Assembly: GCF_003991155.1 (NCBI RefSeq)
Contig: NZ_CP031293.1
Reading direction: 5' to 3' (one strand)
DNA length: 64,000 nucleotides
Source: Escherichia coli
Lineage (GTDB): Bacteria; Pseudomonadota; Gammaproteobacteria; Enterobacterales; Enterobacteriaceae
Below are positions 1-64,000 of this stretch, in pieces. The notes under the pieces were generated by a model. The model was given only the letters and a program-made list of their open reading frames with translations, had not been told where the DNA came from and searched no databases. Each line of letters starts with the position of its first letter. The first letter of the stretch is position 1. A program made the translations under genes and the position numbers.

Positions 1-315
1 ATGCCAGTAGGCGCGCGGACGAAAGTAAACCCACTGGTGATACCATTCGCGAGCCTCCGGATGACGACCGTAGTGATGAATCTCTCCTGGCGGGAACAGC
101 AAAATATCACCCGGTCGGCAGACAAATTCTCGTCCCTGATTTTTCACCACCCCCTGGCCGCGTATGGTGAGATTGAGAATATAACCCTTCATTCCCAGTG
201 GTCGGTCGATAAAAAAATCGAGATAACCGTTGGCCTCAATCGGCGTTAAACCCGCCACCAGATGGGCGTTAAACGAGTATCCCGGCAGCAGGGGATCATT
301 TTGCGCTTCAGCCAT
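1..315 (-). CDS. araC: AraC arabinose operon regulator, N-terminal 105 codons; C-terminal part lies beyond the window edge
   Basis: Reverse complement of 301-315 reads ATG GCT GAA GCG CAA (MAEAQ), continuing [17 protein letters not shown]; divergent from araB; not in the ORF track because no stop lies in the window. Confidence 0.9.
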
Positions 316-2354
<2,039 letters not shown>

Positions 2355-2364
2355 GGACACGACA

Positions 2365-3867
2365 ATGACGATTTTTGATAATTATGAAGTGTGGTTTGTA
2401 ATTGGCAGCCAGCATCTGTATGGCCCGGAAACCCTGCGTCAGGTGACGCAACATGCGGAACACGTTGTTAATGCACTGAATACAGAAGCGAAGTTGCCCT
2501 GCAAACTGGTGCTGAAACCGCTGGGCACCACGCCGGATGAAATCACCGCTATTTGCCGCGACGCGAATTACGACGATCGTTGCGCTGGTCTGGTGGTGTG
2601 GCTGCACACCTTCTCCCCGGCCAAAATGTGGATCAACGGCCTGACCATGCTCAACAAACCGTTGCTGCAATTCCACACCCAGTTCAACGCGGCGCTGCCG
2701 TGGGACAGCATCGACATGGACTTTATGAACCTGAACCAGACCGCGCATGGCGGTCGCGAGTTCGGCTTCATCGGCGCGCGTATGCGTCAGCAACATGCCG
2801 TCGTTACCGGTCACTGGCAGGATAAACAAGCCCATGAGCGTATCGGCTCCTGGATGCGTCAGGCGGTCTCTAAACAGGATACCCGTCATCTGAAAGTCTG
2901 CCGTTTTGGCGATAACATGCGTGAAGTGGCGGTCACCGATGGCGATAAAGTTGCCGCACAGATCAAGTTCGGTTTCTCCGTCAATACCTGGGCGGTTGGC
3001 GATCTGGTGCAGGTAGTGAACTCCATCAGCGATGGCGATGTTAACGCGCTGGTCGATGAGTACGAAAGCTGCTACACCATGACGCCTGCGACACAAATCC
3101 ACGGCGAAAAACGACAGAACGTGCTGGAAGCGGCGCGTATTGAGCTGGGGATGAAGCGTTTCCTGGAACAAGGTGGCTTCCACGCGTTCACCACCACCTT
3201 TGAAGATTTGCACGGCCTGAAACAGCTTCCTGGTCTGGCCGTACAGCGTCTGATGCAGCAGGGTTACGGCTTTGCGGGCGAAGGCGACTGGAAAACTGCC
3301 GCCCTGCTTCGCATCATGAAGGTGATGTCAACCGGTCTGCAGGGCGGCACCTCCTTTATGGAGGACTACACCTATCACTTCGAGAAAGGCAATGACCTGG
3401 TGCTCGGCTCCCATATGCTGGAAGTCTGCCCGTCGATCGCCGCAGAAGAGAAACCGATCCTCGACGTTCAGCATCTCGGTATTGGCGGTAAAGACGATCC
3501 TGCCCGCCTGATCTTCAACACTCAAACCGGTCCAGCCATTGTCGCCAGCCTGATTGATCTCGGCGATCGTTACCGTCTGCTGGTTAACTGCATCGACACG
3601 GTGAAAACACCGCACTCCCTGCCGAAACTGCCGGTGGCGAATGCGCTGTGGAAAGCGCAACCGGATCTGCCAACTGCTTCCGAAGCGTGGATCCTCGCTG
3701 GTGGCGCGCACCATACCGTTTTCAGCCATGCGCTGAACCTCAACGATATGCGCCAGTTCGCCGAGATGCACGACATTGAAATCACGGTGATTGATAACGA
3801 CACCCGCCTGCCAGCGTTTAAAGACGCGCTGCGCTGGAACGAAGTGTATTACGGGTTTCGTCGCTAA
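2365..3867 (+). CDS. araA: L-arabinose isomerase
   Basis: 500-aa ORF beginning [24 protein letters not shown]; 10 bp after araB. Confidence 0.97.
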
Positions 3868-3869
3868 GT

Positions 3870-3975
3870 AGCCGCATCAGGTGTGTAACGCCTGATGCGA
3901 CGCTGACGCGTCTTATCAGGCCTACACGCTGTGATTTTGTAGGCCGGATAAGCAAAGCGCATCCGGCATTGTTTT
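3870..3975. repeat. REP/BIME palindromic units between araA and araD
   Basis: GCCTGATGCGACGCTGACGCGTCTTATCAGGCCTAC followed by the inverted copy GTAGGCCGGATAAGC...GCATCCGGCA. Confidence 0.85.
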
Positions 3976-4035
3976 CCCCCTCGCCCCTCTGGGGAGAGGG
4001 CCGGGGTGAGGGGAAACGACCTCTCAGGAGTCAAC

Positions 4036-4731
4036 ATGTTAGAAGATCTCAAACGCCAGGTATTAGAAGCCAATTTGGCGCTGCCAAAACATAACCTGGT
4101 CACGCTCACATGGGGCAACGTCAGCGCCGTTGATCGCGAGCGCGGCGTCTTGGTGATCAAACCTTCCGGCGTCGATTACAACGTCATGACCGCTGACGAT
4201 ATGGTCGTGGTCAGCATCGAAACCGGTGAAGTGGTTGAAGGAACGAAAAAGCCCTCCTCCGACACGCCAACTCACCGGCTGCTCTATCAGGCATTCCCGT
4301 CCATTGGCGGCATTGTGCACACACACTCGCGCCACGCCACCATCTGGGCGCAGGCGGGTCAGTCGATTCCAGCAACCGGTACCACCCACGCCGACTATTT
4401 CTACGGCACCATTCCCTGCACCCGCAAAATGACCGACGCAGAAATCAACGGTGAATATGAGTGGGAAACCGGTAACGTCATCGTAGAAACCTTCGAAAAA
4501 CAGGGTATCGATGCGGCGCAAATGCCCGGCGTCCTGGTCCATTCTCACGGCCCATTTGCATGGGGCAAAAATGCCGAAGATGCAGTGCATAACGCCATCG
4601 TGCTGGAAGAGGTCGCTTATATGGGGATATTCTGCCGTCAGTTAGCGCCGCAGTTACCGGATATGCAGCAAACGCTGCTGGATAAACACTATCTGCGTAA
4701 GCATGGTGCGAAGGCATATTACGGGCAGTAA
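4036..4731 (+). CDS. araD: L-ribulose-5-phosphate 4-epimerase
   Basis: ORF-track frame 4006-4731; start placed at the internal Met of [32 protein letters not shown], giving 231 aa; class II aldolase/adducin family. Confidence 0.93.
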
Positions 4732-4734
4732 TGA

Positions 4735-4750
4735 CTGTATAAAACCACAG
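4735..4750. promoter_or_regulatory. LexA (SOS) box upstream of polB
   Basis: CTGTATAAAACCACAG fits CTG-N10-CAG, about 55 bp upstream of the polB start. Confidence 0.8.
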
Positions 4751-4761
4751 CCAATCAAACG

Positions 4762-4791
4762 AAACCAGGCTATAATCAAGCCTGGTTTTTT
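4762..4791 (+). terminator. Rho-independent terminator after araD
   Basis: AAACCAGGC / TATAATCAA / GCCTGGTTT hairpin followed by a T6 run. Confidence 0.75.
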
Positions 4792-4805
4792 GATGGAATT
4801 ACAGC

Positions 4806-7157
4806 GTGGCGCAGGCAGGTTTTATCTTAACCCGACACTGGCGGGATACCCCGCAAGGAACCGAAGTTTCCTTTTGGTTAGCGACGGACAACGGGCCGTT
4901 GCAGGTTACGCTTGCGCCGCAAGAGTCCGTGGCGTTTATTCCCGCCGATCAGGTTCCCCGCACCCAGCATATTTTGCAGGGTGAGCAAGGCTTTCGCCTG
5001 ACGCCGCTGGCGTTAAAGGATTTTCATCGCCAGCCGGTGTATGGCCTTTACTGTCGCGCCCATCGCCAGTTGATGAATTACGAAAAGCGCCTGCGTGAAG
5101 GTGGCGTTACCGTCTACGAGGCCGATGTGCGCCCGCCAGAACGCTATCTGATGGAGCGGTTTATCACCTCACCGGTGTGGGTCGAGGGTGATATACGCAA
5201 TGGCGCTATCGTTAATGCCCGTCTGAAACCGCATCCCGACTATCGTCCGCCGCTCAGGTGGGTTTCTATTGATATTGAAACCACCCGCCACGGTGAGCTG
5301 TACTGCATCGGCCTGGAAGGTTGCGGGCAGCGTATCGTTTATATGCTGGGGCCAGAGAATGGCGACGCCTCCGCGCTCGATTTTGAACTGGAATACGTCG
5401 CCAGTCGCCCGCAGCTACTGGAAAAACTCAACGCCTGGTTTGCGACTCACGATCCTGATGTGATCATCGGCTGGAACGTGGTGCAATTCGATCTACGAAT
5501 GCTGCAAAAACATGCCGAGCGTTATCGTATTCCGCTGCGGCTGGGGCGCGATAACAGTGAGCTGGAGTGGCGCGAGCACGGCTTTAAAAACGGCGTCTTT
5601 TTTGCCCAGGCCAAAGGGCGACTGATTATCGACGGTATCGAGGCGCTGAAATCCGCGTTCTGGAATTTCTCTTCATTCTCGCTGGAAACCGTCGCTCAGG
5701 AGCTATTAGGCGAAGGAAAATCTATCGATAACCCGTGGGATCGGATGGACGAAATTGACCGCCGTTTCGCCGAAGATAAACCTGCGCTGGCAACTTATAA
5801 CCTGAAAGATTGCGAGCTGGTCACCCAGATCTTCCACAAAACTGAAATCATGCCGTTTTTACTCGAACGAGCGACGGTTAACGGCCTGCCGGTAGACCGC
5901 CACGGCGGTTCGGTGGCAGCGTTTGGTCATCTCTATTTTCCCCGTATGCATCGCGCTGGTTATGTCGCGCCTAATCTCGGCGAAGTGCCGCCGCACGCCA
6001 GCCCTGGCGGCTACGTGATGGATTCGCGACCTGGGCTTTATGATTCGGTGCTGGTGCTGGACTACAAAAGCCTGTACCCGTCGATCATCCGCACCTTTCT
6101 GATTGATCCCGTCGGGCTGGTGGAAGGCATGGCGCAGCCTGATCCAGAGCACAGCACCGAAGGTTTTCTCGACGCCTGGTTCTCACGGGAGAAACATTGC
6201 CTGCCGGAGATTGTGACTAACATCTGGCACGGGCGCGATGAAGCCAAACGTCAGGGTAATAAGCCGCTTTCGCAGGCGCTGAAGATCATTATGAATGCCT
6301 TTTATGGCGTGCTTGGCACCACCGCCTGCCGCTTCTTCGATCCGCGCCTGGCGTCGTCGATCACCATGCGTGGTCATCAGATCATGCGGCAAACCAAAGC
6401 GTTGATTGAAGCGCAGGGCTACGACGTGATCTACGGCGATACCGACTCAACGTTTGTCTGGCTGAAAGGCGCACATTCGGAAGAAGAAGCGGCGAAAATC
6501 GGTCGTGCACTGGTGCAGCACGTTAACACCTGGTGGGCAGAAACGTTGCAACAGCAACGGCTGACCAGCGCATTAGAACTGGAGTATGAAACCCATTTCT
6601 GCCGTTTTCTGATGCCAACCATTCGTGGAGCCGATACGGGCAGCAAAAAGCGCTATGCCGGGCTGATTCAGGAGGGCGATAAACAGCGGATGGTGTTTAA
6701 AGGGCTGGAAACCGTGCGCACCGACTGGACGCCGCTGGCCCAGCAGTTTCAGCAGGAGCTGTACCTGCGTATCTTCCGCAACGAGCCATATCAGGAGTAC
6801 GTCCGCGAAACCATCGACAAACTGATGGCGGGCGAACTGGATGCGCGGCTGGTTTACCGTAAACGCCTTCGCCGTCCGCTGAGCGAATATCAGCGTAATG
6901 TGCCGCCTCATGTACGCGCCGCTCGCCTTGCCGATGAAGAAAACCATAAGCGCGGTCGCCCCTTGCAATATCAGAACCGCGGCACCATTAAGTACGTATG
7001 GACCACCAACGGCCCGGAGCCGCTGGACTACCAACGTTCACCACTGGATTACGAACACTATCTGACCCGCCAGCTACAACCCGTGGCGGAGGGAATACTC
7101 CCTTTTATTGAGGATAATTTTGCTACACTTATGACCGGGCAACTTGGGCTATTTTGA
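4806..7157 (+). CDS. polB: DNA polymerase II (family B)
   Basis: 783-aa ORF beginning [21 protein letters not shown]; contains the YGDTDS polymerase motif. Confidence 0.96.
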
Positions 7158-7320
7158 ACAAAAAAAGAGTTCGCCAGATACCATTTTGATGCGTGACGAA
7201 TGCTTTGCCATCCAGTACCATAGCGCCCTTTCCATTCCTGGACCTGAATAACACCACTACCTCATAAGCACGGTAGCGGGTGGTTATTGCCTGCAATTAA
7301 AGATATAGAGCCGAACACAT

Positions 7321-10227
7321 ATGCCTTTTACACTTGGTCAACGCTGGATCAGCGATACAGAAAGCGAATTGGGACTTGGAACCGTTGTCGCGGTGGATGC
7401 GCGAACTGTCACTTTACTTTTCCCATCTACTGGTGAAAACCGTCTGTACGCACGCAGTGATTCCCCCGTGACCCGCGTGATGTTCAACCCTGGTGATACC
7501 ATTACCAGCCATGACGGCTGGCAGATGCAAGTCGAAGAAGTAAAAGAAGAAAATGGCTTGCTGACCTATATCGGTACTCGCCTGGATACTGAAGAGTCCG
7601 GCGTAGCCCTGCGTGAAGTTTTCCTTGATAGCAAACTGGTGTTCAGCAAACCGCAGGACCGTCTGTTTGCCGGGCAGATTGACCGTATGGACCGCTTTGC
7701 GCTGCGTTATCGCGCGCGTAAGTATTCCAGCGAACAGTTCCGTATGCCGTACAGCGGCCTGCGCGGTCAGCGTACCAGCCTGATCCCCCATCAGCTCAAC
7801 ATCGCTCATGATGTTGGTCGCCGCCACGCGCCGCGCGTCCTGTTGGCTGACGAAGTGGGTTTAGGGAAAACCATTGAAGCCGGGATGATCCTGCATCAGC
7901 AACTGCTCTCTGGCGCTGCTGAACGTGTGCTGATTATCGTCCCGGAAACCTTACAGCATCAGTGGCTGGTAGAAATGCTGCGCCGTTTCAACCTGCGCTT
8001 TGCTCTGTTTGATGATGAGCGTTATGCCGAAGCTCAGCACGATGCTTACAACCCGTTCGACACCGAACAGCTGGTGATTTGCTCGCTGGATTTTGCCCGT
8101 CGTAGCAAACAGCGTCTGGAACATCTCTGTGAAGCCGAATGGGACCTGCTGGTGGTCGATGAAGCCCATCACCTGGTGTGGAGCGAAGATGCGCCGAGCC
8201 GCGAATATCAGGCCATTGAACAACTGGCAGAGCACGTGCCGGGCGTTCTGCTGCTGACCGCAACCCCGGAACAACTGGGGATGGAAAGCCACTTCGCCCG
8301 TCTGCGTCTGCTGGACCCGAACCGTTTCCACGATTTTGCGCAATTCGTTGAAGAGCAGAAAAATTATCGTCCGGTTGCGGACGCCGTTGCCATGCTGCTG
8401 GCAGGTAACAAACTGAGCAATGATGAACTGAACATGCTCGGTGAGATGATCGGCGAGCAGGATATCGAGCCGCTGTTGCAAGCAGCAAACAGCGACAGCG
8501 AAGATGCACAGAGCGCCCGTCAGGAGCTGGTTTCGATGCTGATGGATCGCCACGGCACCAGCCGCGTGCTGTTCCGTAACACGCGTAACGGTGTGAAAGG
8601 CTTCCCGAAACGCGAGCTGCACACCATTAAGCTGCCGCTGCCGACACAGTATCAGACGGCTATTAAAGTCTCCGGCATTATGGGCGCACGCAAAAGTGCG
8701 GAAGACCGCGCTCGCGATATGCTCTACCCGGAGCGTATTTATCAGGAATTTGAAGGTGATAACGCCACCTGGTGGAACTTCGATCCGCGCGTTGAGTGGC
8801 TGATGGGCTACCTGACCAGCCATCGCTCTCAGAAAGTGCTGGTGATCTGTGCCAAAGCTGCCACTGCGCTGCAACTGGAGCAGGTACTGCGCGAACGTGA
8901 AGGTATTCGCGCCGCGGTGTTCCACGAAGGCATGTCGATAATCGAACGTGACCGCGCTGCCGCCTGGTTTGCTGAAGAAGACACCGGTGCGCAGGTACTG
9001 CTGTGCTCGGAAATCGGTTCTGAAGGACGTAACTTCCAGTTCGCCAGCCACATGGTGATGTTTGACCTGCCATTCAACCCGGATCTGCTGGAGCAGCGTA
9101 TTGGGCGTCTGGATCGTATCGGCCAGGCGCACGATATTCAGATCCATGTGCCTTATCTGGAGAAAACTGCTCAGTCGGTGCTGGTGCGCTGGTATCACGA
9201 AGGTCTGGATGCATTCGAGCACACCTGCCCGACCGGACGCACTATTTACGATAGCGTATACAACGATCTGATTAACTATCTGGCTTCACCGGATCAAACC
9301 GAAGGCTTTGACGATCTGATCAAAAACTGCCGTGAGCAACATGAAGCGCTGAAAGCACAGCTGGAACAGGGTCGTGACCGCCTGCTGGAAATCCATTCCA
9401 ACGGTGGCGAAAAAGCCCAGGCACTGGCAGAAAGCATTGAAGAGCAGGATGACGATACCAACCTGATCGCCTTCGCCATGAATCTGTTCGATATTATCGG
9501 TATCAATCAGGACGATCGCGGCGACAACATGATCGTACTGACGCCGTCCGATCATATGCTGGTGCCGGACTTCCCTGGCTTGTCGGAAGATGGCATCACC
9601 ATCACCTTTGATCGTGAAGTGGCGCTGGCGCGTGAAGATGCGCAGTTTATTACCTGGGAACATCCGCTGATCCGCAACGGTCTGGATCTGATCCTTTCTG
9701 GCGATACCGGTAGCAGCACGATTTCACTGTTGAAAAACAAAGCGTTGCCGGTAGGTACGCTGTTGGTGGAACTGATTTACGTGGTCGAAGCCCAGGCTCC
9801 GAAGCAGTTGCAGCTCAACCGCTTCCTGCCACCGACGCCGGTACGTATGCTGCTGGATAAAAACGGCAACAACCTGGCGGCGCAGGTGGAGTTTGAAACC
9901 TTTAACCGTCAGCTTAACGCGGTTAACCGTCACACCGGCAGCAAACTGGTTAACGCCGTGCAGCAGGATGTTCACGCTATCCTTCAGCTGGGTGAAGCAC
10001 AGATCGAGAAATCTGCCCGTGCACTGATTGATGCCGCACGTAACGAAGCCGACGAAAAACTGTCTGCCGAGCTGTCTCGTCTGGAAGCTCTGCGTGCAGT
10101 GAACCCGAACATTCGTGACGACGAACTGACCGCCATTGAGAGCAACCGTCAGCAGGTAATGGAAAGCCTGGATCAGGCAGGCTGGCGTCTGGATGCCCTG
10201 CGTTTGATCGTTGTAACGCATCAGTAA
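7321..10227 (+). CDS. rapA: RNA polymerase-associated Swi2/Snf2 ATPase RapA (HepA)
   Basis: 968-aa ORF beginning [25 protein letters not shown]; Walker A LGKT and DEAH box. Confidence 0.96.
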
Positions 10228-10238
10228 CGGAGCCGAAA

Positions 10239-10898
10239 ATGGGGATGGAAAACTACAATCCACCGCAGGAACCCTGGTTGGTTATCCTGTATCAGGATGA
10301 CCATATTATGGTGGTCAACAAGCCGAGCGGTTTGTTGTCTGTGCCGGGTCGTCTGGAAGAGCACAAAGACAGCGTGATGACGCGCATTCAGCGTGATTAT
10401 CCGCAGGCAGAATCGGTGCATCGTCTGGATATGGCTACCAGCGGCGTGATTGTAGTGGCGCTGACCAAAGCCGCGGAGCGGGAGTTAAAACGCCAGTTCC
10501 GCGAGCGCGAGCCGAAAAAGCAGTATGTGGCCCGCGTCTGGGGGCATCCATCCCCTGCGGAAGGTCTGGTAGATCTGCCGCTGATTTGCGACTGGCCAAA
10601 CCGCCCGAAACAGAAAGTCTGTTACGAAACAGGTAAACCTGCGCAGACGGAATATGAAGTGGTGGAGTATGCGGCGGATAACACGGCAAGAGTGGTGTTA
10701 AAACCGATTACCGGGCGTTCGCATCAGTTGCGTGTGCATATGCTGGCGCTGGGTCATCCGATTCTCGGCGATCGTTTTTATGCATCACCAGAAGCGAGAG
10801 CAATGGCACCGCGTTTGTTGCTACATGCAGAGATGTTGACGATTACCCATCCGGCATATGGCAATAGTATGACGTTTAAAGCACCAGCGGATTTTTAA
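10239..10898 (+). CDS. rluA: Pseudouridine synthase RluA (23S U746 / tRNA U32)
   Basis: 219-aa ORF with the HRLD catalytic motif; immediately downstream of rapA. Confidence 0.95.
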   Translation: MGMENYNPPQEPWLVILYQDDHIMVVNKPSGLLSVPGRLEEHKDSVMTRIQRDYPQAESVHRLDMATSGVIVVALTKAAERELKRQFREREPKKQYVARVWGHPSPAEGLVDLPLICDWPNRPKQKVCYETGKPAQTEYEVVEYAADNTARVVLKPITGRSHQLRVHMLALGHPILGDRFYASPEARAMAPRLLLHAEMLTITHPAYGNSMTFKAPADF

Positions 10899-10921
10899 TA
10901 GTCACGCTGGCGAAGTTCGAT

Positions 10922-12196
<1,275 letters not shown>

Positions 12197-12225
12197 CAAC
12201 AGCGCCTGACGGCGCTGTGTCTGGC

Positions 12226-12288
<63 letters not shown>

Positions 12289-12294
12289 TGAAAC

Positions 12295-13110
12295 TTATTT
12301 AAACCCTTTCTGCTGTTTTATCAGCTCATAGGCCTGCTGAATTTCCTGCGCTTTCTGCTTCGCCATCTCCATCATCTCTGGCGGTAAACCTTTCGCCACC
12401 AACTTATCGGGATGGTGTTCACTCATCAGCTTACGGTAGGCACGTTTGATGGTGGTCGCATCATCCGTCGGCTTCACGCCCAGCACATTACAGGCATCTT
12501 CCAGCGTCGGGCCACGCTGGGTTTGTTGCCAGTTACCACCGCCAGATTGCTGCTGATAACCGCCGCCAAACTGCGCCCCGCCCTGCATCATGCGCAAAAA
12601 CTGGTCAAACTGGGCGCGGGAGATGCCTAACTCTTCGGCAATGACATACAGCACCGCCCGTTCATTCGGGTGCAGTGAACCATCAGCAAACGCCGCCTGA
12701 ATCTGGATCTCCAGAAACATACGAATTAAGTCAAAACGACCAAAGCAAACACTGCGAAACTGGCGCATCTTTTCGCGCAGCGGGTAATTGTCTGATTTTC
12801 CCACCCGGAACGCGTTTTGCGCCGCAGTACGGGAAGCGCCATGCAGGTTCATTCGGTCCATCAACTGGCTGGCGATATGAATATCAGCCTCCGTGACGCG
12901 ACCTTTGGATTTGGTTAAATGCCCCATCACTTCAAAAGTGGTGGCAAAAAACAGCGCCTGACGCTCACGCTGGTTGGCGAACCACGCCATTTTACGGCTA
13001 CGGGCTTTATCAAACATATGGCCAATTAACAGGCCTAACACTACGCCCCAAAAGCCGCCGCCCATCAGTAAGGCCACGGCCACGCCAATGATTTTTCCCC
13101 AATACTGCAT
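12295..13110 (-). CDS. djlA: DnaJ-like co-chaperone DjlA (inner membrane)
   Basis: ORF-track frame 12295-13155; start placed at [22 protein letters not shown], giving 271 aa; C-terminal J domain with HPD. Confidence 0.93.
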
Positions 13111-13364
13111 ATATTCCCCAAATCGACACACGGATATCAGGGCTATCTCCCACAATATAAAGGTGCTTTTACCGTTTTCCGGCTGCGGTCAATTGTGGGA
13201 CATCGCCTATAATTTGCATTATCATACCTGTCATTCAATGCCGTGCCTAACACCACTGACGCTATTCGGACAGGATTAACACTAGCGTAGAGATGACGAG
13301 TACGTTAGTCTCTGACCGTTTGTCACGCGCAACGTTACCGATGATGGAACAATAAAATCAACGT

Positions 13365-15722
13365 ATGAAAAAACGTATCCCCACTCTCCTGGCCACCATG
13401 ATTGCCACCGCCCTTTATAGTCAACAGGGACTGGCAGCCGACCTCGCCTCACAGTGCATGTTGGGCGTGCCAAGCTATGACCGTCCTCTGGTACAGGGCG
13501 ATACCAATGACTTACCCGTGACTATCAATGCTGACCACGCGAAAGGGGACTACCCGGATGACGCCGTGTTTACTGGCAGCGTGGATATCATGCAGGGTAA
13601 CAGCCGTCTGCAGGCCGACGAAGTGCAGCTCCATCAAAAAGAGGCACCAGGACAACCGGAGCCGGTACGTACCGTTGATGCGCTCGGTAATGTCCATTAC
13701 GACGATAACCAGGTGATCCTCAAAGGGCCGAAAGGCTGGGCGAATCTGAACACCAAAGATACCAACGTCTGGGAGGGTGATTACCAGATGGTGGGTCGCC
13801 AGGGTCGCGGTAAAGCGGACCTGATGAAACAACGTGGCGAAAACCGCTATACCATTCTGGATAACGGTAGCTTTACCTCCTGTCTGCCGGGTTCTGACAC
13901 CTGGAGCGTGGTAGGTAGCGAAATTATTCATGACCGCGAAGAACAAGTTGCGGAGATCTGGAACGCCCGCTTTAAGGTGGGTCCGGTACCGATCTTTTAT
14001 AGCCCCTATTTGCAGTTGCCGGTGGGTGACAAACGTCGCTCTGGTTTCTTGATCCCGAACGCCAAGTACACCACCACCAACTACTTTGAGTTCTACCTGC
14101 CGTATTACTGGAACATCGCGCCAAATATGGATGCCACCATCACGCCGCATTATATGCATCGTCGTGGCAACATTATGTGGGAAAACGAATTCCGTTATCT
14201 CACCCAGGCGGGCGCAGGCTTGATGGAACTGGACTATCTGCCTTCGGATAAAGTCTATGAAGATGAACATCCAGAAGATAGCAATTCACGCCGTTGGTTG
14301 TTCTACTGGCAACACTCCGGAGTGATGGATCAGGTTTGGCGCTTTAACATCGACTACACCAAAGTCAGCGACCCGACCTATTTCAATGATTTTGATAATA
14401 AATATGGTTCCAGTACCGATGGCTACGCCACGCAAAAATTCAGCGTGGGCTATGCGGTGCAGAACTTTGACGCCACGCTTTCGACTAAACAATTCCAGGT
14501 TTTTGATGATACCAGTGGCAACAGCTATGCCGCTGAACCGCAGTTAGACGTCAACTACTACCATAACGATCTCGGCCCGTTTGATACCCGTGTTTATGGT
14601 CAGGCAGTGCATTTTGTTAATACAAACAGCAATATGCCGGAGGCTACTCGCGTTCATCTGGAGCCGACGATCAACCTGCCGTTATCTAACACCTGGGGCA
14701 GTATCAATACCGAAGCGAAGCTGCTGGCGACCCATTATCAGCAGACCAATCTCGACTGGTATAACAGCAACCCACAAAACAATAAGCTGGCTGATTCTGT
14801 TAACCGCGTAATGCCGCAATTTAAAGTTGACGGCAAAATGGTCTTCGAACGTGATATGGAAATGCTGGCGCCGGGTTATACCCAAACGCTGGAGCCGCGC
14901 GCGCAATACCTGTATGTACCGTATCGCGATCAGAGCGACATCTATAACTACGACTCCTCCTTGCTGCAATCCGATTACTCGGGCCTGTTCCGGGACCGGA
15001 CTTATGGCGGTCTTGACCGTATAGCTTCCGCGAACCAGGTCACGACCGGTATCACAACTCGCGTATATGATGATGCAGCCGTTGAACGTTTTAATATTTC
15101 CGTTGGTCAAATCTACTATTTCACGGAGTCTCGCACTGGCGATGACAACATAACATGGGAGAATGACGACAAAACGGGCTCGCTGGTGTGGGCAGGCGAT
15201 ACTTACTGGCGTATCTCCGAGCGTTGGGGATTGCGTGGCGGGATTCAGTACGATACACGTCTGGATAACGTAGCGACCAGTAACTCCAGCATTGAATACC
15301 GTCGGGATGAAGACCGTCTGGTACAGCTGAATTACCGTTACGCCAGCCCGGAATATATTCAGGCTACGCTGCCTAAGTACTATTCCACAGCTGAGCAATA
15401 TAAGAATGGTATTTCACAGGTAGGTGCCGTCGCCAGCTGGCCAATTGCCGATCGTTGGTCAATTGTTGGGGCCTACTATTACGACACCAATGCGAACAAG
15501 CAAGCCGACTCTATGTTAGGTGTGCAATACAGCTCCTGCTGCTATGCAATTCGCGTCGGTTACGAGCGGAAGCTGAACGGTTGGGATAACGATAAACAAC
15601 ATGCGGTATATGACAACGCAATCGGCTTTAACATCGAACTTCGCGGCCTGAGCTCCAACTACGGTCTGGGTACGCAAGAGATGCTGCGTTCGAACATTCT
15701 GCCGTATCAAAACACTTTGTGA
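13365..15722 (+). CDS. lptD: LPS-assembly outer-membrane protein LptD (Imp/OstA)
   Basis: 785-aa ORF beginning [24 protein letters not shown] (signal peptide). Confidence 0.96.
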
Positions 15723-15774
15723 TTTGTTGATTTACCACGTAATCCGCAGTGCGGTTAATTGAAATGGAAAAAGT

Positions 15775-18868
<3,094 letters not shown>

Positions 18869-18870
18869 CG

Positions 18871-19248
18871 ATGATCAATTCGCCCCGAGTGTGTATTCAG
18901 GTTCAAAGCGTCTACATTGAGGCCCAATCTTCACCTGATAATGAACGTTACGTTTTTGCTTATACCGTAACCATACGCAATCTGGGGCGAGCGCCAGTGC
19001 AGTTGTTGGGGCGTTACTGGCTGATCACCAATGGCAATGGCCGTGAAACCGAAGTCCAGGGCGAAGGAGTGGTTGGCGTCCAGCCACTTATCGCGCCTGG
19101 CGAAGAGTACCAGTACACCAGCGGTGCAATCATTGAAACCCCGCTGGGCACCATGCAGGGTCACTACGAAATGATCGATGAAAATGGCGTCCCTTTCAGC
19201 ATCGACATTCCCGTATTCCGACTCGCCGTTCCCACACTCATTCATTAA
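18871..19248 (+). CDS. apaG: ApaG (DUF525) protein
   Basis: ORF-track frame 18817-19248; start placed at [15 protein letters not shown], giving 125 aa. Confidence 0.92.
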
Positions 19249-19254
19249 AAGAAT

Positions 19255-20103
19255 ATGGCGACATACCTTATTGGCGACGTTCATGGTTGTTACGATGAAC
19301 TGATCGCATTGCTGCATAAAGTAGAATTTACCCCTGGGAAAGATACCCTCTGGCTGACGGGCGATCTGGTCGCGCGCGGCCCGGGTTCGCTGGATGTTCT
19401 GCGCTATGTGAAATCCTTAGGCGACAGCGTACGTCTGGTGCTGGGCAATCACGATCTGCATCTGCTGGCGGTATTTGCCGGGATCAGCCGCAATAAACCG
19501 AAAGATCGCCTGACACCGCTGCTGGAAGCGCCGGATGCCGACGAGCTGCTTAACTGGCTGCGTCGCCAGCCTTTGCTGCAAATCGACGAAGAGAAAAAGC
19601 TGGTGATGGCCCACGCCGGGATCACGCCGCAGTGGGATCTGCAGACCGCCAAAGAGTGCGCGCGCGATGTAGAAGCGGTGCTGTCGAGTGACTCCTATCC
19701 CTTCTTCCTTGATGCCATGTACGGCGATATGCCAAATAACTGGTCACCGGAATTGCGGGGGCTGGGAAGACTGCGTTTTATCACCAACGCCTTTACCCGT
19801 ATGCGTTTTTGCTTCCCGAACGGTCAACTGGATATGTACAGCAAAGAATCGCCGGAAGAGGCCCCTGCCCCACTGAAACCGTGGTTTGCGATTCCTGGCC
19901 CCGTCGCTGAAGAGTACAGCATCGCCTTTGGTCACTGGGCATCGCTGGAGGGCAAAGGTACGCCGGAAGGTATTTACGCGCTGGATACCGGCTGCTGTTG
20001 GGGCGGGACATTAACCTGCCTGCGCTGGGAAGATAAACAGTATTTTGTCCAGCCGTCGAATCGGCATAAAGATATGGGTGAGGGAGAGGCGGCCGCGTCT
20101 TAA
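19255..20103 (+). CDS. apaH: Bis(5'-nucleosyl)-tetraphosphatase (symmetrical)
   Basis: 282-aa ORF beginning [16 protein letters not shown]; metallophosphatase GDxHG motif. Confidence 0.95.
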
Positions 20104-20127
20104 CGCTTTACCATTCAGGGAGGAATA

Positions 20128-20727
20128 ATGGCTGACTATTTTGAAATACGTGCTGATTACAATCAGCACACCATCACGGTTTATCAGGCTTACAATGATG
20201 CAATCGCTGACGTCGCCGTACGTGACGGGCGATTTGGCGCACCTTTTTCATTCAACCGCATGACCTGGATTAAACCCTCTTTTATGTGGATGATGGAGCG
20301 TAGCAACTGGGGACTGAAAAAAGATCAACAACGCATTCTCGCAATCCGAATCAAACGCACCTTCTTTGATACATTGCTGGAACAAGCGGTGCTAACCACG
20401 CCGGAAGCCCATGTCTATCCACATGCAGGAGTTTGGGAAACGTTATTTGCGCAAGCAAATGTATATGTTCAGTGGGACCCAGAACGCAGCATAAATGGCA
20501 AAAAACTGGAGCACCGATCATTACAGCTTGGTATTTCTCGTAACTTGATCAGTCAATTTAACGAAGACGCCATTGTTGCCATTGATGATCTGACGCCGCT
20601 GGTGCGAAAGTGTCATAACCTTTTGATAAACGGTAAAACAACACAGGCGAAATCCTTCCTGCCGCCAGAAAAAATTTATCCTGTTAGTGCAACTGCAAGA
20701 AAGGCTTGGGGAATGAAAAATTCCTGA
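20128..20727 (+). CDS. Hypothetical protein (199 aa), accessory, function unknown
   Basis: ORF with good SD (GGGAGG) 24 bp after apaH; about 45% GC, lower than neighbours; not part of the K-12 apaH–folA junction as I recall it. Confidence 0.6.
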   Translation: MADYFEIRADYNQHTITVYQAYNDAIADVAVRDGRFGAPFSFNRMTWIKPSFMWMMERSNWGLKKDQQRILAIRIKRTFFDTLLEQAVLTTPEAHVYPHAGVWETLFAQANVYVQWDPERSINGKKLEHRSLQLGISRNLISQFNEDAIVAIDDLTPLVRKCHNLLINGKTTQAKSFLPPEKIYPVSATARKAWGMKNS

Positions 20728-20762
20728 GACAAATACGCGCCTATTAAGCGGAAAATATCTAA

Positions 20763-21212
20763 GTGCGACAAATCAACGCCGGGCTTAATACCAGAGAAAT
20801 TATTCTGGAAATGATTGACGAAGCAGATGACCCCCCGTTTGCTGAGCAGCGAACCTGGCATCGCAGGCGAATCGCTTTTCTTTGTGAGTGCATCAGCGTT
20901 GCTGTCGACTACGGCTTCTTCTGTTCTGTCTCTCAGCAGTCAATAATGAACATAACCAGGATGGCTGAAGATGTATGGATAACAGAAAGTAAAACGACCC
21001 AACTCATTGATATCTGGCAGCAACTTAAGCAGCTTTATCCGCCAGAAACTATTCCCTATACCCAGCAGTTACCCGCTAAAGAATTGCTTGAACTGCTACT
21101 TTCCAGTCCTGACGATCTTCGAATAATTGAAATCCCTGACATCATCGGCGATGTTTTTGATGACCAAACCTGGATTCGATTATTCAAAAAACACTTTGCT
21201 GATGTTATCTAA
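20763..21212 (+). CDS. Hypothetical protein (about 133-149 aa), accessory, function unknown
   Basis: ORF-track frame opens at a GTG at 20763; the first in-frame ATG is at 20811 (MIDEADDPPF...); acidic; start codon uncertain. Confidence 0.5.
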   Translation: MRQINAGLNTREIILEMIDEADDPPFAEQRTWHRRRIAFLCECISVAVDYGFFCSVSQQSIMNITRMAEDVWITESKTTQLIDIWQQLKQLYPPETIPYTQQLPAKELLELLLSSPDDLRIIEIPDIIGDVFDDQTWIRLFKKHFADVI

Positions 21213-21528
21213 CTACGATGTGATGTGTAACAATCTAAAATACATCGCCAGACGACAGACCAAAAAGAAAGTATTTAGCAGATACTCAACATTCTGACTT
21301 CTGTACAGAAATAGCAGAGTTTAAAAACTTAAAATTTCCGGTACTCATCAGAGAAACATCCTGTTTCTTCTGCAAGTTCATTTAATGCCGAGATGGCATC
21401 CTCGTTTACTTCAGTCCACTGTAGAGTGGCTTGAGGGTTTAGACCTACGCAATGAGTGCGACTCACAAAATCGCGCTCACTGGTAAAATCAGACGTCTTA
21501 TCGTTCAATTTGTAGTCATAGCAAAAAC

Positions 21529-24054
<2,526 letters not shown>

Positions 24055-24062
<8 letters not shown>

Positions 24063-24585
24063 GATGTGCCTCCTGCCATTCCAGCAGACGTTGCTTATAG
24101 TGCCGCGCCTGCCCTTCGAGGGTTTCGTCGTCACAAATAAAGGTGCAGTGCATGGCAAACGGTGGCAGCCAGTTCAGCCCGCAGTAGATTGCCGTCGCCT
24201 GTAGCGGCTGTGACAGCACATCAAAGCCCGGATGCGCACCAATCTCAAAATGGCTTTCCCCGCCGCCGGTCGTCACCGCCCACAGCAAATGTTTGCCATG
24301 CAGCGCCGTACCGCCGTGACCGTAAGCCCAGCCGTGCGAGAAAACTTTATCGATCCAAAGTTTGAGGAGCGGTGGAATGCTGTACCACTGCATCGGGTGC
24401 TGCCAGACGATCAGATCGGCGCGAGACAGCGCCTCCTGCTCGGCGGCAATATCGATATTGAAGTCAGGATAGAGTTGATAAAGAGAGCGAATTTCGACGC
24501 CTTCCAGCGTCCTTGCCTGTTCAAGCATCCGTTTATTCGCATGGGAATGATGCGGATACGGATGCGCATAAATTATAAGAATCAT
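24055..24585 (-). CDS. kefF: KefC ancillary protein / quinone oxidoreductase KefF
   Basis: 176-aa ORF beginning [20 protein letters not shown]. Confidence 0.95.
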
Positions 24586-24692
24586 AGGTAGCCCGCGTGA
24601 TTACGCCTTTGTTTTCCCACAAAGTGTAGTCATATATTCACGCGGCTTATAGTCAATAATATTGATTCAGAAAAGAGAGAAATCTGAACAAA

Positions 24693-26024
24693 TTACCCCA
24701 TTCTCTGCCCGCGGATCGTCATATTGCTGGTCTGCGCCAGTGACATCCCTCGAGTCTCCGGGGCAAACGCTACGGAAATCAACAAGCCAAACAGCGAGAT
24801 ACCCGCCCCCATCAGCATGGTGCTACTGATGCCGTAATTATTGATAAAGATTGGCAGTGCCCAGGTCGAAACAATGGTGCCAATACGGCTTAAGGACATA
24901 ATCACGCCCACGGCAGAGGCGCGGATATCCGTCGGGAAGAGTTCATTAGGATAGAGCCACTGCAAATTACCCGGCCCACCGGAGAAAAAGGCATACACCG
25001 CAAATGCCATCACTACCAGCCAGATCCCCATATCCGGGATCAGCCCCAAAACCGCCAGCGCCAGCGTCATCATGGCAAAACTGCCAATCAACAATGGACG
25101 CCGTCCGGCAGTGTTTAGCCACAGCATCGGCGGAATACAGCCGAGCATAAAGAACAGGCTAATCACCACATTCCCCAGCGCCGCATTTTTGCCAACCCCC
25201 AATCCCAACAAACCAACGATTTGCGGGCCAAAGGTGTAAATGGCGAACATTGGGATCACCTGGCAGGTCCAGATGGCGGCAACAAACAGAACAAAAGGAA
25301 AATGGCGGCGATTAAACAGATCGCGAAAACGGGTTTGCTGCGGCTGCTCTTCCTCGAAAGCCACCGGTTCGCCAAACAGTTTGATCATCATCTCTTCGCA
25401 CTCTTTTACTCGCCCTTTGCGTAACAACCAGCGGGGAGATTCAGGCAGTTCGAATCGACCAATCAAAATCAACAAACAGGGGATCGCTGCGCTACCCAGC
25501 ATCCAGCGCCAGCCGCCTTCCACATCATAAAGCCAGTAACCGACCAGATCGGCGCAGGTCGCGCCGACATACCACATCGCGGCAATAAAGCTGATGGAAA
25601 ACGCCCGCTGACGGGTACTGGAGAACTCGGTGATCATTGAGGTGGCGATGGGATAATCTGCACCGATGACAATGCCGATGAGTACCCGCATCACTAACAG
25701 TTCGACGGGGGATGAGACAAACATCGTCGCCACCGATATCACGCCGATGGCGATGATATCGATGAGGAACATTTTGCGCCGTCCGACTTTATCGGAGATA
25801 TAGCCAAACAGCGATGTGCCAACGAACAGCCCGGCGAGCGTTCCCGCGCCCAGCAAGCCAATCCAGTCAGCGTCCAGTTTCAGCGCCGGAGTCAGTTGCT
25901 CCAGCGCCACGCCAATCATTACCAGTACATAACCATCCAGAAACGGACCACCGCTTCCCCACAGCAAAATGCGGCGGTGAATAGAGGAGAATTTGAGATC
26001 GTCAAAGTTTCTGGACGGTTGCAT
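24693..26024 (-). CDS. yaaU: MFS transporter YaaU
   Basis: 443-aa ORF with multiple TM segments; between kefF and fixX. Confidence 0.9.
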   Translation of the reverse strand: MQPSRNFDDLKFSSIHRRILLWGSGGPFLDGYVLVMIGVALEQLTPALKLDADWIGLLGAGTLAGLFVGTSLFGYISDKVGRRKMFLIDIIAIGVISVATMFVSSPVELLVMRVLIGIVIGADYPIATSMITEFSSTRQRAFSISFIAAMWYVGATCADLVGYWLYDVEGGWRWMLGSAAIPCLLILIGRFELPESPRWLLRKGRVKECEEMMIKLFGEPVAFEEEQPQQTRFRDLFNRRHFPFVLFVAAIWTCQVIPMFAIYTFGPQIVGLLGLGVGKNAALGNVVISLFFMLGCIPPMLWLNTAGRRPLLIGSFAMMTLALAVLGLIPDMGIWLVVMAFAVYAFFSGGPGNLQWLYPNELFPTDIRASAVGVIMSLSRIGTIVSTWALPIFINNYGISSTMLMGAGISLFGLLISVAFAPETRGMSLAQTSNMTIRGQRMG

Positions 26025-26081
26025 GGGTTATTCCTGTTTTTTGCAATGAGAGTCAGTGCGGCGTTACGTATCAAACCAACA

Positions 26082-26369
26082 TCAGCCGTAACGGAACTCC
26101 ACACCAAAGGTGCCGCGCGGGTATTCCCACTGTTCCAGCGCCGACCCCAGCCCCAGAATGCGACAGGTGCCGCACTCCAGACATCCGGCGTAATCGAAGC
26201 GCACACTGCCGTCATCCTGCTTCTTGTACAGACCTGCGGGGCACGCTTTCACCAGCAGCTCCAGCGCCTGTTTATCGGCATCGGCCTTCACAACAATGTG
26301 CGGATGCTCTTCATCGACATTGAATTTATTGACGCCCAGTTTGACGTCCACATTGACGGGAGAAGTCAT
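26082..26369 (-). CDS. fixX: Ferredoxin-like protein FixX
   Basis: 95-aa ORF with Cys cluster (CLECGTC); 4-nt overlap with fixC. Confidence 0.93.
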   Translation of the reverse strand: MTSPVNVDVKLGVNKFNVDEEHPHIVVKADADKQALELLVKACPAGLYKKQDDGSVRFDYAGCLECGTCRILGLGSALEQWEYPRGTFGVEFRYG

Positions 26370-27652
26370 AAAACGGTCACTCCTTTCATGCCATCCTTGA
26401 TCAGATTGATGAAGCCCACTTTCTTGCCGTGGCGGAGGATTTTCTTGCGCATCAGTTCCGGCGCACTGCCGTCAATGGTGAACAGGTCACGCGCCACGCC
26501 CACCGCCAGTTCCGGGTAGCCGTTAAACATGCGTGGGTTATCAAGGAACGCCGGTAGTTTCTGGTACATACGCATATCGCGCAGCGGGCCACTCTCAAGA
26601 TGCTGACGATATTCCGCGAGTTTTTGCTTACTGAAATCGTCGCTTTTCATCGCTGAAAGCACGGTTTTTGCTGCGGCTTCCCCGGCGGCAATCGCCAGAT
26701 CCATACCGCGAATGGTAAAACCGAGGTTCATACACATTCCGGCGGCATCACCGGCAATCAGTACGCCGTCACCGACCAGCTCCGGCAGCATGTTGATGCC
26801 TGCTTCCGGCACTACGTGAGCGGAATATTCCACCAGCTTGCCGCCTGCGATCAGCGGTGCAACGGCCGGATGTTGTTTGAAATCTTCCAGCATTTGCGGC
26901 ACCGATTTTTTCGCGTCATGCAGATGATGCAGACCACAAACCAACCCCAGCGACAGAGTGTTTTCATTGGTATAAAGAAAGCCGCCGCCCATCAGGCCAT
27001 CGGTGGGTGATCCCGCAAACAGGCAAGCCGCGCCCTGATTACCCTGCAACTGAAAACGGTCTTCGATAACCGACTTCGGTAACTCGATCAGTTCCTTCAC
27101 GCCAACCGCCACATCCGTCGGTTTAACGCGTTTTGCCATCCCCAGCTTTTCGGCAAGGATGGAATTCACCCCATCAGCAAGGATCACCGTTTTCGCTTCA
27201 ATCACATCGCCATCGGCTTCTACGCCAACAACTTTGCCATCGCGCTGTACGAGGTTATCGACGCGGATCCCGGTAATTAACTGCGCGCCCGCTTCCTCGG
27301 CCTGCTCCATCAGCCAGGCATCAAATTTACTACGCAAAACGGAGTAAGAACGCTGGGATGGCGAGGTTTCGTCGCCATTGCAGTAGTCCATAGTCATCGC
27401 TGACTTTTCCGTCATAAACGCGAGTTTTTCATGGGTGATCAGGCGTTCTACGGGGGCGGAGTCAGCGAAACCAGGAATAATGTGTTCCAGACTGTGGGCA
27501 TAGAGACGCCCGCCGGTGACGTTCTTGGCACCTGCGGAATTGCCTCGCTCGATAACTAACACTTGCGCACCTTCGCGGGCGAGCACCAGTGCGGCAACCG
27601 AACCGGCAAGCCCTGCACCGACGATGATGGCGTCAAAGATATCTTCGGACAT
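26366..27652 (-). CDS. fixC: Electron-transfer flavoprotein-quinone oxidoreductase FixC
   Basis: 428-aa ORF with N-terminal FAD-binding GAGLAG motif. Confidence 0.95.
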   Translation of the reverse strand: MSEDIFDAIIVGAGLAGSVAALVLAREGAQVLVIERGNSAGAKNVTGGRLYAHSLEHIIPGFADSAPVERLITHEKLAFMTEKSAMTMDYCNGDETSPSQRSYSVLRSKFDAWLMEQAEEAGAQLITGIRVDNLVQRDGKVVGVEADGDVIEAKTVILADGVNSILAEKLGMAKRVKPTDVAVGVKELIELPKSVIEDRFQLQGNQGAACLFAGSPTDGLMGGGFLYTNENTLSLGLVCGLHHLHDAKKSVPQMLEDFKQHPAVAPLIAGGKLVEYSAHVVPEAGINMLPELVGDGVLIAGDAAGMCMNLGFTIRGMDLAIAAGEAAAKTVLSAMKSDDFSKQKLAEYRQHLESGPLRDMRMYQKLPAFLDNPRMFNGYPELAVGVARDLFTIDGSAPELMRKKILRHGKKVGFINLIKDGMKGVTVL

Positions 27653-27702
27653 AAGAGCTCCCTGTCAGCAGCAGGGCCAAAATGCAGCCCTGCCAGAGTG
27701 GA

Positions 27703-28644
27703 TCAACGCGCTAAAGCTGCGGTCAGTGCCGGAAGGATCTTCACGGCGTCGCCAACAATGCCGTAATCCGCGTACTGGAAGATCGGCGCATTTTTATCTT
27801 TGTTGATGGCGAAAATGGTTTGCGACGCATTAGCGCCAACCATGTGCTGGATCTGCCCGGAGATCCCCACCGCCAGGTACAGTTCAGGTTTCAGCATCAG
27901 GTTGGAGATACCGACATAGCGTTCGTGCTCCATCCATTTTTCGTTTTCCGCCACCGGACGAGAACAGGCCAACTCCGCACCTATCGCCTTGCAAAGCTGT
28001 TCTGCCAGCGCAATGTTCTCTTTGCTGCCAATGCCGCGACCGACGCTGACCACCAGACGGGCTTTGTCGAGATCGACGCTGTTGCTCTGGCGCGCCTGGG
28101 TTGCCGTGCGGGTAATCGCCACAGCCGGAGCCTGCCACTCCACGGTGTGCGTTTCGCCAGTGCGTGACGCGTCTGGCTGAGCCACATCGAACGTGCCGCT
28201 GCTGATGGTCAGTACCGCATACGGCGTGGCAATGCGTTCTTCGCCAATCGCCAGACCGCCGTAAACCATGTGTTTCACTGTCGCTTTACCGTCCTGTACG
28301 CTGACGGTGCTGGCATCGTTAGACACCGCCGCTTTAAGGCGATAACCCAGTTTTGCTGCCAGTAATTTGCCGCGACGGGTGTTTGGCAACAGCACCAGAC
28401 CGTCTGCGCCGTGCTGGCGAATAGTGTCAGCCATGACACCGGCGTAATCTTCGATCATCCGCTCGTCCGGTTTGCCGCTTAATTTCCAGACATGATTAGC
28501 GCCGAGCTGGATTGCCTGTGCGCCGTCGGCATCATTGAGGACGAACGTGTTGATTTGATTAGCTAAAGCCTGCGCACCGTTCATCAGTTCCGGCAGACGA
28601 GAAGGGGTATCGCTGAATACCCAGACTTGAGAAAACGTGTTCAT
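27703..28644 (-). CDS. fixB: Electron transfer flavoprotein alpha-subunit homologue FixB
   Basis: 313-aa ORF; ETF alpha family. Confidence 0.95.
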
Positions 28645-28658
28645 AGCATCCCCTGTAA

Positions 28659-29429
28659 TTAAATGACTTTGCGAAGATTTTCAGCAAATGCGGCGATCTG
28701 TTCTTCGCCGTCGCCTTCAATCACGATGCGCTGACGCTCGCGCTGTTTCGGCGCGGCAACCTGTTGTTCTGACCAGGCTGCCTCTGCGTTAAAACCGATA
28801 TCCGCCGCCGACCATACCTGGACTGGCTTTTTCGCCGCGCCGAGAATGGCTTTCATCGAAGGAATTTGTGGGGAGTTGATATCAGTGGAAACAGCAACAA
28901 CCGCAGGCAGCGGAATGCTTAAGGTTTCGGTTTCATCTTCCAGTTCGCGCTCAACGGTGAGGGTATCTGCCGTCAGGGAGATAATTTTGCTGACGCCGTT
29001 AACTGCCGGAATATTGAGGATTTCGCCTACCAGCAAACCAACCTGCTGGGCATAAAGGTCGGAAGAACCATCGCCACAGAGGATCAAATCAAAGCCTGCT
29101 TTCTGGGCGGCTGCAGCCAGTGCGCTCGCCGTTTGTTGCGGCAGTGCCTGCTCGAACTGGTCATCAATCACCACAATCAGTTCATCCGGACCGCGCGATA
29201 GCACATCTTTACGCCCTTTGGCGTTGGTCAGGGCTTTACCGCCCACACTTAAGGCCGTCACCTGCCCCTCTGCTGCCTGTTGCTTTAGCTGGCAAGCCGC
29301 TTCAATAGCGTTGAGATCGTATTGGCTTATTTTGGCATCGGCTTTACTGAAGTCTAACGAACCATCAGCATTATTGACCGCAATATCCTGTTCATCAGGC
29401 ACGCACTTATAGCAAGTAATAATCTTCAT
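28659..29429 (-). CDS. fixA: Electron transfer flavoprotein beta-subunit homologue FixA
   Basis: ORF-track frame 28659-29492; start placed at [15 protein letters not shown], giving 256 aa. Confidence 0.93.
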
Positions 29430-31416
<1,987 letters not shown>

Positions 31417-31446
31417 TTAACCCCCAAAATATCAAGAGGTTGAAAG

Positions 31447-32589
31447 ATGGATTTTAATTTAAATGATGAGCAGGAACTGTTTGTCGCCGGTATCCGCGAA
31501 CTTATGGCCAGCGAAAACTGGGAGGCCTATTTTGCCGAGTGCGACCGTGACAGCGTCTACCCGGAACGTTTTGTCAAAGCACTGGCGGATATGGGGATCG
31601 ACAGTCTGCTGATCCCTGAAGAGCACGGTGGTCTGGACGCGGGGTTTGTGACTCTCGCCGCCGTGTGGATGGAGCTGGGACGTCTGGGGGCACCAACCTA
31701 TGTACTGTACCAGTTGCCGGGCGGGTTCAACACCTTCCTGCGCGAAGGCACACAAGAGCAGATCGACAAAATTATGGCTTTCCGCGGCACCGGTAAGCAG
31801 ATGTGGAACTCAGCGATTACCGAACCGGGCGCGGGCTCCGACGTGGGTAGCCTGAAAACGACTTATACCCGTAGAAATGGTAAGATTTATCTTAATGGTA
31901 GTAAGTGTTTTATTACCAGTAGCGCCTACACCCCGTACATCGTGGTGATGGCGCGCGACGGGGCTTCTCCGGACAAACCTGTCTACACCGAATGGTTTGT
32001 TGATATGAGCAAACCGGGCATCAAAGTGACCAAACTTGAAAAGCTCGGTCTGCGTATGGATAGCTGCTGTGAAATCACTTTTGACGACGTGGAACTGGAC
32101 GAGAAAGACATGTTCGGTCGGGAAGGTAACGGCTTTAACCGCGTCAAAGAAGAGTTCGACCATGAACGTTTCCTGGTAGCCCTGACCAACTACGGTACGG
32201 CGATGTGCGCCTTTGAAGATGCGGCGCGCTACGCCAACCAGCGTGTGCAGTTTGGCGAGGCTATTGGTCGTTTCCAGTTGATTCAGGAAAAATTCGCCCA
32301 CATGGCGATCAAATTAAACTCCATGAAAAACATGCTGTATGAAGCAGCGTGGAAAGCAGACAACGGCACCATCACCTCTGGCGATGCAGCGATGTGCAAA
32401 TACTTCTGCGCCAATGCGGCATTTGAAGTGGTGGATAGCGCAATGCAGGTGCTGGGCGGTGTCGGGATTGCGGGCAACCACCGCATCAGCCGCTTCTGGC
32501 GTGACCTGCGTGTAGACCGCGTTTCCGGAGGATCTGACGAAATGCAGATCCTGACGCTGGGTCGCGCGGTGCTGAAGCAATACCGCTAA
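31447..32589 (+). CDS. caiA: Crotonobetainyl-CoA reductase (acyl-CoA dehydrogenase family)
   Basis: 380-aa ORF beginning [19 protein letters not shown]. Confidence 0.95.
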
Positions 32590-32593
32590 GTCC

Positions 32594-32692
32594 GTGCGCT
32601 GCCTGATGCGACGCTGACGCGTCTTATCAGACCTACGGGAGCACGAATGTAGGCCGGATAAAGCGTTTACGCCGCATCCGGCAGTCATGCGC
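32594..32692. repeat. REP/BIME between caiA and caiB
   Basis: GCCTGATGCGACGCTGACGCGTCTTATCAGACCTAC ... GTAGGCCGGATAAAGCG...CGCATCCGGCA. Confidence 0.85.
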
Positions 32693-32699
32693 TACATAA

Positions 32700-33935
<1,236 letters not shown>

Positions 33936-34008
33936 ACGCGTGGCGTCAGTCAGCTTGCCTGACTAGCGCCCGCCCAATAACAAACGAACAAAAATGGATA
34001 GAGGTGCA

Positions 34009-35562
34009 ATGGATATCATTGGCGGACAACATCTACGTCAAATGTGGGACGATCTGGCGGACGTTTACGGTCATAAAACGGCGCTGATTTGTGAATCCAG
34101 CGGCGGAGTCGTTAACCGGTATAGTTATCTTGAGTTAAATCAGGAGATTAACCGCACGGCAAACCTGTTTTATACGCTGGGGATTCGCAAAGGCGACAAG
34201 GTTGCTCTACATCTCGACAACTGCCCGGAATTTATCTTTTGCTGGTTCGGGCTGGCAAAAATTGGCGCGATTATGGTGCCGATTAACGCCCGCCTGTTAC
34301 GCGAGGAAAGCGCGTGGATCCTGCAAAATAGCCAGGCGTGCCTGCTGGTGACCAGTGCGCAATTCTATCCCATGTATCAACAGATTCAGCAGGAAGATGC
34401 CACGCAGTTGCGGCACATTTGCCTGACAGATGTGGCACTTCCCGCTGATGATGGCGTGAGTTCGTTTACTCAACTGAAAAATCAACAACCTGCCACCTTG
34501 TGCTATGCACCGCCGCTATCGACTGACGATACGGCGGAAATTCTCTTCACCTCCGGCACTACCTCCCGACCGAAAGGTGTGGTGATTACCCATTACAACC
34601 TGCGCTTCGCTGGATATTACTCCGCCTGGCAGTGTGCACTGCGTGACGATGACGTCTACCTGACGGTAATGCCTGCGTTTCATATCGATTGCCAGTGTAC
34701 TGCGGCGATGGCGGCGTTTTCTGCCGGGGCCACCTTTGTGCTGGTCGAGAAATACAGCGCCCGCGCCTTCTGGGGACAGGTGCAGAAGTACCGCGCCACC
34801 ATTACCGAATGTATTCCGATGATGATCCGTACCTTGATGGTGCAACCGCCTTCTGCGAACGATCAGCAACACCGCCTGCGGGAAGTGATGTTTTATCTCA
34901 ACTTGTCGGCGCAGGAAAAAGACGCATTTTGTGAACGCTTCGGCGTTCGCTTGCTGACGTCTTATGGGATGACGGAAACCATTGTGGGCATTATCGGCGA
35001 TCGCCCTGGCGATAAACGGCGCTGGCCGTCGATTGGTCGGGCGGGCTTTTGCTACGAAGCGGAGATCCGCGACGATCACAATCGCCCGCTCCCGGCAGGT
35101 GAGATCGGTGAAATCTGTATTAAAGGCGTACCAGGGAAAACCATCTTCAAAGAGTATTTTCTCAACCCGAAAGCCACTGCGAAAGTGCTGGAAGCCGACG
35201 GCTGGCTACATACCGGCGATACCGGATACCGCGACGAAGAGGGCTTTTTTTATTTCGTCGATCGCCGCTGCAATATGATCAAACGCGGTGGCGAGAATGT
35301 CTCCTGCGTGGAGCTCGAAAATATCATCGCCACCCATCCAAAAATTCAGGATATCGTGGTTGTGGGAATTAAAGATTCGATACGCGATGAAGCCATCAAA
35401 GCATTTGTGGTGCTGAATGAAGGTGAAACATTGAGCGAAGAGGAATTTTTCCGCTTCTGCGAACAAAATATGGCGAAATTTAAAGTGCCCTCTTATCTGG
35501 AGATCAGAAAAGATCTGCCACGTAATTGCTCGGGGAAAATAATTAGAAAGAATCTGAAATAA
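34009..35562 (+). CDS. caiC: Crotonobetaine/carnitine-CoA ligase
   Basis: ORF-track frame 33994-35562; start placed at [16 protein letters not shown], giving 517 aa; AMP-binding motif [10 protein letters not shown]. Confidence 0.93.
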
Positions 35563-35670
35563 ATGAAACGGCAGGGAACTACCCTGCCAGCTAATAATCA
35601 CGCTCTAAAACAATATGCATTTTTTGCAGGGATGTTGTCGTCCCTGAAAAAGCAAAAATGGAGAAAAGGA

Positions 35671-36456
35671 ATGAGTGAATCATTACATCTGACCCGCAAT
35701 GGATCAATTCTGGAAATTACCCTTGATCGTCCAAAAGCGAATGCTATTGATGCAAAAACCAGCTTTGAAATGGGCGAAGTATTTCTAAATTTCCGTGACG
35801 ATCCGCAATTACGTGTCGCCATTATTACCGGTGCCGGAGAGAAATTCTTTTCCGCGGGCTGGGATTTAAAAGCGGCAGCAGAAGGCGAAGCACCGGATGC
35901 TGACTTTGGCCCGGGAGGTTTTGCGGGATTAACCGAAATTTTCAATCTCGACAAACCGGTCATCGCAGCTGTGAACGGCTATGCCTTTGGCGGCGGCTTT
36001 GAACTGGCGCTGGCGGCAGATTTTATTGTTTGTGCCGATAACGCCAGCTTCGCCCTACCGGAAGCCAAACTGGGCATCGTTCCTGACAGCGGCGGCGTGC
36101 TGCGTCTGCCGAAGATCCTGCCGCCTGCCATCGTCAATGAAATGGTGATGACCGGCAGACGAATGGGCGCAGAAGAGGCGCTGCGTTGGGGGGTAGTCAA
36201 CCGCGTGGTTAGCCAGGCGGAACTGATGGATAACGCCCGCGAACTGGCGCAGCAGCTGGTTAACAGCGCTCCGCTGGCGATTGCGGCGCTGAAAGAGATC
36301 TACCGCACCACCAGCGAAATGCCGGTAGAAGAAGCGTATCGCTATATTCGCAGCGGCGTGTTGAAAAACTATCCATCGGTTCTGCATTCGGAGGATGCCA
36401 TTGAAGGGCCGCTGGCGTTTGCCGAGAAGCGCGATCCAGTGTGGAAAGGACGTTAA
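35671..36456 (+). CDS. caiD: Carnitinyl-CoA dehydratase (crotonase fold)
   Basis: ORF-track frame 35563-36456; start placed at [25 protein letters not shown], giving 261 aa. Confidence 0.93.
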
Positions 36457-36461
36457 CAACC

Positions 36462-37052
36462 GTGAGCTATTACGCCTTTGAGGGGTTAATTCCGGTGGTT
36501 CACCCGACGGCGTTTGTCCATCCCAGTGCAGTCTTGATTGGCGATGTGATTGTGGGAGCCGGTGTCTACATCGGTCCACTCGCCTCACTGCGTGGTGACT
36601 ACGGGCGGTTGCTCGTGCAAGCGGGAGCCAATATTCAGGATGGCTGCATTATGCATGGCTACTGCGACACTGACACCATCGTTGGGGAAAACGGCCATAT
36701 CGGGCACGGAGCGATCCTGCATGGTTGTGTGATTGGTCGCGATGCACTGGTCGGGATGAACAGCGTGATTATGGATGGCGCGGTCATTGGCGAAGAGAGC
36801 ATTGTTGCCGCTATGAGCTTTGTCAAAGCGGGCTTTCGCGGCGAGAAACGCCAGTTGTTGATGGGTACGCCAGCCCGCGCTGTACGCAGCGTGAGTGACG
36901 ACGAGTTACACTGGAAACGGTTGAATACTAAAGAGTATCAGGATCTTGTCGGGCGCTGTCATGCATCGTTACATGAAACGCAACCACTGAGGCAAATGGA
37001 GGGAAATCGCCCCCGTTTGCAGGGGACGACGGATGTTGCGCCGAAACGGTAA
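36462..37052 (+). CDS. caiE: Carnitine operon protein CaiE (hexapeptide-repeat)
   Basis: GTG start giving [15 protein letters not shown], 196 aa; left-handed beta-helix repeats. Confidence 0.9.
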
Positions 37053-37057
37053 CATCG

Positions 37058-37145
37058 TCGGATGCGGCATAAACGCCTTATCCGACCTGGCTGGAGAGCA
37101 ACCGTAGGCCGGATAAGATGCGCCAGCATCGCATCCGGCGACCAG
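37058..37145. repeat. REP/BIME between caiE and caiF
   Basis: GATGCGGCATAAACGCCTTATCCGACC ... GTAGGCCGGATAAGATGCGCCAGCATCGCATCCGGCG inverted REP pair. Confidence 0.8.
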
Positions 37146-37170
37146 GTCGCACGGTATCATCGAAATGACA

Positions 37171-37566
37171 TTAACGACGCATACTCTTTGACAACATCAT
37201 CTGCCACTTCTGCTCGCGGTTAAGTTCCGTGAGCGGAACGGCAGGAATACGCGGCGTCTTTCTTACGCCGACTAATTTTTCCCGACTGTTATTGCGCAGG
37301 CGCGCGTAAATTTGCTCATCGATATCGACCACTTTAACCAGTCGCTGACACTGGCATCCCCGCCCTTCCAGCTTATTAGGGATCATCTTAACTTCGCAGC
37401 TTATTTCTGTGACTTCCGACAGAATATAAGTCAGGGTATTAACCGCCTTGCTGTGTTCAATATCGAAATGAATAGAGATCTCTCTTGCTATCACCCACCG
37501 ATTTTCAGCCATCATCCATTCGGCGATTAACAAGTAGAGTGGTTTTTCAACATATCCTTCACACAT
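37171..37566 (-). CDS. caiF: Transcriptional activator of the cai/fix operons
   Basis: ORF-track frame 37171-37671; start placed at MCEGYVEKPLYLLIAEWMMAENRW, giving 131 aa. Confidence 0.92.
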   Translation of the reverse strand: MCEGYVEKPLYLLIAEWMMAENRWVIAREISIHFDIEHSKAVNTLTYILSEVTEISCEVKMIPNKLEGRGCQCQRLVKVVDIDEQIYARLRNNSREKLVGVRKTPRIPAVPLTELNREQKWQMMLSKSMRR

Positions 37567-37826
37567 ACGAACTCCAGTTTCACAAATTAAAAGTCTGGCT
37601 ATGACTCGTTTTGAAGCAATTAAACAAGGCCATATTAAAATTGTGGATATATCGATAGTATGCAACTTCACCGTCGATAAGTGTGAGCTAAATCCTGCTT
37701 ATGTCATCAAAAATATCGATTCCCCAAAAGATTTACTTAATGGGCAAAAAAAACGGTCCTCATCAGAGAACCGTATTAGTTATTCGATCAAATTAGCGGA
37801 TGAAAAATATCCGCCATGACACGCTA

Positions 37827-40800
37827 TTATTTGATCTGCGCGTGCATTTCCTGCACCGAAATTACTTTTTCAGTCGCATCGGCATTCAGCGCCATCGCGG
37901 TAGCGAAACCACCGTTCAGGGTGGTGTCATAATGCACTTTATATTGCAGCGCACTGCGACGGATCACGCGGGAGTCTTCAATCGCACGACGGCCTGAGGT
38001 GGTGTTGATGATGTAGGTATATTCGCCATTCTTGATGCGGTCCTGAATGTGCGGACGGCCCTCATGCACCTTGTTTACCAGACGCGGATTGATACCCGCT
38101 TCGCCCAGCACAATCGCCGTGCCGTGGGTCGCATCCAGCTCGAAGCCCTGTTTCAGCAGTTTTGCCGCCAGGTCCACCACGCGTTCTTTGTCGCCTTCGC
38201 GCACGGAAAGCAGCGCACGACCGTGTTTCTTCATGGTGGAGTTGCTGCCCAGCTGCGCTTTGGCAAACGCTTCAGCGAAAGTGCGGCCCACGCCCATGAC
38301 TTCCCCGGTAGAGCGCATTTCTGGCCCTAACAGCGGGTCAACGCCCGGGAATTTATTGAACGGCAGCACCACTTCTTTCACCGAGTAGTACGGCGGGATA
38401 ACTTCTTTGGTTACGCCCTGCTCGGCCAGCGTTTTGCCTGCCATCACGCGCGCCGCCACTTTCGCCAGCGGTACGCCGGTGGCTTTGGAGACGAACGGAA
38501 CGGTACGCGCCGCACGCGGGTTAACTTCAATCAGGTAGACTTCGTTGTTTTTCACCGCAAACTGCACGTTCATCAGGCCGCGCACCTGCAATTCGAAGGC
38601 CAGTTTCTGCACCTGCTGGCGCATCACATCCTGAATTTCCTGACTTAAGGTGTAGGCTGGCAGAGAACATGCGGAGTCACCGGAGTGCACGCCCGCCTGC
38701 TCAATATGCTCCATGATGCCGCCAATCAGCACCATTTCGCCGTCGCAGATGGCATCCACGTCAACTTCTACTGCGTCATCAAGGAAGTGGTCCAGCAACA
38801 CTGGCGCATCGTTAGATACGCTGACCGCTGTCTGGAAGTAGCGACGCAGGTCAGCTTCGTCATAGACGATTTCCATCGCCCGACCGCCGAGAACGTAAGA
38901 CGGACGCACCACCAGCGGGTAGCCAATCTCTTTCGCTTTCTCAACCGCCATTTCGATGGTGGTAACGGTGGCGTTCGCCGGTTGTTTCAGTTTCAGACGC
39001 TCAACCGCATGCTGGAAGCGTTCACGGTCTTCCGCACGGTCGATGGCATCCGGGCTGGTACCGATAACCGGTACGCCAGCCGCTTCCAGCGCGCGCGCCA
39101 GTTTCAGCGGGGTCTGACCGCCGTACTGGACGATAACGCCTTTCGGCTTCTCAATACGCACAATTTCCAGCACGTCTTCCAGAGTTACCGGCTCGAAGTA
39201 GAGGCGATCGGAAGTGTCGTAGTCGGTAGAGACGGTTTCCGGGTTACAGTTAACCATAATGGTTTCGTAACCGTCTTCGCGCAGCGCCAGCGAGGCGTGT
39301 ACGCAGCAGTAGTCGAATTCGATACCCTGACCGATACGGTTCGGGCCGCCGCCGAGCACCATGATTTTTTCACGGTCGGTAGACGGATTCGCTTCGCACT
39401 CTTCTTCATAAGTGGAGTACATGTAAGCGGTGTCGGTGGCGAACTCTGCCGCACAGGTATCCACGCGCTTATAAACCGGGTGCAGGTCATACTGGTCGCG
39501 CAGCTTGCGGATTTCTGCTTCACGCACGCCCGCGAGTTTTGCCAGACGCGCGTCGGCAAAGCCTTTGCGTTTCAGCTGGCGCAGGAAGTCAGCGTTCAGG
39601 CCAGTGATGCCCACTTCTGCGACTTTCTCTTCCAGACGCACCAGCTCTTCAATCTGTACCAGGAACCAGCGATCAATGTTGGTCAAATTAAACACACCGT
39701 CTACAGACAGGCCCGCGCGGAAGGCATCAGCGATATACCAGATACGCTCTGCGCCTGCATCTTTCAGTTCGCGGCGAATTTTGGTCAGCGCTTCCGGATC
39801 ATCGAGGCTGACTTTCGGGTCGAAGCCAGTTGCGCCCACTTCCAGGCCGCGCAGCGCTTTTTGCAGGGATTCCTGCTGCGTGCGCCCAATCGCCATCACT
39901 TCGCCAACCGATTTCATCTGAGTGGTCAGACGGTCGTTCGCCCCGGCGAATTTCTCGAAGTTGAAGCGAGGAATTTTGGTGACCACGTAGTCGATGGACG
40001 GCTCGAAGGAGGCCGGAGTACGCCCGCCGGTGATGTCGTTCATCAGTTCGTCGAGGGTGTAACCCACCGCCAGTTTCGCCGCCACTTTAGCAATCGGGAA
40101 ACCGGTCGCTTTCGACGCCAGCGCCGAAGAACGCGACACGCGCGGGTTCATTTCGATAACAATCAGGCGACCGTTTTTCGGGTTCACCGCAAACTGGACG
40201 TTGGAACCGCCGGTTTCAACGCCGATTTCACGCAGCACCGCCATCGAGGCATTACGCATGATTTGATATTCTTTGTCGGTCAGCGTTTGGGCTGGCGCGA
40301 CAGTGATGGAGTCACCGGTGTGGATGCCCATCGCATCAAAGTTTTCGATAGAGCAGACGATGATGCAGTTGTCGTTTTTATCACGCACCACTTCCATCTC
40401 GTACTCTTTCCAGCCGATCAGCGACTCGTCAATCAGCAACTCTTTGGTCGGAGAGAGATCCAGACCGCGGGCGCAAATTTCTTCAAACTCTTCGCGGTTA
40501 TAAGCGATACCGCCACCGCTACCACCCATGGTAAAGGATGGGCGAATAATGCACGGGAAGCCCACGTCAGCGGCAACCGCCAGCGCTTCTTCCATGGTGT
40601 GCGCGATACCGGAACGCGCGGTTTCGAGGCCGATTTTCTTCATCGCTACGTCGAAACGGCGGCGGTCTTCTGCTTTATCAATCGCATCGGCAGTGGCACC
40701 AATCATGGTGACGCCGAACTCTTCCAGCACGCCCTGACGTTCCAGCTCCAGCGCGCAGTTCAGCGCCGTCTGACCGCCCATGGTTGGCAGCACCGCGTCC

Positions 40801-41048
40801 GGGCGCTCTTTTTCAATAATCTTGCGTACCACTTCCCAGTGAATCGGCTCGATGTAGGTTGCATCAGCCATTTCCGGGTCGGTCATGATGGTCGCAGGGT
40901 TAGAGTTCACCAGAATGACGCGGTAACCTTCTTCACGCAGGGCTTTACATGCTTGCGCGCCAGAGTAGTCAAACTCACACGCCTGACCGATAACAATCGG
41001 GCCCGCACCCAGAATCAGGATACTTTTTATATCTGTACGTTTTGGCAT
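37827..41048 (-). CDS. carB: Carbamoyl-phosphate synthase large subunit
   Basis: 1073-aa ORF beginning [33 protein letters not shown]; two ATP-grasp halves. Confidence 0.97.
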
Positions 41049-41065
41049 GGCTCTTTTACTCCTGA

Positions 41066-42214
41066 TTACTTAGCGGTTTTACGGTACTGCTCAATTAACG
41101 CGATAAAGTGGTCGAACAACGGCGCGGCGTCGTGTGGACCAGGGCTGGCTTCCGGGTGACCCTGGAAGCTGAACGCCGGTTTATCGGTGCGATGAATCCC
41201 CTGTAACGTACCGTCGAACAGGGATTTATGTGTGACACGCAGGTTTGCAGGTAATGTTGCTTCGTCCACCGCAAAACCGTGGTTCTGGGCGGTGATCATC
41301 ACCACGTTTTTCTCAACATCTTTAACCGGATGGTTGCCGCCGTGGTGACCAAATTTCATTTTGATGGTCTTCGCACCGCTCGCCAGCGCCAGCAGCTGAT
41401 GACCGAGACAGATGCCGAATACCGGAATATCGGTTTCGAGGAATTTCTGGATGGCGGTAATGGCGTAATCGCACGGGGCCGGGTCGCCAGGACCGTTGGA
41501 GAGGAAGATGCCGTCCGGATTCATTTTCAGCACATCTTCCGCAGAAGTTTGTGCCGGAACGATGGTCAGTCGACAACCTCTATCCACCAGCATACGTAGG
41601 ATGTTGCGCTTGGCACCAAAATCATAAGCCACGACGTGGAACGGCAGCTCGTCTTCTTTCTTCGCTTCTGGCAGGCCGCCGGTCAGCGTCCAGCTCCCTT
41701 GTGTCCAGCTATACGTTTCTGCGGTGGTCACTTCTTTTGCCAGATCCATGCCGTTCAGACCTGGGAACGCGCGGGCTTTTTCTAACGCCAGCGCCGCATC
41801 CGGGTTATCGCCCGCGATAATGCAGCCATTCTGTGCGCCTTTCTCGCGCAGTAAACGCGTCAGCTTACGAGTATCGATATCAGCAATCGCCACGATGTTA
41901 TGGCGCTTCAGGTAAGAAGAGAGGTCTTCGGTATTACGGAAGTTGCTGGCAATCAGCGGCAGGTCGCGAATCACCAGACCTTGTGCATGTACCTGAGAAG
42001 ATTCTTCATCGGCGTCATTAGTGCCGACATTGCCAATATGGGGATAAGTAAGAGTAACGATTTGACGAGAATAGGAAGGATCAGTGAGGATTTCTTGATA
42101 ACCGGTCATTGAAGTATTGAAAACGACTTCCCCAACCGCCGAACCTGTTGCCCCTATGGCCCGACCGTGAAACTGGGTTCCGTCTTCCAGAACCAATAGC
42201 GCTGACTTAATCAA
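41066..42214 (-). CDS. carA: Carbamoyl-phosphate synthase small (glutaminase) subunit; TTG start
   Basis: ORF-track frame extends to 42241; start placed at the TTG giving (M)[20 protein letters not shown], 382 aa; SD GGAGGG upstream. Confidence 0.93.
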
Positions 42215-42225
42215 AACACCCTCCA

Positions 42226-42264
42226 GAGAATATTCACTCACTTTATTTGCATATTAATTCACAA
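42226..42264 (-). promoter_or_regulatory. carAB P2 promoter with tandem ArgR (ARG) boxes
   Basis: Minus strand reads TGTGAATTAATATGCAAATAAAGTGAGTGAATATTCTCTGGAGGG immediately upstream of the carA TTG; two TnTGAAT-N8-ATTCAnA-like boxes. Confidence 0.8.
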
Positions 42265-42587
42265 TGATGACGTAAATCAATGCAAATCTGCTTACCGACG
42301 AATTTCTGGCAAACGGCGGCATTCTGGAGATATGGGCGCTAAAAGTCAACTTAATGGCGGGATTTTTTATATTATTTTGTGGCTCATGCATGTTTTACAG
42401 GCATTAAGCGACAAAAAGATCATATAACATGTTCTGGAAAACGCTTGCGCAGCAAGAAGATTGCATGAAATCAAAATGAGCAGAAAAAAGTGGACCAAAT
42501 GGTCAAAATTTACATTAAAACAACAAAAACAGAATGCAAAACATGTAATTTTCGGCATTTGCATTAAATTTAAAAGCATAACACTAA

Positions 42588-42620
42588 AAATAAAAGGGCC
42601 AAAAATTAAAGCCCTTTATA
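42588..42620 (-). terminator. Rho-independent terminator downstream of dapB
   Basis: Minus strand AAGGGC-TTTAATTTTTG-GCCCTT hairpin followed by a T-run. Confidence 0.65.
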
Positions 42621-42669
42621 TTCAATGAATTAAATGTGTTATTTTTGCATCACTATACATATTTTGTGG

Positions 42670-43506
<837 letters not shown>

Positions 43507-43657
43507 TTAATTTGCATAGACCGTTTTCAGAGTAACCAGCGCATCGCTACGCCGCCAGCCAAAAACGCTGATAATTAGAAATTAATGATAAACAGGGAGG
43601 GATATCAGTGAAAGGCATGAGTCGATGAATGACTGCATGCCGATAACATGTGACAGG

Positions 43658-44572
43658 TTACGACGCCAGAGCCAGCACCTCAGCCACCCACTGCTGGAAA
43701 CCTTTCACATCCAGATCCAGCGCCACCTGCACGTTTGCAGGTTTACTCAGGCAACCATCAATATCAACAACCGTAGTACCTGAGGTAAATTCACCCTGAG
43801 TTTCCACCGCCACAAAACACGGTTTGAGAGTGAACAAGTCTGGGCGCACCAGCCAGGCGATAGCGCAGAGATCGTGCATACGCAGACCGCTTTGCATACT
43901 GCCGCTACGGTAGTGGCTAAACAGGGCGTGCAACATTTTCCCGGTACGATTCAACTCCGGCAAAGTAGCGAGATAGTCAGGAGTTAATATTGCCTGATTG
44001 GTGACATCCAGACCGCACATAACGATTTCGATGCCGCTACGGAAGACACAGGCTGCCGCTTCTGGATCGGCAGCGATATTAAACTCGGCGTTTGGTGTAC
44101 AGTTGCCGCGACCAGCAGAACCGCCCATGATCACCAGACGACGAATATACTGTTTACATTCCGGGCATTGTGAAAGTAACAGCGCAATATTGGTTAACGG
44201 GCCGATGGCCACCAGGGTAACAGGCTCTGGTGCACGCATCAGGGCATCACGAATCGCCAGAAATGCGGGTTTGTCCAGTGGGCTTCTGTTGTGCTCGACA
44301 AAGTCGTAGCCAGCCATTCCCGATTCACCGTGCACAGATGCTGCATTACGCGGTGCGCGTACCAGCGGCACAGCGGCTCCCTGGGCAAGCGGAATATCCA
44401 CATTCCAGAAATGCAGCAGTTGCAGGGCGTTGCGGGTCGTTTTCTCTACCGAAACATTACCCGCGACAGTGGTCATCAGTTGCAGATCGAGTTCGGGGGC
44501 AAAAATCGCGGCGGCAATGGCAACAGCATCGTCAATGCCGGGGTCTGTATCGAGGAAGATAGGTAAACGCAT
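43658..44572 (-). CDS. rihC: Non-specific ribonucleoside hydrolase RihC
   Basis: 304-aa ORF beginning [22 protein letters not shown] (IU-nucleoside hydrolase DxDxxxDD motif). Confidence 0.95.
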
Positions 44573-44637
44573 GTTTTCTCCATAAAAAATGCCGGTAACA
44601 AGACCGGCATTTTCGCATAACTTAGGCTGCTAATGAC

Positions 44638-45588
44638 TTAATCGACTTCACGAATATCGACACGCAGCTCTTTCGGCACTTCGAAAACAATGTTTTCTTC
44701 ACGGCCTTCCAGCGGAATGGCTTCACCACCGCCCAGCTGCTGCAAACGTGCCACCACATTCTGCACCAGAATATCCGGAGCCGATGCGCCCGCAGTCACG
44801 CCGACGCATTTAACCTCTTTCACCCACTCTTCCTGGATATCTTTCGCATCGTCAATCAAAAACGCGCGTTTGCCCATACGCTGGGCCAGCTCCGCCAGAC
44901 GGTTGGAGTTGGAGGAGTTTTTCGAACCGACCACCAGCACCACTTCCGCCTGTTCTGCCAGGGCGCGTACTGCTTCCTGACGGTTAGTCGTGGCGTAGCA
45001 GATGTCATCTTTGCGCGGACCGACAATTTTCGGGAAACGTTTACGCAGCGCGTCGATCACATCAGACGTGTCATCCACCGACAGCGTGGTTTGGGTCATA
45101 AAGGAGAGCTTCTCTTCGTTTTTGACCGTCAGTTTCCACACATCGTCTGGCGATTCGACCAGATACATTCCCCCTTCCGGGTTACTGTACTGGCCCATCG
45201 TACCTTCCACTTCCGGGTGCCCGGCGTGGCCGATGAGAATAGATTCTTCGCCACGGCGACTGGCGCGGGCGACTTCCATATGCACTTTGGTCACCAGCGG
45301 GCAGGTGGCGTCGAATACCGTTAAATCACGGCTTTTCGCTTCGTTACGTACCGCCTGAGAAACACCGTGTGCGGAGAAAATCAGGATCGCGCCGTCCGGT
45401 ACTTCGCTAATCTGCTCAATAAAGATAGCCCCACGCTCGCGCAGGCTATCGACCACGTAGCGGTTATGCACCACTTCGTGACGGACATATATCGGTGCGC
45501 CGTAAATGGCCAGCGCGTTTTCAACAATGCTGATAGCGCGGTCTACCCCGGCACAAAAACCACGCGGGTTGGCCAACAGGATCTGCAT
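44638..45588 (-). CDS. ispH: 4-hydroxy-3-methylbut-2-enyl diphosphate reductase
   Basis: ORF-track frame 44638-45672; start placed at [19 protein letters not shown], giving 316 aa. Confidence 0.95.
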
Positions 45589-45589
45589 G

Positions 45590-46039
45590 TTACGCCTCCA
45601 GTGCCGGATCGATTTCCAGCACTTCAATATCAAAATGAACGGTCTGCCCGGCCAGCGGATGGTTGAAATCAACGGTAATAGAGTCGCCGTTAATTTCGCG
45701 GATCACGCCAGGCATCTCACTGCCATCCATTGCGGTAAAAAGCATGATTGCGCCAATTTCTGGCTCGCCTGCATCCATAAATTCACGGCGGGAGAAGTAC
45801 TGAATCAGGTCCGGTGACGGCACGCCAAACGCCGCATCGGGCTCCAGCGTGAAAGTGGTTTTATCGCCCACTTTCAGCCCCAGCAGGTGTTGCTCCAGCC
45901 CTTCAGAAAGAGAAGCATCGCCCAGGCGGAACAGTGCCGGTTTACCGTTGTTGCGGGTAGACTCGGCGGTGGTGCCATCGTCGAGTTTTAGCGTGAAGTG
46001 CACCAGGACGGCGCTATTGCTCTGTACAGATTCAGACAT
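45590..46039 (-). CDS. fkpB: FKBP-type peptidyl-prolyl cis-trans isomerase FkpB (SlpA)
   Basis: 149-aa ORF beginning [24 protein letters not shown]. Confidence 0.95.
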
Positions 46040-46067
46040 GCAGGTTTGCTCTTATTTTTGAGGATTT

Positions 46068-46120
46068 TTGCCGGATGCGGCCTACGATTTCGCAGCAATC
46101 TGTAGGCTGCATCCGGCAGG
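46068..46120. repeat. REP-like inverted repeat between fkpB and lspA
   Basis: GCCGGATGCGGCCTACGATTTCGCAGCAATCTGTAGGCTGCATCCGGCA. Confidence 0.7.
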
Positions 46121-46125
46121 GTTTA

Positions 46126-46620
46126 TTATTGTTTTTTCGCTTTAGAAGGTAAAAAACCTTCCAGCACAATCAGTGCCGCACCGACACAAATGGCAGTATC
46201 GGCAAGGTTGAAGGTGGCGAAGTGCCAGTCGCCGACGTAGAAGTCGATCATATCGACAACGAAGCCGTGCCACAGGCGGTCGAACAGGTTGCCCAGTGCG
46301 CCGCCAATAATCAGCGCGTAAGCGATATTGTTTAGCTTCTGCGTGGCCTTCGAGCGATACATCATCACTGCCAGGATCACGCTAATACCAATCGCAATAC
46401 CGGCAAAGAACCAACGCTGCCAGCCGCCGCTATCGGCAAGGAAACTAAACGCCGCGCCATAGTTACGCGCATAATGCAGATTAAGCGACGGGAACAGCGG
46501 GACCGTATCCCCCAGAGCAAAGTTCTGGAGGATCAGGTATTTGCTGCCCAGATCGATAATCAGCACGACTACCACCAGCCACAGCCAGCGTAGCCCTGTT
46601 GAACAGATCGATTGACTCAT
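46126..46620 (-). CDS. lspA: Lipoprotein signal peptidase (signal peptidase II)
   Basis: 164-aa ORF; 1-nt overlap with ileS. Confidence 0.95.
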
Positions 46621-49436
46621 CAGGCAAACTTACGTTTTTCACCGTCACCGGCGACGTTGCTGACACAGCGGCCGCAGATTTCTGCGTGTTCCGCCACCTT
46701 GCCGACATCCTGGGTGTAGTGCCAGCAGCGTGGGCACTTCTCACCTTCGGCTTTACTCAACGCGACTTTCAGCCCTTTGAGTACTTCGCTCTGCTGAGCA
46801 TCAGCAGGTGCATCGTTATAGTCTGCAACGGTAGCGCCGGAGGTCAACAGGACAAATCGTAATTCATCGCCCAGCGCGGTCAGTTTCGCCGCCAGTTCCG
46901 GTTCTGCATACAAGGTTACTGCCGCTTCCAGCGAGCCACCCACTTTCTTGTCGGCACGCGCTTGCTCAATGACTTTGTTCACTTCGCCACGCACTTTCAA
47001 CAGCTCGTCCCAGAACGCATCGTTCATTGCTTCACTGTCTGCCAGACCAAACAGGCCTTCGTACCACTCACCGGTGAAGACGTATTTTTCACGTTCGCCC
47101 GGCAGGTAGCCCCACACTTCATCAGCGGTGAAGGAGAGGATTGGTGCCATCCAGCGCACCAGCGCTTCTGCGATGTGATACAGCGCAGTCTGGCAGCTAC
47201 GACGCGCCACACTGTCCGCTTTGGCGGTGTACTGACGGTCTTTGATGATGTCGAGGTAGAAGGAACCCATTTCAACGGAGCAGAAGCGCATCAGACGCTG
47301 TACCACTTCGTGGAAATCGTATGCTTCGTACGCCTTGAGGATGTCTTCCTGTGCCGCTTTTGCACAACCTACGGCCCAGCGATCCAGTACCACCATCTCT
47401 TCCGGTTTCACCATATCTTTTGCCGGATCAAAACCGTTCAGGTTTGCCAGCAGGAAGCGCGCGGTGTTACGGATACGACGATAGCTGTCGGCAGCACGTT
47501 TCAGGATCTCGTCAGAAACGGCCATTTCACCGGTGTAGTCAGTTGATGCCACCCACAGACGCAGAATATCCGCGCCGAGTTTGTTCATCACGTCCTGCGG
47601 CGAAACGGTGTTGCCGATAGATTTAGACATCTTGCGACCCTGACCATCTACGGTAAAGCCGTGGGTCAGTACCTGACGATACGGCGCTTTGCCTTTCATC
47701 GCGGTGGAGATCATCAGGGAAGACATGAACCAACCACGGTGTTGGTCAGAACCTTCCAGATACATGTCCGCTGCGTGACCAGCAAATTCCGGACGCACGT
47801 CAACAACAGAAGAGTGGGTAGATCCGGAGTCAAACCATACGTCGAGAGTATCCGGCACTTTCACGTACTGATCAGCTTCATCTCCGAGGATCTCTTTCGC
47901 ATCGAGATCCCACCACGCCTGGATGCCATCAACTTCAACGCGTTTTGCCACTTCTTCCATCAGTTCGAGGGTACGCGGATGCAGCTCTTCCGTGTCTTTA
48001 TGCACGAACAGTGACATCGGTACGCCCCAGGTGCGCTGACGGGAGATACACCAGTCAGGACGGTTAGCAACCATCGACTCGATACGCGCCTGGCCCCAGT
48101 CCGGGATCCACTGCACGCCTTTGATCTCTTTCAGTGACTGCGCACGCAGACCTTTCTGATCCATGCTGACGAACCACTGCGGCGTCGCGCGGAAGATGAT
48201 CGGCGTTTTGTGACGCCAGCAGCACGGATAGCTGTGCTGCATTTTCTCAACGTGCAACAGCGCGCCTTTTTCCTGCAGCAGCGCAACAACGATATCGTTC
48301 GCTTTGAAAACGTTCACGCCATCCAGCGTCGGGTAAGTACCCGGCAGATAAGTGCCGTCCGGGCCAACCGGGTTAGCGGTTTCCAGGCCGTATTTCTGAC
48401 CGATCACATAGTCGTCCGGGCCGTGGCCAGGCGCGGTGTGAACGGCACCGGTACCGGCATCCAGGGTAACGTGATCGCCGAGGATTGCCGGAACGTCGAA
48501 GCCCATAAACGGATGGGTAAAGCGCAGCAGCTCAAGCTCCGCACCTTTTACCGTGCCGAGAATGGTGTAATCGGTCACGCCGATACGCTGCATTACGCTT
48601 TCAACCAGATCTTTCGCCAGAATCACGGCCTGACCGTCGATCTGCACCAGCGCATAGTCGAAATCAGGTGCAATAGAGATTGCGCGGTTGGCAGGCAGAG
48701 TCCACGGCGTAGTGGTCCAGATCACCAGCGAGATTGGGCCGTTAACGTTGCTTACGGCAAATTTTGCTTTCAGTGCATCCTGATCGACCGCCTGGAAAGC
48801 GACGTCGATGGACGGAGAAGTTTTGTCGTAATACTCAACTTCCGCTTCTGCCAGTGCAGAACGGCAGTCAACGCACCAGTGCACCGGCTTCGCGCCTTTG
48901 TGCAGGTGACCGTTGCCGATGATTTTGCCCAGCGCGCGGATGATGTTGGCTTCAGTTTTGAAGTCCATGGTCAGGTACGGGTGCGACCAGTCGCCCAGCA
49001 CGCCCAGACGGATAAAGTCTTTGCGCTGACCGTCAACCTGGGTCGCAGCGTATTCGCGGCACTTGGCGCGGAACTCAGCGGCGGTGAATTTCTCCCCCGG
49101 CTTACCGTATTCTTGCTCTACTTTCAGCTCGATCGGCAGACCATGGCAGTCCCAGCCAGGCACATACGGCGAGTCATAACCGGAAAGCCCTTTGGACTTC
49201 ACGATAATGTCTTTCAGAATCTTGTTAACCGAGTGACCAATATGAATGCTGCCATTCGCATAAGGAGGGCCATCATGCAGAATGAAGGTTTTTTTGCCTT
49301 TTTTAGCCGCACGGATGATGCCGTACAGATCATCATCAGTCCAACGCGCCAGCATTCCCGGTTCGCGCTTGGCGAGATCGCCACGCATCGGGAACCCTGT
49401 TTCCGGCAAATTCAGGGTTGATTTATAGTCACTCAT
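46620..49436 (-). CDS. ileS: Isoleucyl-tRNA synthetase
   Basis: 938-aa ORF with HIGH (HIGH at [11 protein letters not shown]) and KMSKS motifs. Confidence 0.97.
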
Positions 49437-49478
49437 CAGATTCTCGGTTCCGTGTTTCGGTTTGATTACATAACAGGC

Positions 49479-50420
49479 TTAAGCCGGTTTTGTTAGCCCA
49501 AAAAATTCGCGGGCGGTTAATTCATCACGCGCAATCTGCGCTTTCAGTTCGTCCAGCGACGCAAATCGCTGCTCATTGCGTATTTTTTTACGCAGCACTA
49601 CTTGTATATGGCGACCGTAAAGGTCCATTGCAACATCTAACAAATGCACTTCCAGCTGCTGGCGAATACCGGCAACCGTTGGGCGTGTTCCGATGTTTGC
49701 CACGCCGGGTAACGGCTTTTCACCGAGGCCCAGCACTTCTACCGCATAAACCCCTTTCACCGGGGAAACCTGACGGCGTAGCGGTACATTCGCCGTCGGG
49801 AAACCTATAGTGCGCCCTAATTCATCACCGTGGACTACACGCCCGGAGATGGCAAACGGGTGCCCCAGTAAACTTTCTGCCAGAGCCAGATTGTCATCCG
49901 CCAGCGCCTGACGCACGGCGGTGCTGCTGATACGCACGCCACCTTCGCAAAAAGTTTGCGTACTGGTGATATCGAAGCCGTATTCCATGCCCGCTTTCTG
50001 TAATAACAAGAAATCGCCTTCACGACCAGCGCCAAAGCGGAAATCGTCACCTACGGCAAGAAATTTTACCCGCAAGTGCCTCACCAGAAGATCACTGATG
50101 AAGTTTTGCGCGGTTAACGCCGCAAAACGCCTGTCAAAACGCACGCACAGCACGTAATCAACGCCACACTCTGCAAGGTAACGCAGTTTTTCCCGCAGCC
50201 GGGTCAGCCGTGCCGGGGCTTTATCAGTAGCAAACAGTTCCAGTGGTTGAGGTTCAAAAAGCATCACCATCACCGGTAAGTTGCGCTTGCGCCCTTCTTC
50301 CTGCAAGCCCTGTAACAGCGCGCGATGACCGCGATGCACGCCGTCGAAATTACCAATAGTCAGCACACACCCTTCTTGCGGGGCCTGGCTGAGATTATGT
50401 ATGCCGCGTATCAGCTTCAT
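49479..50420 (-). CDS. ribF: Bifunctional riboflavin kinase / FMN adenylyltransferase
   Basis: 313-aa ORF beginning MKLIRGIHNLSQAPQEGCVLTIGNFDGVHRGH. Confidence 0.96.
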   Translation of the reverse strand: MKLIRGIHNLSQAPQEGCVLTIGNFDGVHRGHRALLQGLQEEGRKRNLPVMVMLFEPQPLELFATDKAPARLTRLREKLRYLAECGVDYVLCVRFDRRFAALTAQNFISDLLVRHLRVKFLAVGDDFRFGAGREGDFLLLQKAGMEYGFDITSTQTFCEGGVRISSTAVRQALADDNLALAESLLGHPFAISGRVVHGDELGRTIGFPTANVPLRRQVSPVKGVYAVEVLGLGEKPLPGVANIGTRPTVAGIRQQLEVHLLDVAMDLYGRHIQVVLRKKIRNEQRFASLDELKAQIARDELTAREFFGLTKPA

Positions 50421-50727
50421 GTCTGGCTCAAAACAGTGAAAATCGTCCGAGTATACCTTGTACAGCGGTCAAGGTTAACCGGCGATTGAGTACCGAAATC
50501 AGAAAGAAGTGGCTTTTCATTGCCATGGCGCAAATCACGGGAAGAAACTGACCGCCTGCTGCAATTTTTATCGCGGAAAAGCTGTATTCACACCCCGCAA
50601 GCTGGTAGAATCCTGCGCCATCACTACGTAACGAGTGCCGGCACATTAACGGCGCTTATTTGCACAAATCCATTGACAAAAGAAGGCTAAAAGGGCATAT
50701 TCCTCGGCCTTTGAATTGTCCATATAG

Positions 50728-51012
<285 letters not shown>

Positions 51013-51037
51013 TTGCCAATTTGCTGAAGCTTTGTGA

Positions 51038-51066
51038 AAAAGCCCGCGCAAGCGGGTTTTTTTATG
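51038..51066 (+). terminator. rpsT rho-independent terminator
   Basis: AAAAGCCCGCGCAAGCGGGTTTTTTTA. Confidence 0.85.
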
Positions 51067-51419
51067 CCTGCACGCCTGGAAATTTCAAATGAAAGGCATA
51101 TCTCTTTTACTTATTTCTGCCGCCATATATTTCCCCAAGTATAAAACATTTAACATTTCATCATAAAAGTTAAAATGTTTTATTCTCTGATAAAACGTGA
51201 ACTGCATAACAAAATACAGAGAAACAAAGCCAAAAACGAATTAACGCAAACTTAAAACGAAAAATTATAATTGTCGCCATCACTCTCCTTAACTAACCTC
51301 ATTCCCACAACGTTGTTTAAATCATTAATAAATATGCATTAAGGAAAGTCAGTATGTATTTGCTTAGAAAATAAAAGCTTTTTTTCTGAGACAGGCATTC
51401 TTGTTCTGGAGAGAATATA

Positions 51420-52793
51420 ATGAGTTCCGTCATTGAAACTACTCAATCAACTTCATCCGATTCCTTACCTTTAATACAGCGGATTAGCTACGGCTCACTG
51501 GATGTTGCCGGTAATCTGCTCTACTGTTTTGGCTCTACCTACATTCTTTATTTCTACACCGACGTAGCAGGGATTAGTCTGGCGGTTGCAGGCATAATCC
51601 TACTGCTGGCGCGCATTGTAGACGGTATTGATGCGCCAGTGTGGGGAATCATTATCGATAAAACCCATTCGCGTTATGGAAAATGCCGTCCATGGTTTTT
51701 ATGGTTACCATTACCTTTTGCTGTATTTAGTGCGCTTTCTTTCTGGTCACCCGATATCAGCATGACAGGGAAAGCTGTTTATGCAGCAATATCGTACATG
51801 TTAGCCAGCATTCTGTTCACTGGGTTGAATACACCATTAAGCGCTATATTACCGCTGATGACGCTGTCACCAAAGGAACGCCTGGTATTAAACTCATATC
51901 GCATGACTGGTGGGCAAATTGGCGTACTATTAATGAATGCGACAGCATTGCCATTGGTCGCTTTCCTTGGTAATGGTAACGATAAAGCAGGCTTTATATA
52001 TACTGCCATAGTCTTTGCCGTAATATCCTGTGCCTTAACGTTGTTTGCCTTTAAAAATATTCGCGAACTGGATACCGATAAAATACAGCAAGAACCACGA
52101 CTGCCGATGAAAAAGAGTTTTTCGGCAATGAAAGGGAACTGGCCGTGGCTCCTGATGGTAGTGGCGAACCTTATCTTCTGGATTGCCCTACAGCAGCGCA
52201 ACACTACTATTGTTTACTATTTAACCTACAATCTGGATCGCAAAGATCTGGTCCCGCTGGTTAACAGCCTCGCCACCATTCAGATCCTGTTTATCATTGC
52301 CATTCCGTTCTTCAGTCGCTATCTCACCAAAACCTGGATTTGGATTACCGGGCTGCTGGTTGCGATGTTAGGCGGGGGCCTCATGTGGCTGGCTGCCGAC
52401 AGCATCCCTTTGATGATCGCCGCCTGGGTACTCGCCAATATCGGCAGCGGTATCGCCTGTTCTATGCCTTTCGCGATGCTCGGTTTCGCCGTTGACTTTG
52501 GTCGCTGGAAAACCGGCATTAAAGCTACCGGCATTCTGATCGCCTTCGGCAGCACCTTCTGCATCAAGATGGGCAGTGGTATCGGTACAGCTTTCGCTGC
52601 CTTTATTATGGACAGCTTTGGTTATATCCCCAACCAACAACAGACGGCTGCGGGGTTGGAAGGTATCAGCCTGGCATTTATCTGGGTCCCTGCGCTGCTC
52701 TTTGCTCTCGCGGCTGTACCACTGCTCTTCTTTCGCCAGTATGAAGCGATGGAAGGTCGTATCCAACACGATCTGCAAGCCCACAATCGTTGA
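51420..52793 (+). CDS. GPH-family (glycoside-pentoside-hexuronide:cation symporter) sugar transporter, accessory
   Basis: 457-aa polytopic ORF with MelB/YicJ-like N-terminus; not part of the K-12 rpsT–nhaR region as I recall it. Confidence 0.8.
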   Translation: MSSVIETTQSTSSDSLPLIQRISYGSLDVAGNLLYCFGSTYILYFYTDVAGISLAVAGIILLLARIVDGIDAPVWGIIIDKTHSRYGKCRPWFLWLPLPFAVFSALSFWSPDISMTGKAVYAAISYMLASILFTGLNTPLSAILPLMTLSPKERLVLNSYRMTGGQIGVLLMNATALPLVAFLGNGNDKAGFIYTAIVFAVISCALTLFAFKNIRELDTDKIQQEPRLPMKKSFSAMKGNWPWLLMVVANLIFWIALQQRNTTIVYYLTYNLDRKDLVPLVNSLATIQILFIIAIPFFSRYLTKTWIWITGLLVAMLGGGLMWLAADSIPLMIAAWVLANIGSGIACSMPFAMLGFAVDFGRWKTGIKATGILIAFGSTFCIKMGSGIGTAFAAFIMDSFGYIPNQQQTAAGLEGISLAFIWVPALLFALAAVPLLFFRQYEAMEGRIQHDLQAHNR

Positions 52794-52832
52794 ATTTAAT
52801 CAACATGCCACTTGCTCCTGGGAGGAACAATT

Positions 52833-54872
52833 ATGTCGTTTATTAAGCAAGATCCCCACCGTCTGGTCTGGCAACAAGACGATCGTTATCTCTGGATTGA
52901 AGCCTGGGGCGAAAACAGCTTACGCGTGCGAAGCGGCCGCCATTTACCGGTAATGCGCAATGAAAACTGGGCGTTAACTCAGGATCCTGGCGATGCTGTC
53001 GCTCATATCACCTGGGATGAAAAACAGGCAACGCTGAGAAATGGTAAAATCACTGCCATCGTAAATCTTCAGGGCCAGCTCTCTTTCTGGCGTAATGATG
53101 ATAAATGCCTGCTGCAAGAGTTCTGGCGTCAACGTGGCGAAATTGGTGAAGATGAGTCAGCACACGGCCAATATGTGAGCGCTCTTAATCTACAGGCCCG
53201 TGAATTCAAGCCTATTCCTGGCGGGAAATTTACGATTAAGGCACGATTTGAAGCCAACGATGGCGAGAAACTCTTTGGCATGGGTCAGTATCAGCAACCA
53301 AACCTGGATTTAAAAGGTTGCATGCTGGAGCTGGCACAACGTAACTCGCAGGCTTCTGTTCCCTTCCTGCTATCAAATCAGGGTTATGGTTTTCTGTGGA
53401 ATAACCCAGCAATTGGCCGCGTCACCTTCGCGCAAAACGGTACGGAATGGGTAGCAGAAGTCAGTGAACAACTGGACTACTGGATCACTGCGGGCGATAC
53501 TCCGGCTGAGATCAGTGAAGCCTATGCACGAGTAACCGGTACGCCACCGATGATGCCTGATTACGCAATGGGGTTCTGGCAATGCAAGCTTCGCTATCGT
53601 AATCAACAAGAATTGTTAGAAGTCGCACGCGGCTACAAGCAACGCAATCTTCCGATCTCGGTGATTGTCATCGATTTCTTCCATTGGCCGAATCAGGGTG
53701 ACTGGATGTTCGATCTGCGTGACTGGCCCGATCCCGATGCGATGATCGCCGAATTAAAAGAAATGGGTATCGAACTGATGGTTTCATTCTGGCCTACCGT
53801 AGATAACCGTACCGAGAGTTATCGGGAGATGAAAGAAAACGGCTGGCTAGTCCACACCGAGCGTGGTTTGCCTATCAATATGGATTTCCTTGGCAACACC
53901 ACGTTCTTTGATGCGACACATCCTGGCGCACGGGAATATGTCTGGAACAAAGCCAAACGCAATTATTACGATAAAGGCGTGAAACTGTTCTGGCTGGATG
54001 AAGCCGAGCCAGAGTTCGGTGTTTACGATTATGACAACTATCGTTACTACGCAGGGCCAGTGCTGGAAGTCGGTAATATCTATCCGCGTATGTACGCCAA
54101 AACGTTCTTCGATGGCATGCAGGCAGCCGGAGAAAAGCAGGTGATCAATTTGCTACGCTGCGCCTGGGCCGGTAGTCAGAAATATGGTGCCCTGGTGTGG
54201 TCAGGCGATATCCACTCCTCCTTCCGTTCTCTGCGCAATCAGTTTGCTGCGGGGCTGAACATGGGAATTGCCGGGATCCCGTGGTGGACGACGGATATTG
54301 GCGGTTTCCACGGTGGCAACATACATGATCCAAAATTTCATGAACTGCTTATTCGCTGGTTCCAGTGGGGGGTATTCAGCCCAGTAATGCGTTTACATGG
54401 CAACCGCGACCCGCAAGTTTTGCCTGAACAACCCTATCGTGATGGCATCGCACAATGTCCGACTGGCGCGCCGAATGAAGTCTGGAGCTATGGTGAAGAA
54501 ACCGGTGAAATTCTCACTTCCTGCCTGCAGTTGCGTGAGAAGCTGAAACCTTATATCAGTAAAATTATGGCTGAGACGCACGAGAAGAACAGCCCGGTAA
54601 TGCGCACGATGTTCTTTGAGTTTCCAGACCAGGCAGAAAGCTGGAATATTTATGATCAGTACTGCTTTGGCCCGGACCTTCTCGTTGCCCCTGTAATGCA
54701 CGAAGGTACACGTTCACGTGATGTCTGGTTGCCTGCCGGAGAGACATGGATCGATTTTTATACCCATGAACACTACGCGGGTGGGCAAAAGCTTCATCAT
54801 TGCGCGCCGCTGCACCAGATACCGGTATTCATTCGTGAGAAAGGGAAATATCGCCAGTTATTACCCGTTTAA
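52833..54872 (+). CDS. Glycoside hydrolase family 31 (alpha-glucosidase / alpha-xylosidase-like), accessory
   Basis: ORF-track frame 52812-54872; start placed at the ATG after SD GGGAGGA (MSFIKQDPHRL); GH31-like FWLDEAEPE and WSGDI segments; 19 bp after the transporter. Confidence 0.8.
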   Translation: MSFIKQDPHRLVWQQDDRYLWIEAWGENSLRVRSGRHLPVMRNENWALTQDPGDAVAHITWDEKQATLRNGKITAIVNLQGQLSFWRNDDKCLLQEFWRQRGEIGEDESAHGQYVSALNLQAREFKPIPGGKFTIKARFEANDGEKLFGMGQYQQPNLDLKGCMLELAQRNSQASVPFLLSNQGYGFLWNNPAIGRVTFAQNGTEWVAEVSEQLDYWITAGDTPAEISEAYARVTGTPPMMPDYAMGFWQCKLRYRNQQELLEVARGYKQRNLPISVIVIDFFHWPNQGDWMFDLRDWPDPDAMIAELKEMGIELMVSFWPTVDNRTESYREMKENGWLVHTERGLPINMDFLGNTTFFDATHPGAREYVWNKAKRNYYDKGVKLFWLDEAEPEFGVYDYDNYRYYAGPVLEVGNIYPRMYAKTFFDGMQAAGEKQVINLLRCAWAGSQKYGALVWSGDIHSSFRSLRNQFAAGLNMGIAGIPWWTTDIGGFHGGNIHDPKFHELLIRWFQWGVFSPVMRLHGNRDPQVLPEQPYRDGIAQCPTGAPNEVWSYGEETGEILTSCLQLREKLKPYISKIMAETHEKNSPVMRTMFFEFPDQAESWNIYDQYCFGPDLLVAPVMHEGTRSRDVWLPAGETWIDFYTHEHYAGGQKLHHCAPLHQIPVFIREKGKYRQLLPV

Positions 54873-54892
54873 AGGACATCGTTTGTTCATTA

Positions 54893-54925
54893 GCACGCCC
54901 CGTATATAGCGGGGCGTGAGTTTTA
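54893..54925. terminator. Bidirectional terminator between the GH31 gene and nhaR
   Basis: ACGCCCC-GTATATAG-CGGGGCGT hairpin with flanking A/T runs. Confidence 0.7.
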
Positions 54926-54929
54926 ATAT

Positions 54930-55835
54930 CTATCGTGAGGCGGGAGAAAACAACGAAGAATAATCCGTATTGCAGATTCGCTGTACCGCCGGGTGCTGAA
55001 TCATCCGCTCAGCAAAAATAGCATGGTACTCTTCCATCACATTTTCGACGCGACCAATTTCTACGACAGTTTTATCGGCATAAAAGTCATATGCATAAAG
55101 CGTTGGGGCAACGAAGATTGCATTGTGCATCGCACCAAAAGCTTTCATCAACGCGGCATCATCAAACTCGCCGAGGATTTCTACGTTTAATCCCTGGGAG
55201 TTAAACCAGTTAAGCAATTTGCGCCCTAACATTGAACGTCGCCCAGGAATCAAAAGCCGCCGTTCTTCCAGACAAGCCGGGAACGGTTTTTCCGGTGGTG
55301 GATTTGTACACCAGAAACTCACGCCACATTCGCCAATTCTCACGGAGAACAGACCTTCCTGCTGCGTAGAATCTATCGGACAGTCGGAAATGATCATATC
55401 CAGTTTATGCTGACTTAATTGCTCCAGCAGCATTTCGTGGGTGGATTCGAAGCAGCGAAGATGAATCGGCTCGCCTTCTACCACTGCGGCGTTAAGTACG
55501 CTACTGACCAGGCGTTTAGAAAGTGCATCAGCCACGCCAACGTCAAACAATAAATTGGATTCTTTGCGATAGTTCACGATATCCAGCATTTCCTGGCTTA
55601 AGGTGAACATTTTATCGGCATAGCGATAGACCAGCTCTCCCAGCTCGCTGGGTTCGAGACCACGTCCCTTGCGCTTAAATAATTTGCCTTGCAGGCGCTC
55701 TTCCAGCGCCCGAATCTGTCCGGTAATGGTTTGTGGTGTTAAATAAAGCGCCTCCGCTGCGCCAACCACGGAACCTTCTTTATAGACATGCCAGAAGTAA
55801 TACAAGTGGTTGTAATTGATATGAGACATGCTCAT
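54930..55835 (-). CDS. nhaR: LysR-type regulator of nhaA
   Basis: ORF-track frame 54930-55853; start placed at [30 protein letters not shown], giving 301 aa. Confidence 0.95.
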
Positions 55836-55894
55836 TTCTCTCCCTGATAACAATGAAAAGGGAGCCGTTTATGGCTCCCCGGTAAACCGTCCTG

Positions 55895-57061
55895 TCAAAC
55901 TGATGGACGCAAACGAACGCGTAACCAGCTGTATCCAATTACCGCCGAAGAGATAGAACCGACCAGGATACCGAGTTTCGCCCAGTTAATCAGTTCTGGA
56001 TCTACGCTACCAAAGGCAAGGCTGGCAATAAAGATAGACATAGTAAAACCGATACCGCACAGGATCCCCACCGCCATAATTTGCTGATAAGTCGTTCCCT
56101 CAGGCAGATGCGCCAGTTTCAAACGCAGCGCCAACCAGCAGAACAGACTAATACCCAGTGGCTTGCCAATCAGCAAACCGGCGATGATCCCTAATGGCAG
56201 AATGGAGGTCAGGCCATCCAGCGTCACGCCTTGCAGAGATACCCCCGCATTGGCAAACGCAAACAGCGGCAAAATCAGATATGCCACCCACGGATGCAAA
56301 ACATGCTCCAGACGTTTAGCCGGAGAGCGCCCATGCTTCTCTTTTAACGGAATAAAGAAGCCGACAATGACGCCAGCCAGGGTTGCATGGACACCTGATT
56401 TCAACACCGCTGTCCACAGTACCACGCCAACCAGAATATAAACGCCCGTGCGACGAACACCACAGATATTCAGTACCGCGAGTACCGCAATTGCTACAGC
56501 CGCGACGCCAAGAGAGGCCATCGATAAGTCATTAGTGTAGAACAATGCGATGATAATGATGGCCCCAAGATCGTCGATAATAGCCAGAGCCATCAAAAAG
56601 ATCTTCAGCGCTAACGGAACACGACTTCCCAATAGCGCCAGCACACCAAGTGCAAAAGCAATGTCAGTAGCCGCCGGGATCGCCCACCCTTCGCGGGTAA
56701 TCGGATCGGCATAGTTAAAGGCCAGATAGAGCAATGCCGGCACAATCATCCCACCAATAGCGGCGATAACTGGAAATGCGGCCTGGCGTAAGCTGGCTAG
56801 CGATCCTTGCATCAGTTCACGTTTAACTTCCAGACCGACTAACAGGAAAAATACCGCCATCAGCGCGTCATTTATCCATAACAGCATGTTTTTGTTGATT
56901 TCGAGTGAACCAACCCGGAGCTGAACCGGCGTCTCCAGAAAGTCGTGATACCATCCACTGGTTGCGCCGCTATTGGCCATAATCATCGCCAGGATAGCGG
57001 CAATGATAAGAATAATGCCTCCCGAGGCATCACTGCTAAAGAATCGATGCAGATGTTTCAC
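55895..57061 (-). CDS. nhaA: Na+/H+ antiporter NhaA
   Basis: 388-aa ORF beginning [31 protein letters not shown]. Confidence 0.96.
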
Positions 57062-57312
57062 TTTTTATTTCTCTTTCAGGTGAATAGATCGTTTTTACTA
57101 TTTTACCCCGCACGAATCATCGTTAAAATCAGATTATAGTGTAGGAATAATTCGTTTTTTACGAACCATTGAAGGATTTGTGCCATCAGCGATGAGATGA
57201 GTTTTTGACGGCTGTAAGCGCTCACGAGTGACCCTAAGCCCTGATAATCATAGCTTAAGGTCAGGATTTCTGAGGGATTAATTAGGAAAAGTAATAATAA
57301 AATCGCACTGTG

Positions 57313-58557
57313 CTATAGCTGTTTATTCCAGAGATGCTTGAAAATATCTAATGTTGAGACAACATTGGCAGGCGACATTCGGTTTAATGAGGGTAGAAAG
57401 GGATGAGCCTCCAGGAAGTTGATAAAACGAGTCGCGCTTGCTAACGTCGAATACCGCATTTCATTTGCTTTCTTGTTTCCTGTAAGGTTACAAACAGCCA
57501 TTGAATAATCACGGGCGGAAAATGTACGCCAAACATTATTTCTCACGCCACCACTCAAAAACAACCGCGGCGGCGTATCATAATGAGTCGTTTTCTCGCC
57601 GCGTTCTTTCACAAATGAAATATGGCACCGGCCTTGATGAATATGCTGTAAATTAGCCATTAGACAACCGCCTAATATAAAGCACTCGTGATCAAGGTAG
57701 TGTTGAATATTTATAGAATATGCTTCAGTCAGTGCTCTAACCAGTTCAAAATGGCGATACGCCGGAAGAACCGGTTTCACCAGCATCCCCGGATCGTTTT
57801 GATGTAATATCGCCCGACCATAATCAATATCAAATAAGGTATCACGCCGCATAGTAAGTAACTCCTTGCGTTGTACGTGATGCGCCAGTGTCCCTGGAGA
57901 CAAACGCTCTTCATAACTTGATGCATATTGATAATGCGACTCTACCGCTGATGAAGAATAATTTGTTGAAATAGCGACGACTCTACCGCTTTGTTCTTCT
58001 GCGGTAACAAGACTATAAAGATAGTTGTTACTACCGTTAAACTTTACGCGAAAAGCGCGGGTAGATAGAGAAATATCAGAAGCAGAAGAGTATTGGCAAC
58101 TTTCTTTATAGTTTACTTCCCGGGCTAGTTTCATCAACTCACGGTTAAGCCCTGTGCTATTAAGAAGTAATAATTTACGGATATCTGCAAGTGAAGCACC
58201 TTGATCAATCATCAATGCTAAATGTGTTCTTCGCGGCGTTGTATTTACATGATCCAGAGTGATAAAAGTTCTGGAACAATGATGACAATACATTCTCCTC
58301 TGCCCCTGAGCTGAATAGCCATACTTTTTCAGAGATGTGCTTCCGCAAGCTGGACATTGTGAAACCACCCCTCTCCATGAATGATTAACACGATTACGAT
58401 AAATATTAAGAGATCGTTCAGATATCACAGGAAACAAGTAACCGCATTCCCGACATAAAATATTTTTGCCTTGTGCAATATAATCCTGGCTATTCAACAA
58501 CCCCAGGTTTTTGCATCCTGGTGTTTTGCAACAATCAACATTTACGTTGGTAAACAT
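57313..58557 (-). CDS. Hypothetical Cys-rich protein with two N-terminal zinc-ribbon-like CxxC pairs (InsA-like finger), accessory
   Basis: ORF-track frame 57313-58593 (426 aa); start placed at the internal ATG with SD AGGGAG (MFTNVNVDCCKTPGC...), giving 414 aa; CRECG, CPACGSTSLKKYGYSAQGQRRMYCHHCSRTF; no CxxxCxxC radical-SAM motif. Confidence 0.6.
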   Translation of the reverse strand: MFTNVNVDCCKTPGCKNLGLLNSQDYIAQGKNILCRECGYLFPVISERSLNIYRNRVNHSWRGVVSQCPACGSTSLKKYGYSAQGQRRMYCHHCSRTFITLDHVNTTPRRTHLALMIDQGASLADIRKLLLLNSTGLNRELMKLAREVNYKESCQYSSASDISLSTRAFRVKFNGSNNYLYSLVTAEEQSGRVVAISTNYSSSAVESHYQYASSYEERLSPGTLAHHVQRKELLTMRRDTLFDIDYGRAILHQNDPGMLVKPVLPAYRHFELVRALTEAYSINIQHYLDHECFILGGCLMANLQHIHQGRCHISFVKERGEKTTHYDTPPRLFLSGGVRNNVWRTFSARDYSMAVCNLTGNKKANEMRYSTLASATRFINFLEAHPFLPSLNRMSPANVVSTLDIFKHLWNKQL

Positions 58558-58686
58558 ATTCACTCCCTGCGAATACCCGGATATTATCGTCATATGTCAA
58601 AGAAAAGAACCTGATTCAATGTGTAACATTGAATCAGGCGGGCATAGCCCTGAAAGGCATACATTACATTTATTATGGTTATCAGA

Positions 58687-60180
58687 TTAGCCCCAGGTTA
58701 CCGCTTCCGGTTTATCACCTCTGGCTTTCATTAATGAATCATTATCAATATCGGCTTTATACTTTAAGAACTTACCATACATTTGTTTTTCAATGTCTGG
58801 ATTTTTACCTATCTGATTAATGGTCTCAAAACGATCGGTTTTGAGGTTGTATAGGTACTTTGGCTTATTGTTACGATCGATGATCATTTTCCAGTCACCA
58901 TCACGTATCGCCCATTCGTCGGTTGGATCATCCTGGAATGGCATGTCAATTCCGAAGATTAATGGCTTTTCACGTTTTAGCGCTTTGTTCTCAAGGACAG
59001 GAACCAACGATTCGCCATCAAAAGTGCGGTCTGTCGGTAATTTGAAGTTCATCATTTTCGCCAGCGTAGGCATCCAGTCCAGCCCATAAACAGGCGTATC
59101 TGAAACCATTCCCTTTGGAAGATGCTTTCCGTATTTAATAATCGCCGGAACACGGATGCCACCTTCCCAGAGATTATCCTTGCGACCACGTAATCCATCA
59201 GTTTCCCCTGCCAAATTCAGTTCATAAACTTTACGTGCTTCACGGGTTACTGGGCCGTTATCACTGGTAAAAATAACGATGGTGTTATCTTCTTCACCCA
59301 TCGCTTTGATTTTATCCAGTACTTTTCCAACCTGAGCATCCAGATAACTGATGTTGGCATAATATTCTCCTGGACCACGCCAGGGTTTATCCGCCCAGTC
59401 GCCATAAAATAAATCAGGATGCTGCTTCTGATATTCGCTCATATATTGTGAGTACATGTCGAGGTATTTTTTGGGCGAAGCCAGGGGACTGTGCACTTCG
59501 GTAAAAGCGACATAAAGGAAGAAAGGCTTACTGTCCTTTTTGTTATCCAACCAGTTGACGACTTCCGAACTGACATACTCACCACTCATTTTATCGGAAC
59601 GTGGTGTGGGTTGCCCGTTACGCAACCAGCCCGTTGGATAGACCATGCCAAAACGGGGACGCTCCTTCGCATTATCCAGAGTAGCGTCGGTAACAAAACC
59701 CGCCGTATTAACCAGTGAGTAATCAAAGCCCATATCTTTTGCCTGCGGCTGATCGGTGCGATCGCCGCCTGCATTCAGATGCAGCTTACCCATCATGGCC
59801 GTGTCGTACCCTTGCGCTTTGAGTAGATTAGCAATCGTGAGTTCATTACGCCCTAATGCCACATCTTTTCCCGTTGGGATCCATGAGCGTATGCCGGTAC
59901 GAAATGGCATCCGCCCTGTTAATAGTCCCGCCCGTGAAGGAGAACTTAAGGGGGCAGGTGCATAATAGTCGGTAAATTTGACGCCTTCCTGGGCAAGCCT
60001 GTCTATATTGGGCGTTTTAACGATCTGATGTCCATATGTTGCCAAATCACCATAGCCTAAATCATCCGCCATAATGATGACTAAATTGGGTTGTTTAGTT
60101 TCGGCGGCTACGGCTGGATTAAAAGCATTCCCTGTGCAAACTGCAAGGCCGATCAAACTGGCCATTAATGTTTTCTGCAT
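58687..60180 (-). CDS. Ser-type sulfatase (periplasmic), accessory
   Basis: ORF-track frame 58687-60216; start placed at MQKTLMASLIGLAVC (signal peptide), giving 497 aa; sulfatase signature SSPSRAGLLTGR with Ser at the formylglycine position; IIMADDLGYGD N-terminal motif. Confidence 0.85.
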   Translation of the reverse strand: MQKTLMASLIGLAVCTGNAFNPAVAAETKQPNLVIIMADDLGYGDLATYGHQIVKTPNIDRLAQEGVKFTDYYAPAPLSSPSRAGLLTGRMPFRTGIRSWIPTGKDVALGRNELTIANLLKAQGYDTAMMGKLHLNAGGDRTDQPQAKDMGFDYSLVNTAGFVTDATLDNAKERPRFGMVYPTGWLRNGQPTPRSDKMSGEYVSSEVVNWLDNKKDSKPFFLYVAFTEVHSPLASPKKYLDMYSQYMSEYQKQHPDLFYGDWADKPWRGPGEYYANISYLDAQVGKVLDKIKAMGEEDNTIVIFTSDNGPVTREARKVYELNLAGETDGLRGRKDNLWEGGIRVPAIIKYGKHLPKGMVSDTPVYGLDWMPTLAKMMNFKLPTDRTFDGESLVPVLENKALKREKPLIFGIDMPFQDDPTDEWAIRDGDWKMIIDRNNKPKYLYNLKTDRFETINQIGKNPDIEKQMYGKFLKYKADIDNDSLMKARGDKPEAVTWG

Positions 60181-60199
60181 AATTATTCCCTGATGAAAA

Positions 60200-60961
60200 T
60201 TAGAAATCATAACCAAGCATATAAATCATTTGATCGCCAAAACCATCGTAGCCCAACTTATTATCGAAATAACGCCACGTCACACTGGCTTTCCAGCGAG
60301 GATAGAACTTCCAGGCCACTGTTAAACCGCCATTTAGCCCATTCCGACCAAATTGTTGTTCCGCATAGGCATCATTTCTGTCCAGTTCTATTTCATTCCA
60401 GTTAGATAAAACAAATTTTTCGTCAAATAACGTAAAAGGTAATACTGCTGTCCAGCCAACAACATAACCATTCCAGCCATTTGTTTGTCCATATTTGGCT
60501 GAGACGTAGTCTCCAGATTGATTATGCAATCCAATATACGGTTTAAAAAACCCCCATGAACCATTCCAGCCGAGGTAGCCCAAACCATAAAACATATCAA
60601 GATCGTCACCCCATGAGTTATCCCATTGACCATAGATCTTGCCAAAGAAAGTCATATTGGAGTCAAAGAGTCTGACATGTGTCATAGCAGAAACGGTATG
60701 ATTACGCCCCGCTACGGCATGGTTAAGCACATTGCTTTCATAAAATGAGTAAAACTCGGCTTCTTTAAAATTCACACCAAAGTCTGCAGTCACTTTCCAT
60801 ACTTCACCACGATGAGTGTTAACGAAGCCACTATTCCAGTCAGCATAACCTGCATTTATTGAGCCAAAGGAACCTTTATATTCTAATGAAGAATATGCAG
60901 GAAGGTGATAGAAAATCGTTGTCAGGGCACACGCAATAAGAAGCCGTCTTTTGGCAGACAT
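60200..60961 (-). CDS. Tsx-like outer-membrane beta-barrel channel, accessory
   Basis: 253-aa ORF with signal peptide, W/Y/G/N-rich alternating segments, C-terminal aromatic (…LGYDF) typical of OM beta-barrels; resembles the Tsx C-terminus (…VGYNF). Confidence 0.65.
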   Translation of the reverse strand: MSAKRRLLIACALTTIFYHLPAYSSLEYKGSFGSINAGYADWNSGFVNTHRGEVWKVTADFGVNFKEAEFYSFYESNVLNHAVAGRNHTVSAMTHVRLFDSNMTFFGKIYGQWDNSWGDDLDMFYGLGYLGWNGSWGFFKPYIGLHNQSGDYVSAKYGQTNGWNGYVVGWTAVLPFTLFDEKFVLSNWNEIELDRNDAYAEQQFGRNGLNGGLTVAWKFYPRWKASVTWRYFDNKLGYDGFGDQMIYMLGYDF

Positions 60962-61469
60962 ATAATATGCTCTCCATTCATTGTTTTTATGGTTCCATAG
61001 AAATCAATACATCAGATAATTCATTTTGATTAAGAACGACTCAGAAAGTATATTTAAAGGTGAATGGCAAAGCGTGATGGAGATCGCAGATTACTTTTAC
61101 CCCCGGGTGTGGAGGTATCGTGTTTCAAAAAATGTGTCGATTTTAAATATCACTCATTGATTTATAAACATTTTTCCTCACAAAAAGAAAATTCAATTCT
61201 GTACAAGAATATTTTGTATCTTCTATTACTTTCTCCAGTAATAACTCACCATTCAGGCATAACTTAAACCTCTTGTTCATAATCTCAACTTTTGTAAATG
61301 AAAACGCACATAAGAGTTAAAATAAACAATGTACTAAAGATTGATTACGCAAAAATGCGAGGCGTCTTCAGGATTAGAATCGATAAAACAGAATGGGTTA
61401 AAGAGAGCGATATAATAGCGGCGGGTGCTTGAGGCTGTCTGTCTCAGGCATTAGCTGAACGGCAGATAG

Positions 61470-61540
61470 AGAAAAGCCCCGAGTGATATTTTACCATCAA
61501 CCCGAGGCCCCCTATATGCAGAACACATGTAGAGTGCCTC
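61470..61540 (-). ncRNA. sokC: Putative SokC antisense RNA (approximate)
   Basis: Placed by analogy with hok/sok loci, where Sok is antisense to the mok translation-initiation region; boundaries not determined from the sequence. Confidence 0.3.
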
Positions 61541-61725
61541 TTACTGACCGTAAGGTCAAGGAGAAGAGAGCAATGAAGCAGCATAAGGCGATGATTGTCG
61601 CCCTGATCGTCATCTGTATCACCGCCGTAGTGGCGGCGCTGGTAACGAGAAAAGACCTCTGTGAGGTTCACATCCGAACTGGCCAGACGGAGGTTGCTGT
61701 TTTCACGGCTTACGAATCCGAGTAA
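61516..61725 (+). CDS. mokC: MokC, regulatory ORF overlapping hokC
   Basis: ORF-track frame 61483-61725; Met at MQNTCRVPLTDRKVKEKRA, running into the Hok frame. Confidence 0.7.
   Translation: MQNTCRVPLTDRKVKEKRAMKQHKAMIVALIVICITAVVAALVTRKDLCEVHIRTGQTEVAVFTAYESE
61573..61725 (+). CDS. hokC: HokC small membrane toxin (type I toxin-antitoxin)
   Basis: MKQHKAMIVALIVICITAVVAALVTRKDLCEVHIRTGQTEVAVFTAYESE, 50 aa; Hok/Gef family. Confidence 0.88.
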   Translation: MKQHKAMIVALIVICITAVVAALVTRKDLCEVHIRTGQTEVAVFTAYESE

Positions 61726-61828
61726 GAGCAACGGCGGGGAGTGATCCCCGCCACTTTACAGGTGCTCGCATATCTTCAACGCACCCTATTTTTACCCTGG
61801 CCTGCCCACGGGCAGGCTTTTGGGGAGG

Positions 61829-62959
61829 TTAGCGAGTCAGGTCGTCAAAAAACTTCTTCACACCATCAAAGAAGCTCTTTGAACGCGGGCTGTTGTGCTC
61901 ACCGGTTGGGCCACCGAAGCTTTCCTGCAGCTCTTGCAGCAGCTGTTTCTGCTTCTCGTTCAGGCCTACCGGTGTTTCGACGACAACGCGGCACAGCAAA
62001 TCACCCTGTGCGCCACCGCGGACAGACTTGACGCCTTTACCGCGCATACGGAACAGCTTACCGGTCTGGGTTTCGCCAGGCACTTTCAGTTTGACGCGAC
62101 CATCAAGGGTCGGTACTTCGATTTCGCCACCCAGCGCCGCCATAGCGAAGTTGATCGGGACTTCGCAATAGAGGTTGTTGCCTTCACGCTCGAAAATCGG
62201 GTGCTGTTTAACCTGAACCTGAACGTACAGATCGCCTGCCGGTGCGCCATGCTCGCCCGCTTCACCTTCGCCCGCAAGACGGATGCGGTCTCCAGTGTCC
62301 ACCCCTGCCGGGATTTTAACGGACAGCGTTTTGCTGCGCTCAACACGACCATGACCATGACATTTGTTGCACGGATCTTTGATCAGCGTACCGCGGCCCT
62401 GACAGTGTGGACAGGTCTGCTGCACGGCAAAGAAACCCTGGCGCATCTGCACCTGACCAGAACCATGACAGGTCGGACAGGTCTGCGGCTGTGTACCTGG
62501 TTTTGCACCGCTACCGTGGCAAACGTCACACTCTTCCAGAGTCGGAATGCGGATCTCTTTGGTCACGCCACGTACAGCTTCTTCGAGGGTGAGCTCCATG
62601 TTATAGCGTAAATCAGCACCGCGCGCCGCACGTTGACGACCACGTCCGCCGCCAAAAATATCGCCGAAAACGTCACCAAAAATATCGCTGAAGTCTGCGC
62701 CGCCGCCAAAACCGCCGCCGCCCATGCCGCCTTGCTCAAACGCAGCATGACCATACTGATCGTATGCCGCACGTTTTTGCGAGTCGGTCAGAACTTCATA
62801 AGCTTCCTTGATCTCTTTAAATTTCGCCTCGGCCTCTTTGTCACCCTGGTTACGGTCCGGGTGGTATTTCATGGCCAGGCGTTTGTAGGCCTTTTTGATT
62901 TCACGCTCTTCCGCTGTTTTGGAAACGCCTAAAATCTCGTAATAATCTTGCTTAGCCAT
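61829..62959 (-). CDS. dnaJ: Chaperone DnaJ (Hsp40)
   Basis: ORF-track frame 61829-62989; start placed at [35 protein letters not shown], giving 376 aa; G/F region and CxxCxGxG zinc fingers. Confidence 0.97.
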
Positions 62960-63047
62960 CTTTTTTAAATTGCCCCTAGATGAATGCACGGGCGGAGAGG
63001 AAATTCCCCTTCGCCCGTGTCAGTATAATTACCCGTTTATAGGGCGA

Positions 63048-64000
63048 TTATTTTTTGTCTTTGACTTCTTCAAATTCAGCGTCGACAACATCGTCATCTT
63101 TCGCGTTGTTTGCAGAAGCATCAGCACCGGCAGTCTGCTGCTGGGCATGTTGCTGCTGGGCGATTTCCATCAGTTTCTGGGAAACCTGTGCCAGTTCCTG
63201 CATTTTCGCTTCGATAGCGGCTTTGTCTTCACCTTTCAGAGCAGTTTCCAGTGCAGTCAGTGCAGACTCGATAGCAGTTTTGTCGTCAGCCGGCAGTTTG
63301 TCGCCCGCTTCTTCAACCTGCTTACGGGTGCTGTGCAGCAGATGGTCGCCCTGGTTGCGAGTCTGTACCAGCTCTTCAAACTTACGGTCAGCTTCGGCGT
63401 TAGCTTCTGCGTCGCGTACCATTTTCTGGATTTCATCTTCGTTCAGACCAGAAGAAGCCTTGATGGTGATCTTCTGCTCTTTACCGCTGTTTTTATCTTT
63501 CGCGGAAACGTGCAGGATACCGTCAGCATCGATATCGAAGGTAACTTCGATCTGCGGCATGCCGCGCGGTGCCGGGTTGATACCATCCAGGTTGAACTGA
63601 CCCAGAGATTTGTTATCAGCCGCACGTTTACGTTCACCCTGCAGCACGTGGATGGTTACCGCAGACTGGTTGTCTTCAGCGGTAGAGAACACCTGGCTGT
63701 GCTTGGTCGGGATAGTGGTGTTTTTCGCGATCAGCGTCGTCATCACACCGCCCATGGTTTCGATACCCAGAGACAGCGGGGTAACGTCCAGCAGCAGTAC
63801 GTCTTTCACGTCACCAGTCAGAACACCACCCTGAACAGCAGCACCGATTGCTACAGCTTCGTCCGGGTTAACGTCTTTACGCGGCTCTTTACCAAAGAAT
63901 TCAGCAACTTTCTTCTGAACCATTGGCATACGAGTCTGACCACCAACGAGGATAACGTCGTCGATATCAGATACGGACAGGCCAGCGTCCTGCAGTGCAA
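63048..64000 (-). CDS. dnaK: Chaperone DnaK (Hsp70), C-terminal part; 5' end lies beyond the window
   Basis: ORF ends …[18 protein letters not shown]; frame continues to the window edge. Confidence 0.95.

Follow-up and report, generated by a model that had tools for sequence, protein, structure and literature searches.

Genomic context and coding content of the locus

The window, that is, the whole 64,000-nt stretch of Escherichia coli DNA analysed here, harbours near its end a small locus situated between an accessory island beside nhaA and the gene dnaJ (61829-62959, minus strand), the latter being followed by dnaK. The locus comprises two nested toxin reading frames, an antisense RNA and several RNA elements, which are listed below together with the genes of the upstream island.

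57313-58593, minus strand: 426-aa protein with an IS1-type zinc-binding domain
58687-60216, minus strand: sulfatase
60200-60961, minus strand: Tsx-like OmpK porin
61411-61416, plus strand: putative -10 hexamer (TATAAT) of the hokC promoter, read from the sequence 7 nt 5' of the inferred mRNA start at 61423
61423-61826, plus strand: hokC mRNA, full-length, ~404 nt from leader to terminator, as deduced from an Rfam match and the predicted fold
61423-61434, plus strand: predicted tac element at the mRNA 5' end, GGGUGCUUGAGG, pairing with fbi in the minimum free energy (MFE) fold
61524-61466, minus strand: sokC antisense RNA (antitoxin), coordinates mapped from the annotated sokC of K-12 (16952-17010)
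61516-61725, plus strand: mokC ORF, 69 aa
61531-61559, minus strand: putative sokC promoter (-35 TTGACC, 61559-61554; 17-nt spacer; -10 CACTCT, 61536-61531), read from the reverse complement of 61525-61575, with the hexamers deduced from their spacing
61573-61725, plus strand: hokC (gef) toxin ORF, 50 aa, MKQHKAMIVALIVICITAVVAALVTRKDLCEVHIRTGQTEVAVFTAYESE
61733-61752, no strand: perfect 20-bp GC palindrome GGCGGGG-AGTGAT-CCCCGCC (GGCGGGGAGTGATCCCCGCC); a 3'-UTR hairpin as RNA, an unoccupied IS186 target as DNA
61740-61745, no strand: AGTGAT core that is duplicated by IS186 in K-12, according to the junction sequences and the core/target-site-duplication model of PMC5009759
61774-61786, plus strand: predicted fbi (fold-back inhibition) element, CUUCAACGCACCC, pairing with tac in the MFE fold
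61799-61826, plus strand: terminator-like hairpin GGCCUGCCC-ACGG-GGCAGGCC, followed by UUUUGG; folds with -21.6 kcal/mol

The deduced product of hokC is 100% identical to HokC of K-12, and its residues 6-47 match the Pfam family PF01848 (Hok/gef, HOK_GEF) with 85.5 bits, the cut-off being 22. The second ORF, mokC, starts with the ATG at 61516 and constitutes an in-frame N-terminal extension of hokC, the sole difference between its product and MokC of K-12 (b0018) being L2Q. An earlier examination of the same DNA from its letters alone (hereafter the sequence-only reading) had described an intact Hok ORF and an intact, overlapping Mok frame. The translations, the PF01848 match and the identity to K-12 HokC bear out that both are intact, while the overlap is more precisely described as the Hok reading frame itself, extended upstream to 61516. 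It should be noted that the RefSeq/PGAP annotation of most genomes refers to the 50-aa HokC ORF (61573-61725) as “mokC: toxin MokC”. The codon of Tyr47 of HokC (61711-61714) lies in a UACG context (GCUUACGAAUC), which resembles the context of A-to-I editing by TadA; Tyr-to-Cys recoding of the hokB, hokC, hokD and hokE mRNAs has been reported (bioRxiv 10.1101/2025.08.07.668861).

The ORFs end with a TAA stop codon located 7 nt before the palindrome at 61733-61752. As to the extent of the locus, the start at 61470 that had been proposed for it falls short, since the leader begins at 61423 according to the Rfam match, the TATAAT hexamer lies at 61411-61416 and sokC ends at 61466. The 3' limit is set by the terminator hairpin at ~61799-61826, which abuts the stop codon of dnaJ. 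When the IS186 element was removed in silico from the K-12 sequence, only four SNPs (61391, 61510, 61520 and 61798) separated the two strains over 61350-61830, three of them (61510, 61520 and 61798) within the transcript span 61423-61826 and the remaining one (61391) upstream of it. The chromosome of isolate ECCNB12-2 matched a 601-bp query spanning the locus with 100% identity, and 5,425 of the 5,426 complete E. coli genomes possess the locus.

Upstream of hokC, a 4.0-kb segment (57302-61343) containing the first three genes of the list lies between nhaA and hokC in place of 113 bp of K-12. The hokC-proximal part of this segment is present in Escherichia albertii as well, where the orthologous locus (L040) is contiguous with positions 60000-64000 of the window, the comparison having been made from 60000 on. 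As judged from these sequences, the 4.0-kb segment may be ancestral and may have been deleted in K-12. Elsewhere in the window, Rfam matches at the gathering level correspond to known E. coli features, namely tpke11 in the dnaK-dnaJ spacer (62960-63037, minus strand), the sRNA ES003 (42262-42314, minus strand) and naRNA4 (10923-11002, plus strand).

The hokC transcript and its antisense RNA

The sense strand at 61423-61575 matches the Rfam family RF01794 over its full length with 116.9 bits, the gathering score of the family being 59. This family bears the name “sok”, yet since the match lies on the sense strand, it is the hok mRNA leader and not the antisense RNA that the family models. The transcript 61423-61826 folds with an MFE of -173.4 kcal/mol (z = -7.3 against shuffled sequences), and according to the MFE pair table, nucleotides 61423-61434 are predicted to pair with 61786-61774, forming 12 pairs with one bulge. 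When the 3' end was removed (61423-61772), the 5' end was predicted to refold into the local hairpin of the Rfam consensus. Hence, at the level of thermodynamic predictions only, the tac and fbi elements of hok-family mRNAs are present here. The sequence-only reading had allowed that mutations of the fold-back elements might preclude expression of hokC; both elements are retained, however, and are paired in the MFE fold.

Apart from the putative -10 hexamer, no good -35 element was found for the hokC promoter, and a consensus scan revealed no full sigma-70 site on the plus strand. Meanwhile, the stretch 61525-61575, which carries the putative promoter of sokC, contains no SNP compared with K-12. 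The sokC RNA itself differs from that of K-12 at two positions, these being the complements of SNPs in the mRNA, and the antisense region would cover the translation start of mok, as suggested by homology to sokC of K-12. The hairpin at 61799-61826 was not called by the consensus terminator scan because its T-run is only 4 nt long. A match to the Rfam family rpsL_pseudo at 61693-61818 (19.6 bits against a threshold of 70, E = 0.26) was dismissed as a chance hit driven by the two GC hairpins.

The sequence-level features of hok/sok systems that were tested, i.e. the overlap with mok, the position of Sok over the mok start, the (predicted) tac/fbi pairing and the structure of the leader, were all found at this locus.

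The GC palindrome is a hairpin of the hokC 3'-UTR

The GC palindrome occupies exactly the position 61733-61752 given for it by the sequence-only reading and fits the published target of IS186, GGGG(N6/N7)CCCC, whose 6-bp core is duplicated upon insertion (PMC5009759). The G4-N6-C4 motif within it (GGGGAGTGATCCCC, 61736-61749) is the only GGGG-N6-CCCC in the 64-kb window. Its count does not exceed chance expectation, with one occurrence observed against 0.66 expected and at least one occurrence in 40 of 100 shuffled sequences. The junctions of IS186A in K-12 map into the palindrome (see below), and therefore the significance of the site rests on homology rather than on motif statistics. The palindrome had been described as a hotspot next to hokC. 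It does lie directly downstream of the ORF, but it is in fact part of the hokC transcription unit, in which it forms a hairpin of the 3'-UTR, past the stop codon and ahead of fbi.

As RNA, the palindrome folds with -18.5 kcal/mol (z = -4.6). A GC hairpin after the stop codon was found in all 12 hok loci examined, comprising two hokC orthologues (the window and E. albertii), hokE of K-12 and nine more distant homologues (an R1-type locus of E. albertii, chromosomal loci of Citrobacter and Pseudescherichia, and plasmid loci of E. coli, Klebsiella, Enterobacter, Phytobacter, Salmonella and Vibrio). These hairpins have stems of 8-11 bp and begin 5-12 nt past the stop codon, and their stem sequences differ (e.g. 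GGCGGAGG/CCUCCGCC, GAAGAGGG/CCCUCUUC and GGCGGGC/GCCCGCC). The comparison was centred on the loops, with the registers taken from the fold of each sequence, and the resulting 100% pairing is thus partly due to construction; an unguided MAFFT/RNAalifold alignment of 11 hairpin segments shifted the R1-type sequences out of register and disrupted pairs. Six of the 12 hairpins spell G4-N6/7-C4. The IS186 hotspot at hokC is a by-product of a structural hairpin common to the hok mRNAs examined, and the frequent match of this hairpin to the target explains the repeated presence of IS186 at hok loci. Proximity of hok/sok homologues to insertion hotspots of mobile genetic elements had already been noted in a survey (bioRxiv 10.1101/527788).

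One could also regard the palindrome as a transcription terminator, either of hokC or of the convergent dnaJ, whose match to the IS186 target is incidental. The palindrome does lie between convergent genes, and its GC hairpin is strong whichever strand is folded (-18.5 and -19.3 kcal/mol). However, it is not followed by a T-run on either strand (ACTTTACAGG on the plus strand, GTTGCTCTTACT on the minus strand), it was not called by the terminator scan, and a separate hairpin with a T-run is located at 61799-61826. Furthermore, fbi, which is needed for the pairing of the 5' and 3' ends, lies downstream of the palindrome, and plasmid hok loci that have no convergent gene share the post-stop hairpin. 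The terminator explanation, rejected for want of the T-run 3' of the hairpin on both strands, is therefore very improbable.

A scan of a 298-Gb genome collection with the 14-mer GGCTTACGAATCCG proved uninformative, as the pattern is too short: at least 120 loci were returned, nearly all of them by chance, and among the 120 loci with the 14-mer hok genes occurred only in four (L039, L040, L059 and L072). The 14-mer was also observed on 16 contigs (L008-L023) of a single metagenome-assembled genome, Pseudomonadota bacterium C21_maxbin.011, none of which carries a hok gene. Three of these contigs contain it twice, at a distance of 56 bp on two and of 135 bp on the third, and in this organism it is probably a dispersed repeat of the genome.

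Insertion of IS186 in K-12

In K-12, IS186A (1.34 kb) is annotated at 15387-16731, between dnaJ and hokC. K-12 also served as the strain of PMC5009759, and in it the palindrome is already occupied. A BLAST comparison of the K-12 locus with the window yielded two flanks which overlap on 61737-61748. Written in the orientation of the window, the K-12 sequence runs through GGCGGGGAGTGAT into the element, which extends from CCCATAAGCGC to GCGCTTATGGG, and continues with AGTGATCCCCGCC, while the window reads GGCGGGGAGTGATCCCCGCC. IS186A of K-12 is inserted at the exact centre of the palindrome, the arrangement being GGGG-AGTGAT-[IS186]-AGTGAT-CCCC. The length of the duplication in K-12 is ambiguous up to 12 bp (61737-61748) because the termini of the element, CCC/GGG, repeat the target. 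The alignment with K-12 that the sequence-only reading had suggested as a check thus places the junction inside the palindrome and the element, as supposed, between hokC and dnaJ. The same arrangement is seen at hokE of K-12, where the reconstructed target of IS186B is TGCGGGGAGTAATCCCCGCA.

The element fbi lies 28 nt downstream of the insertion point and is displaced by 1.35 kb in K-12. Given this position of the insertion point, IS186 comes to lie between the toxin ORF on one side and fbi with the terminator on the other. In PMC3562002, IS186 in gef of K-12 is described as disrupting fbi, and hokC of strain ECOR24 as carrying no IS element.

In the window, meanwhile, the palindrome is uninterrupted and contains a single AGTGAT, and the site is therefore empty, as had been claimed. 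No copy of IS186 was found within the 64-kb window.

Occupancy of the site in E. coli and its ancestral state

Three states of the site were counted in the complete E. coli genomes possessing the locus, 5,425 in all. The palindrome is empty in 3,814 of them (70%), a site having been scored as empty when a contiguous match covered 80% or more of a 111-nt query spanning it. IS186 is present in the orientation of K-12 in 670 genomes and in the opposite orientation in 922, so that 1,592 genomes are occupied (~29% of the complete genomes, a descriptive figure and not a population frequency, as the genome set is biased towards laboratory derivatives of K-12 and clinical isolates). The three states sum to 5,406 of 5,425. 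The occupied genomes were counted with 2,545-nt constructs consisting of a 300-bp hokC flank, IS186 and a 900-bp dnaJ flank. Shorter queries over-counted: 110-nt junction queries also detected hok paralogues and plasmid hok genes bearing IS186, and 1,945-nt constructs gave 816 and 941 genomes, i.e. more than the 1,611 non-empty ones.

Since both orientations occur with identical junctions and with both flanks kept, at least two independent insertions must have taken place. The insertions in two orientations fit a true IS186 hotspot.

Several occupied sites show peculiarities of their own. Two odd alleles, which were considered as possible excision footprints, were rejected as assembly artefacts of the IS186 copy: in HS-02 (L005, NZ_CP172818.1, 340-390) a run of 17 T lies between the termini of IS186, and in MLI104K2 (L006, NZ_CP116925.1, 3050-3765) ~700 bp of G/C homopolymer noise are annotated as a hypothetical protein. 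In USML2, LD27-1 and H32 (H111, H141 and H142, respectively) the occupied site is 3,391 bp long rather than 1,945 bp, and the match overlaps an annotated IS150-family transposase, which suggests that an IS150 is nested in or located beside the IS186 copy.

The orthologous locus of E. albertii (L040) possesses an identical uninterrupted palindrome. As the site is empty in this species too, the empty state is the ancestral one. It might be argued instead that the window has lost a former IS186 by precise excision, given that IS186 is active in E. coli (PMC5009759) and that both occupied orientations are common. This is extremely unlikely, since neither a footprint nor a duplicated AGTGAT is present at the site, the perfect palindrome is shared with E. 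albertii and 70% of the genomes, the 64-kb window is devoid of IS186, and in a mutation-accumulation study 758 insertions were recorded against a single excision for all IS elements (PMC5009759).

Taken together, the region is best interpreted, with a probability of about 0.9, as the ancestral allele, devoid of an IS, of hokC/mokC/sokC, a type I toxin-antitoxin locus on the E. coli chromosome. The uninterrupted hokC/sokC is the ordinary form of the locus in this species and is already known from the literature. The sequence-only reading had seen in the window and K-12 a clean before/after pair; the pair does illustrate the choice of target by IS186, but the strain is not special in this respect, as it merely displays the majority ancestral state (70%).

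Conservation and proposed function of the locus

Between the window and E. albertii the hokC transcription unit is 98.3% identical; the corresponding values are 95.5% (dnaJ), 97.4% (dnaK) and 69% (upstream intergenic region). A 4-nt insertion at 61763/61764 is the sole indel of the unit, and the HokC proteins are 98% identical. Such a high identity between species could reflect either strong constraint at the nucleotide level or recent exchange. The sequence-only reading had suggested that the strain may keep a functional module; what is demonstrated in this respect is an intact structure and strong conservation, i.e. a locus under constraint.

If the locus works like hok/sok of plasmid R1, a weak promoter with its -10 hexamer at 61411 would give rise to an mRNA of ~400 nt, in which the pairing of tac (61423-61434) with fbi (61774-61786) would render the transcript translationally inert. 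Slow trimming of the 3' end would then take off fbi and allow the 5' end to refold into the local hairpin, whereupon translation of mokC (from 61516) would open that of hokC (from 61573). Binding of the SokC antisense RNA (61524-61466, minus strand) would block the translation of hokC and trigger decay of the mRNA. The 3' processing, the translational coupling of mok and hok and the action of SokC are most likely of this kind, to judge by R1 and the hokC literature. In the mRNA the palindrome is a stem-loop, and as double-stranded DNA it happens to offer the transposase of IS186 a perfect GGGG-N6-CCCC; in the window it has simply never been hit.

The R1-type killing cycle, however, may not fully operate at hokC. 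In tests summarised in bioRxiv 10.1101/2025.08.07.668861, hokC of ECOR24, which lacks the IS, showed neither post-segregational killing (PSK) nor activation by rifampicin. Expression of the HokC coding sequence is toxic (same source). One might go further and consider the locus a structurally intact yet functionally silent relic which produces RNA but never, under natural circumstances, toxin, so that the presence of IS186 would be biologically indifferent. The weak hokC promoter and the fact that IS186 is tolerated in 1,592 genomes are in line with such a view. On the other hand, the locus is retained in 5,425 of 5,426 complete genomes, HokC is conserved to 100% with respect to K-12 and to 98% with respect to E. 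albertii, and its coding sequence is toxic on expression. Moreover, the transcript as a whole is more conserved than dnaJ (98.3% versus 95.5%), which is hard to square with neutrality. A silent relic thus seems unlikely, albeit by no means far-fetched, and a structurally intact locus under constraint remains the preferred interpretation.

Comparison with known systems

The closest counterpart of the locus is the wild-type hokC/sokC of ECOR24 (Pedersen & Gerdes 1999, as reported in PMC3562002 and bioRxiv 10.1101/2025.08.07.668861). According to the descriptions in these two sources, ECOR24 has the same chromosomal locus without IS186, in which fbi and the terminator are contiguous with the ORF, a transcript of ~330-400 nt and a cis-encoded antisense sokC. 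Judged by these descriptions, the locus of the window is the same entity as this published wild-type form.

The gef/sof locus of K-12 encodes an identical HokC, is 99% identical in the leader, sokC and the ORF, and has the same neighbour, dnaJ. It differs in that its 3'-UTR hairpin is interrupted by the 1.34-kb IS186A, an insertion that parts the ORF from fbi and the terminator, and in that it lacks the 4.0-kb island upstream of hokC.

With hok/mok/sok of plasmid R1 the locus shares the 5' tac element, the upstream overlapping mok, the antisense Sok over the mok start, the post-stop GC hairpin, fbi and the terminator. The R1-type Hok of E. albertii (L039), however, is only ~41% identical to HokC, and its hairpin, GGCGGGC-GCAG-GCCCGCC (R1 type), does not match G4N6C4, unlike the palindrome of hokC. 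In addition, hok/sok of R1 mediates PSK, while chromosomal hokC, according to the summary cited above, reportedly does not.

Finally, the site resembles the known IS186 hotspots (the lon promoter, fimA and menC) in its perfect G4-N6-C4 motif, in the duplication of the core and in the occurrence of both orientations. In contrast to these, the motif at hokC owes its existence to an RNA structure, namely the hairpin seen throughout the hok family, and it recurs at paralogues, e.g. hokE.

Implications

Earlier publications already describe the target motif of IS186, the insertion in K-12 with its effect on fbi, the wild-type hokC without an IS and the enrichment of insertions near hok genes. What is added here is the exact mapping of the junctions, the counts of the three states in 5,425 genomes, E. 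albertii as an outgroup and the recognition that the motif is the 3'-UTR hairpin of the family. The significance of the locus beyond its annotation is small. Nonetheless, the before/after pair shows how IS186 chooses its target, namely GGGG-AGTGAT-CCCC with the core duplicated and in both orientations.

The presence of IS186 at hok hairpins might also be a recurrent and possibly selected pairing, in which the element rewires or disables hokC, rather than the neutral use of a hotspot. The occupancy of 29% at hokC, the at least two independent events and the same pattern at hokE may be cited in its favour; still, we consider a selected pairing doubtful. Were it real, hok loci would represent built-in landing pads for IS186, a role for which the spelling of G4-N6/7-C4 by the hairpin in 6 of 12 hok loci would equip them, and each insertion would sever fbi and the terminator from the toxin ORF.

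Since the window carries the uninterrupted allele and IS186 of K-12 removes fbi and the terminator from the toxin transcript, results obtained with hokC of K-12 should be applied to this strain only with caution.
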